A program made the position numbers and the translations under genes. Positions 1-64,000 of a stretch of DNA of 64,000 nucleotides are shown piece after piece (the first letter of the stretch is position 1; each line of letters starts with the position of its first letter). Source of the stretch: Minutocellus sp. GHC0000111 (taxonomy: Eukaryota). A model generated the notes under the pieces. The model was given only the letters and a program-made list of their open reading frames with translations. It searched no databases and was not told where the DNA came from. Location: contig OZ361260.1 in the NCBI GenBank assembly GCA_977018835.1, positions 4,092,001 through 4,156,000 of the forward strand. Direction: 5' to 3'.

Positions 1-1367
1 GACCGGGCATGCAGAGCATGGCGGCACATGTTAGCAACGTTGGTGCGCTTTGCTCTCCTGAGGGTATGTGCTACCCCATCGGTGGACCACGGGCGCTCAG
101 CAAGGCTCTGGAGAGCGTGATTGTTCAGAATGGCGGCAAAGTATTGACGGGCGTTTCGATGAAGGAGTTCATCTTTGAGGAAGAGGAACAAGACGAAAAG
201 GCTACCAAAATAGAGAGCGATGGCGACAAGAAGGACGATGCCAATAAGGACCCTGCCCCACAATGCATTGGACTTATCCTTGGCGATGGTCGTGAAATCC
301 GTGTTCGCGAGGACGGCGCTGTCGTTTCCATGCTGGGTTTCATCCCAACCTTTGCCCATCTTCTCAATCCAGATGTCCGGACCAAGCATGGTGTCCCCCG
401 CGGTCTCCCTGCGCTTTCCGAGCGACGACCACTTCTCAAGATTTTGATCGGTCTCAATGGAACTGCCGATGACCTATCTCTCTCCGGTGCCGATTGGTAC
501 CGACTCCCGAATGCAAGCCGCGCCTTTGACGAGAGCGATCATATGACGGGTGGGGTCAAGCTCGGTGAAATCGGCATGGGACCTGGTAGCGGAGAAACGG
601 ATGGCGATGATGCAGGGGAAGACAGTCTTGGCTCTGCGGTTGAGTCTACCGAGACCGGTGAAGGCACTGAAAACACCGCGCGAAGAGGCAAGCACTCCAA
701 GAAGACGTCTGGAAGGCGCAATAAGTTCGACACTGGCGTTTCTTGGATCAAGGTTTCGTTTCCAAGCGCCAAGGATCCCAGTTGGCACGATCGATACGGT
801 GATATCAGTACCTGCGTTGTCACCATCGAGGCTGACGATGACTTTGTCACCAAGTTCGATTCCAAGCCAGCCATCTTTTCCAACCATAAGGTTGGAGCCG
901 ACGTGGCCCAGCGCCTTATGCAAAGGGTTCTTAAGGATGTCCTTCAGACATATCCTCAACTGGAGGGTAAGGTCGCATTCAGCAAGCTTCTTGGACCTGT
1001 TCGAGCAGGTCTCAGCCATAATCCAGAGCGATTTGCCGCCAAGGGCGTTCGACCAGAGACTCTGTATCCCGGCCTCTATGTCGGTGGGTCTGATCTTACT
1101 GTTGGTGATTCCCTCTCGGGATCAATCGTTGGTGGATGGCTGGCGGCTAATGCCGTCATGGATTACAACTTTGTCGACTACATCTTTTTGGAAAAGCACA
1201 TTGTATCTGATCTTGCTCTCTTTATGAAGAACCGCCGGCGGTCAGGGGACGACGAAATCGCCGTTCCCTTTACCCCCAAACCAGAAATGAAGAAAATCAC
1301 GGATGAACAGGAAAAGCCTGCCGGAGAAGAAGACAGCGCCCCGGCTGAGTCTTCGAAGGAGGAATGA
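1..1367 (+). CDS. FAD-dependent oxidoreductase of the retinol saturase / phytoene dehydrogenase family, 5'-partial
   Basis: Motifs YPIGGPRALSKAL and RPETLYPGLYVGGSDL...G...GG..AA match the family C-terminal half. The N-terminal Rossmann motif lies outside the window. Confidence 0.7.
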   Translation, partial: PGMQSMAAHVSNVGALCSPEGMCYPIGGPRALSKALESVIVQNGGKVLTGVSMKEFIFEEEEQDEKATKIESDGDKKDDANKDPAPQCIGLILGDGREIRVREDGAVVSMLGFIPTFAHLLNPDVRTKHGVPRGLPALSERRPLLKILIGLNGTADDLSLSGADWYRLPNASRAFDESDHMTGGVKLGEIGMGPGSGETDGDDAGEDSLGSAVESTETGEGTENTARRGKHSKKTSGRRNKFDTGVSWIKVSFPSAKDPSWHDRYGDISTCVVTIEADDDFVTKFDSKPAIFSNHKVGADVAQRLMQRVLKDVLQTYPQLEGKVAFSKLLGPVRAGLSHNPERFAAKGVRPETLYPGLYVGGSDLTVGDSLSGSIVGGWLAANAVMDYNFVDYIFLEKHIVSDLALFMKNRRRSGDDEIAVPFTPKPEMKKITDEQEKPAGEEDSAPAESSKEE

Positions 1368-1775
1368 AATGTTGAGCTAGGTACACCTTGCATAAGCTAG
1401 CCACTAGATCTAGCGAGACGTATGCTCCATACAGTGTGTATTTTTGTTTGTTATAAATCTTTACAATGGTAGAGCGCAATTGGCTGGTTAATTTTTCATG
1501 CATTTAATTGTGCCTCGCTGGATAGAGCAATATCAAACCTATTTGCTCGTACCTGCATCCCTTTTGATGTTACACCAATAATTTTACTAGCTAGATCTAT
1601 CGTTGACTTCTTGCGGGATGCCAGGTCACATGTGTGAATGTGAATATGGACTTTAAACGAAGATGAATCTAAGATCTTCTCTCTCTCTCTTTCTTTCTCA
1701 ATTTTTGATAAAAACATACAGTTGTGTTGGTGATGTTGACCCCCCTGGGTTCAAATCGGACAAGCTGTGCCATTT

Positions 1776-3510
1776 TTACATCAACGACGCAGCTTCGCCG
1801 AGAAGGCTCAAGCTGTCACGCTTGGCGGCCTTTCTGCCTCTCTTGGTGGAGCTACCACTGCTCTTACCGGCACCGGCCTTTCGCTTGCGAGGCGAGGAAG
1901 CGGCAGGGGCGGGAGCAGAAGGTGGGACAACGGTCGACGAGACGCCGCCGGCGGGACCTCCAGGAGTTCCATACACGTGCTCGGCGTTGGGGCGGATCTC
2001 CCAGCAGAATCCGATGCGGTCAAGCTGCTCGATACGGTTGGGGTTCATGCCCGACGGCTTACCTTCCCAGTAGAGCTTGTACTGACGACGCTGACACTTG
2101 ACCCTGTAAATTCAATTGAAGATGGACGTGGAATGGTGTGGAATTTGGCATTTGTCAATATTTTTCGAGTGAATCCAAACGCGCATTTCCAACTGCATGG
2201 ATAAATAGATAAACGCCGCATCAAAATGTCCAACCCATCACTTACCAAGTAGCCAACTGAGGGTTGTCGCGATAACTGCTGGGGACGAGGCAATCGCCAT
2301 GCTTCTCCCGGTACTGGACCAGCTCCTGCACCTTCTCCCTCCAGCTGACCTCGTGGGAGTCCCAAACGAATCCCGCCTCCTCCAGTATGGCCACCCGCTC
2401 GGGCGTCATGGTCGACGTCTTCCCCGTCTGCATCAGCTTGTACTGCCGGCGCTGACGCTTGACCCACCGGGCCAGCTGGGGGTTGGGATCGTACGTATGC
2501 GGGACGAGGGTGTGGCCGTTGGCGGCACGGAATTCGATCAGCTCCGTGAGCTTTTGATCCCACTTCTCCTCGTGGAAGGGTTTGAACCGACCCTCGGCAG
2601 AGGTTGCGGCAGTGTCGTTGGCTGCCGCCGACTTTTTGGGCTTCTTGGGAGTGCCCTTGCCCCTACTTTTACTGGAGGCAGCAGCTGGAGCAGCACCAGC
2701 GCCACCATCAGCAGCAGCGAGCGCATCCTGCTGCTCAATGGCGGCAGCCGCCGAGGTGAGGTCGTCCATTATATCCAAGTTGTAGGCGTTGGGACCGCCG
2801 TGAGGAGGGGCAAAGGCGAAGCTGGCCGGGTCGACGAAGCTGCTGTGGTTACTGTCAACGTCACTGACAATCGGAGGAGCCGTCAGATGAGGATGATGAG
2901 GATGGTGATGATGACTGTATGGATCCGGCGACGATTCGGCACTGGACGTCTTGGCGCTGTGGATCTGATCCGGCGATGGGGAGAGGGAGATGAGGGACGT
3001 GTTGCGGGGGAACTTGTCAAAGACCGACGGGTCGATGGTGGCGTTGACACCCTTGGGCGATTCGTCGGCTACAGCAGGCGCAACTGCCTTGAGGGACGAC
3101 GGGACGGTCGGCGGAGAGCTGTCGTGATATCCAGCCTCGGCGGCAGAAGTGTCCTGAAGCGTCTCGGGGACACCTCCGTAGGCAAATTCCTCAAAGACCT
3201 CGAGAGCGTCGGCGGCCGTGAAGCACCGAACAATGTCGTCTACGTCGGCCTGCGACTCTGGACCGAGCAGCTGGTCCAGCTGGACGTCGGAGGCGGCTTG
3301 AGCGACGGCTGGCGGGGCCGCTTGCTTTTGCTGCTGGGCGTGTGCTGTTGCCGTGTGCGTGTTGTAGGGATGTGAGTATTCCTCCACTTGGTTGTGCGAA
3401 ACTTGGGACAGGGATGTGATGAGTTGATTTCTGCTACTGCTACTGGGTACAGGTGCCGGCAATGGTTGATGCTGTTGCTGATCCTCGTCGGCGTACAGGA
3501 TGTCGTTCAT
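1776..3510 (-). CDS. Helicase-associated (HA) domain protein with two HA repeats; exons 3510-2246 and 2103-1776
   Basis: W..KL.EL..FR...GH.LVP..Y..NPQLA.WVK.QRRQYK...R...L...GF.W occurs twice. A GTAAGT...TTTACAG intron (2245-2104) rebuilds TGG and keeps frame. Probable ATG at 3510. Confidence 0.85.
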
Positions 3511-4111
3511 AAGATGTGTTCTTTCTGGGTACGAGGTCGCGGACAGCAGTTTCAGGGACCCGGTTTTCGGGTCTTTGGGCAAAATCTCATAAAAATCAGC
3601 ACAAACGCACGCAGCAAGCAGCATTTATTTGCTGTCGTCCTGTCTTCAAGATGGCGGTGACGGCAGTGCCGACGGCATCCGCTTCACGCAAGGGATAAGC
3701 GTGGTATCTCCAGAACGGGTTGGTCCTTGACCTTGGACCGACTCGGAGATATCGATTTCATCTTCCCATGCCAGCGTCTGGCCGATTCACCCCATCCATC
3801 GCCCCTCCCGACTTCTGCCAGTTTTTCCGATGACAACCGGTCACCTCCTCCACCTCCCGACCCCACCACCACCTCCCAAATGCATTGATTCAAGTAACCA
3901 TATGGTTTGAGCTCCGATATCGGTCTCCATGGTCCCCATGATGGCGTGTCTTATGCGGTCCGGGTGACCCCGCGCCAAAATCGAGTGGGCCAAAAAAATC
4001 ATCACCCGCCCGGCGCGCCCGCCACTCAATGAAACCTTCCTCATTTCCAACCCACCCGACATACAAACTGCTGCTCTACTGCCACAAAATACTGCATCCA
4101 ACACCATATTA

Positions 4112-5755
4112 ATGCAAATGGCTGTTGCTGCTGCTGCCACCGCAGCTGATGCGCCAGCATGTCGCCGCTCCCGTCGGTCCGGCAGCTCCATCCCATGCTT
4201 TGATTATTTTGTCCATCGGAGCGGCACCATCGATGCCTCTGCGATTCGTGGCAAGTCTCCTGGGATGATCCAGACCATAGCGAACCGGGCATGGGCGGGC
4301 CTCTCACTTCAGAAACAGCAGGATGTCATGGAGCAAGCCCGAGAGGAGGAGCTGTGCTGTCCGAGCCAGACCGGTTCTGATCCGGCACAAGATGTGCCGA
4401 TTTCTCAAATTCAAATTGCTCGGCGCAATTCGTCATCCAATAACGCCGATGCCAGCCCTGAGCCGACGGTCGAGGACAATGCTGGTGTCGCTGCTCGTCC
4501 TGGTGATGACAACATCGAAGCTGGGGGCATCGCCGAGTCCATGGTGGTGGATGGAAGCGGCAACAGTGAAGAATCTGGCAATCCTGCCAGTGTCGGTGTT
4601 TCTGCTGCCGGCACCGCCAATTCTGGTGGATCGACCGAGGAGAATTTGGATGTGCTGCTGGTTGAGGCCGAAGCGCAACACAAAGCTGCAGAGGAGGCTT
4701 TGAAAGGGCTAAGGGATGCCTTGAAACGAGAAAAGCGGAAGGATGAAAAGGCCATGGCCGATGCCGAGAAGAAAAGGAACAAAATGAAGGATGAGAACGG
4801 CAATTTACCGAATGGAAAGAAGCGAGTTCTCCTCGTGCATTGCGATGAGAAATGGTTCTGGGGTCTCGTCCTCCGAGCTTTTGCGAAGGCTTGCGAGGAA
4901 ATCGGCGTGAAAAAGCGAGATTACGCGGCCTTTCACAGGAGCCACATCAACAAGGTCATGGCCATTGCATTTGTTGCCGCTGTCTTTGACGGTTCTCTTG
5001 AGAGTGGGTGCGAGGTTGTAAAACTGCCACTGGTACGAGCTCAAGCTCCTAAAATGGCCGAGCGAGCTCAGTGCAAAGCAGCATCACAGCCTGATGGTTC
5101 AATGCGGCACCCAAATGCCAACCCCGATGGGACACCAAAGGAACCTCTTCGCCGGAAAGGAGAGTCGTTTCTTGTTGATTGTTGCGTTACTGGATCGAAC
5201 GAAGGCACCAAAAAGGATCCGAAATGCTCTTTGCTCCTCGTATTCAAGGAGACTATTTTCCCAGCGATTCTCAACCTTGTCGGTCCGGGCAAGCAATACG
5301 AAGATTGCCATGTTATTATCCAGGGCGACCAGGCCGGGCCTCACGAGGACGGAACCTTCACGCAATTTGTTACTAACTTCTGTGCTGAGCAAGGCTGGAC
5401 GTGGCAGCCACAGGCACCGCAGATGCCTCACGCCAACGTCCTTGACTTGAGCGTGTTCCCCGCGATGAGCCGGCGGCACTCGGAATGGGCACGAAAAATG
5501 GTAGGCACCTCCGTCATTTCCACCGACCAGATCTGGGACACTGCCGAGGACGTTTACGATAGCATGCCTAACTGCAAAATTGCTTCGGCCTTCATTCAGT
5601 ACTGGAGGAAAATGGGCCTGGTGATTAAGGCCGGTGGTAGCAATGAGTTTGTTGGAAGGTTGGGTGACGAAAACTTGCACACTGGAATTAGGATCGACTT
5701 CAACGAAACGGCCAAGGGGATGGAGCCCTCAGCTCGTCATCCTTCTAATAAATAG
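4112..5755 (+). CDS. Mariner-like DDD transposase related to the DD39D group; 38 residues between D2 and D3 here
   Basis: Motifs VHCDEKWF, IIQGDQAGPH and QAPQMPHANVLDLSVF. No evident N-terminal HTH. Start uncertain. Confidence 0.85.
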   Translation: MQMAVAAAATAADAPACRRSRRSGSSIPCFDYFVHRSGTIDASAIRGKSPGMIQTIANRAWAGLSLQKQQDVMEQAREEELCCPSQTGSDPAQDVPISQIQIARRNSSSNNADASPEPTVEDNAGVAARPGDDNIEAGGIAESMVVDGSGNSEESGNPASVGVSAAGTANSGGSTEENLDVLLVEAEAQHKAAEEALKGLRDALKREKRKDEKAMADAEKKRNKMKDENGNLPNGKKRVLLVHCDEKWFWGLVLRAFAKACEEIGVKKRDYAAFHRSHINKVMAIAFVAAVFDGSLESGCEVVKLPLVRAQAPKMAERAQCKAASQPDGSMRHPNANPDGTPKEPLRRKGESFLVDCCVTGSNEGTKKDPKCSLLLVFKETIFPAILNLVGPGKQYEDCHVIIQGDQAGPHEDGTFTQFVTNFCAEQGWTWQPQAPQMPHANVLDLSVFPAMSRRHSEWARKMVGTSVISTDQIWDTAEDVYDSMPNCKIASAFIQYWRKMGLVIKAGGSNEFVGRLGDENLHTGIRIDFNETAKGMEPSARHPSNK

Positions 5756-5850
5756 ATAGTGTTAATGTCTTTACACATGTATTAAATAAATGTTACACGT
5801 CTACAAATTATTTATAGATCTACATGTAAGATGCAGCAGCATTGGTTTGT

Positions 5851-6993
5851 TTATGTCACGGTGGGCTTCTTTGTTCTTCTATTTCTACCGGTGTTCTTTT
5901 TTGCCTCCTTGGTTTTCTTATGATCATTAGAAAGCCACACAGCGTGGAGGGACTGACGAATCTTTCCGCGCTTCACACCACATGCATCGGCAAGTTTATT
6001 GTCAGTGAGGGCAGGGTGAGCAGTTGGTTGTTTACTCCCATCCTCATATCCCAACTTATATGCATCTAATGCAATCTTGTCAGTAGATAATGCAATAGAG
6101 AATTCTATTGTCTTGTTATCACACAATCCGAGTTCTCTGCTTCTCCACCCTTTCGGGTAGGCACCACGACCCTCTCTTACTTGGCGATCGACTTCGATCG
6201 TGCCTAGCACTGTGGTGACCGCGACCTCGCTACCCCAACCAGGAACTTGTTTGAAGGGGAGGTAGACCCCTTTCTCTTTTCTTCTTGGTTCGGGCCTCTG
6301 ACTACATGTGGGTGACTTGTAGTTCTTTATGTCTTGTGGTAGTGGTGCTTCTCCGTACGTCAAAAAGCACGCAAGCCTCCGATGTTCCTCAACCTCTCGT
6401 TCAATCTGTCGTTCGGTTGGTTCGGTTGGAGGCAAGGGCTCCAAGATGGTAGGGGATGACAATTGAAGGTTGCTGAACGACGGGCATGAGCGGCTTGGGG
6501 TAAGAGCATGCTGAGTGTGAACTGACATTGGACTTGTTACCATGGGCGTGGCGGAGGGAAGGTCGAATGAGCTCACGGGCTTTCTCCTCTCGCCGCTTGG
6601 CTTTGCGTCGGCGGTTGCTATGCTCATCTCTGAGAATGAATCATCTTCATCAGAATGAGATGAAACGGCAGCGGCACCGCGAAAGTCGGCACGCAACATG
6701 TCATGATGCAAGTGCTTCCTTGCTTGGGCTTGTTCGGCGGCGAAGCCATCCTCTTCGTTGTGCTCGCGTCGACATTTCAACACACGAGGAGATGTGAGGT
6801 CTGACGATGCCGGTGGGACCCCTTGGTTGTCCTCCTCGTCATCGTTGTCCTTGTTCTCTCGACACCACGGATGTTCCGGCGTTTCGTTGGAAGTTTCCTT
6901 CTCATGGCGCGAGGGGCTGAATGCAGTCGCCTCGGCGCGTTTCGGTGGACGCAGTGGACTGAAGATGTGTCCCTTTGGAGCATCCATGAGCAT
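5851..6993 (-). CDS. Second ORF of the mariner-like element: disordered N-terminus, possible C-terminal helix-turn-helix
   Basis: Open frame of ~380 codons from ATG 6993, inside the TIRs. LTDNKLADACGVKRGKIRQSL resembles an HTH. Confidence 0.5.
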   Translation of the reverse strand: MLMDAPKGHIFSPLRPPKRAEATAFSPSRHEKETSNETPEHPWCRENKDNDDEEDNQGVPPASSDLTSPRVLKCRREHNEEDGFAAEQAQARKHLHHDMLRADFRGAAAVSSHSDEDDSFSEMSIATADAKPSGERRKPVSSFDLPSATPMVTSPMSVHTQHALTPSRSCPSFSNLQLSSPTILEPLPPTEPTERQIEREVEEHRRLACFLTYGEAPLPQDIKNYKSPTCSQRPEPRRKEKGVYLPFKQVPGWGSEVAVTTVLGTIEVDRQVREGRGAYPKGWRSRELGLCDNKTIEFSIALSTDKIALDAYKLGYEDGSKQPTAHPALTDNKLADACGVKRGKIRQSLHAVWLSNDHKKTKEAKKNTGRNRRTKKPTVT

Positions 6994-8185
6994 GGAAGCT
7001 TCTTGAAGCGCCAGTTTGCAGAAGTTGCCCAGTCTATTTGTGGTAATTGCTTGGAGGTCGGTTGTTGACGGATGTGTTTTGATTTGCTTGCTTTGCCGCG
7101 TGTTTTTCAAGGTGCGCGCAAACCGCCGTGTCGGAAAGTCCAAAGACCCAAAAAACCGGGTCCCCGAAATTGCTGTCCCGGACCTCGCAAGATTGGGCTA
7201 GCTAGGAGGCCGACAAAGGATTCGGACTGAAGGTTGAGAAAGATGCGCACAGTCGAGTGTGATGATTGATGGATCCGAAGATGGATGTGCGTGTTAGGAC
7301 AAGGGAAGAGAGTCTGGAACGTCACAAATCAATCAGGGGAAGCATTTGTGTGCAGGGTGCACGATGCGTGATGAAATGCAAAAGTCAGATGACTGATCGC
7401 CGGCGATGTTGCGCTGGCGGCAATGGATCTGGCAATTGTGCTGCGGTGATGATGATCACCGAACGCTTTTGGCGGGATGGTGAAGGCGAGGTGCAAAAGA
7501 CACAAAGAATGGTAAATCCACTCACTTTCAGTTCGCGGCAGGATCTTTCTAGGTTGACTGATGGCTCCGAAGCGAGCACAGTGAAATTGCGTTCGGTGTG
7601 GATCCTGCACCATTGCTGTTGTGACCGGCTGATTGCTCCGATGCAATCCGTGCATGAGGCCTTGAAGGAGATGGCATGGGCAAAAGAGCGATTGCGACGT
7701 CGCAATGCAACCCCACACAAAACCGAGAAAGATTTTTTGTGGCAAAACTTGTTGTGTTTTGTGGAACAAAACAGCGCGCGGGTGCCAAATGACGCGCGAG
7801 CACGACGCAGAGATTTTGAGGGGAAAGTGAAAGAAACGTCTTGACATTATTTGACTTTCGATTTGGTTTCCGTTGAGATTTGGCGGGAACAAGGTGGCAG
7901 ATGATTGGAAAATTATGTAATGGCCCCTCTGACAGGCCTCGGAAAAAATCTGGATGCCGCTTCAACCTGGCCTAAGGCCCTTTTATTGCCGTGATGGGGG
8001 CCCAAGTGGCGGTGCCTACCTAATCACATTGACTAGTTGATTTTTTTAGTTTCTTTAGACTGTTTGAATTCTTAATTACACGTCACAGAGAAATAAAAGA
8101 GAAAGACAGAGACGCTGTCAGAAAGTGTGACACAAGAGACACACGCCCCGCCTGAAAGACATCCTGCAGCAGGCCTCATCCGCCA

Positions 8186-8821
8186 TTAGTCTTCATGCAA
8201 TTGCACCACTCGTTTCTTCTTGGTGGGTGGCTCGTCCTTGTCGTCGTCAGAAGAGGACGACTCGTCCGAGGATGACTTGTCGAAGCACCACGGCATGCGC
8301 TCAGCGTCGGCCAGGGCCTCGTCTTCATCATGTCGTTCGTTGTGTGAATTGGCAACAGACTCGACAGCCTCACGACCATTGGCATGCTGAATGCCATGGA
8401 CTGCACCTATCGGCACAGCATCCGATGTGTGTGGGCGGTTGATAAACGCGGGGTTAAGATGCGGCGGCGGAATGAGAGGGATTGGGGTTGGGGAGAGGAG
8501 GACGCTTTCCCTCCTTTCTCTTGCGGCGTCTTCTCTTCTTCTTCTGTTTGCCGACGGACGGAAGGAGACACATGGGATCCGAGACATTAGGAGGGGAGGG
8601 GGGAGTTGGCGAGCTTTCTTTGACGATTTCGGATTCGGCTTCCGACCACGACTGCGCTTCTTCTCGGAGGAGCCGCTTGCCTGGGCGTGGCACAGGGCAA
8701 TGTCTCGCACAAGCCTTTCCGACTCGGCGTCGGAGTCGGCGTCGGCGTCCAGATCGGTGGTGTTACAACCGCGACAAGCGGCATCGGCAGCAGCGAGACA
8801 AGCTGCGCGGGTGTTGAACAT
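8186..8821 (-). CDS. Hypothetical low-complexity protein with basic NLS-like stretches
   Basis: 211-aa ATG ORF containing KKRSRGRKP and PPTKKKR; no recognised domain. Confidence 0.4.
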   Translation of the reverse strand: MFNTRAACLAAADAACRGCNTTDLDADADSDAESERLVRDIALCHAQASGSSEKKRSRGRKPNPKSSKKARQLPPPLLMSRIPCVSFRPSANRRRREDAARERRESVLLSPTPIPLIPPPHLNPAFINRPHTSDAVPIGAVHGIQHANGREAVESVANSHNERHDEDEALADAERMPWCFDKSSSDESSSSDDDKDEPPTKKKRVVQLHED

Positions 8822-9356
8822 TCGCTCATTTTTGTTCGATGATTGGCATGCGTGCCATGCGGCGAGGCTTGGTACAAGCTAGCATGCACATGCTAGCACA
8901 GGCCGGTGCAGACGGCAAGGTGGAGCGGTTGGATGGGGGCCGTCATGAGGGCAAGAAACGGACGGCCAGAAAGACTGCTGACAAAAAGGAGGTAGCGCGG
9001 GTTTTCCGCGTTTCTGAGTTTATTTAGCAAATTTTGCTTCAGAAACCAAAGCAAAGGTCAGAAAGTCGGTATGCTTTTTTACAGAAATGAATATTTTTAT
9101 GTTTCAACGTCATTAGTCAGTTGTGTCAGAATTTTGGGGAGTTCGTTACATTTTACTGCACTGTAAGTAGCCCCGTCATTGGAACATTCCCAAGTGGCCT
9201 ACGACGTCCGCTGGACATCATGGGCTATTGATTTGGCGCCGCTCTCCTGCGAGCTGGCATCGCTTTCCGATTTCCGAGTCTACCTGTTCGATGTTCAAAA
9301 CAATCGTTTGCTTTTTCGGCAGGAGAGAAGTTCAAATTCTAAAATGAATAAATTGC

Positions 9357-9821
9357 TTGCTCTGTTTTCGTAAGAGGGACAACATTTATCAATTGCAATT
9401 GATCGGCGAACCACCTAAGAATCCACATGTTTTGAAGAAAGAATGCAGTTACGACAAGGCTAAAACAGTAGGGACATCTCCATGTGCCCCGAACGACGAT
9501 GCCAACAAAATCTTCACTGCCCAGGAGATGGAAAGTCTCTTCGTCGATGCGTCCTTCTTCTCCAAACTGGGCTTCCTCCAGCCACCGTCGTGCATCACGT
9601 GCGCATATCGCCATGCCCATCAAGGCACGGACTATCAGGATGCCATCGACGCCAAAGGTTGCAATTGCTTCGTCCTCTGGAGGAAGGATACGGCCATACC
9701 AGTCCATCCGGACAACATACACTCGAATATGCTCGTCGTCACGTGCCAGACCGCCAAGAATCTTCTGCGAGGTGAAAGCGAGGATGCTGGTCTTACAAAG
9801 AACAAGCCTGGACTCTTCTAA
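9357..9821 (+). CDS. Cys/His-motif protein, shorter and possibly degenerate paralog of 10376-11050
   Basis: Shares LGFLQ.PSC..C.YR.AH.G, AKGC...VLWRKDT..P.HPDN and TC.TAK.L.RGE with its neighbour; no clear in-frame ATG. Confidence 0.55.
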   Translation: MLCFRKRDNIYQLQLIGEPPKNPHVLKKECSYDKAKTVGTSPCAPNDDANKIFTAQEMESLFVDASFFSKLGFLQPPSCITCAYRHAHQGTDYQDAIDAKGCNCFVLWRKDTAIPVHPDNIHSNMLVVTCQTAKNLLRGESEDAGLTKNKPGLF

Positions 9822-10375
9822 AAAGAGGCGAAAGACAAAGCTTACATATTGCATATGTATGCTCCGCGTTGCCGGTAAATTTGCATTGTCATTTGTTGGT
9901 TTCGCATCGTAATGCCACCGGTACAATCTACAATATATCTAGCTACGCGTCAGACAGATAACTGATCTCGACCCCCTTGTCGAAACCCCCGCCCCATCGA
10001 TAACGATAGGCGCAACGATTGTAAGAGTAATACTACGTAGTAGTTCCGCTGTTAATGTCAATTAACAAAGCGAAATACTCCATCCAAGCAATTTGGAAAG
10101 AAAATACCCCCGTTCTTTGGCCCGTGATCTCGCGTAAAATTTCAGTTCTTCGGTGTGCTCTAAGCTTTCAATTCCCCCCATGATATTGCGATTAGCTTTC
10201 AGTTCCGAAGAAAGTAAATCAGATCTACTTCAAAACACAAATTTATCAGAAATTAGCCAGTATGATCGAATGTTTTCCGTTGTTGTTGATGATGTGCGGC
10301 ATTGGCACAAATCGCCTCGAACACATCGGAATGCGTGCGTGTTATTGTGATAACAAGCATCCATGTTGCATAAGG

Positions 10376-11050
10376 TCAATTGCAGACCATCTTTTGAGAA
10401 TTCTTATCCCAGCGGTACCCACCCACAACTTCACCGCGCATCAAGGCCTTGGCCGTGGCGCACGTGATAACGACCGAATTGGTTTGCATGTTATCGGGAT
10501 GAATCGGGAGTTCCGTGTCCTTCCTCCACAATACGAGCCTGCCGCATCCCTTGGCAGCGACGGTATCCCGGTAGTGAACTCCTGCATGTGCATCCCGATA
10601 TTCACACTTGAGGCACGACGGTGCCTGGAGGAACCCCAGCCGGGCATAGAACGTCGTGTCGATGAAGAGATGTTCCAGTTCCTTCCTGGTGAGCGTGTTG
10701 GCCGCCTGTGCTGGAGTGCAGACTGGAATGGGAAGTTGCGGTATCTTTTCATCGTCATCTTTGTTTCCCCCTGGCATCATCCATGGCTCGTTTGTGGACG
10801 GATCGGCGCTGGGAGGCTGCTGCTGCGTTTGCTGCTCGGCCGTGCTCGGTACATCGGCAGATGGTGATCCGCCTTGCTTGGCGGTGTTGGTGGTGGTGTC
10901 CCCCCAAAAAGCGCACATATCTTCCATCCCCGTATCGGAATCGATGGCGACCGACCCATTGGTGGTGGCTGCAGGTTTGGATGTAGACTTCTTCTTCTTG
11001 CTGCCTGCAGCAGAAGCTGATGCCACGTCGTTCTTCGCTGTGCCGGACAT
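10376..11050 (-). CDS. Uncharacterised Cys/His-motif protein, putative Zn-binding
   Basis: 224-aa ATG ORF whose C-terminal domain is conserved with the convergent paralog. Confidence 0.7.
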   Translation of the reverse strand: MSGTAKNDVASASAAGSKKKKSTSKPAATTNGSVAIDSDTGMEDMCAFWGDTTTNTAKQGGSPSADVPSTAEQQTQQQPPSADPSTNEPWMMPGGNKDDDEKIPQLPIPVCTPAQAANTLTRKELEHLFIDTTFYARLGFLQAPSCLKCEYRDAHAGVHYRDTVAAKGCGRLVLWRKDTELPIHPDNMQTNSVVITCATAKALMRGEVVGGYRWDKNSQKMVCN

Positions 11051-11409
11051 CTGACTGACTTTTTTTCTTCCTCGTCGGTGAGTGAGGTGTTAATGCCCCC
11101 CCCCAAAATTACTCAATGAATGAATCCAACGGCTTGGCGATAGCAGGGTGAAGCAATGCACACCCACTGAGAAGGCTTCACGCTCTCCAAGCCAACGATC
11201 AGCAAGACCCTGCCGCGGATCCCTTGCCTCGAGCCACCTCAAACCGAATACAGTCATCTGCAGAGCCTCATCGTCAGCACGGACGCGGTCGGTCGGTGCG
11301 GTCATGGGCATTCGTCGGCGGATGGACGGCCAGACGAATTTTATCTCTATGAGGTATGAGGTAGGAATTCCTAAGCATGAACTGCAAAGCATCAACAAGC
11401 ACATGGACG

Positions 11410-13386
11410 ATGGGTATAAGACGCAGACATCAATTGCTAGCGCTGATTGGCGTCGGTGCTGTTTTCTTCGCCGCCCGAGATGTTTCGGCGTTCACGGTGG
11501 CTCACAAATGCTCGCATCCGAGCAAGACCCCGTTCTCATTCTTAATGACGAACGAGAACAATGCCGAGGAAGCCGAAAGCACATCTGAGAGAACCGATAG
11601 TAATGCATCCACGCAAAGTGACGCAAGCGAAAAGAAGAAAAGGAAGCGCGTCGTCGTCATTGGTGGTGGGTGGGCCGGCTTCTCGGCGGCCGATGCCCTG
11701 GCGACGGCCCCTTCGGATAGTGTGGACATTGTCCTCCTGGATGCATCTCCAAGAGGCGCCGGTGGCTTGGCGGGGAGCTGGAAGACCCAAGGGGGGCGGC
11801 CGGTGGAGGCTGGAGTGCATGGTTTTTGGCGTGAATACAAAAATACCTTTGCCGCAATTGAACGTATCGGACTAGATTTGGACGATGTGCTCGGCCCCTA
11901 CTCACCCAGTGTTTTGGTATCCAAGAGTGGCAAAGTTGCTCTGGCACCGGTTCTTGGTGATGGGCAGTCTACTCTTGCTGAAACGGTCAACAAAGACAAA
12001 CAAATGGCGAATCCCTTCTCTTTGCCACTGGAAAGATTGGCAGAACTGTTGCCACCCCCGCTTGACGTTGCCTTGGTGAGCGAGTTCAATCCATCTTCAC
12101 CCCTCACACTTGTCGATCGAGCAAGTGCGATTGGATTGTTGGGTGCATGGGCTGACTTTGGTCAAGAAGACGAGGCATCGTGGGACATTTACAACAAAGT
12201 ATCGGCCGAGGAGCTGTTTCTAGAGAAAGCTGGAGTTACCAAAGGTCTCTACGATGAGCTGGTGCAACCATTGTTGCATGTGCTGCCCATGTGTCCTGGA
12301 TATGACTGTTCTGCCGCCGCGGCATTATCGTGCTTTCACGTCTTTGCCTTACAATCCAAGGGCGCGTTCGATGTTCGATGGTGCCGAGGAGGGATAACTG
12401 AGAAAATATTTGATCCATGGGCGGAGAAATTTTTAGCACATGGCAACATTGATATCCGTGGAAGTTCTAGAGTTTCCTCAGTAACGCAGACATCGGATGA
12501 TCAATATCGGGTAACGTTGAGCAATGGCCAAGACGAAATCGATTGCGATGGTGTGATTTTTGCGGTGGGAGGAGTTTCCATGGGTAAGATTGTAGCATCA
12601 TCACCGGAGACAAATGAATTGCTCGGGCCGCAGGGATTCGAGAAATCAAGAGGCGTAACATGCGTGGCCGTGCGCTTATTCCTAAAACCTGATACGACAA
12701 CGACAGATTTGCTCGGAGGGAAACACAGCTCCACTCAACTTCCACCTGACATGGCCCGAGCGATGAAGGACACGCCTGTCGTTGTGTGTGGGCCCAAGAT
12801 AGGCGGAATGCCGGAGTTGAAAGAAGCAGGGTTTTGTATTTACGATCTACAACGGATGCAGGATCAATTTGCCATTGGCATTGGCTCGCAAGATGCTGCC
12901 GTTATCGAAGTGGACTTCTTTCGAGCCGATGAGATAGCAGACATAGCAGACGATGATAAGATCGCCGCTCCGACATTGAAAGCGATATCCATAGCCCTGA
13001 ATACAAATGAAATCGACCCTTCGTGCATCATCGATAAAAGTGTTGTGAGAGCAAAAGATGCCGTCTCGCACTTTGCTCCGAACGCGCCTTTACCTGATGT
13101 GAAAATCCGAAATGGGATCAGCATGGCCGGCGACTGGATCGATCGGGCTGGGCATGCAAGCTGGTCCACAGAGAAGAGCGTTGTTACTGGAAGACAAGCC
13201 GCAGCGTCAATAGCGAGGGATCTTGGACTCGTTTGCGAAACAGATATCATCCCTGCAGCGCCAGACACACCACAACTTTCGGCTCTGCGAAGAGTGGCTA
13301 CCAAACTTAGAGCGACAATTCCGCCGTCGGGGTCAGGCATTCCGCCATCTCCGTGGGCATTTGCAAAAGATCTATTTGCAAAATAG
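11410..13386 (+). CDS. Plastid-targeted flavin amine oxidase / carotenoid desaturase-like oxidoreductase
   Basis: Signal peptide ending VSA-F; Rossmann motif RVVVIGGGWAG; GGLAGSW, EAGVHGFW, AGDW and WSTEKSVVTG. Confidence 0.8.
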   Translation: MGIRRRHQLLALIGVGAVFFAARDVSAFTVAHKCSHPSKTPFSFLMTNENNAEEAESTSERTDSNASTQSDASEKKKRKRVVVIGGGWAGFSAADALATAPSDSVDIVLLDASPRGAGGLAGSWKTQGGRPVEAGVHGFWREYKNTFAAIERIGLDLDDVLGPYSPSVLVSKSGKVALAPVLGDGQSTLAETVNKDKQMANPFSLPLERLAELLPPPLDVALVSEFNPSSPLTLVDRASAIGLLGAWADFGQEDEASWDIYNKVSAEELFLEKAGVTKGLYDELVQPLLHVLPMCPGYDCSAAAALSCFHVFALQSKGAFDVRWCRGGITEKIFDPWAEKFLAHGNIDIRGSSRVSSVTQTSDDQYRVTLSNGQDEIDCDGVIFAVGGVSMGKIVASSPETNELLGPQGFEKSRGVTCVAVRLFLKPDTTTTDLLGGKHSSTQLPPDMARAMKDTPVVVCGPKIGGMPELKEAGFCIYDLQRMQDQFAIGIGSQDAAVIEVDFFRADEIADIADDDKIAAPTLKAISIALNTNEIDPSCIIDKSVVRAKDAVSHFAPNAPLPDVKIRNGISMAGDWIDRAGHASWSTEKSVVTGRQAAASIARDLGLVCETDIIPAAPDTPQLSALRRVATKLRATIPPSGSGIPPSPWAFAKDLFAK

Positions 13387-13447
13387 ATAGATCGATGAAA
13401 GGTGTGGGTGCATCGATAGTCTAAGTTTATTCGATGATGAACTTATT

Positions 13448-15697
13448 CTAGCAGAGCAAATCAACTGCGTAGACCTTGCCTGTGTCAACCAAACCTCCTA
13501 CCAAGAGGCCCGGAGCATTGTAAAAGGACGCAACCAAAGCTATGGTACCATAAACATCAATATCGCTGCCAAACCCCGCCTTTTCGCCACCATCGGGGGC
13601 GGCAATCTTCGATGTTTGTTGCCATGAAGACGTGGAGAGATCGAGTGAAAAGGAATACACAGCACCACTATTCTCTCCTTGGTCGTCAACTCCGATAGCT
13701 CCGACCACAATTGTCTCTCGAAATATTGCTACTGATGCGCCAAAGCGATCAGACGTGAGCCCATCATCGGGCATCAACTTTGCGCTCTCAACCCATTGAC
13801 CTGTGCCATCGATCCCGTAGACGTAAACAGAAACAGAGGAGTATCCCATATCGTCATCGCCTATGGCGCCGACCGCAATAGTTCCATGTTGAGTTATGCT
13901 GACGCTTCTCGCAAATGAGTCTCCCTCGGAAGCATCGTGTGGAATAAGTTTCATCCGCTCGAGCCAAGTGCCGTCAAGCTGCCTGCTGAAGACGTAGGCA
14001 GCACCACTATGCCGACGGGGGGCACCAACCACCAAATACTCTTCATCCAAGTCAAGAGAATATCCAAAGTCATCTCGATCTTGAGCATCAGACGGCCGGA
14101 TCTTTGCAACCTTGGTCCACGTCGCATCATTTTGCCTTTCGTAGATATAGATGAAACCAGAACGGTCCCCTTGTTCTTGAAAATCCCCCGACGGCTCGCC
14201 AACAACCAAGAAGCTATCATCGATTGCTAAAGAATTTGCAAATGAGACCTCTGGTATGCTGATCCCATCATCTCCGACCAATGTGACTTCCTGTGTCCAT
14301 CGATTACCGTCAGTCCGAACAAAGACATGGACACACCCGGCGGGAAACATTTGATAGCCTACTTCTACCATACAGTTGCCTCCTACAGCGATGATGTCGC
14401 CATCAATGTCAATCGACTTGCCAAACGAATCACCAAGATATGATTCCAAAGGGAAGAGCTGGGTTATTTGCACCCAATCCTCATCGCCACTGCGCTCGTA
14501 GACGAATGCTGCTCCACGGCAACTATCACATCCCGTTGCCCCCACGACAGCGTTGTTTCTACTTATTGCAATGCTTGATCCAAATTCATCGTCCGGTTCG
14601 TCTAATCGTTGCTTCGGTAGCTCACTAATATTACTTTCGCAAATAGGTTCAGGTTCAGTCGGAGATGGTACTGGTGGACTGGTTTGATTACTTTGAGAGT
14701 GTGGCTTATCAGTGGGGGGAGGAGGTGCCGGGGAAGGAGATGGCTTGGACGAGGTTGACACACCAATGGCAGTACCAACAATAGCAACAGTAAGGACAGC
14801 AAATGCAACGACAATACCAACGAAGACATGCTTTCTCATCCCGCAGACGAGATCTCTGCCGTCACTTGTATTTTTCTTGCCGTTGTGTAGTTGTTGTGGC
14901 GGCGCGTGCTCTTCTTCCTCCAGTGGTTGTAAACCAGTGGCGCCACTAGACGAGGACAGGGGATGGCCACTCTCCAGAGATATCCAGCGCTGCTCTTCTT
15001 CGGTCAGCCCCAACGAGTCCAACGTTGGACCGTCCTCGTCGTCGTCATTACTGGGAGAGTGAGAGGTCGATTGGATGAAAAATGCCCCAACTCGCTCGTC
15101 TCGGGCAGAAGTATCTGTCTTTGACGACATGACTACTATCGCTGGGATGCGTCGAGCACCTATGCGCACGGGGCTGGATCTGGCGGCACTCCCAGCAAAA
15201 TCCAATATCTCTTGGACCTGACTTGGCCGATGGTGGCGATTCTGCTGCTGGTTCTGTTGGCGCTGTTGGTGCTGATCTTGCTGGTGATGCTCCTCGCCTC
15301 TGCAATGATCACCAGGTGGATCAACAGAATCATTTATGGACTCCTCAAGGGCACAACTTCCCTCAGCGATTTTATCACGCAGTCGCTCCTCTGGTGGGCG
15401 GCTGGGCGTGACAGATGCTGTGTGTGTATCCTCCAAAGAATGCTGGGTACAGCTGCTGTTGGGGTTGAGGTCCAACAAGTTGCTCGTCTCGCTTTTTGCG
15501 CCACCACTTATGGATGTCAATCCACCACCATCTCTCGGACTTGTCGTGCGGGTCGAACCGTTCAGGACGGCACATGTGGCCAGATAGTGTGGATCATTGT
15601 TCTCCTCTGTCACCTCGATTGGCTCCGGAGGGCGGGCGTACTCCTCATCAATCTTGGTCTGGATTTTGGCCTGCAGATCTTGAGCTGGCGATGGCAT
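13448..15697 (-). CDS. Type II membrane protein with extracellular FG-GAP repeat beta-propeller
   Basis: Single hydrophobic segment, Pro-rich stalk, and ~7 repeats of FG.S..I.....VVGA......GA.YV. Confidence 0.85.
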   Translation of the reverse strand: MPSPAQDLQAKIQTKIDEEYARPPEPIEVTEENNDPHYLATCAVLNGSTRTTSPRDGGGLTSISGGAKSETSNLLDLNPNSSCTQHSLEDTHTASVTPSRPPEERLRDKIAEGSCALEESINDSVDPPGDHCRGEEHHQQDQHQQRQQNQQQNRHHRPSQVQEILDFAGSAARSSPVRIGARRIPAIVVMSSKTDTSARDERVGAFFIQSTSHSPSNDDDEDGPTLDSLGLTEEEQRWISLESGHPLSSSSGATGLQPLEEEEHAPPQQLHNGKKNTSDGRDLVCGMRKHVFVGIVVAFAVLTVAIVGTAIGVSTSSKPSPSPAPPPPTDKPHSQSNQTSPPVPSPTEPEPICESNISELPKQRLDEPDDEFGSSIAISRNNAVVGATGCDSCRGAAFVYERSGDEDWVQITQLFPLESYLGDSFGKSIDIDGDIIAVGGNCMVEVGYQMFPAGCVHVFVRTDGNRWTQEVTLVGDDGISIPEVSFANSLAIDDSFLVVGEPSGDFQEQGDRSGFIYIYERQNDATWTKVAKIRPSDAQDRDDFGYSLDLDEEYLVVGAPRRHSGAAYVFSRQLDGTWLERMKLIPHDASEGDSFARSVSITQHGTIAVGAIGDDDMGYSSVSVYVYGIDGTGQWVESAKLMPDDGLTSDRFGASVAIFRETIVVGAIGVDDQGENSGAVYSFSLDLSTSSWQQTSKIAAPDGGEKAGFGSDIDVYGTIALVASFYNAPGLLVGGLVDTGKVYAVDLLC

Positions 15698-16354
15698 GAT
15701 GGAATAAATGCCCTAGCTAGTTCAAGCGGGCGTTTGCAATGAAGGATCCATGCACAAATTGTGTGTCGTACAGCAATGTTTGGCGGCTACAATGGATTTG
15801 TCTGCTTATGTTGAGCAAAGATACGATCTTTTCAGAGCGAACTGACGGCTACCGCGCTTGGTAATGCTTTACGCATTGATTAGTAATTTATTCTGAACTG
15901 TGATGGCAGGAATGCTGATAGAATGGCAAGCAACGAAGAAGGCTGTTCGGCTCTTTTTAGTCGCCGATTCTGCTATGCCCGATGCGAAGCATCAGCCACG
16001 GCAAGAGCATCAGTCAGCGAAGATATGCGGCGGCGCGGGGTTTCAGATTGCTATGGCACTGAATGTTTGTTGAGTTTTCAAGAAAGGTCGAAATGATATC
16101 AAGAAGAACCTCATAAAGAGAACTCTCCTCAACACATGCTCTTGTGCCGCAGGAAAATGAGGTACCTGCAGCTGCTGCTGCTGTGCCGCGCCGCGCGCGC
16201 TGCTGCCCCATGCCTTCTGCACTGCTTTCGAACTTCTCTTGCAATCTTTTCTGACGCGCGCGCTTCCAGCCAGAGCCAAGCGAAGCAATAGACCAATATC
16301 TGAGTTCAAGCCCGGTAGCGAAATCACCCTCAAGTAATCACTCCCGCCATCACC

Positions 16355-17435
16355 ATGTCATCTCCAAACAGCATCACGGTCGGCGTGTCCGGCATGACGT
16401 GCGGCTCTTGCGTCAGCACCGTCACCAAGGCCCTCGAGAACCTCGGACTGGACGTCCAGGCCACCGTCAGCCTGGCTTCGGGTACCGCCCACGTCACCGG
16501 CCCTGCGTCGGTGACCTATGATGCCGTCACGGAGGCAATTGAGGCATGCGGATTCACCGCCGGCCCATGTGGCAGCGCTGGCGGTGCCTCCGGCGGAAAA
16601 TGCAGCGCCGGTGGTAAATGTAAGTTGAGACACATCGTTGAGAAAGATACTTTTTCACCGGAACGTTCTTTTGGGGTTCTCATCCGCCCCTCACATTCCC
16701 AAGCTAATCATAATTCAATTCTCCTTGAAATATTTCCCCCCCTGATAACTACTGTCCAACAGGCACCTGCGGCGACAATTGCCAGTGCGGCGATACCTGC
16801 CGCTGTGCCGACTGTCCCGGCACCTGCGGCAAAGCTGCTGACGGTGCCTCTTGTCCCGCCAAGGCCAAGGGAACTTGTACGTGTGGCGAGGTCTGCTCGT
16901 GTGGACCCAATTGTACCTGCACTGGATGCCCCGGTAACAAATCCTTTGAGGACCAGGCTGGCAGATGCAGTGCTGGTGGAAAGTGTAAGTATGCTGCTGG
17001 AGAGGGAGCTTTGCGAATGAATGGTTTTGGTTGGCCAGAGTTATGGATCCTATGCTATGCCAGTTAGTTGGCCGAGACACGTGATCATGCTAACAATCTT
17101 TTGTCGTGGTCCTTCACTTTTAACGTACATTCGGATCTAATGAACTATCTTTTATTCGATCCATCACCACAGGCAACTGCGGAGACAATTGTAAGTGTGG
17201 AGCGACGTGCAATTGCGCCGATTGTCCCGGAACGTGTGGCAGCTCTACCGGTCCCTGCCCCGCCAAGGCCAAGGGAACGTGCACTTGTGGTGCGGCCTGT
17301 AGCTGTGGTGACAATTGCACTTGTGGAGGCTGCCCTGGTCAGCAGGGAGGCTTGTTCAGCAAGAACAATATCCTGGCCCTCGCCGTCGTTGGCGCAGCAG
17401 TTGCGGCCGGTATCTTCCTGAGTAGGCGCAAATAA
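16355..17435 (+). CDS. HMA domain + tandem metallothionein-like modules + C-terminal TM anchor; exons 16355-16619, 16763-16984, 17173-17435 (249 aa)
   Basis: GMTCGSC metal-binding motif. Two phase-1 GTAAGT...CAG introns each rebuild a TGC codon. Four CxCxxxCxCxxxCxCxxC clusters; ends ILALAVVGAAVAAGIFLSRRK*. Confidence 0.85.
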
Positions 17436-17672
17436 GTGAAAGATGGGGCGACGTATACGATGCTACTCTCTGTCTGTAGAGAGTTACCATCGAGTTCTCA
17501 GCATTACCTTCTAGAAGTACCATGCATAAACGTTACTAATGCCAAAGACATTATAAGTTTGTATCTATCGTACTTTAGTATACCATAAATTGAGCAGCGG
17601 TCACTGCTGCTTCTAGAGGAAGATTCAGGGAGCAATCCTATTTTTTTTTCTTTCTTTTTCTTCGATCGAACG

Positions 17673-19741
17673 TTAGCGTCTGCCCTTGAACATTTCTTCA
17701 GCGAGTAAGTTAAGCATACGTATGAATTCCTCACAAGGAAGTGTCCCTTCGATAATTGTACCACTCGGTTTGTCGTAGGAGATGCATGGGGTGGATTCGC
17801 CTTGGCCCAGGCCGGGAAAGGATTTTGAATATTTTAATGGTGTAGGGGCCGTATCATCAAAAATTTGAAGTGTGAAAGGGTCCGGAAACATTTCTTTTTT
17901 CACATTGTATTGATTAACCCAAACTGTGTAGGCTCCATTTGTCCCGGTGGATGGAATATTGATGTTCTCAGTCCATGTGCCAAACTCTGGCACACGATCC
18001 ACGCCAGGACGAAAGTCCACGTCAAGGGATCCACCGGTCTCGGGATCGAACTTGTTGTTGTAGTATATGGTGTTATTTCCCGGTGTCAAGACGAGAAGGT
18101 CAAGGTCGTCTATAAATATCAAAGGAGAGGCAAGGGTGCAATAAATACTATGAGCACATTGGGTGAATGAAGATGGGCAGCCATGCAACGATAATACTCA
18201 CCACCGCCTGTCCATGTCAGTGTGAACCTAGGGTTGCCAGTTGCCGCACAAGTGCCGGAATTGCAAATTGAGCCTGCTGGACAATCGCCATCAAATTCGC
18301 ACTCTGTCCTCTTGGTAGAAGGAAGATAATTGAAGTTGAACACATCGGCTTCCGTTACATTCTCAAAGAGAGTTGCATTCTGTTCTCGGAAGAGTTTGGC
18401 AAGATCTACTGGGCACTCCAGATCGTTCCTGCCTCTACCTCGCTGTTGAGTCCGAAGCGAACGGGGAACGGGCTCTTCGTCTGTGTTGGCATCGGAATTA
18501 TCATTGATTCCAAGAAGTTTCCGATTGTTTTTATCTCTTCTGCGGCATTTACGGCATTGTCCACGGCCGCGGGCTCGTCCGCGGCTGCGCCTGGGTCGAA
18601 TTTTTCTCAACCGACGCTCATCGTCGAGGTCCCCTTGAATGTCATCATTAATGTCAGTACCTCGGATAAGTCCAGGGCGGGAATCATCAACTTCGTTTTC
18701 GTCCTCTTCCTCCCACAGCATACGAGTAGTTGGGAGGGTGCTGGTACCATTGGCTGTGCCGCAAGTTTCGTTCGAGTTGATGAACTCGAGGATGTCGATG
18801 TCGAAATAGATTTCGTCGGTGCATCCAATCACTCCTGCCTCTGCGTCAGCACATTCGGCGTCTTCATTGAGAAATCTCAGAAGCACAGCCTGAAATTCTG
18901 CCTCGACATTTTCATCAAGGGGAATGTTCTCGGCGCAAAAGGTAGCTAAATCAAAATCGAATTCAAAGTCAAAAAGATCATAGAGCTCGTCGCCACAGTT
19001 GGTGCAGGTCTGTTCCCAGTAGCATTTGTCCACGTTGTAAAAAACGTCGCCGGTGACACTCGTTCCTTCTTTCTTGACAAGGATCTCGAAGAGAGCATTG
19101 TTGTCGTAAGGGTCTTCGGTTTGGCCCTTTTTGAACTTGGTGACGGCAATACCTTCTTCTCCATAGTCGACGTACTGCCCTGTATAGGATAGTTCCACCA
19201 TCTTGAGGATGGACGGCTTGCCGAGGTTCTCTCCATCATCGCCATCGGTATCGTCGCAGCTGAGCTCTCCAACATACTGATGCGTTTTCTCATTGTAGAA
19301 GAAGAGATACGGGCGCTCTTGGGAGTAAAACTGCCCTCCGTCGGTGCCGTGATCCTCGCCGATGCAGACATGCGTCACATCGCTGCAAAACTGCCACGAG
19401 ATCTCGTTGGACGGCGTATACAGAGTAACGTTGCTGTCGACGATTCCAAAGGTCCACTGACCGGGGCCGAAGGAACCTAGCTGTTCGTCTCGGCAGATGC
19501 CCTCCCCGTCTCGGAAGCAACGGTACGCGCCTCCGTCGCCGGTCTTCATGCTGGTACCGCCGCACTGGACGCCAACAGAGTTGAGCTGGGGGAGCCAGTA
19601 TTGATCGGTGTTGACGGCATCGGCCTCTGAGAGGTCGCGCTCATCATTACTCATGTCGGGCCGAGAGGCAGTGACGGTGGCAATCTGGGCAACGGCGATA
19701 CCCAGAACGATTGCTCTGAGGCTTGGGGTGGAGAATTTCAT
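17673..19741 (-). CDS. Secreted acidic Cys-rich protein with C-terminal YfaP-like domain; exons 19741-18202 and 18109-17673
   Basis: Signal peptide MKFSTPSLRAIVLGIAVAQIATVTA. GTGAGT...TAG splicing gives GNPRFTLTWTGG-DDLDLLVLTP...GGSLDVD...ENI. Internal polybasic segment. Confidence 0.75.
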
Positions 19742-20178
19742 GACTGGCTGGCCAGCAATGCAAATCGGTGATGTGGCCGTGGAGAGAAAGTAGGAAATGG
19801 GCGTTGAGGATGCGGTCCTCCGTGAAAGATGCACTTTTTCAACCGAAGGCGACTGAAGAGGTGCACAAAAGGCAATAAATGAATTGCAGACAAGGGCCGT
19901 TGAATCTGTTGCTGGCTGTGTGTGCGAATTCTCATTGGATTCATTTGGCGAGCATTTCGCTCTCTGTGCGAACCACATGCCGAAGCGAACCCAAAGGTTC
20001 ACACCATCAGCATGCTGTGCTGTACTCGTACATCCTTTCCCTTATCCTTATCCTTATCTGGTACTCTAATTAATCGACCCGACCAGTGGGACGACTGGGA
20101 TCCGATAACTCCTAGTGCTGTACATGTGCATGTCTACAGGCAGTACCTAAGTACCAGTTGATCAACTAGATCTAGATC

Positions 20179-20331
20179 TACATGTAACCGCCCTCGGGCA
20201 AATTACTTCGTAATTTGCGCCCTCGGGACCTCGGTTACATTAATAACGTCCTTCGTAATATATTTTTGCGAGCTCTTCCGAGCGAAAAATATTAAATACA
20301 TCAGGGTCGTTATTATAAGTAACTACATGTA
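20179..20331. repeat. Small double stem-loop element flanked by TACATGTA direct repeats
   Basis: GCAAATTAC-TTC-GTAATTTGC inside GTAACCG...CGGTTAC, then TAATAACG...ATATTTTT..GCTC-TTCC-GAGC..AAAAATAT...CGTTATTA. Confidence 0.55.
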
Positions 20332-20418
20332 CCGGCACATCTAATAGATCGAAATCTGCTTAGTAGATGCAATATGTGCAGGTCCTTTATCGCATCTATA
20401 GACAAATATTAGATCTAT

Positions 20419-23408
20419 CTACATCAACCGACGAGCATCAGGACAAACCATGTACTCCACGCAAATACTTGGATGCTCGTCAAAGCAATTCTCATTCTTG
20501 TCCCAGCAGCAGGACCACTCCGAGCAAGCCTTGTCGCAAGCCTCCTGCCCACGCGGACTCTTCAGGATGTTGGGAGCGCAAGTCTCGCCAATCGACACTT
20601 CTTTGCTGGTGGATTCTGGGACCTTGCCTTCAACCGGAGAGTAGAGCTCGGGCTCCCAGATGATATCACATGCCACAAACTGAAGGCAGTACTTGATATT
20701 GCTTTGACAGCTAAAGCCAATGCCCATACAACACTGACCGATCGTCCAAATTTGCTGGTGGGGGTGTTATGTGAAGATCCTCGGCAGAGGTGCCATCGGA
20801 TGTGGTGGTTGTGTCACCATAGGCTGTCTCGGTGTAGGTGTAGAGCGTTCCACAATAGGAATACTGCGAGAGTACAAAAGAAAGGAAGAACATGTGAGAA
20901 GAAGTCGAAAAGAAAAGATGTCGAAAACATGCAATTCCTGCGGCCGCCGCCTGGTCGTTAAAATATCGATGTCGCTTACCTTTTCACACAAGCTTTCATG
21001 TTCCGAGTAACAACTATCCTCTCCCGACTTCATGCAGCAGGTGGCGGGCGAGCATAACTTCTCGCAATCTTTGTGCCCAGCTTCAGTTGCCATATTTCTT
21101 ACGGAGCACACTCGATCAAGGTCGGTTGGTGGCTCTGGTAGCCCACCAGGCTGCTGGACAACATTGATGCTATCAGATGACGACCCAGGCCCCCACCACA
21201 TGAAGACCTTGGCGGTTCCCCCTGCCAAGGCAGCCACTACCGCTACTAAAATACCAACGGCAACGCAGAGCGATATTCTTCTTCGCTTTTGCATCTCCAA
21301 CTCATGCTCCTCGGCCTCATCATCCATCCCAATAGTAACAATGTTATCAGGATCGAATTCGCCGATGCCACTTTCATGAAACTTTCGAGCGGATACGCGA
21401 ATGTAGTTTGCAAGAGAACCCCTTCGAGGAGCGCGAGGTGCCCGTGAATTTCTCCGAGAGGTCTGCGAAGTCACGGCATCGTCTGCCTCATTCCCAATCT
21501 TCGCATAACCATTTCCACCTTTGCCACGGACGCTTTTGTCAGCTGATGATGGAGGGACATAGTCGGCATCTCAAGGCCACGGACGCTTTTGTCAGCTGAT
21601 GATGGAGGGACATAGTCGGCATCTCCAGGCTCAGGAGTATCAGAGGAGTCGGTATCGTCATCATCAACGGTCATACTAAAGCCCATCGCTGAGAGTGACC
21701 CAGAGCTCATCCTTCTTGCCATTTTCTTTCCCTTCTTCACGGCCCTCCGCGCACCATCCCTCGCATCTTGGTAGTAGGATGTCTGCACTGCTCCCACATC
21801 AACGTCACCAGGGTTGATATCGCCGACAGCGTTGCATATGGGCAAATCACGAAGAGACGTCGGTTCCGAGGGGGAATACGATCCTTTCGACCGCCGGCGT
21901 CCGGCCCTTCGTCCACTCTGTCGTCTAGCACCCCTCGAGCCGACGTCAATGGTAAACGGGACTGCATTACCCGCACTACCACCGGCAGATGCAATCTCTC
22001 CATGTTCTGCCGCTATGCGTGCATCGGCGTGACTGTCCCTGTTCATCTGTCTTCCGGTGGGATCTTGGTCATCGCTGAGACCATCAACGTCAAGCCGCGC
22101 CAGCGTGGAAAGGTTGATACTCGATGCCTTCCTCTGACCGCGTTGAAGACCGCCTTCTTCGTCGCTATCCCCTCCCAGTGCCGAGAGCACACCGGCACTC
22201 AACGCACCTCCTGACACTCGCCGTGCCATCCTACCGATTTTGCGCCCGAGCGTTGGCTCTTCGGGAGGCTTCCACTGCTTCGGCTTCTCCCAGTTCGCAT
22301 GATGATGCTGCAACATCATGTCTTCTTCGTTCTGCGCTCCCGAGGGGGGCATCGGTGCCATGTCGCCATCCCACGCCCCGGTGGCAGGGCCATCGAAGCC
22401 AATCTTCCCCATGGTGTTGATTCCTCCGCCATATCTTCGTTGCCCACCCTCGTGTTCGCCATCGCTGCTTTCGCTGCTGCTGCTATTCCCATACATGCTA
22501 TCACCAGGACCTGTCAGGCCGGAAACCGCCGACAGTGCACCAAACGAAATCCGTCGAGCGATCCGCCCCACCTTTCTGCCAATGGTTTCCCCCTCCTCAG
22601 CGGGGGTATCATTCAAGGCAAGTGTATGCGTGTGCATCTCCTCCCCCCGTTGGGGTGGAGATGCCATCGCCCCTGCTGCTCCTCCCTCTTGTTCTGCAGA
22701 AGTCATGGCGTAGACGTTGCTGGTCATGTAGGCCTCTCTCTGTCGTTTGTACTCCTCGTCTTCTTCGGCGGCCCTCTGCGCGGCCGGCTTGTGGCTGCTG
22801 TGTCGGTTCCCCCGCTTCTTCCTTCTGGGTCCACGATTCTTATGATTGTTGTTGTTGTTGTTGTTCCCCGCCGGCAGCATCATGTTCTCGTAGACGTTGA
22901 TGGTGCGCGACGATTCGTTCATTTGGCCGTAGTGGGCATCCTCCTGGTTCATTCTTTCGCGCCGCCGTCCAGCCTCAGCGACCGCCGCCGCCCTCGACGC
23001 TGGCCCATCATGCATGTGCGCGTCGTAGAGATTTTGAGAATATTCCAGCCCGATTGCCTCTCGGTGTCTCGCCGTCCCGGCATTTGCATGCTGGTGGAGC
23101 AGCTGACTTACTGGTGGACCTCCCGCCGGTGCTCTCTGCGGCTCAAAATCCAACGGAGCAGCGGCTGGTCCAACATTGCGCTGCTGAAAGGCCAGGGGGG
23201 CCTCTGCTGGTCCGCTCATCCGTCGCTGCTGTGCATACGCGTCATTTGGGGGATCGTTGTTGACAGCAGCAGCGACGGCGCCGCCGTCGCTGGATCGGCG
23301 GGTTTCGGCGCCTCCGTAGACGAGCTCGGCGGCCACGCCAAGAGCAGAATCGGAGCTTTCCCTCTCGAACTTTCGTCGTGGGCCGGATTCTCCCCCGGCG
23401 TATTCCAT
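20419..23408 (-). pseudogene. Type II membrane protein with three extracellular Cys-rich repeats, disrupted by two frameshifting lesions
   Basis: Long disordered N-terminus, TM ISLCVAVGILVAVVAALAG, intron 20979-20864. A 53-bp tandem duplication (21523-21625) and an apparent deletion near 20738 break the frame. Confidence 0.6.
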
Positions 23409-23879
23409 GCTTTGACATTTTTTAAATTGATGCAGATCTAAATGTCTTTGTTCTTCGCAGTTTGTGCTGGGTCTCGATCCCGCCGTGTGCAGCTTCGTTT
23501 ACAGCGATCCGAGGCAAAGGCAACGCAAGAGAACGCGAGGTACAGGCGACAAAAGAAATAATCTATGGTCGCAGCCAATGCGCCAACGTGTGATCCTTCA
23601 CATACACGGGCCTCCTCCGGCTTGAAGTTGCTTGCTTCGATAAAATGTCTCCACCGTGGGCGCAATCTTCTTCGGACTTTCTCGACACAGAAACGACGGC
23701 CAGACCTGCAGACCATAGAGCATGCGACTCCTCAATCGAAGTTTCTGGGTACCGTAGCCTCAACTCTTAAATTAGAGGAGTACTTATCGGCGACGGAAAG
23801 ACGGAAAGACGAATTTCCCCTGGTCCGTCCAGATTTCTCGGCAGTCGCATTATTACGATTACTGCCTGGCAATGGCAAG

Positions 23880-25265
23880 ATGACAAGGCAAAGTAAGACG
23901 ATGATCAATCTGCACCGTTCTTGCCACCACTCGGCGCTTGTATTGCTCGTATTGATAAGCCTTTGCAGCACATGTGAGGCATTCACAAGCGTTGTGCTTC
24001 AGAAATCATCATCATCAACATCCTCATGTATCTTCCAAAGTAGCGTTGCAGCACCAGCTGAAAGCGACGAAGACGACGACGAAACCGATCCCTGGGTCCT
24101 GCGATCGGTAACCTTCGCCTGCCTCGACGGGTCGCCGTCCAGTCCTGATCCGCAATTGCTGGCCGACTACCTCATGGAAATGGGCGCGTGCAGCACGGCC
24201 ATTACCGACCATGATCGCGACACCGACAAGGAGACCCCCATCTTTCGCGAACCCGGTGAGGATGTCGACTTTGACAACGAGGATTGGTCGACCGCCGAAA
24301 CAGCATTTAATGCCAAAAATCAGCAAAAGGCGGCTTTGATCTGTGGCGACGCGGCAGTGGGCACCAACGTTTGGAATCGATGCGACGTGACGGCCCACAT
24401 ACCCGCCATGATGGACATTGTGCAGCTGGCCGAGGGGATACGGACGGCGTTTGAGTTGGCGTCGGTGCCGCGATATACGGTGGATGAGATTCCCGACGTG
24501 GATTGGGTGGTCAAGGTCCAAAGTGCATGGAAGCCCATTGTTGCGCATGGATTTGTGTTGAGATTTCCCTGGCATAAAGAAGAGGATGTCAACGAAGCGA
24601 TTGACAATTGCGACGATGACCTCCCGCTAGATGAATATGCCACCATTACACTGCAGGGTGGCATTGCATTTGGAACTGGTGAGCATCCTACGACACGCCT
24701 CTGCCTCAAATTTCTAAAGGATATCTTGACGATTGATGGCGAGAAAGAGAGTGATGAGGAAAGTCCAACGGTCAGAAAACTGCTTGATTATGGAAGCGGA
24801 TCTGGCGTTCTGGGGCTCGCAGCGTGCTCCCTGTCGCCGGGTCTATCGGCGGTGGGCATCGATATCGATGCCGATGCCGTGGCGATTGCCAATGCCAATG
24901 CGGAAATCAACGGGCTTTCCATGGTATCGTATCTTCCTGCGCAAAAGGTGATTGACAATGGAGATGCAGAGAGTGCATCGGTCATGATGCGCGGTGCGGC
25001 AGCGAACGCGGTCGAGACACTTCCTTCTGATCTCGACGGACCAATCTTTGATGCATGCGCCGCCAACATACTGGCGGGACCATTGATTGGACTTGCCTCG
25101 ACACTTGCGGGCATGGTCAAACGCGGTGGAAAGATTGGGCTGAGTGGCATCTTGGAGGCTCAGGCGCAGAATGTAGTCACTGCTTATTCGGAATTCTTCG
25201 AGGATGTCGAAGTGGCGGGCAGCGAGGGTGGCTGGGTCCTTATTACTGGCAGAAAAGCAAATTAG
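23880..25265 (+). CDS. prmA: Ribosomal protein L11 methyltransferase, probably plastid-targeted
   Basis: GIAFGTGEHPTTRLCL, LDYGSGSGVL, AANILAGPL and LSGIL; signal peptide ending CEA-F. Confidence 0.92.
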   Translation: MTRQSKTMINLHRSCHHSALVLLVLISLCSTCEAFTSVVLQKSSSSTSSCIFQSSVAAPAESDEDDDETDPWVLRSVTFACLDGSPSSPDPQLLADYLMEMGACSTAITDHDRDTDKETPIFREPGEDVDFDNEDWSTAETAFNAKNQQKAALICGDAAVGTNVWNRCDVTAHIPAMMDIVQLAEGIRTAFELASVPRYTVDEIPDVDWVVKVQSAWKPIVAHGFVLRFPWHKEEDVNEAIDNCDDDLPLDEYATITLQGGIAFGTGEHPTTRLCLKFLKDILTIDGEKESDEESPTVRKLLDYGSGSGVLGLAACSLSPGLSAVGIDIDADAVAIANANAEINGLSMVSYLPAQKVIDNGDAESASVMMRGAAANAVETLPSDLDGPIFDACAANILAGPLIGLASTLAGMVKRGGKIGLSGILEAQAQNVVTAYSEFFEDVEVAGSEGGWVLITGRKAN

Positions 25266-25662
25266 TGCGACGATAAGGTTAACGTTAGTCCTTTATTATA
25301 AGCTGAAGCATTTACTACCAAAATACACTGGAATCGGAGCGATTTTTCTCCACTTTCCTCTGATCCCCTCTTGACGCCATCCACCGACGGCAATGAGAGG
25401 ATCAGCAGGGATTTGAAGGTGGATTGTTGTAAGTTTTATCAATCCGACTGCCGATTTTATGCTGTCGATCGACCATGTTGATGCATAGGATTGTGGAAAA
25501 GGCATCCATTGTTGAAATGAACACCAACAACTTCGATTAGCGTCGATGCGGGAAAATATGTGCTGGTGGAGGATTTCGTCCCTCAATTGGACTTGTCGGT
25601 GCTGATGGTGTTGGCATTCGGACAGTTTCCATGAATCCATTAGTTGTACAAGCCACCTACAT

Positions 25663-26020
25663 TCTATTCTATTCTATTACAGTCCGTCCCCAGCAATAAG
25701 AATATTGGTACTTTTGCTAAGCCCTCAATATTCTTATTTTAGAATAAGGAAATAGCAAGCCGGCTGCAATGCTTATACTAAGAAATTAATATTAGAATAA
25801 GCATAAAGTCCAAAATCTGAGCCCTCAGATAAGAATGTTCAATGTTCGTTCTTATCGCTGGGGACGGACTGTAGACTACCAAAGTTTATGCGGGCATGAG
25901 AAAGAAGACGAGTCTGGCTTATCTTCGTGTGATCTGCTAGGCAGTGATGCTGGCACCGTGCCCCCGAACGGCCCACTACATTGACCCCGATCGGATGTCG
26001 TGAGCCAGGACAGGGAAACG
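25663..26020 (-). mobile_element. Short insertion, probably a 5'-truncated non-LTR retroposon, with 14-bp TSD and microsatellite tail
   Basis: CAAGCCACCTACAT at 25649-25662 and 26021-26034; (ATTCT)3 at the left edge. Confidence 0.55.
25680..25871. mobile_element. 192-bp Tc1/mariner-type MITE
   Basis: 23-bp TIR CAGTCCGTCCCCAGCRATAAGAA (22/23 match), TA on both sides, AT-rich interior. Confidence 0.88.
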
Positions 26021-26975
26021 CAAGCCACCTACATGCACAGAGGCGTTGGAAATTGCCTGGTGGTGAAGAACGGGGGAGCAGGTGTCATGTCTTCTTGGCA
26101 CACATGGAACATCTTGATGAACCGGCCGGGCTGGAAGCGTTGGCCCCTCGAATCCCAGACATAATGAAATCGACACTGTTCGTCCCATGCGTGGAAACTT
26201 GCGAGCACCCCCACGCCCATGCCGCCTCCTAGCACGGTGTGTCTTTTTCGACGTTTTTGATGAGAGTGTTTCACTGGGTTGCTGCGGCGAGTGATGGGCG
26301 TGAATTTATTGTTTGTGTTCAATTTTTATGGGGCCTTCAGCAAAATTGCCGGAGGCCAACCTTGCTGAGAGAGGACGATGATAGATTGGCATGCCGATGC
26401 AACCAAGAGTGTTCTATTTGCCTTACTTAGTTCTCGATCGAAAATCGATATGGAAATCGAGAAAATCATTACCCCGAAGACCCGACTGAAGAACCTTCAC
26501 CATACTTTCTAATTTACCACAAGGTGACGTATTGGATTCTCTCAAAAAGGCCTGACGGCCTGATGAGCGGAACGATGACCACCCCATTTTGTCGCTGCCG
26601 CTGTGTTCCGTACTGTACTGTTCAACCACGCGTGCCATCACAGGCGCAAGCTCTCGCGCAGCGCATTCTACTCCAGATAATAGCGAAGCGACCCAGGTAC
26701 AATAGCTTGTTGCGGTATCTTCCCGAAAGGCAACCAACATATCGCAACTTGTGTCGGCACTTGAAGTGACACCCGACCCATCACACTCCGGTTACGCGTA
26801 CTTGGCACTTGCTCTTGATACTGTCGATTGCTCGGTTCGGCTCAAAGAAGTACGCTTTTACCGGCAGGCGGGCTCCAATCTTTGAAGCCCGCTAAAACGC
26901 ACACTCGCAATAGCCCCAAAACTTGGCACAGCTTGTGTCTCGTAATCAAGCACCAATAGCAGCGCCAGCAGCACC

Positions 26976-28108
26976 ATGGGAAATCAGCCGTCGTCGGGGT
27001 CCGTGCCAGGCGCCGGCCCGGCAATCAGATACCGGGAGCGGCCGGCCAGGGCGGCCGACAGGGCGGATATCCCGGCGCCGGCGGACCGGCGGAAATGGGC
27101 TACGCCACGGCGAGCGCCGGATATGGCCAGCAACAACAACAGCAGCAGTACGGAGGGCAGCAGCAGCAGTCGCCGTACGGCGGATCACCGCAGGGCCAGG
27201 CGCAGCAATACGGCGGAGGGGCCGGCGGACAGATGAAGCCCGGCGGCAATGGAATGGTGCAGCAACAACACCCGGGCGGCGGCGGAGAGGCCATGTCGAT
27301 GGACACCGACGCGGCACAACAACCGCAGCAGGGGTCGGGCGGCGGACAGCCTGTGGATCTAGCCACCCTGTCGCAAATTCACGACGACGACACGGTCCCC
27401 ACCGTCTTCCGATGGGAGCACGGGGGGCGGCAGGTGTACATAACGGGCACGTTCAACGGCTGGTCCCGACAAATCCCCATGCACCGGTCGGGCAACGACT
27501 TCACCTACATCCACAACCTGAAGCGGGGGAAGCACGCCTTCAAGTTCATCGTCGACGACGAGTGGCGCTTCGCCCCGGACCAACCGACGGTGGCCGACAT
27601 CGAGGGGCGGATCAACAACTTCATCGACGTTACCGACTTCAAGGCCTACACCGGAGACAAGGACTTTGAGCGAGAACGCAACGCGGCCGAGTGCGGGGTG
27701 GGGACCAAGGTCCCGCCGCGCGGAGTTCCCGGAGCGCCCAAGGCAGACCACGGAGCCGAGCCGGACATCCCCCCGCCGCCGGGCACCATCGGCCCGGACG
27801 GGGACCCGGTAATGCCAGGCGATCCCAACCAACCCCTCAAGGATCCCGACGGCGAGACCTTCACCCAGGCCGTCCCCGACCTCGACGAATACACCAAGGA
27901 ACCCCCACCGCTGCCGCCACATTTGCGGCACATCATCCTCAACAAGCCTCCGCAGCTGCAGGACACGGCCGCCCTTCCGGTGCCGCAGCACGTGGCCCTC
28001 AACCATCTGTACTGCACGGCCATCAAGGATAACATGATGGTCCTGGGCATCACCCAACGGTACAAGACCAAGTTCGTTACTACCGTGTATTACTCTCCCT
28101 GCAGCTAG
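26976..28108 (+). CDS. PRKAB: AMPK/SNF1 beta subunit, with an apparent 1-bp deletion near 27018
   Basis: MGNQPSS myristoylation start; CBM48 (PTVFRWEHGG..VYITGTFNGW, FKFIVDDEW); ASC domain (PPPLPPHL, HVALNHLY, RYKTKFVTTVYY). Confidence 0.93.
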
Positions 28109-28431
28109 CTCGCTAGCTAGAGCCAGAGCAGCTCTAGCTTTGCCTTTCCAGTCCAGCTCTAGCCAACGTAACTACGTAGCTCCTGACCGGGACTCCTCAC
28201 AGTCTACCACGGAGCATTGATATGTAGGAGCGCGCATTTTGGATGCAATCGGTCGTGATGTACAGATCTATTGGAAGGAAGTTTTTTTAGTGTTTATATT
28301 CTTTGCTACTTATGCTGAAGAAAGAAAGCTAAGGTCCCACTGTATCAATTAACAAAGGTATTAAATCCATATTATTTTTCACAATGAGGCGTATCTTCTG
28401 ATGTAAATCGCATAAGGGGGGGGCTCCTGTC

Positions 28432-29217
28432 TCAATGCAGCTTCCTCAACCGATCCAACAGCTCGTCTCGAGTTCCACCCTTCTTCATGATCTTGAAAGT
28501 CTTGCACTTCTCTCTGTGTCGCGGCCAGTCCGCTCGCTGACAATCCTTATTACAATAGAGAGGGGCCTCGCGACTCTCCTTGCAGTCCATGCAAACCTTT
28601 AGGCTGGGCGGCCGAGCACCGCACTTGGCACATTTGGACAGCTTGGGATGTCGCATACCCCACTTCCAGTGCCACAGGGTGTCGTCTTCTTCGTCGTACT
28701 TCCATATGCCTCTAGTATAGAGGAACGACGAAAATATAACCTGGTCGACATTGTAATCGACACTTCCAGCGGATGTCAGGGCCTTGCAGAAACCTGATTC
28801 ATCATCATTGCCTCTCTTGACGAGATCCTTCTGTCGATCGTTCAACTTTGGACTTGCCTTGAGCTTGGTCCTCAAAGTTTCGCCAGATACTGGCGATCCA
28901 TCCGGCCCGGGACCAATGTCCAGTAGCACATCTTCAATAAGCGGCAGCCAAAAGGGTTTAAAGTAGGCCACGTCCCTGGACGACGTCCAACAAGAAACAG
29001 GCCTCTCGCAGAGAGGGCAGCCGGATCGGGGACCGAATCCTCCGAACCCGAATCTTTTCCCATCGGCGTTGAGTGCATTTCCAGTCGAGGCCAGACAATC
29101 GGAATGGATCAGATGGTTGCACATGATCTTGGCCACTTCTTCTTCCGCGATGCCATCCTCGTTGAATAGATCTTCCAGGCATACGGGGCACTGCTGCGTG
29201 AAGCTTCGGTCCGTCAT
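28432..29217 (-). CDS. RING finger + MYND zinc finger protein
   Basis: CPVC...CNHLIHSDC...CPLC and CAKC...CMDC...YCNKDCQRADWPRHREKC. Confidence 0.85.
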   Translation of the reverse strand: MTDRSFTQQCPVCLEDLFNEDGIAEEEVAKIMCNHLIHSDCLASTGNALNADGKRFGFGGFGPRSGCPLCERPVSCWTSSRDVAYFKPFWLPLIEDVLLDIGPGPDGSPVSGETLRTKLKASPKLNDRQKDLVKRGNDDESGFCKALTSAGSVDYNVDQVIFSSFLYTRGIWKYDEEDDTLWHWKWGMRHPKLSKCAKCGARPPSLKVCMDCKESREAPLYCNKDCQRADWPRHREKCKTFKIMKKGGTRDELLDRLRKLH

Positions 29218-29398
29218 GTTTCATGGAGGAGGTTGCAAGGTTTGATTTTTGACATCTCCGTCTCTGCCGTTTGGACTCATAACCCTTTTTATTTTTCCCG
29301 AAAAGAACCCGGATTGCCAGCTCACATTGCATGGTTTTTCGCCATGACGAAGCCACAATCCAAAGAAATCCACCAGTAAAAGCAACCCAAACGAAACC

Positions 29399-30165
29399 AT
29401 GGGAGTAAGTATCTTGCGTTGAAACCATTGCTTGATTATCTGTCGTATCAATCGCCGTGACATTTTATCGCGATAAGTGTATCTTTTGCGTGTTTTTGAT
29501 ATCAAGCCACGAAAAATTGCCGTGCCGGTGTGGGATCGATTCGATTCATCGGCATTCTGCAATATTTATGTGCACGACTTATGCCGGACAGCACTGTTGC
29601 ATCACGCTGACAAAGTATTGCGATGTATTTTTATCTCACTCTGCAACTTACGTGCCCACTCATTTCTTTCTTTTCTCCCTCAGCGTTCACGACGAGGAGG
29701 CGGAGGCGGATCGATGTTCGGCCGCAAGCCCGCTGCCCGGACCGCCGCCCGGCCTGCGGCACCCGCCCGAAGCCCGCCCCGGCTGCCACCCCCGCCCCCC
29801 AGGCCGCCGCTCCTCCCGCCGTTCCCCAGCAGCAGTCCGGCGGTATGCTCTCCGGCATCGGCTCGACCATCGCCCAGGGCATGGCCTTCGGTACCGGCTC
29901 CGCCATCGCCCATCGCGCCGTCGGTACCGCCGCCGGCGCCCTGTCCGGCGGCAGTGACGAGGCCGCCACTCCCGTCGAGTATGCTGCCCCCGCCGAGCAG
30001 CAGGCCGCCGCTCCCGCCGCCGGCCTCGAGGGACCCTGCGCCCAGGACAAGCAGATGTTCTACGAATGCCTCCAGGTCAACAAGGGCGACCAGGAGGCCT
30101 GCCGCTTCCTCTACGAGACCCTCCAGACCTGCACCCGCGAGCAGAGCTCCATGAACTTTAGCTAA
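29399..30165 (+). CDS. CHCHD2: CHCHD2/CHCHD10/Mix17-family protein; 6-nt first coding exon, intron 29405-29683, apparent 1-bp deletion near 29768
   Basis: ATGGGA|GTAAGT...CCCTCAG|CGTTCA; GSTIAQGMAFGTGSAIAHRAV and twin CX9C. Confidence 0.88.
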
Positions 30166-31131
30166 ATGACAAGGGAGGAGGGACTTGATAACATCGCAAT
30201 GTTGTTTTGGTTTCTTCGTCGGAAGTAAAAGTCCCATTTGAAAACAGGATATATAGAGGCGTTGATGATGTGAGGAGGTGATTGTTCAACATAGAGGGAG
30301 AAAGAGTGATAGATAGAGATGCTATTTTTTTGGCCGCGGGTCGCATCGCAGAGGCTGAGGAATGAGGCAGCAAGAAGAAGTTCACTGTGAAATAGACGGA
30401 GGAGAGATTTGCAGAATCAGTGGCAGCAGGTGTTACCGCCTGGAGTCAAGAATGCAAGTTCATTGATTGATTGGTGGTGGTGTGGTCCGTCCATGAAACA
30501 GGCAGGATATTTTTTGGTAGATCTAGTGCACGGTGTGCATAAGATCTAGCTACAGATGTAGATCTAATACCGGTAAAACCTGATTGCTGACCAAACGCAA
30601 CTGCATGGTTCTGTGAATCCTAAAAATGCATCGAATCCACATGGGTCTATACCGTACCGGTACGTAGATGCATAGACGTGCACAGCGAGGGCTCACCAAG
30701 CGTGCCGCCAGCCAGCCTGCAGCCAACCGCCGCCACCCAACCGGTCTGACCGACGCGACTAAAAAACGACCACCTTGAGTGCTTCCACGTGTAGATTTTT
30801 CCGGCGGCCTTTCGGAAATTTCGACCGAGAGAGCTGTGCAACATGGGGGTGTTTGTGTGCACAAATTGAAACTCAACAAGTAGGACGGTGAAATGACAAT
30901 GACTTGGATGCAGACCCATAATTTTGACCAAACTTTTGAATTTTTATTCTCAGTTCAGAAGCCTACCAATTGGTAAGACGTGTTAGTGTGCTGGCGGACA
31001 TGCAAACAGGCCAAAAAGACAGCTCAAAACTTCCGCCGAAGTTGCCAATTTGCCAATTGCTATCTCAATCTCCATGCTTAGTAGACCTGCTGCTAGATCT
31101 AGTCCGCCACTTGCGAATTCTTGTTGGAACA

Positions 31132-31791
31132 ATGACCGCACCAATTGAGCAAAATGCCGGCGATTCATCCCCACTGGCAAGCAGTGACGAGATTCAAGAC
31201 GCGACGCTTGCCGAGGTCTTGGAGCGGAGCAACCTCCTCTTGGGCGCCCTCCGTCTCTCGGACAGTCCATCAGACAGTCCTGCCGGCACTTCTGCCACGA
31301 GCAACAACACCCTGCTCCGGCGCCACCGACGCCCGGGGGAGGTGGAAGAGGCAAAAGAAGATGGCGAGGCCCAGGAAACAACGCAAACGGACACTGCTCT
31401 CCTGCCACCGCCGGAACTTCAACCACCCCGTCAGCAGCAGTGCCGGATAACCCAGGACAACCACCCAACCCCAATGACCCTCATCCAAGCAGCGACAGTG
31501 AGACAACGGGCCCGTTCTACGTTGATCTCATCGACGAAGACGATCAGCAACAACGACGGCCAATGCACCGCCGCCGCCGCCCACGCAGCAGGGAACGAAG
31601 TGACGATGTCATGGCAGTTGCTCAGGAAAGCAACGCGGCCGATGGCGGAGACGCTGCTACGGCCACTACCGGCATGTCCGCCACGGAGCTCCTCGCACCA
31701 AGAGTCTCCGAGAGGCACGCGTCGGCGTTCCACCCAAACATTGTGGCCCAAGTGTGCCTCTTGGAGGAACAAGAAGGGACTCTGCCGCGGC

Positions 31792-31846
<55 letters not shown>

Positions 31847-31892
31847 CGGTCCCAACCGGAGGATCAACACAAGAGGCGCCAGAGGCGCATGA
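31132..31892 (+). pseudogene. Frameshifted duplicate of the low-complexity ORF at 43354-44236
   Basis: Same sequence as 43354-44236, with a frame change near 31400 and (AAC)18. Confidence 0.45.
31794..31847 (+). repeat. (AAC)18 microsatellite
   Basis: Perfect trinucleotide tract. Confidence 0.97.
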
Positions 31893-32034
31893 TCAACGAG
31901 CGTCAAGGACACTAAACCAATGCATTCAGGGCAACTAGTGCATTGATGCATTAGAATTCTTCACATTGCCAGGTGCATAAAAGAGACGTTGTTACGTGTA
32001 GGGTCACCACATGTTTCTTATGTGTAACAAATGC

Positions 32035-33886
32035 TTGTCAACACCTGACCCCCATTGTCAAGTTGTCAAGGAGAGTTGACACCTTCTTGGCCATTCCTCC
32101 TCGGTTTGGAATGTTTGTAGAGCTCACAATTCGAGCAAGTGCATCTTAGTGAAGCCAAATGAATAAAAACAACTCTTACAGTATTTATCCTATTTCACAG
32201 TGAACTCCAGCAGTCAACGCATCTAGGCTTGTGCATTGCGATGTCATCAAGTCCCTCCTCCCTTGTCATTTAGCTAAAGTTCATGGAGCTCTGCTCGCGG
32301 GTGCAGGTCTGGAGGAAGCATGATAACACAAACAACAGCGGTGCGGAAGTGCTGGTGTTCCATCTTTGTTCGGTCGATGCTGTTGCTTCGAATGAGAAGA
32401 TGTGGTTGGGGTTGTTCTTTGATGATTGCTTGATTTGTTTTTCATGATGTTGTCTGTACGCCGCCCCACCAAATGACGAAGAGTTGGCCGCTTACTTGCT
32501 TGACGAAGCGAGTGATGAACACTGGCGGAAGAGTGCGGCGATTGAGGCAGTCTGCAACTCTGAGCAAAGTCCATTCCATTTAGCACAATGCCACTCAAGC
32601 CCTTCTCGTTGACGCATGTTGTCTATTCGAGCGATGACGCACTGGGTCCATTCTGGGCCCTCCTTTCGCTGTCTCCGCCCTTTTGCGTGGTGTCCCTGAC
32701 GACAATGATTGCAGTGGGCAGAGATTTGCGAGCCGCCTTTGTGCTGGTGGTAGGGCTAATCGTTACATCGATCATTAGCACGATCCTCAAGAAAGTAATT
32801 GACCACAAGCGTCCTGGTCATGTCTTTGGCTCTGCCAATGCCGGCGATGACGAAGGGCAAAGCAGCGATGACGCTCTTAAAAGTAGCCTGCTACATGTGC
32901 CATAAGTCAGGAGGAGGGGATGCCATCGAATCATGCTGCATTTGTTGCATTTGCGGCAGCGTTTGCATTGCTGTTTGCGATACGAAGATGCGACAAAATG
33001 CAAGGATCAGTGATTGCCAAATCAATCAAACGGTGGGCGCCGCCAATCGGAGCTTGGGCCATCGCTGTTGGATGCTCCTACTCAAGAGTCCATCTGGGAT
33101 GTCACACGCCGAATCAGGTTTGTGCTGGATTTGCCCTTGGTTGTGCGTTGGGATGCTTTTGGTATAGACTTTATGAAACAGCACATATGAACAACATGTC
33201 AAAGCTCGAAGAAATTCTCACGCCATTCGACTTTCGGTCGCCACACGAGGTTGGTGATTTGGCAGCAGAACGACGAAAGGGACTCGATGCTAGGAGGAAA
33301 CTAAATGCCCAACGTAAGAGTGGATGGAAAAGGAAGTGATTTCTTAAAAGAAACCACAGGCAATGGCATCATGAACCCCGATAATGGAAGAGAGCATGGT
33401 GCTCATCACTCGCTTCGTCAAGCAAGTAAGCGGCCAACTCTTCGTCATTTGGTGGGGCGGCGTACAGACAACATCATGAAAAACAAATCAAGCAATCATC
33501 AAAGAACAACCCCAACCACATCTTCTCATTCGAAGCAACAGCATCGACCGAACAAAGATGGAACACCAGCACTTCCGCACCGCTGTTGTTTGTGTTATCA
33601 TGCTTCCTCCAGACCTGCACCCGCGAGCAGAGCTCCATGAACTTTAGCTAAATGACAAGGGAGGAGGGACTTGATGACATCGCAATGCACAAGCCTAGAT
33701 GCGTTGACTGCTGGAGTTCACTGTGAAATAGGATAAATACTGTAAGAGTTGTTTTTATTCATTTGGCTTCACTAAGATGCACTTGCTCGAATTGTGAGCT
33801 CTACAAATATTCCAAACCGAGGAGGAATGGCCAAGAAGGTGTCAACTCTCCTTGACAACTTGACAATGGGGGTCAGGTGTTGACAA
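32035..33886. repeat. Inverted repeat with ~480-bp arms (32035-~32517 and ~33403-33886) around a DOLPP1 copy
   Basis: Each arm contains 200 bp of LTR, the CHCHD2 tail and the 45287-45488 segment. Confidence 0.9.
32588..33339 (+). pseudogene. DOLPP1: Disrupted inverted duplicate of dolichyldiphosphatase
   Basis: Near-identical to 44464-45216, but with a stop/frameshift at ~32903. Confidence 0.8.
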
Positions 33887-34155
33887 TGGGGTGTGACATC
33901 CCATGTCAACCAGACCTCTTGACGCCGAGAGCTATTCTATTCCTAAGGCTTAATTAATCCAATGATGTTCTTGTAGCCTATCTCTATCAGATGGCATCTG
34001 TTCTAGACATGCCCTCCGGGCTATAGATCTAGTCCTACACAAGTAAAGGCTTTAAGCTTCTAAGAATCCGGATCAATTATTTATCACAAAGGTCTGTCTG
34101 TCAACGGAAGTATGGATTATCGGTTGACGGACGGACCATCTCTCGTGCTATTGCA
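33686..34155 (-). repeat. 3' LTR (470 bp, TGCA...TGCA)
   Basis: Direct repeat of 41957-42417. Confidence 0.92.
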
Positions 34156-34207
34156 CACGCCTCCTTCTTCGAAGCTTAAAGCACTTTGAAGCTCATGTAA
34201 ACATGTA

Positions 34208-36935
34208 CAGCTGGACAGAAAAAAACCTCGTGGTAGAAACACGTACTTTCGATTTTTTTAATACTATAAAGGTCCTTTACCTGTCCGAAAAAATGGACTA
34301 GTTCGACTCATGCTACACCTGATCTCGACCACACTTTTTCTCCTCTCTCCCGTCGATGCTGATCTCTGACTCCATTTCAACCATGAAAATGACATACCTC
34401 CACCAAGTTCGCCTCAGCATCTCTTCTCCGGTGTATGTGTCGTGGCCAGTGAGTCGTCACTCTGAGCCTCTCATTCCTGAAACTGACGAAAATCGACTTT
34501 CGGCGTTTGTCACCGGCCGACCTCGACATCCACGACGGCTACAATTGGAGAGAAAAGTAACGAAGGAGTCGAGTAAATGGGAGATAGACGACAATTGAAG
34601 GCATGAAAGATCGATTTAACGCAAGCGTGGGGCGATGGTGTGGTCGTGTTATTCAGTTCGGATGCATGATGGTAGCAAAACGCCGACGCCCTCCAAAAAT
34701 TCAACAATCTGATTTCGTCGTAAAACCAGTCCTCAGCATCATAATATGGCTACAGATGAGAACCAAGCCAGTATGGGGCACATTACAACTTTGGATATTT
34801 CTCTCCCGTGATACTACTGGGGCGATCGAAGCGCGTGCGAGACGGGTTGGGTGTCAGTAAGTGGATCATTTCGTTGGGGCTTTGTGGATTTGCCACAATT
34901 TTTTAGGCATTGGGATGGGCGTCAATATCAGATTATGTGCAATAGTGCTTGAAATTGGATAGAGAGGCGCTGATTCTCGTTCAATCCTGCCAAGGTGTGT
35001 ACTAAAGAATGGAAGTGCATGTGTTGATTTTATAGTTTGTGTTGGCAACCTATTGCATTCTCATGCAACAACAAGCAGAACCAAAACTTTCAGATTCTCC
35101 TCTCAACTTTTCCACCGCGATGCCACTTTCTCAATAGGTATACCTATCTACGCCAAATCGACGATAGCGAGGCTTCCGTTCGGACGCTATATACCTACGC
35201 TGAAGTCCGATAGCATTTTCCTGTCATTTGGTTCGATAGTTCGGCCAAACTATCTCATGTTGTCATTTTTGTAGGGTAACTTTTTTTGTGCTGGAAGGTC
35301 AAAAATACCAACATGACGATAGTTTGGGTTCATGCACGTCCATTCACTACACCAGTACCTTATTCCCACCTACATATGATATGAGGTGGCTCATTGGTGG
35401 AAAGTTTCGCGGGCTTGCTGCAAAGGTCGATGATGAGTATCTGAATGTTTCGTGGAGGTCGACGCCAGAATTCCTGGGGTGCTGATTCGAAATACCAATA
35501 TTGATACTGAACAACAATCAACCACAACTACTCAACGGGAAGGGCATTAAACAACGGTCCTTGGTATATCTGAGCGACCTCCATGCTCATGGAAGGACTT
35601 TTGTGCCGGTATGGGAAGTAATGGAGACAAATCAATGTGAAAATTCGACGATTTTATCATAAATTTCGGCGATCGTCGACCTCTACGAAGAGTCAGGGCT
35701 CATACCTCAACAAATAATCACGAACTGAATAGCGCTCGCATAGCACTTCACCTCAATATATATCTAGTACGAGGCTACGGATAGTAGCTGTTGAAGAATG
35801 ACTTACTTGGCTATTTGTTGACGTTACTAACATCTGAGAGCAAAGTCGGGCCCTGCGGCAGCCCCTTTGCAGCTACTACAGATGACTGTGGCTACTAAGC
35901 TTCACAGAGTAGACAAGTATACATCATCTACTAAAAAGTAACTTCTCTTATACATATGTAATGAGACTAATGCAAATAGAATACTCTTGGTTGAGTCCTT
36001 ATGCCGATCTATCATCATCCCCTGCCAGAAAGGTTGACTTCCTGCAATTTGGCTCAGAGGCCCATAAAAATTGAAAATAATCAATAGATTGATACCGATT
36101 TGTGGCAGAACCCCGATGAAACTCATCAAATATCGAAAGATATACAATACTAGGAGGCACCTGTATGGGAGTGATCACGAGTTTGCATGCACGGGACGAA
36201 TAGCATCAATTCCAAGTCTGCAATTCTATGCGCCTCCGATTCCAGCCAGTCTCACCAAGATGTACCATGTGTGCCAAAAAGACATGATGCATGCCCCCGT
36301 TCTTCACCACCAAGCAATTTCCAACGCTCATATACATGCAGGTAGCTGGCAGAACCAATGCATCCACGAAGAATGCATCTGCATCCAATTTATCGGTACC
36401 GGCAGGTCCAATTTGTGGTCAGATTTCGACCTCCACGAGACACAAATTGTAGCTGCATCCCCCACAGATGCTATGTTTGCAGCCCGTTTCCACGATAGAC
36501 TGCATTTTCTCAACCCCACATACCCATAGGACGGATGCAAAGCATAAAATCAGCTGTTGGGTCTATTCACATACGAACGAACCACCTCCAGATGACCGCC
36601 GGTTCCCAACCTTCATCGATTTTCGTCTGTTTTGGGCGCGTCGCAGAAATTTCGCGACGATTGCCTCAGAAACCGATTCTAGCCGCAGTTTTTCCGCCAA
36701 ACCATCGGCTAACACACACACCAAAACAATGATGCGAGAAACTGCAGCTAGCATCGACTTGGGAAGAACTTTTACGTAGGCCGAAGTCAAGGGATATGGA
36801 TTGATTCGAAGAAAGAAGTTTGCCTTGCTTCTGCCGTGTTGATTTGGGTGTGCGAGGCGCGATTATTAGGAAAACGGTCTGTCCATCGCATTAGTACCAG
36901 GCCTACGACAACTTTCAAAAAATTCTGTCCAGCTG
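34208..36935 (+). mobile_element. 2.7-kb TIR element nested in the gypsy 3' region; decayed coding interior
   Basis: 13-bp TIR CAGCTGGACAGAA with TA on both sides (34206-34207, 36936-36937); its left end recurs at 50787-50906. Confidence 0.8.
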
Positions 36936-37325
36936 TACAATTATGCACAGCAAGTATAAATAGACATCCAAGACAGATAATTTACGCTTAGCGAGGGGGA
37001 AAACCATGCTCCTTGCAACAGCTATGGTAAAAAACCCGAGGATGAGCGTCTTGGAGTCTCTTTGTTCTCTCTTCTTTCTCACATTGAGTGGTCTTTCTGT
37101 AAAATTAATGTAAATGTATTTTCCTGGCTTTGCCTAGGGATTTTGTGAGGTAAAAAAATATTTCTCATGACAATCTTCTCTTCTCACCGTCGCGCTTCGC
37201 GCTTCTTTCCGCGAGAGCTCTTAAACATTTTGTGCTAGCTTTGACCTCCTTAATCATGTCCGGCTGGGACTCTAGAGCTAAGCTTAAGGCGTCCCTTGCG
37301 CCATCTTTGCTGCTAGTAGCCATGC

Positions 37326-38210
37326 CTATTCCTCATGATAGGGCCTTATTCTCCGGATGTTTATGCGCTCAAATACGGCGCCTCCACGCATGGTCCTTCT
37401 TATGGTTACCGTTCCATTATTCCACACGTTAGTAATCTCGTATGGGCCTTCAAATGGTCTTTGTAGCGTGGGAGAGATCTCTTTTTTATTGCTAGGGTTT
37501 CCTGATGCCTTTAGCACTTTGTCCCCTACCTTGTATTCGTGGGGTACCCTTTTAGCATTTTCTCTTGCGTTGTTCTCAGAGGCTATCTTTTGCCTTCTGG
37601 TCTGCATGTAGTGCCAGTCCACCACATGTATGTCCCTGCCAAAGACTAATTGTCCTGGGGTGGCTCTCATGGTAGTACTCCAGGTAGACCTAATAGCGAA
37701 GGAAATAGCTGAGATTATTCCTTCTAGTGGGTCCATAGGCGGCGGCAGTAGGTAGCAGTCTTCTAGATCGAAGGCTCTTAGCATGTTGCCTATTACCTGA
37801 TGCACGCGCTCTACTATCGCGTTGGCTTGAGGGTTAGCTGTGGTAATCAGCTTAAGTTTGATGCCATACTCTTCCCTAAGATTCCTCTCAAAGAAATGGC
37901 CTACAAACTCTCCTCCTCTGTCCGCAATAATAATTTGAGGCCTCGGATACCTGTTGAGCCAAGCTATTTCTAGGAGATTTGTTATGGTTTCTGGGGTTCC
38001 GTCGTCGTAGGATTTCATTTCGAACCACCCAGTTACCGGATCTATCATGGTCATTACCTGGAACTTAAGCTTGGTTCCATCTTTCCTCTTAATAGTTTTT
38101 GGACCGTATAGATCTATATGTAAGGTCTCCCGTGGCTTGGTTTCCACCTGCTTTGCAGGAAGCTGTCCGTAGTGCCTGCTAGTCTTTTTAGCCTTTTTTT
38201 TCTGCAACTG
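37326..38210 (-). pseudogene. Gypsy integrase lacking the N-terminal HHCC zinc finger
   Basis: LHIDLYGP, IIADRGGEF, NPQANAIVERVH and the GPY motif RPFEGPYEI. Confidence 0.9.
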
Positions 38211-39922
38211 CGCCGATCTGCTTGTCGCTGGCGTCAGTGTGCACATCAAATGGCTTGTTAAAGTCCGGGTAGGTAAGCATTGTTTCCTTAGTAATTTTCC
38301 TTTTAATCTCATCGAAGGCCTTTTGTTCAACCTCAGTCCATTTAAATGGCACATTTCTAGAGGTGAGCCTAGTGAGAGGCGCTAGCATTTTTGACCTGCC
38401 TGGCCACATTTCCTTTTGAAAATTAATCATTCCAATAAATCGCCTCAATTGCGTGCGATTAGTGGGTGGTAAAATTGCTTTAATCGCCTCCACCTTGTTG
38501 GGCACTGGCCTAATACCTTTTCTATTAACAATAAAGCCTAGGTACTCAAGCTCAGTCTGACCAAAGAATGATTTCATGGCGTTGACCTTAAGTCCATTAA
38601 CTGACAGGAGTTTAAGCACTGTGTCGATTGCTTTACAGTGCTCCTCCCAGCTGCCCTTGGTAATAATTAGAACATCATCTAGGTAGCATCTAACAAAGGG
38701 TAGGTGGCCGAGGAGTTCATTCATCCTTTCTTGAAAGATGTCTCCTGCTACACAAATACCCATTGGTAGTACTTGATATTCATATTTACCCCAAGGTAGG
38801 ACTATGGTGCACTTCTTTTTGCTTGGACCGTCCAGGGGCATTTGGTAGTAACCTTGGATTAAATCTAGGGATGTGCCGTACATAAATCCTTCTAGAGTCT
38901 GAAGGGTGTGCTGGATTTTAGGCACCGGGTACGGATGGCGCACTAAACATTCGTTTAGTTTCCTAAAATCTGACACTACTCTAGCTTTTGGCGTAGTTTC
39001 TCCTGGATTTAATTTCTTGGGCACTATAAATGTAGGCGCTGCCCATTCAGATCGGTTTACTTGTCTAAGCACCCTTCTCTGTACTAATTGCATAACTTCC
39101 TTTTTGACGGTTTCCTCATAAATTTTAGGTATAGTGTAGGGCCTCGCATGATAAGGTTTAACATTCGGATCCTTGAGGGTAACTTTAATAGGGCCCATCT
39201 TCCAAGCTCCTAGATTACCATCAAATAAGGATTCGTGCTGCTTAAGAGTGCGCAGAAGTAGGTCTCTTTGCGAATTGTTTAAATCTTTGCAATTTTGCAC
39301 CACTTTGTTTAGATCTGCTGGCTCGACTTTCCAATATCCTCGTCATTCGCGAGACTAGTGCTTGTGATGCCTCGCTTTCAAAGGATTCAAAAATAGCCTG
39401 ATCTTTTAAGGTTGGTACTACGTCTTGCAGTGTGTTTCTATCGCGCATGGGGACCGTAGCTCCTTCAAATTCTGTCTCGCAGCTGCTAAATTTAATGTTC
39501 ATGCCGAGTTCCTGTAGGAATTCCCTACCTATAACCATGTCATAGGGACTGCCGGTGTTTAATTCACTGGTGTCTAGGTGTACTAGGTATTCAAACTTAG
39601 GCTTTGTGGTAAATTCTGGTAGCATAAATCTAATGCTGGCGACACCGGTGGTGTTAAAATACCCTGCCCTAGTTTGCCACCTAGTTCCCGCTGTATTGGG
39701 CTCTCTCATCACAATGTTAACAAGATATTGCCTAAATTCGGCTGGCAGTGATTTAATTCTAAGGAAGCTGTGAGAGCTACCCGAGTCAATTAAACACATC
39801 ACCGGGTGGAATTTATCTCTATCTGTTTTGATGAGTGCCACTAGTACCGGTACATAATTCGGCGTCCTTAATTGCATAATTCGGCGCATAGAGCGAGTAG
39901 TAGTATCTAGTGCTCTTTGCAT
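38188..39922 (-). pseudogene. Gypsy protease + reverse transcriptase + truncated RNase H (frameshift near 39320)
   Basis: CLIDSGSS, SDFRKLN, YQVLPMG, YLDD and HTDASDKQIGAV, followed directly by integrase sequence. Confidence 0.92.
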
Positions 39923-40248
39923 GGGCCCGATGGCCGTGCTATCTAAATCATTACTGGATTTTCGTCCTTTTTGAGGGTATTTGTGTTTTTGTTGAACGTC
40001 TTTATTTGATTTTTTATATTTTTTGTTTGTTTTTTATGGCCATCCTCGATGGCATATGATTCACATATATTTTTATCGGCTTTCTTTTTGTGTATTTTTT
40101 GATGGAACGTGTTGCCGTATGTATTTTTCTCGCTCTTATGCATTTTTGTGGTATTTTTCTTGGTGTTGAATGAAGTAGGGCATACATATTTTGCTATCCG
40201 ATGGCCGGCCCTAATCAGTCCTCGGATAAGCCTACTATTGCGTATGCA

Positions 40249-41370
40249 TCAGAAACCGATGTCCGAGTCGGCTTCGTTTGGATTGGGCTGCTGCTCAATC
40301 ACATTCGCCTCCCGCCGAAAGGCCCTCCGCTGATTTCTCTGGAACTGCGGCCTAAAGGGTCTTTGGACAGGATCGAAACCAGGCCTAAACATAGGCCTCT
40401 GCGTCGCCTGCGGGGGCATTGCATTCTGGGCCTCCCGTCTCACTGCGTTCCGAAAATTTCCGCGATCATGTCGCCGCTGATCTCCGTCGCGCACGGGAGC
40501 CTGCCGATGAGGGGGAATTACTTGTCCACGCCCTCGCGCACCCCTACGGGTCGCAGCCAAGCGCCTAGCGCTGCCTTGGCCTGGCATCCGGCTCAACCAC
40601 TCTTGCTGCGCATTCCCGCCGGTGACGCTCTCCGAAATTTGCTGGGCCGCTTCGAATCTCGCATACATCGCTACTTGACTGCGGAAGTTCATGTCGTAAG
40701 GCCGCACGGAAAGGCACGGGCATCGATTTTTCGAAAATATCTTTCTTCGCTTCGTCATCGAGGTTGAGGCTGTCCGTACCAAATACCGTCTCATATTTTG
40801 CCACGATATCTTCCAAACGGTTGGCAAAGGCCTGAACTGTCATGTTCCAGGGTTTCTGAAAGGCAGGGCCTCGCAGAAAGGAAAGCTGCCGAGCGCGATG
40901 ATTTCTGCCGAACAATAATTCTCCGAGATCTTGAAGCGCTCCTCTGACATGCACGGTCGTGACCGCGCCGCGCTCGCGAAGATAGGCCTCGAAGTTACGC
41001 TTCGCGGAACCTGTTCGACGATCGCCTTACGACCGGGTCCGTTTCCGATTGCGAGACCATCCCATACACTCACGAAATTTGCGACGGCCTCCGAATATTC
41101 CTCCGGCTTGCTATCACTTTCGCTTCCAGCTCCGAACTTCGGAAAGGCTTTTTTCACTTCCGGAGCTCCAGGGACTCCCGGCTGAACAGAAAGCTTATAC
41201 GTGACCATCCGATCTGATGAGACGTGTTTCTCCGAAGGCGGATCTCTAGGAATAGGCGGAACAGATGCCAATGAGCGCAGCATCTGCAGCTGCTTCAAGT
41301 TGGCACCACTTCTCATACGACCCTCATGATTATCTGACACAACCTTAGGCCAAAGACAAATGAAATGCAA
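40249..41370 (-). pseudogene. Gag-like region in three frameshifted pieces
   Basis: Upstream of protease. FQKPWNMTVQAFANRL resembles the gag Q...E.V..Y..R motif; R/Q/P-rich tail. Confidence 0.6.
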
Positions 41371-41372
41371 CC

Positions 41373-41903
41373 TTAGGCTTTTCGGAGTTTCTTCAATTTC
41401 TCCGATTTCTGAGCGTCCGCTTTCTGCGCGGCTGCAATCTGCTGGTTGATGGCGTCTACGTCGGCCTGCAACTCTTCGGTTGACTTGCGCTTCAGGCTTA
41501 CGACTTGCGCTGTCGCTTTCGCTGCTTCCGTACCAATGGACTCAATTACCTGGCTGGGAATCCACTCGTCGTCGCTGTCGTCCTCCTCCGATGTGTCCAG
41601 CTCGTACTGCTGCTGATAGGCCGAACAAAAACCGGGGGCGTGACGTCCCTTCTTTGCTACGCGCTCTTTCGAGTCGTCCACTACGGCCCGAGTCACCGAG
41701 AGAATGACGCTCGCAAGGAATGCCGGCGAGGATTTGCTTAGCCAGAATTTATTTGGTGTCTTGGCCTGACCGCATGCTTCAGCGAATTTCTTAATCGATC
41801 TGCGGATGCCAAGGTCTTTGTAGAGATAGGCTGTGTCAATGTGCTCAATGAGAATGCCAGTTTGTACGTGATGACCAAGTTCCTCTTTGTCCGATGGATT
41901 CAT
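41373..41903 (-). CDS. Extra 5' ORF of the gypsy element, unknown function
   Basis: 176-aa ATG ORF between the 5' LTR and gag, with an acidic patch and coiled-coil/basic tail. Confidence 0.55.
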   Translation of the reverse strand: MNPSDKEELGHHVQTGILIEHIDTAYLYKDLGIRRSIKKFAEACGQAKTPNKFWLSKSSPAFLASVILSVTRAVVDDSKERVAKKGRHAPGFCSAYQQQYELDTSEEDDSDDEWIPSQVIESIGTEAAKATAQVVSLKRKSTEELQADVDAINQQIAAAQKADAQKSEKLKKLRKA

Positions 41904-41956
41904 AATAATACTAACAATACAACCCTATCACCTTGAATGTGGGTATGTCGATATAA

Positions 41957-42417
41957 TGCACAAGGCTAGATGCGTTGACTACTGGAGTTCACTATGAAAT
42001 AGGATAAATACTGTAAGAGTTGTTTTTGTTCAATTGGCTTCACTAAGATGCACTTGCTCGAATTGTGAGCTCTACACATATTCCAAACCGAGGAGGAATG
42101 GCCAAGAAGGTGTCAACTCTCCTTGACAACTTGACAATGGGGGTCAGGTGTTGACAATGGGGTGTGACATCCTATGTCAACCAGACCTCTTGACGCCGAG
42201 AACTGTTCTGTTCCTAAGGCTTAATTAATCCAATGATGTTCTTGTAGCCTATCTCTATCAGATGGCATCTGTTCTAGACATGCCCTCCGGGCTATAGATC
42301 TAGTCCTACAAGTAAAGGCTTCTAAGAATCCGGATCAATTATTTATCACAAAGGTCTGTCTGTCAACGGAAGTATGGATTATCGGTTGACGGACGGACCA
42401 TCTCTCGTCGTGCTGAA
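41957..42417 (-). repeat. 5' LTR (outer end ragged)
   Basis: Direct repeat of 33686-34155. Confidence 0.9.
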
Positions 42418-43353
42418 CGCAATGTTGTTTTGGTTTCTTCGTCGGAAGTAAAAGTCCCATTTTGAAAACAGGACACATAGAGGCGTTGATGATGTGAGGA
42501 GGTAGGTGATTGTTCAACATAGAGGGAGAAAGAGTGATAGATAGAGATGCTATTTTTTGGCCGCGGGTCGCATCGCAGAGGCTGAGGAATGAGGCAGCAA
42601 GAAGAAGTTCACTGTGAAATAGACGGAGGAGAGATTTGCAGAATCAGTGGCAGCAGGTGTTACCGCCTGGAGTCAAGAATGCAAGTTCATTGATTGATTG
42701 GTGGTGGTGTGGTCCGTCCATGAAACAGGCAGGATATTTTTTGGTAGATCTAGTGCACGGCGTGCATGAGATCTAGCTACAGATGTAGATCTAACACCGG
42801 TAAAACCTGATTGCTGACCGACCAAACGCAACTGCATGGTTCTGTGAATCCTAAAAATGCATCGAATCCACATGGGTCTATGCCGTACCGGTACGTAGAT
42901 GCATAGACGTGCACAGCGAGGGCTCGCCAAGCGTGCCACCAGCCAGCCTGCAGCCAACCGCCGCCACCCAACCGGTCTGACCGACGCGACTAAAAAACGA
43001 CCACCTTGAGTGCTTCCACGTGTAGATCTTTACGGCGGCCTTTCGGAAATTTCGACCGAGAGAGTTGTGCAACATGAGGGTGTTTGTGCACACAAATTGA
43101 AACTGAATATAAGTAGGACGGTGAAATGACAATGACTTGGATGCAGACCCATAATTTTGACCAAACTTTTGAATTTTTGTTCTCAGTTCATAAGCCTGCC
43201 AATTGGCAAGCTAAGACGTGTTAGTGTGCTGGCGGCCAAAGACAGCTCAAAACTTCCGCCGAAGTTGCCAATTTGCCAATTGCTGTCTCAATCTCCATGC
43301 TTAGTAGACCTGCTGCTAGATCTAGTCCGCCACTTGCGAATTCTTGTTGGAAC

Positions 43354-44236
<883 letters not shown>

Positions 44237-44463
44237 TCAACGAGCGTCAAGGATGCTAAACCAACACATTCAGGGCAACTAGTGCATTGATGCATTAGAA
44301 TTCTTCACATTGCCAGGTGTGTAAAAAAGACGTTGTTACGTGTAGGGTCACCACATGTTTCTTATGTGTAATAAATGAAGCATTTGTACTGCTCCAGTTA
44401 GCACCATGCTCTCTTCCATTGTCGGGGTTCATGATGCCATTGCCTGTGGTTTCTTTTAAGAAA

Positions 44464-45216
44464 TCACTTCCTTTTCCATCCACTCTTACGTTGGGCATTT
44501 AGTTTCCTCCTAGCATCGAGTCCCTTTCGTCGTTCTGCTGCCAAATCACCAACCTCGTGTGGCGACCGAAAGTCGAATGGCGTGAGAATTTCTTCGAGCT
44601 TTGATATGTTGTTCATATATGCTGTTTCATAAAGTCTGTGCCAAAAGCATCCCAACGCACAACCAAGGGCAAATCCAGCATGAACCTGATTCGGCGTGTG
44701 ATGTCCCAGATGGACTCTTGAGTAGGAGCATCCAACAGCGATGGCCCAAGCTCCAATTGGCGGCGCCCACCGTTTGATTGATTTGGCAATCACTGATCCT
44801 TGCATTTTGTCGCATCTTCGCATCGCAAACAGCAATGCAAACGCTGCCGCAAATGCAACAAATGCAGCATGATTCGATGGCATCCCCTCCTCCTGACTTG
44901 ATGGCACATGCAGCAGGCTACTCACAAGAGCGTCATCGCTACTTTGCCCTTCGTCATCGCCGGCATTGGCAGAGCCAAAGACATGACCAGGACGCTTGTG
45001 GTCAATTACTTTCTTGAGGATCGTGCTAATGATCGATGTAACGATTAGCCCTACCACCAGCACAAAGGCGGCTCGCAAATCTCTGCCCACTGCAATCATT
45101 GTCGTCAGGGACACCACGCAAAAGGGCGGAGACAGCGAAAGGAGGGCCCAGAATGGACCCAGTGCGTCATCGCTCGAATAGACAACATGCGTCAACGAGA
45201 AGGGCTTGAGTGGCAT
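44464..45216 (-). CDS. DOLPP1: Dolichyldiphosphatase (PAP2 family), open-frame copy
   Basis: LTHVVY N-terminus; K.....RP, GMPSNH and YSRV.LG.HT..QV PAP2 motifs. Confidence 0.85.
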   Translation of the reverse strand: MPLKPFSLTHVVYSSDDALGPFWALLSLSPPFCVVSLTTMIAVGRDLRAAFVLVVGLIVTSIISTILKKVIDHKRPGHVFGSANAGDDEGQSSDDALVSSLLHVPSSQEEGMPSNHAAFVAFAAAFALLFAMRRCDKMQGSVIAKSIKRWAPPIGAWAIAVGCSYSRVHLGHHTPNQVHAGFALGCALGCFWHRLYETAYMNNISKLEEILTPFDFRSPHEVGDLAAERRKGLDARRKLNAQRKSGWKRK

Positions 45217-45440
45217 TGTGCTAAATGGAATGGACTTTGCTCAGAGTTGCAGACTGCCTCAATCGCCGCACTCTTCCGCCAGTGTTCATCACTCGCTTCG
45301 TCAAGCAAGTAAGCGGCCAACTCTTCGTCATTTGGTGGGGCGGCGTACAGACAACATCATGAAAAACAAATCAAGCAATCATCAAAGAACAACCCCAACC
45401 ATATCTTCTCATTCGAAGCAACAGCATCGACCGAACAAAG

Positions 45441-46084
45441 ATGGCACACCAGCACTTCCGCACCGCTGTTGTTTGTGTTATCATGCTTTCTTGCGAGGTT
45501 ATTTCATTTTCGCCGGCCCAAAATACGTGGTTTTCTCATCATTGGACAAGGGCAGGTGTCACCAAAAGAGACGAACGAGAATCCCGACACAAACGAAAGT
45601 CAATAGCGACCTATCAAGACGAAGCATACGAAATGTTCCTCTCAAACATCGAAAAGGATATGATTGAAAGCTGGAAAGAACAGATGGAACGGTCAATGGC
45701 AGACGAAGTTCCCAGTTTTGGGCTTGATACTGCATTTGGTGGCAAGATACAACGAAATTATGATGATGACGACGACAACGAAGAGGAAAGCACAGTCGCC
45801 ACACTAGAATCAGAAATCGACGGTGCCAACTCGAAAGAATTCTTGCTGTCGCTACCAACCAGTAAGCTGAAAGAACGGTTAAGAGAAGCGGGACTCCCAA
45901 TTGAGGGCAACAACAAGATTGATTTAGTTCGACGTCTTTTGGGAGTAGAGGGAGAACCAAGTACAGAAGATTTTTTGTCGACTCTAACATCTGATCAGCT
46001 GCGAGAGAGATGCGCGAAGCTGGGCTACCAATAACGGGTCAAAAAATAAAACTCGTCGATCGCTTGCTGGGCAACTGCGAGTAG
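45441..46084 (+). CDS. Signal-peptide protein with two C-terminal SAP-like domains (apparent 1-bp deletion near 46023)
   Basis: LKERLREAGLPIEGNNKIDLVRRL and, after frame repair, LRERCAKLGLPITGQKIKLVDRL. Confidence 0.75.
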
Positions 46085-46313
46085 AACGTTTGCGTTCATC
46101 GAAATCCCCACGCCATTCGCCTGAATGAGTTTTCACGTACGTGAAGGTTGCAAGATGTACGAAATGCGAAGATCCAGAAGAGAAGCAACAGCAATTATTT
46201 TTTGCGTAGGCTTGTTGTATCTATACATAGTACTAGTATACATTTTCAACAAAATCCGGCAGAAGTATACACCATCATTGATCTCGTCGTTTTCCCGCGT
46301 GTCTTCCTTCAAC

Positions 46314-47480
46314 TTATTCATCATCAATCTTTGCCCTTTTGACATCGGGTCCTTCACTGTCACCACTCTTTTCCTCTTCATCGTCTCGTTCGGCCAGCAT
46401 ATTGCCCACGCCGCCGAGCATCTGGGCACAGAAGCATACATTCTCCTTCTCCGTTGCAAACTCCTTGGACTCCTCCTCGGCCACTCCGGCCGCCGTCCGA
46501 GGTGCCATCCGCCCCATGATGTAGACCGTCTCCTGCAGCTCATCTCGCGCCTGATCGTAGTACCCCTGGGCATAATCCATGAGCTCCCCGGCCTTGACCA
46601 GCACATCGCCACTTTCCCTCAAAATGGCATCCTCCCCGATGGGACAGTTCAGCAAGGCCTCGGCCACGAGGACGTTGGCCTCGCACAGCAGGCGGCGGGC
46701 GCGGAGGAAGTCCATCCCGATCTCCTCGACGCCCTCCCCGCCCTTGTCGTCGCTGAGGTCGCGCAGGGCGTCCTCTTGATGCCGCACCTTGCGGGTGTAG
46801 ACGTCGACGGCGTCGGGGTAGCGACCGAGGGCCGAAAGGACGTCGCCGATGCCCCCGAGGACGCGCGGTAGCTGCTCTTCCACCCAGGATACGAGCGACT
46901 TGTCGTTGCTGTCGTTGTTGCTGTTTTCCGTCTTTTCCTTGCCCGATGCGTTGTCTTCCTCCCGGGTATCGTCCTCGTCAAAGGCTTCGCTGTAGTACTG
47001 ATCGTAGATGGCAAATGCATTCTCCATCAGCTCGAGGGCAAGTTCTTCGTCGGTGATGTCCCTTCGATCGCTATCGGCCTCTTCCTCTTTTGGTGATGTT
47101 TGGTGTTGTGCCTCTTTTTCTTCACCCATCTTCGTGTCTGCATTGTCAGTTGACTCCGTGTCAGCAGTTGTGGCAGCGGCGGCGGCTCTTTTTCAGCCGC
47201 CTCGGCCGCTGCTCCCCTCGAATCGTGTTTAGGCCTCATTGTTGTTTCCCTGCTCGTATCTGCACCTCCGGCATCGTCCATAACCTCCATGTTATCGGCT
47301 TTTCGCTTCTCGACCGCCCGGAACAGACTGTTGCCGTACTCGTAGTAGACGGCGGCGGCATCGACGGAATCCTCCCCGTACTTCGACCGGGCCTCCTCGA
47401 CGAGGGTGGGCCCGGTACCGCGGATCGGACGTGATGGAAGGAGCGGGCTGGATCTGCGACGTTGGGCTGGCCGTCGACAT
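46314..47480 (-). CDS. NASP: NASP/Hif1-like SHNi-TPR histone chaperone (two apparent frameshifts)
   Basis: KYGEDSVDAAAVYYEYGNSLF, acidic insertion, ELALELMENAFAIY, further TPRs and C-terminal KRAK NLS. Confidence 0.7.
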
Positions 47481-47692
47481 TGCTTGGCTGGTTGCTGTTG
47501 TTAGTTGGATGGGAATGATCGGTTGTCGTTTACAAGTCGTAAAATAATGTGAAATCATAGATGGAAGCAAGCGACGTTTTTATTGGTTTGTTGGTTTGTT
47601 TCATACCAATTGGTCATGCAGCTCGATTTGACTGCATGATGCATTTTCATGCCTGCTCACAATTTCTCCGCCCTCGCCTTCCACCCCCGCGC

Positions 47693-48432
47693 ATGCTCCT
47701 GCCCCACAGTTTCCCAACATCACCGGCGCCTCCACACAAAACACCAATAATTTCAACCTCTACGAATACTTTGGAGACTCATGGGGCATCGTATTCATGC
47801 ATCCCGGAGACTACACCCCGGTGTGCACCACGGAGCTCGGGGCGGCCGCCAATCTCGAGCCGGAGTTTGCCAAGCGCGGAGTCAAGCTGTGCGGTTTCTC
47901 CGTCAACAATGCCCCCTCCCACGTCGGCTGGATCAAGGACATCAAGGTGGCGACGGGACAGACGGTGGAGTTCCCTTTGATTTGCGACCCGTACCGGGAC
48001 TATGCCGTCGGCCTCGGCATCTTGGACTTTACCAACCGGGATTCCGTCGGTTTGCCCATGACGGTCCGGAGCGTGTACATTATCAAACCCGACAGGACCA
48101 TTGCTGCCATGATTACGTACCCGGCCAGTCTCGGGAGGAACTTTGACGAGATATTGCGAGCCGTGGATGGATTGCAGCGGGGCAAGGCCGGCGTGGCCTG
48201 TCCTGCCGACTGGCGGCCGGGGAATCGCTGCATTGTCAACTTTCCGCTTTCGGATGCACAGGCGGAGGAAAAGTTTGGCAAGGGTGGATTCGACATTGTC
48301 GATCTTCCCAGCGAGCGGGGTAAGAAGGACCTGAAGAAGCATTATCTTCGGTATACCAAGGACCCCTACGCCGATGCCCCCGACGAGGATGAAGGGGGTG
48401 CACGTGGCTCTGGTTTGTTTTTCTGCTGCTAA
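47693..48432 (+). CDS. PRDX6: 1-Cys peroxiredoxin (Prx6 family); start uncertain
   Basis: GDSWGIVFMHPGDYTPVCTTELG, YPASLGRNFDEILR and HYLRYT. Confidence 0.93.
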
Positions 48433-48790
48433 CGAACAAAGAATGTTATGTTTTGGGTTGACGGATGTGGAAATAGGCGCTAAACGAGCGCAACGGTATG
48501 TTACTGGCGTAGCAGTTTCGTATCTTTCAAGATAAAATGGCAATTCATCAAACGTTTATTTGGCTAAGTGAATTCTCACATGCTATATATAGCGATACCC
48601 TCCGATTATATATTGCATATATATGCATTTTAAACATACCTTCCTGTAGCACTTATGTTGGGCATAGACGATCCTTTTTGTTTAGCCTGGCAATGAAAAT
48701 TAGGCTCATGTGTACATCCAACAGCTTTTTGACACGGCATGGGAGCAATCTCTAACCGTGTAGTCTGGTGCACTTGCAGCACCAGCACAA

Positions 48791-50272
48791 TCACGAATCC
48801 AAATCCTGCACCATCAACACAGCCTGCGGCACCAAATCCCCCTCGCGCAGGGTAATCGTCGGATCCTCGTACGTTCGCTTGGGAAAGCTGGTCGACAGGG
48901 AAAAGTGGACGATGCCCACGTCGTTCTCGTGAAAGTGGACCGTCAAGAATGCCCTCACAACCTCCAGGGTATCGTCCGCTCTAAACCGTCGATCGATGCG
49001 CCGGCCGTTGGGCAACGTCAATCGGACCCGTGCCGTATCCGGCGTCCCCGCGGGCGGTTCGTCGCCGACCAAGCTCATGGCCTTGGCCAGGGCATCCTCC
49101 TTCTCCTCCCGGGCGCGCCGTTCCTTTTCTTCTCGTTCTTGCCGTTCCCGCTCCTCTCGCTCTCGTTCGGCCTGCCGTTCGGCCTCCCGGGCCCGGTCGG
49201 CCTCGAGCGCTTCTCGGTACTCCCGATCCTGCTCCTGCCGGAGGCGGGTCTCCTCCTCCCGCTGGATCCGTCGGGCCTCCCCCTCGGCCACGCTGGCGCC
49301 GTGATGATTCATCACGGTCTGGAGGTACGCCAGCAGCGTGTCCGGGGGGAGGTGGAGCAGCTTCCTACCCTGCATCCTCAGGTACACCTCGAGGGAGTAG
49401 TTTGGTCCGCCACCTCCATTGCCGTTGCCACCACCAACCGACCTACTACTGCCACTACTAGAACTGCTGCTCTTGACATTCACCAAACACGCAAACGGAA
49501 AGGCCACGGCCCCCAAGCTCTGGGCCAGGTGCTGCCCGTCGGCGCCGTGTATGCTGGCCCCAAAGCACCGCATGCCGGCGCCGCGTCCCCCCTGCGTACC
49601 TGAGCTCATGGCCTCCAGGTCGTTGAGGTAGCGGATCATCCTTGAATTGGCCAGGGTGTTGCGGCAAAAGGCGGCGCAGTCGGGATGGTGCGGGGAGTGC
49701 AGGTAGACGAGGAGGAGGGGACCGGACCCGGGGGCTGCGGAGGTCGACGCCACGTCCGACAGGGTGGCGCGGTATCCCGACGTGGAGAAGGGGTTGGGCG
49801 GCGGTTGCGATTGCGACGAATTGTCGGATGAAGATGCGGAAGAGGTCAGACAATTGCTGCGAAACGACGCGACAAAGTCCCGGGCCGCCCGGTCCGACGC
49901 CGTGGAGGACGTGAGGCCATCGTACGGACCGGATGGGAAGGCAATTTGCGCCAGCTTGCGGAGGGGGTACGCGAGGAGCTTCACGAGCAGATGGAGAAGA
50001 AGGAGGAGCTTGGTGAGTACACTGCTGCAACTGCTGCCACTGCTGCCGCTGCCGCGACTGCCGTTGTCACTGGTACCAACGCAGACGCCGACAGTGGCCG
50101 ATGCCGGAGAAGCTGCCGCCGAAGAGGTGGCTCCGGCTCCTCCTCCTGCTGCAGATGTCGTCACCGCGGCAGTCCTTTGCCGGGCACCGGTGGTACCGCC
50201 GCCGGCGCCGCTGCCACCAGAAGCGGCATTGGAGGAGCTGCCACCCAGCAAAGGATTGGTGTCTTCCTGCAT
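48791..50272 (-). CDS. UAS + UBX domain p97 adaptor (FAF2/UBXD8-like)
   Basis: Hydrophobic hairpin, LLLVYLHSP.H...FC, coiled coil LRQEQDREY, and UBX with R and FPKR motifs. Confidence 0.9.
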   Translation of the reverse strand: MQEDTNPLLGGSSSNAASGGSGAGGGTTGARQRTAAVTTSAAGGGAGATSSAAASPASATVGVCVGTSDNGSRGSGSSGSSCSSVLTKLLLLLHLLVKLLAYPLRKLAQIAFPSGPYDGLTSSTASDRAARDFVASFRSNCLTSSASSSDNSSQSQPPPNPFSTSGYRATLSDVASTSAAPGSGPLLLVYLHSPHHPDCAAFCRNTLANSRMIRYLNDLEAMSSGTQGGRGAGMRCFGASIHGADGQHLAQSLGAVAFPFACLVNVKSSSSSSGSSRSVGGGNGNGGGGPNYSLEVYLRMQGRKLLHLPPDTLLAYLQTVMNHHGASVAEGEARRIQREEETRLRQEQDREYREALEADRAREAERQAEREREERERQEREEKERRAREEKEDALAKAMSLVGDEPPAGTPDTARVRLTLPNGRRIDRRFRADDTLEVVRAFLTVHFHENDVGIVHFSLSTSFPKRTYEDPTITLREGDLVPQAVLMVQDLDS

Positions 50273-50786
50273 GCTGGATCTGTGGCGAGGCAGGGTTGCT
50301 GTAAGGCTTGAGGAGACCTTCGATCTGTTCGGCCGGTCCTCTCTGACGCTGGATTACGATTGAGATGATGATGGAGATCGGTCGAAAAAAGTAGAAAAGT
50401 CGAAAAGTGGGCCTGTCGTCGTCCGTCATTTCGGTCGAGTCGAGTCAGTCGATCGGTCCGAAAAAAGAGCCCGCAGTGAAGCAGTGCCTGCTGCGTAGTA
50501 GGTACGGCGACTTCCGCACGAGACTAGGGTCCTTGTCGACGCGCTTGCTTTTGTTACATGGCGAGCGAGCGATGTGAAACGCACGGCCGGATCGCCTGCG
50601 TTTTTCTTGTGCTTCTGCTTTTTCGTTTCATGGATCGATGGTTCGCGTGCTGAAAGTGGACAGATGCGCCAAAGAAAAGCGGTTCTACGACAACATAGCG
50701 CGATCTGTGGCAGCGAGATGTTTGTGATTGCCTGCTTGCCCGCTGAAAGCTGACACCATGGTGGTCTTCGGAAAATGAAGCGAAAA

Positions 50787-50906
50787 AGCAGGTGTGGCAT
50801 GTGAGTCGAACTAGTCAAGTGATTCGGACAGGTGAAGGACCTTTCTAGCATTAAAAAAATCGAAACTACTCATTTCTACGATAGCGAGTTTTTTTCTGTC
50901 CAGCTG
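50787..50906 (-). mobile_element. Solo end fragment of the CAGCTGGACAGAA TIR family
   Basis: Reverse complement aligns with 34208-~34321; followed by TA. Confidence 0.75.
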
Positions 50907-51574
50907 TAGTCATTCCTGTCTAAGTGCAAATGCACAAAGTTGGCTTTGCAAAAAGAAGTTTGTTGACAAACACTAAAAATCATGCGAGAAAGACGAGACG
51001 ATTGTGATGAACCAAGACCACTCCGCCTTGGAACGGCGATCTTGTAGCGATCTTGGACAGTTTCATCTACGATGCTGCTGAGCCAAGCATGCTGCACTTT
51101 GCACAGCATCAATGCTCAACGCGCTACTTGTCTCGGACAGATGACTAAGATGCCGTCGTTTCTGTTTGTGCCAAGATGACAACAGAAAGAAACATCGGCT
51201 TCTCCAACTCCCGCGTTGTGACGAAACGCGACGACACCACAAAGCAGGCCTAAAACCACGGAGAGCTCTCCGTGCTGACTGCGCCCCGTTGTCTTTCTGC
51301 GGGTCAGGCAGCGCAGAAAACTGTCTTTCTGCGGGTCAACGCATGCGGTTGAGGCCAATGTGCGTGCGGTGCCGCTGTCATCACATGCACAGTGGCCTAC
51401 GGAAACGGCACGTGCACAGCAGCTGCTCTTTTCTCTCTCCGTGACTGTGTGATGAGCAAAACGCTGCCCGCATCACAACAGGCCAGGTCAGCCCATAGTC
51501 TCACATCAATCAATTGAATCCATCAATTACATCCATCAAACCAACCAATCAACCAAACCCTCCAACTAAAAACA

Positions 51575-51904
51575 ATGTGCCTCAGCAACAAACGTCCCTC
51601 CAAGTCCAGTACTGATGCTGCCACGACAAAGATTGCCAAGACCACCGTCGCAACAAGCCCAAGCACCTGCATCCCAAAGTCAGGATGTAGGCCTACTTCG
51701 CCGATGCCGGAATACTACGAGTACCTCAAGGACGCACCATCCACAAACTCAAGGCCCATTCGAAGAAGGAAGAGAACCAACGCTGGCAACAACAGTACTC
51801 CACTCCTCGTCAATCGTGACGGATGTCACATTCTTGCTTTGGCGGATGAGATCGAGAGGATGGTCCAAGAGCAGATTGAGCGAGAGCAGAGAGAACGGGC
51901 CTAA
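51575..51904 (+). CDS. Small hypothetical protein
   Basis: ATG after a C/A-rich leader (AAACAATG); 109 aa. Confidence 0.45.
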   Translation: MCLSNKRPSKSSTDAATTKIAKTTVATSPSTCIPKSGCRPTSPMPEYYEYLKDAPSTNSRPIRRRKRTNAGNNSTPLLVNRDGCHILALADEIERMVQEQIEREQRERA

Positions 51905-52305
51905 CAAGAAAGAAGACACCAGAATGTGACTGAGATCCTTGAGATTCGCAGAAAGAAAGATATCCCCGTCTGAAATGAACATATATCTTGAGCTCTTGCC
52001 GTTAGGCATACACTGTAGTATTACCTTGCATATATAATTCCATTATTTATCAAACGCTTCTAACTTTATGCTTCAGCCGCTCAAGGGCCAGTCAGTCGTA
52101 TACATATGCGGCGACTTGACATTGGTTCCTGAATAGATGTAGAAAGTGCACGTATGAATCGGCCTACAGCTATGATGATGTGCATGTTTGATATCTCTCA
52201 AGAATGTCGTAAAGTAATAAATTATTCTGTCTGCGCATTCTTCTTCTGGGCAGATCAGATAGATGGCAAATCTGATGCAATGTAAAAAACACTAGTCAAA
52301 ACCGC

Positions 52306-54008
52306 TCAGAAGACCACAGGCTCGAAAGAGCTCGGACCGAGGAAGGCGCCGAGCAGTTCCGCTGTCCGTTTCGGCGTCATAGTCGCGGAAAAATTGCAAA
52401 AGCTAGACCAATGAGTTAACCAAAGCTCGTTGGATTGGGGACGAGGATCACATTCGAAAGGGCAATCGGTGAGATCGAACAGCCCAGCGACGCTCTTGAC
52501 ATAAGGCTTGGAATCGATATCGATGAACTCAGAGTGATGGTATGCTAGAGAAGAACTACCACGGTGATTCTGAAAGTTCAGAACAAGAGCACCCGTGTAT
52601 CGGTCGGGCCCTTCTTCTTCATCGGATTCTTCATCAAAATCAGCATTATCTCGGCCTTTCATATGCTGCTGGACACGTGTCGAATGAAGGTAGTCGCGAT
52701 TGAAAACATTTACTACCGACGGTGCATTCTTCCCGTCGTAATGAATGAGTCGCAGAGTCACCTCAAATAGGCCAGAGAGGGAATCGTAATCAGGATCTCC
52801 ACAGGCTCCAAAGCCGATCTCTTCCCTTGCATCTTGTGTGTTCTTGGAAAAAGCGAGGCCAGGCAGTTCCCCCTCTTTGATCTTCATGCGGCCATACGAG
52901 TCCTTCTCGAAGCCAAACATTTTATCTCCCAAAATAGGATCGGTGAGAAGAAGTCCTGAATTGACCTTTGTCGTATCCCCGTACTGGATCCTAATCTGAG
53001 CCTTGGCACCGCAATCAGGACAGGAGCACTTGCCAGCATGGGGCTTCATCCCATCAATAACATCCTTGTATTGTTCCAGATGAGGAAACTCGGACAGGAC
53101 CGGCCCGACGCTATGGTTGCCAAGCCCATCGATCCACATGTTCAACGGCGTTCCGTCCTCCAGAGCCAGTTTCCTCCCGCCCTTGCCTGTGATTTCCAGC
53201 AGGAAGTAGTGATCCGGCCCCGGCGCAGTCCTTCGCAGCTCGTCGACGAAGTAGCGGAACTTGTCCTTGCGGATGTGTCCCCCGTTTGGTCCAGTGCTCC
53301 CGGCTGCGTTCGCTTTGGTCCAGCATCGAACCGCACCAACCGCGGCGGCAGGACGGGCCGCAGCTCCTGCGACACGAGGGACGGCAGCACTTCGGAACCC
53401 GCCTGGCCCCATGCCTTGCAGGTGGTGAAGTACTTGACGGCCTGCTTGGACGGGAGCAGCGGCAGGGCGAAGGGGATGGCCGATGTTAGGTCGGGCCCGG
53501 CTGCGTGTGGTTGCTCTGGATCGGTCTCATCTGATTCTTCGGCAGGTCGGCGAAGAGGAGGAGCATCTTGGGGACGACGATCGGTGTCATTCCCGGCGTC
53601 ATCGTCGCCATTGATCTCTCCTGCAGTATCTTGAGGTGGCTCGCCGCTACCCCCGGCGTCACCACCCCGCACCTTCGGCTCGGTCATACTAGTGCCAGCA
53701 CCGGTAGAAATGACCTTTGCCTCCGACGGCGTGGCATCAATATCAGCAGCGGTAGTATTAGTATTAGCAGTCTCGGCCCCAGCAGAGGATACCTCCGTCG
53801 CCGCCGCCGCACGCCTGTCCTTGTCTCCACGGCGCAGCTTGATCGTATCGCGCTGCTTGATCTTGGCCTTAGCCTCGTCCTTCTTGCCTTGGTCGGCACG
53901 TCGTGTCGACTCCGAGGAGGACGACGACAAGAATGAGGCATTTTGCTGCTGCTGCCGTTTGGGGCCGGGGCCGTTATTGGAAATCGGCCTGCCCAGTGAG
54001 TTGCCCAT
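52306..54008 (-). CDS. Hypothetical protein with MGNS myristoylation-like start; one frameshift near 53280
   Basis: Two overlapping long ORFs join at a C-run; globular C-terminal half with CxCxxC. Confidence 0.55.
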
Positions 54009-54289
54009 GTTTGATGTGCAATCGAAATGCAACCGTCTATTCGAAGATACCAGCTATGCCAACAGCAGTTCAAGCTCGCGGCGCTCCCTCAACGCAACGC
54101 CGTCTCCAGCACCGCCGCTTCCTTCTTGGCTCCCAAAATGCCGGCGTGCTGGCCGAGTTTAGAGTCCCAATATTGCGGTCATTCAAAGGCCTTAACGCAC
54201 GCAACGGAGGCGTCAAAGCAAGGCAGTCATCAATCAAAGCCGGTCGGTGCATTGATAAAACAAGGAAGCCACGAGCCCGAGAGGTTGCC

Positions 54290-55903
54290 ATGCCAAAGAA
54301 GAGCAGGCGCAGGGCCAACAAGGCCAGTGGTGGTAGCAGTGGCAGAGCCGTGGGAGGCGGCGCGGGTGCTGATACGGCCGCTGACGATGCGAACAAGGGG
54401 GCCGCCAAAATTTTCGACCATGAGAACAATTATGGGGCTGCTGGTGGGGATGATGCGGGCGGTATCTTGACTGCTGGTGCCGTCACAATGTTTGCCCGGT
54501 GCGGTGACATGAGCGCCCGGGCCTTTCAAAGGAAGGAGGCGCCGATTCTTCAGATCTCCGAGGAAATTTGCGTCGCCAAGGACAAGGACTTCCCCTTGTT
54601 CAGCTTCGTCGTGTCCGACGGCGATCGTTGCATGACGGCGTGCCTTCACCTCGACAAGGACACCCATTGCGGCGGTGCATGGAAAATTATTACCGAAAAG
54701 AAGGCGGTCTTGTATTCGGCTATTCGACTTCTGCAATGCTTCACCTTCTAAGGCAAGCTTTACGAAAGCGATGCGCCATCGACAGTATTGGTCCTGGCGG
54801 ATATTGAGGTTGTCGAGAGAGATGTTGGGCGAATGATTGGAAACCCGATCCCCATCGGTGATCCTTCTCTGTCGGAGATGCCCGCTCCTCCTTCCGTTGA
54901 GGCCTATCCCTATGCTAAGAAGCTCGGGCTTGCAAAAGCATATCACTCCAAGGCGTCGAGACTGTTTGATGAGGGGAAAGGAGATGTCAAGGCAGCACTC
55001 GAGTGCCTTACCGACTTCTTTCGCTTCCCCCGAGAGCAGACCGATCCCTTTCGACCCACGATGCTAATGGCATGGCGCACGATGACTGTAATATCGAGTT
55101 TCGAAGATGAAAAGAAGAGAGGTGTCACATACGCGATGTCGCATATTAAATTCCTTACACCTCCGTTCATGAAGTTGATGCGAGGACTATCGTCTGAAGA
55201 AGGAGGAGAAGCACTACCTGTGCTTGCATTGGCAAACTACGTTCTAGGTATACCCTTTCCAGAGTTTTCGGTGTCTGATTTGATATTGAAGAAAACGAAG
55301 TACCTGCGCAGATCCTCTGTCCTTGGGGATGAGTGCAACCTCGCTGAGCTGGCTCCTCTCTATGATTCTGTGACGGGATCATCTCCTGGCAAAGGCCAGA
55401 TGGTCATTACCAGCATGTCCCGCGAAAGCAACCATTATTTGGAATACTGCGTAGGACCCCCTCAACTACAAGTTTCTTCCATCTTTGAAATGACCGGACC
55501 TAATTTTGTTCCATTTTTCCAGACTGTCGGTGGAAATTTCTGTGACTGCTGTGGCAAATCCGCCCAGGACGCAAATCTTTCGGTCTTGTTCAAATGCAAG
55601 GCGTGCCGACTTGCCTGGTATTGCTCGAAATCTTGTCAATCCAAATGCTGGGCGAAAGGGCATCGGAGTTACTGCCAAAAGTTTGGGCACATTGAGAAGG
55701 GTGATACGGTCATGTTATCGCGTCTAAAGAAACGATCCGAAATAAATGGGACGCTGGTCAGGATCGAGGAGTTGCTAGGTTCGGGTGGAAGAGCCGCGGT
55801 TCAGGTTTTGAAACCTGAATCATCTTCATTGAAGGTTGGGATGAAACTCTCCATCAAGCTGGAGAATCTGAGGCACCATCGACTTGAAGTAACACGTAGC
55901 TAG
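54290..55903 (+). CDS. MYND zinc finger protein; one frameshift near 54740
   Basis: CDCC...CKAC..AWYCSKSCQSKCW..GH...C followed by an SH3-like GD.V.L..L.....NG motif. Confidence 0.75.
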
Positions 55904-56007
55904 TAGTGCCTTGGGTGTATCACTAGCTAGTATGTGATTACTGCACATGCATAATTCTGCTACTCGCTCTACATGTAATTGAAGATTAGTTGTGTCTCAG
56001 TGCAACA

Positions 56008-59000
56008 TCATTGTGCCACGCTCGAAAGTAGGGACAGAATATCCTCAACCTTTCTATGTGCTCCCCATGCTTGGTATAAGTCCTTCGACTGCTCCAAATA
56101 CTTCCGCGCTTGGCCGATGTTTCCCTGCTCGAGGTGGAACACAGATGCACATTCGTTGGCGAGGGCTTCCTCATTGATGAAACGGTGCTCCTTGGCAGCC
56201 TCGATTGCCCTGTCGTAGGAGGCAGCGGCAATGTCCAGATTGCCATCGGTGAAAGCCTTCTCGGCTTTCAGAAGAAGGTACTTCTGTTGGAAATTCCACT
56301 TGGAATCATTCTCACATAAATCCTTCATCTCGTTCATCAATTTGTCTCCGGTGGTCTGCCAAAGTTTAGTCTTTCCGTTGAGACGCATGATTGAATACGC
56401 AGCGAGGGCAAGATAAAACGTTTCGAGCAGGAGCTCAAATGAAGGATATACGTCGCCTCCGCTATCCAGCAAATGGCCTTTCACATTCAAGGCAACTTCC
56501 AGTACAACATCGTGTCGTCGGAACACAAAGCCGAGGTATAGGCGGGCAAAATCGACCTTCCGCACTAGCCGGGAATAGAACATATTTGACTGCGGCAAAA
56601 TAGACAGGATATCATTCTGATCGGTCGCATCCCCTTGTAAGCTTGTTGGGTCGTTGGAAGTAGACGTGATGAGATTCAACGTGATTTGGAGATAAATCGT
56701 CGGCATAAAGAAATTAGGGTGCCCACAAGATTTGAGATTCCGTTGGCATTCAATTAGTTTCTCTGTAGCATCTTGCAATGTATTTGCTGGAACAAAGTGG
56801 TGCATGGAGGAAATGTGAGAATGGCATAGAAGGACGACGCTCACATCCCCAACAGATTTGGCATCGCGTGTGGTCCTTTCAAATGAATCCAAACAAGCAC
56901 GGCTGCCGGTAAGGCCAAATCGATATGGCCAATGCCAAACCAAGGGACTGAGAGTATGCGCCATGAAACTTGTCAAGCAACGCCAGCGCTGTCTGAGCAC
57001 AGCCGAACGGTCACGCAACCCTTCTTTGCACAATAAGTTAGAGTAAGCGGCAAAGGCAAAGGAAGCCTCTTTGGTCATTGGCCTCTCCATTGTTATCTGA
57101 ACCATTCGGAAAACAACAAGAGGAAAGAAGTCGGGCTTTGTCACATAGAAGATCTGACATAAACCGAAGAGAAATCGCATTGTAACCCTGAGAGTACTGG
57201 TACTGTTCGTTTCGGATATTGGCCTTGTCATTAAGTCGACCGAGCGCAAAGGCAGGATCAGGTTTTCTGTATTCATAAGTTCGGCTCTTATTGTTCCCGA
57301 ATCGATGCGGGAGCCAAGCGGTGGCAGTCGGACACCTAGATCCTGAAGAACACATAAAGCCTTTGGACAAGCGTCCTGTATCTTCCCCTGTGTATACAAA
57401 GCAATGTAAATAGTGAAATGGGCATCCAACTTGTCATGCAAACATCTCCCGTGCAAAATGACGACATCGGCCGCTATCAAAGCGCCGTCAGTATCTCCGT
57501 GGGCCAATTGAGCTTCCGCACAAGCAGAGAATATCTCGAGACAATGATTGTAACTCTCTTCCCAATCTTCATCAGAAAGCAATGCGCAGCCTTGGCGTAG
57601 GTACGATGATGCCTCAACAAAAGAGCATGATTCCATCGCTAATCGACCTACTTGCAGATTCAGCTCGGTCAGTCTCAATCTTTCTTCGTGAGATTGTATG
57701 AGGATAGATCCGCGATTCATTTGGTCGACGATTAATTGCAGATGAACATCCAAAGTCTCTTCAGAGCTTTGCTTTGCAGCGCGAAGCATCTGCCGCCCAA
57801 TAATCAGATGCAATGCTTCTCGTTCTGCTGCCGGGGTCAACGAGATTGCCGCCTCCCATATACTATCATGAGCAAAGCGAAGCTCTGCCTTGTCGATACA
57901 GACCAGCCCATCCTCGACGATAGCGTCAACATGGGCCAAGATACTGCTGCCATCACCACCGCCTTCACCACCGGCTTGAAAGGTTTTGAGGGCCAAAGCA
58001 TCAAACCGTCTTCCCATAAGAGCTGCAACTTGCAGCACTTGTTGTACATCCGAATCATACTGAGACATTCTTTCGAGTAAGAACGATACTGCGCTATCAG
58101 GAACGTTCTTGGCTCGAATGACACTGGTATTCCACTGCCATCGACGTGCGCTCGGGGAATACTGGAGGAGTCGCTCATCACAAAACGACTGAAGTAGCTG
58201 CTTCGCAAAATTTGGATTTCCGCCCGTTTTCTTATACACCTCCCTTGCGAGCGGAGCCGTTATGCGAGGCAGTAGATGTAGTGTTTCGCTCACGAACTCG
58301 TTTAAGGCGTCCTTGTCCATGCCTCCCTGGAAGATATGCCACATCGGTACCCCTGCCAATGTGATATCTGCCAATAGCTCTGGCAGAGGGTGGGCAGCCA
58401 AAACTTCATTGTCTCGATAGCAGCCTACAAAAAGGCACGAACTTGTCTCGGCATCCTTGACGATCTTGGTGAAGAGATCCAATGATTCACTATCAGCCCA
58501 CTGAAGATCATCAAAGAAGATCACGACGGGATGTGAAGGCGCCGATATTGCTCTGATGAACTCTTGTAGACAAAGGAGGAGGAGATGGTACTTATTCTCG
58601 TTCTCTATGTTCGGTAGCGGACTGGAATCTCCCACTAATGCCCAGAGGTTTGGCATTTGGATGCGTAAAATGTTGCTCGCAGTACCAAGAGCAGTCTTGA
58701 CGCCTTCGCCGACTTCAGCAAGGAGACCAAGATCTCCTTGTAAGTCGTAGCAGTAATGATCAAATGCACGGAATATTGATGTCATAGACTGGTTGTCTTT
58801 CTTCTCAAACTTTACTTGGACCATCTTCCCACGGAGTTGACCAAGTGGACCGCAAAGAGTATTCACAAGAGACGTCTGGAGAGAAGAGGAAAGGCATTTT
58901 TACCAACGAAGAAAGCGAGAAATATTAGTAAAGGGCCAATTCGCATACTTCCAAACTCTAGGATCTGCAAACTTTGACTTACCTTTCCTGTTCCAGATCG

Positions 59001-60389
59001 ACCCGAGATCAAGACCAGACCGCGACGTTCTTGGCCAGTTACAATCACACTCTGGAATGCATTAATCAATTTGTTCTGCTGCATTTGAACGCCATATAGT
59101 TCAGAAGAAACGCCCAACCTCCCCATTGAGGTATCATGAGGCGGATCAAGAAGATACATGTATTTGTCCGGATACTCGATCATCAATTGTAAATCATTGT
59201 CAACCTCACATATGGTTTGATATCTCTCAGGAGCATCTTCATCTGTAGCATCGATTAGACTTTGCACAAAGATGGATATGCTAGTGGGATAACCGAGGTC
59301 TTGAAGAGGGACACGGTCACCTTCTAAAGCTTGTCGCCCGCTTTCCACCTCCCCTCGACGGCGTTCCCGCTTTGCCAATGGTTCTTCCGAATCATCTCCA
59401 GTTCGCATGTTGACATTGGACGACGAGGTCGATCCATCACCATGCTCTTTCGCTAGCATGCTGTACAAGACTTTGCCAAGTGAGTGCAAATCGGAACAAA
59501 TTTGGTTGCTGCTCGAAGCTCCATGGTATTTCTCCCGCAGAGGCTGCACCGATTGTTGCACAGCCCTCAGGAACAGGAGAAGCTGCTGCAGATTACCATC
59601 CATAGCCAATGAAGTAGAATTCGTCCCCGATGAGGATGGCCAATTTTGGCCGACAGGGGTATGGATGGAGGCTGATGGTCCGCTCTCCTTGGGCGCACTA
59701 GCATCATTGATTGCCTGTTCGGCGGAATTCGCAGTGCCGTCTTCTTCGGTAAATTGCAGCAGTCTCGAGAAAAGCACATCGTCACCGAGCAGTTCGGTAT
59801 TCGAACTACTATTAGTCCGATCGAGATTCTGATTGGCGGTGGCTGTTCTTTTGGTATGTTCACCAAAAGCGCCGCCGCCATTGTCCCTCGCACTCGCACT
59901 GAATGACTCTTGTTCCTCTGGTTGTTCGCTGTTGGTTCTCTTCTTTTTGTCTTGGCGTTTCTTCTGCCGCAAGGCCATCTTGACCTTGGCATCAATGTCC
60001 TTGCTCGACGCGAACCGGAACATGCAATCGTCGGTCCTTGTGTCGCCGCCCTCCATCTGCAGAAAACGCGCGGGCATCGGAGGCGGTTGCAAAGATGTCG
60101 GTCCATAGGCACAGTCACCGGCGCCGCCGCTGCCACCACTCAAATTGGTGGGATCGAGGACAAGTTGCAGCACCTCATTGGCTATCTGCTGCTTGTCGGC
60201 GTAGCTGGCCGCACAGTAGTCGGCCTGCCTCTCGGAGACGATTTGGAGGAACCGGTCGTTCCCCGAATGCAAGAAGTGACCCCGGCCCATGAGGACATCG
60301 TGGGGCCGGGCGTCGCCCTTTCGCACGAGTGATCCGCTATTATTGTTATTGCTGTCGGCACCATCGGTGATGTTGTGTGCTTGCTGCAT
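56008..60389 (-). CDS. STAND-type P-loop NTPase with N-terminal DUF6824-like domain and C-terminal TPRs; intron 58982-58876
   Basis: PHDVLMGRG...GN.RF; spliced Walker A GRSGTGKT; Walker B VIFFDDLQWAD; GCYRDNEV, KTGGNP, FAHD; YQAWGA..KV. Confidence 0.85.
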
Positions 60390-60819
60390 TTTATTATGGC
60401 CTCCTGCGGAAATGGCGGGCGAAGCAGAAGGACCGGTAAACACTTACTCGTATTATTTGCTGGTGCTGATGCTGCTGTTCCTCGGCATTCAGCTGGAGCC
60501 CCCGGTCACGGCACAAGAACGTTGATGCCAACAAGGGGTCTTCAAACCAGACAGGAACCAAGGCAACGTTTTGCGTTGAGTACTGCAGTACAAGCACACA
60601 AGGCAAGCACATACGAAGTGCGTCGGAGCCAAAATGTAAAGCGCGGGATTTTGGCTTTCTCGCGAAAGAAACCCGGAGATTCAACGTCACCGCAGAAGCG
60701 AAGACAACCGCGCCCATCCACACCGGCAGCAGATGTAGCCTCGAAGAAACCTATGTGCGGTAACATGTAACGTGAAAAGCCAGTGTGTGTTGATAACATG
60801 CATTCTATAGTATAATATG

Positions 60820-61200
60820 TTAAAGATCTAAGCCGAATTTGGGGCTGGAGGAGGGATTGTCTTGCCATCCTTCCTTGCCATCCCCCCTGCCTCTCGGTTT
60901 CATAGAAATCCTTCCTCCCCGCACATCACAAGACAAGCTGCCCTCCTTACCAACAAAACTATTACCTCCGCGCTCCTTCTTTACCTTCTTAATAAGCCGA
61001 GACATGTGAATAAAGGTAGCTGCAATTTTCGACTCCTCATGCTGACAAAAGACAGCATCGGCAGACCTCCAAATCTCATCTTTTCTTTCAAAACACACTC
61101 CAAGCCCATTCCACTGTCTGGCAAGGTCAGCATGCCTCTTGCTCATAACAGGGAACATGCCAAGGTCAAGGACATTAGCGTGTGGAACTTTTGGCGACCA
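60820..61200 (-). pseudogene. C-terminal fragment of a mariner-like transposase related to 4112-5755
   Basis: PHANVLDLGMFPVMSKRH, DEIW..A, KIAATFI and GGNSFVG. Confidence 0.75.
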
Positions 61201-61876
61201 TTTATTTGATATTTGATATGCTGGAGAGCCGTTTGACATGCTGGAGCGCGTCATTGAATCTGAAGCACTCCCCCTTTTAACATTAAAATTAAAAAGTCAA
61301 ATCCAAACTCGACGGCGGGGAGCACCTGCTTGTACCACTTAGTAGAACAGGACCATTTGGCGAGTGTTTTGGCGAGCCTGCCAGTCTTTTTGGCTGAAAC
61401 ACGATCTGCCTGCAACAGCCGTTCAAGTTGGTTGGCATCTCCTGTGTTTTGCAGATTTTTCTACAAAAAATAATACGAGAGAGAGCAGCAAGCAGCGCCA
61501 AAATCGACGGAAATAAGCGTGGAACATGTGTTTATTCGTCGACCTATAACATTGGAACAAAAAAACCCACACCCTCTTATTGCTACGTAGCTAGCTAGAT
61601 GGGCCGCGCCCACCCCCCAAGCGGTGACGACTGTCTGTCTTGGAGGGCACCCGGGCCCATTAGCGCGAAAAGAAAGTCATTTGATTCTCGCAAGTTTAGG
61701 GGGAAATTTGGGGGAAACAAATCCCCCATCCCTCATGCAGCACATCTTGTGCCTCTTTTCCTTCATTTCCTTCACCCTTCATTCAACTGTTGAAGCGGAT
61801 ACTGTTCCGCCAAGCAGAGATACGCGCGGAACGGGCAGAATACATTTGCCAGACACCACCCATCTCCACTCCAAAC

Positions 61877-62535
61877 ATGAAGTTTGTATCTGCTCTAATT
61901 GCCGCCGTCTCGGCCTCGTCGGTCATGGCATTTGCTCCGTCGTCGGTGAGGCACTTTTCCACCACCACGTCATCGTCAGTCAACTGCAGGCATCGTACCT
62001 CGATTCCCTCGGTCCCGACCCCATGGGCCCACCCGGCGACGGATACGGTCCGTCCGATCACTGGTCCACGGCCCGCAACGGCGGAGGATACCAGTACGCC
62101 AACCCGTACAGCTCGACGCAGCCGGGGTACGAGGCCACGGCCTACGGGCAGTGCGACAGTGATAATCATGGGTCCTCTTCGGAACTCCGTGCTCTGGAGG
62201 GCAACTATTACGACGCCCGTGGTCCCAATTTGGGGTATGACGACGATCTCAAGTTTGTCGGTGGACGGGGGGTCAATTCTCGACCCGTACGAGGATCGGC
62301 CACCGGTCGGACGTCGGGTTGGCGCGACGGTGTCGGTCCTCCGCCGGGCATGGATTATTATCCTGGGGAGCAGGATCGCACTCCCGGCAATTACCGGGAT
62401 GCCAGTACCAGTGCTCATAATTCGTGGTGGGACAACCCGGGTCAGACGTATCAGGTTGCCCGTGGTGCTCAGGGTAGTTTCCGAACTTATACCGATGTTC
62501 AGCGGGATCGCCATGGACCCCGTAGAAACTTCTAA
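61877..62535 (+). CDS. Plastid-targeted Gly/Tyr-rich protein; frameshift near 61978
   Basis: MKFVSALIAAVSASSVMAFAPS signal plus AFAP motif, then SYLDSL. Confidence 0.65.
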
Positions 62536-62835
62536 GTCAAGTGGTCGCCGGACTGACTTCACTTGCGGCATTGGAGTTGAGTGACGGAGTCATCTAATAA
62601 AATGAGGAATAAAATAGGGTTCATTTCTAGCGAAAAAAAAGTTTATGCACTTGCTTGTCGGAAGCAATACTGCATTGCATCTGATATTGTGATTGTTTCT
62701 ATTATTTTATTCTGATAAAATCCGGGAGACCGTTAATGAATGAGGTGCTCAGATGTAACTTCCCCAGCGTTTCTGTCACACGGGAGCACCGCAATATCAT
62801 ACCAGGAGACATTTCGCAGTACCTTCGTCCACTGC

Positions 62836-64000
<1,165 letters not shown>

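What the first reader, a model, noticed from the sequence alone, without database searches (positions are those of the whole stretch)
16355..17435. Tail-anchored HMA-metallothionein fusion hidden by introns
Seen: splicing yields 249 aa with ~38 Cys: an MTCxxC HMA domain, two exon-encoded duplicated modules (each two CxCxxxCxCxxxCxCxxC clusters linked by CPAKAKGT), then a hydrophobic helix and SRRK*. The ORF track misses the Cys-rich frame entirely. Established: HMA domains hand off Cu and other soft metals, metallothioneins are normally small and soluble, and a short TM with a basic end is typical of tail anchors. Inference: a membrane-tethered metal chaperone and sink whose capacity grew by exon duplication, possibly tunable by skipping the symmetric 222-nt exon 2.
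Basis: partly seen in the sequence, partly recalled or inferred. Interest (0 to 1): 0.75.

Follow-up and report, generated by a model that had tools for sequence, protein, structure and literature searches.

The report
Membrane-tethered metal chaperone–metallothionein of algae
An expressed, spliced algal gene joins a copper-chaperone-type domain to four cysteine-rich repeats and a greasy C-terminal tail, so it likely works as a membrane-tethered metal sponge; similar fusions occur in many marine algae and were probably already predicted, though apparently never tested.

Summary
Three exons (16355-16619, 16763-16984, 17173-17435) splice to 249 aa with 38 Cys. RNA contigs show intron 1 removed in 5 of 8 runs, intron 2 in 7 of 8, and three contigs span all exons. 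The protein has an HMA domain (Pfam 3e-12), four Cys clusters and an 18-residue hydrophobic tail ending RRK. It belongs to an algal family (Arcocellulus, Ditylum, Aureococcus, many environmental sequences) with 1-5 clusters; 28 of 31 selected members keep the hydrophobic tail, against 1 of 56 control HMA proteins. The repeat unit has 9 Cys (37 of 43 units), as in a metallothionein beta-domain. Corrections: no exon-2 skipping joint in 8 of 8 runs; exon 2 is a chimera left by a tandem duplication across an intron. Intron-1 sequence appears in contigs of 5 of 8 runs. Best reading: the HMA domain takes up Cu(I) or another soft metal and loads thiolate clusters on the cytosolic face of an organelle. 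Binding, metal and location are untested. The HMA-plus-cluster fusion was probably predicted by Balzano and Sardo 2022 (recalled; paper not held). I found no report of the tail anchor.

The parts
16259..16354 (+). 5' untranslated region (approximate; RNA contigs begin at 16259-16283 in 7 of 8 runs)
   Evidence: contig ends only; contigs cannot fix a start site
16355..16619 (+). Exon 1 coding part: HMA domain, Gly-rich linker and the two leading Cys of repeat unit 1
   Evidence: joint in 5 of 8 RNA runs
16379..16555 (+). HMA domain (Pfam PF00403, aa 9-67); MTCGSC at 16394-16411; acidic (1 K/R, 5 D/E in aa 1-70); Gly-Phe rather than Lys near its end
   Evidence: E=3.3e-12; beta-alpha-beta-beta-alpha-beta fold in the model of homologue P0001
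16620..16762 (+). Intron 1 (143 nt, GT..AG, phase 1); its sequence is present in RNA contigs of 5 of 8 runs; a 6-nt shorter form occurs in 3 runs
16763..16984 (+). Exon 2 (222 nt, symmetric): clusters 1 and 2, a linker, and a copy of exon 1's 3' end
   Evidence: both flanking joints on one contig in X1, X4, X5
16985..17172 (+). Intron 2 (188 nt, GT..AG, phase 1); weak residual likeness to intron 1
   Evidence: local score 56.5 against 39.4 +/- 5.1, reached by 2 of 1000 shuffles; global test not significant, 88 of 1000
17173..17435 (+). Exon 3 coding part: clusters 3 and 4, spacer, hydrophobic tail, stop
16568..17333 (+). Metallothionein-like region (aa 72-216, 35 Cys in 145 aa, 24%): four units of 9, 9, 8 and 9 Cys
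17370..17435 (+). Predicted tail anchor: 18-aa hydrophobic stretch (aa 229-246, mean hydropathy 2.5), then RRK and stop
17436..17547 (+). 3' untranslated region (approximate; RNA contigs end at 17525-17547 in 6 of 8 runs)

Best explanation
This spliced, expressed algal gene encodes an HMA domain, four cysteine-rich repeats and a hydrophobic C-terminal tail, and it likely acts as a membrane-tethered metal buffer in which the HMA site is predicted to catch Cu(I) or another soft metal and pass it to metallothionein-like clusters. Shown: gene structure, transcription, the HMA domain, the repeats and the conserved tail. Inferred: (1) the tail inserts after translation into an organelle membrane and leaves everything else in the cytosol; (2) the acidic HMA domain, closer in type to Cu-ATPase N-terminal domains and CopZ than to Lys-bearing Atx1, accepts metal from a soluble chaperone or a nearby transporter; (3) each 9-Cys unit folds as one thiolate cluster like a metallothionein beta-domain, giving roughly 11-12 divalent ions or more Cu(I) per chain; (4) capacity differs between lineages by tandem gain and loss of units in the DNA, not by exon skipping. 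Which organelle is open.
For: Splice joints and full-length contigs. HMA match; confident HMA fold in homologue P0001, pLDDT 87-94 over aa 11-70, matching CopZ and Cu-ATPase domains at TM about 0.8 of the target. Both HMA Cys nearly invariant and seven cluster Cys plus two leading Cys invariant in 17 aligned homologues. 37 of 43 repeat units in 17 proteins hold exactly 9 Cys. Whole protein 15.3% Cys, 2% aromatic, 249 aa, inside the metallothionein definition in PMC7216689. Hydrophobic tail in 28 of 31 selected members, net tail charge 0 to +3, against 1 of 56 short HMA hits without clusters. Among metagenome loci picked by the Cys pattern alone, 9 of 10 HMA-type loci carry the tail. Precedent for a chaperone with a Cys-rich buffer domain: S. 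pombe Pccs (PMC8003315, passages).
Against: No metal-binding, induction or localisation data. The clusters match no metallothionein Pfam family at its cut-off: none for exons 2 and 3, Metallothio_2 only E=0.0098 in P0002. The model gives pLDDT under 50 for most of the clusters and the whole tail, with only a 5-residue helix there; it was made for homologue P0001, not the window's protein. All search profiles included the tail, so 28 of 31 is biased upward, and several members are close kin. Ditylum P0009 and locus L008 lack the tail. Tail properties are ambiguous for the target membrane (hydropathy 2.5 suggests ER, charge +3 suggests mitochondria or peroxisomes, by yeast and mammalian rules in PMC5450235). 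Cu preference rests only on the HMA type.
Confidence: 0.62

Rival explanations
1. It is mainly a Zn/Cd store or supply depot, for example for carbonic anhydrases, and the HMA domain unloads the clusters instead of loading them.
For: A 9-Cys unit fits three divalent ions (established for metallothionein beta-domains; unit size). The clusters match the plant metallothionein Pfam family weakly. The family is common in marine metagenomes, one cluster having 179 members. Diatoms use Cd in carbonic anhydrase (PMC7216689).
Against: The best sequence and fold matches of the HMA domain are mostly copper proteins, although Zn-ATPase and MerP domains also match. There is one His in the whole protein, in the HMA domain.
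Confidence: 0.2
2. It is a membrane-bound feeder for a metal transporter such as a P1B-type ATPase, like a detached N-terminal metal-binding domain; the clusters serve as a sensor or short-term reservoir, not as a detoxifying sink.
For: HMA type resembles Cu-ATPase N-terminal domains. A membrane tether is more easily explained by a membrane partner than by bulk buffering. Members with a single cluster exist.
Against: No transporter gene among the neighbours tested. Repeated expansion to 4-5 clusters points to selection for capacity.
Confidence: 0.13
3. The Cys repeats are structural (disulfide, Zn-finger-like or Fe-S) or a redox buffer, not an exchangeable metal store.
For: No metallothionein family match at cut-off; no usable Atlas hit for the cluster region. 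Similar CxCxxxCxC runs hang on unrelated bacterial proteins among the loci.
Against: No signal peptide precedes the HMA domain, which starts at about residue 6, so a cytosolic, reducing location is expected. Gly/Cys-rich, aromatic-poor composition and fusion to an HMA domain fit a metallothionein.
Confidence: 0.05

Closest known systems
Putative metallothioneins of heterokonts and dinoflagellates (Balzano and Sardo 2022, Biol Lett 18:20220039)
   Same: From my recall of the abstract (paper not held): an N-terminal metal-binding domain plus one to three CTCGxxCxCGxxCxCxxC patterns, which is this architecture. Only its citation and a one-sentence summary were seen (PMC9504759, passages). An Aureococcus record, XP_009037419, is in the family.
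   Different: This member has four clusters. Whether that paper noted the hydrophobic tail, the 9-Cys unit or the cluster inserted in the HMA domain could not be checked. As recalled, it had no experiments.
Classical metallothioneins (plant family 15, PF01439; animal beta-domain)
   Same: At most 300 aa, 15-35% Cys, under 10% aromatic (definition in PMC7216689, section text; values); CxCxxxCxCxxxCxC spacing as in plant type 1 (recalled); 9 Cys per unit as in the beta-domain (recalled).
   Different: Folded HMA domain in front; hydrophobic tail, whereas that review calls metallothioneins cytosolic; no Pfam metallothionein match at cut-off.
HMA-domain proteins (PF00403): CopZ/Atx1 chaperones and N-terminal domains of P1B Cu-ATPases
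   Same: MxCxxC motif and fold.
   Different: No ATPase; carries 35 further Cys and a membrane tail; lacks the loop-5 Lys of Atx1/Atox1 (feature recalled; sequence).
Schizosaccharomyces pombe Pccs
   Same: Copper chaperone with an extra domain that buffers excess Cu (PMC8003315, passages).
   Different: Pccs is a cytosolic SOD1 chaperone; there is no SOD-like domain here, and Pccs has no membrane tail in that account.
Plant HIPPs (heavy-metal-associated isoprenylated proteins)
   Same: HMA domain held at a membrane by its C-terminus (recalled; a HIPP appears as a weak hit).
   Different: HIPPs use a prenylated CaaX end and have no metallothionein repeats; this protein ends in a hydrophobic stretch and RRK.

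Membership tests
HMA domain (PF00403) | Profile match above the curated cut-off | tested here: met
   47 bits against cut-off 24.8, E=3.3e-12
HMA domain (PF00403) | MxCxxC motif and beta-alpha-beta-beta-alpha-beta fold | tested here: met
   MTCGSC; fold shown on homologue P0001, 76% identical in this domain
Atx1/Atox1 chaperones | Stand-alone domain of about 70 aa with a conserved loop-5 Lys and basic face (recalled) | tested here: not met
   Fused protein; Gly-Phe at that place; 1 K/R against 5 D/E
Metallothioneins (compositional definition) | At most 300 aa, 15-35% Cys, under 10% aromatic residues | tested here: met
   249 aa, 15.3% Cys (24% in aa 72-216), 2% aromatic; definition from PMC7216689
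Metallothioneins (compositional definition) | Soluble, cytosolic protein | tested here: inconclusive
   A conserved hydrophobic tail argues against solubility; location not measured
Metallothioneins (compositional definition) | Metal-thiolate clusters with high stoichiometry; metal induction | not testable with these tools
   No binding or treatment data available
Curated Pfam metallothionein families (PF01439, PF00131, PF02067, PF02068) | Profile match above cut-off | tested here: not met
   No match for exons 2 and 3; P0002 17.2 bits against 23
Tail-anchored proteins | Single hydrophobic segment at the very C-terminus, short tail, no N-terminal signal | tested here: met
   aa 229-246 mean hydropathy 2.5, 3-residue tail, HMA begins at about aa 6; hydropathy only, no topology predictor run
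Tail-anchored proteins | Post-translational membrane insertion with cytosolic N-terminus | not testable with these tools
   The model has pLDDT under 50 in the tail
Balzano and Sardo 2022 putative protist metallothioneins | N-terminal metal-binding domain plus CTCGxxCxCGxxCxCxxC patterns (recalled from the abstract) | tested here: met
   HMA plus four clusters, three starting CTCG and one CNCG. The definition is from memory; the paper is not held
Balzano and Sardo 2022 putative protist metallothioneins | Homology to the sequences listed in that paper | not testable with these tools
   Paper and supplement not held
Plant HIPPs | C-terminal CaaX prenylation motif | tested here: not met
   Ends in SRRK

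The most novel reading that the evidence does not exclude
This is a natural membrane-anchored metallothionein with its own loading domain, widespread in diatoms, pelagophytes and other marine algae, that builds a metal reservoir on one organelle's surface; each lineage sets capacity by the number of 9-Cys units, and retention of the intron right after the HMA domain may switch the gene to an unanchored, cluster-free chaperone.
Probability: 0.3. Interest if true: 0.72.

Novelty: new variant of a known kind. Interest (0 to 1): 0.52.

Why it matters
Metallothioneins are described as cytosolic and are barely known in the algae that carry much of marine primary production (PMC7216689). A tethered version with a built-in chaperone domain would put metal buffering at a specific membrane and give a testable gene for Cu, Zn and Cd handling in phytoplankton. 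The 9-Cys unit in 1-5 copies is a natural series for testing how capacity scales. Databases mislabel or miss the family ('phosphoprotein phosphatase', 'copper chaperone CopZ'), and gene callers read through intron 1 (P0014), so correct models are useful in themselves.

Tried and rejected
Exon-2 skipping: no joint in 8 of 8 RNA runs; contigs lose rare forms, so it is unsupported, not excluded. The short Arcocellulus protein is not the skipped form: its single module is 93% identical to our module 1 (exon 2) and 77% to module 2; loss of a module or assembly collapse explains it better. The 233-aa stop-to-stop ORF 16319-17020 (P0014) is read-through of intron 1 into another frame; relatives' read-through stops within a few to about 30 codons, so that frame is not conserved. 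No own genome is held, so paralogues and partner ATPases were not checked. The profile search of 1.84 billion representatives was swamped by multi-HMA proteins and added two members, P0170 and P0221. Atlas: first hit 0.86, a 153-aa HMA cluster, lead only; nothing for the cluster region. The HMA tree has 1 starred branch of 18 and does not order events. The global intron 1/intron 2 comparison was not significant (88 of 1000). The sigma-70 scan is irrelevant for a eukaryote and found nothing. Earlier findings: nothing in 3 of 3 look-ups. Ten paper searches gave no account of a membrane-anchored HMA-metallothionein; one search asked for it directly (0 papers). PMC8779346 and PMC13284251 (passages) do not treat this family.

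Full report
Observation. Splicing at 16619/16763 and 16984/17173 gives 249 aa with 38 Cys, an MTCGSC motif, four CxCxxxCxCxxxCxCxxC clusters and a hydrophobic end followed by RRK. Both introns are GT..AG, phase 1 and lower in GC than the exons. Public RNA runs hold the locus. Of 8 runs laid (6 samples, 2 studies), 5 show the first joint, 7 the second, and three single contigs of 931-957 nt span all exons. The intergenic flanks next to the gene have no cover in the four runs, and only a short shallow piece in one of the four runs, which argues against bulk DNA in these libraries. The gene model is therefore real and transcribed.

Context. The neighbours are a flavin amine-oxidase-type gene and an FG-GAP repeat gene upstream and genes without a clear Pfam match downstream; none is a metal gene. 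The closest named relative is the diatom Arcocellulus cornucervis (76% in the HMA domain), so the window is likely from a related diatom (inference). No whole genome is held.

Family. Three protein searches, one profile search and one metagenome scan gave a family of HMA plus Cys clusters plus tail. Named members are Arcocellulus (2 clusters), Ditylum brightwellii (2, no tail in the record) and Aureococcus anophagefferens (3), besides MMETSP transcripts without a shown species and many environmental sequences; one cluster has 179 members. I selected 31 full-length-looking, non-identical proteins, the window's included. I left out near-identical cluster mates and frameshifted or partial gene calls (P0011, P0021, P0028-P0030, P0037, P0041, P0045, P0061, P0290, P0295). 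Of the 31, 28 have an 18-residue stretch of mean hydropathy at least 1.4 within 15 residues of the end (median 1.9, tail charge 0 to +3), one more falls just short (1.26), and two have no tail; 27 have a small-aromatic-x-x-small motif there. The same rule passes 1 of 56 short HMA hits without clusters. The search profiles contained the tail, which biases the count upward. Among loci picked by the Cys pattern alone, 9 of 10 HMA-type loci also have it, though these fall into fewer independent groups and were confirmed against a tailed protein.

Repeat unit. Counting the two Cys in front of each cluster, 37 of 43 units in 17 proteins have exactly 9 Cys; the window's protein has 9, 9, 8, 9. Nine Cys is the ligand count of a metallothionein beta-domain (established knowledge), so one cluster per unit and about 11-12 divalent ions per chain is my inference. 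In 19 of 31 members, not the window's, a further Cys group sits inside the HMA domain.

How the gene grew. The last 30 or so nucleotides of exon 2 copy the end of exon 1, splice donor included, and the introns keep weak local likeness (2 of 1000 shuffles; global test 88 of 1000). A tandem duplication of 'end of exon 1, intron, module' explains this, and exon 2 is a chimera. Differences between the copies are mostly synonymous (14 synonymous against 5 changed codons, and 13 against 4), which fits purifying selection. Module 1 is 93% identical to the single Arcocellulus module and 77% to module 2, and fragment P0028 from another relative has the same linker followed by an apparent intron. So the duplication looks older than the split from Arcocellulus, whose short form would be a loss or an assembly collapse. 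The trees are too weak to prove the order.

Isoforms. No exon-2 skipping joint was seen in 8 of 8 runs. Intron-1 sequence lies in contigs of 5 of 8 runs (X2, X3, X6, X7, X8) and intron-2 sequence in 2 of 8. Retaining intron 1 would give a 292-aa protein with the HMA domain, no clusters and a different C-terminus; retaining intron 2 would give 189 aa with two clusters and no tail. Ten or so relatives' gene fragments break off at the same place after the HMA domain and stop soon after, so the intron position looks conserved but the long alternative frame does not. Contigs cannot separate regulated retention from unspliced precursor, so this is a lead only.

Structure. A model of homologue P0001 (17-row alignment) is confident only for the HMA domain (pLDDT 87-94, aa 11-70) and under 50 for most of the clusters and the tail, as expected without metals, but it gives no support for the tail helix. 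The domain matches CopZ-type chaperones and Cu-ATPase N-terminal domains. It is acidic and has Gly-Phe where Atx1-type chaperones have Lys (the Atx1 feature is recalled), which suits an acceptor.

Mechanism. Most likely (0.62) the protein is inserted by its tail with the rest in the cytosol, takes Cu(I) or another soft metal at the CxxC site and stores it in thiolate clusters next to the membrane. The target membrane is open: by yeast and mammalian rules (PMC5450235, passages) hydropathy 2.5 points to the ER route and charge +3 to mitochondria or peroxisomes; my hydropathy is a best-window value and runs high. Rivals are a Zn/Cd store (0.2), a feeder for a transporter (0.13) and structural or redox Cys (0.05).

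Comparison with what is known. It meets the HMA definition and the compositional definition of a metallothionein (PMC7216689, one section part and passages) but matches no curated metallothionein family. It works like S. pombe Pccs, a chaperone with a buffer domain (PMC8003315, passages), and resembles plant HIPPs in tethering an HMA domain (recalled), without belonging to either. PMC9504759 (passages) cites a 2022 survey predicting novel metallothioneins mostly in diatoms and dinoflagellates. [quoted passage not shown] The paper and its supplement are not held, so whether it noted the tail is unknown and bears directly on novelty. Ten searches of the held library (listings and abstract starts only, except the papers named here) showed no membrane-anchored HMA-metallothionein.

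Verdict. A real, expressed member of a probably already predicted but untested algal family. The conserved tail anchor and the 9-Cys unit are the parts that may be unreported. New variant of a known kind; interest 0.52.

Noticed in passing
P0010, P0023, P0025, P0036, P0067 and others (19 of 31 family members): A group of 5-8 Cys is inserted inside the HMA domain between the third strand and second helix, so the chaperone fold itself carries a metallothionein-like loop.
   Followed up: partly
window 16620-16762: Intron 1 sequence appears in RNA contigs of 5 of 8 runs, at depth similar to the spliced joint in X2 and X3; a 6-nt in-frame shorter form near 16643 occurs in X6, X7, X8.
   Followed up: partly
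L009:2683-3585: N-terminal hydrophobic stretch, several CxCG-type Cys clusters, then a phosphatase-like domain (BLH_phosphatase E=6e-4, below cut-off): another membrane-linked metallothionein-like fusion.
   Followed up: partly
L008:12-1154: HMA domain followed by eight His-containing Cys repeats, no tail; matches plant PEC metallothionein above cut-off.
   Followed up: partly
L001:1094-1927: Intronless member with five near-identical 36-aa, 9-Cys units and a tail.
   Followed up: partly
L012, L013, L020-L022, L025 (also L016, L019, L027, L028): Bacterial-looking proteins resembling GrpE by eye (and other enzymes or regulators) carry acidic CxCxxxCxC runs at one end or internally; identities not tested by a family search.
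   Followed up: no
P0103-P0106, P0030: Aureococcus members are labelled 'phosphoprotein phosphatase' in NCBI, likely because some gene models fuse them to the upstream phosphatase.
   Followed up: partly
P0282 and P0284: Near-identical proteins with two against one cluster, so unit number varies even among close relatives, or assemblies collapse repeats.
   Followed up: no
window 18110-18201 (- strand): A 92-nt intron in the downstream minus-strand gene is spliced in run X7, joining ORF 18119-20041 to ORF 17673-18197.
   Followed up: no
window 11365-13386 (+) and 13448-15712 (-): Neighbours: a flavin amine-oxidase-family gene with an N-terminal targeting-like leader, and a membrane protein with seven FG-GAP repeats.
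   Followed up: partly
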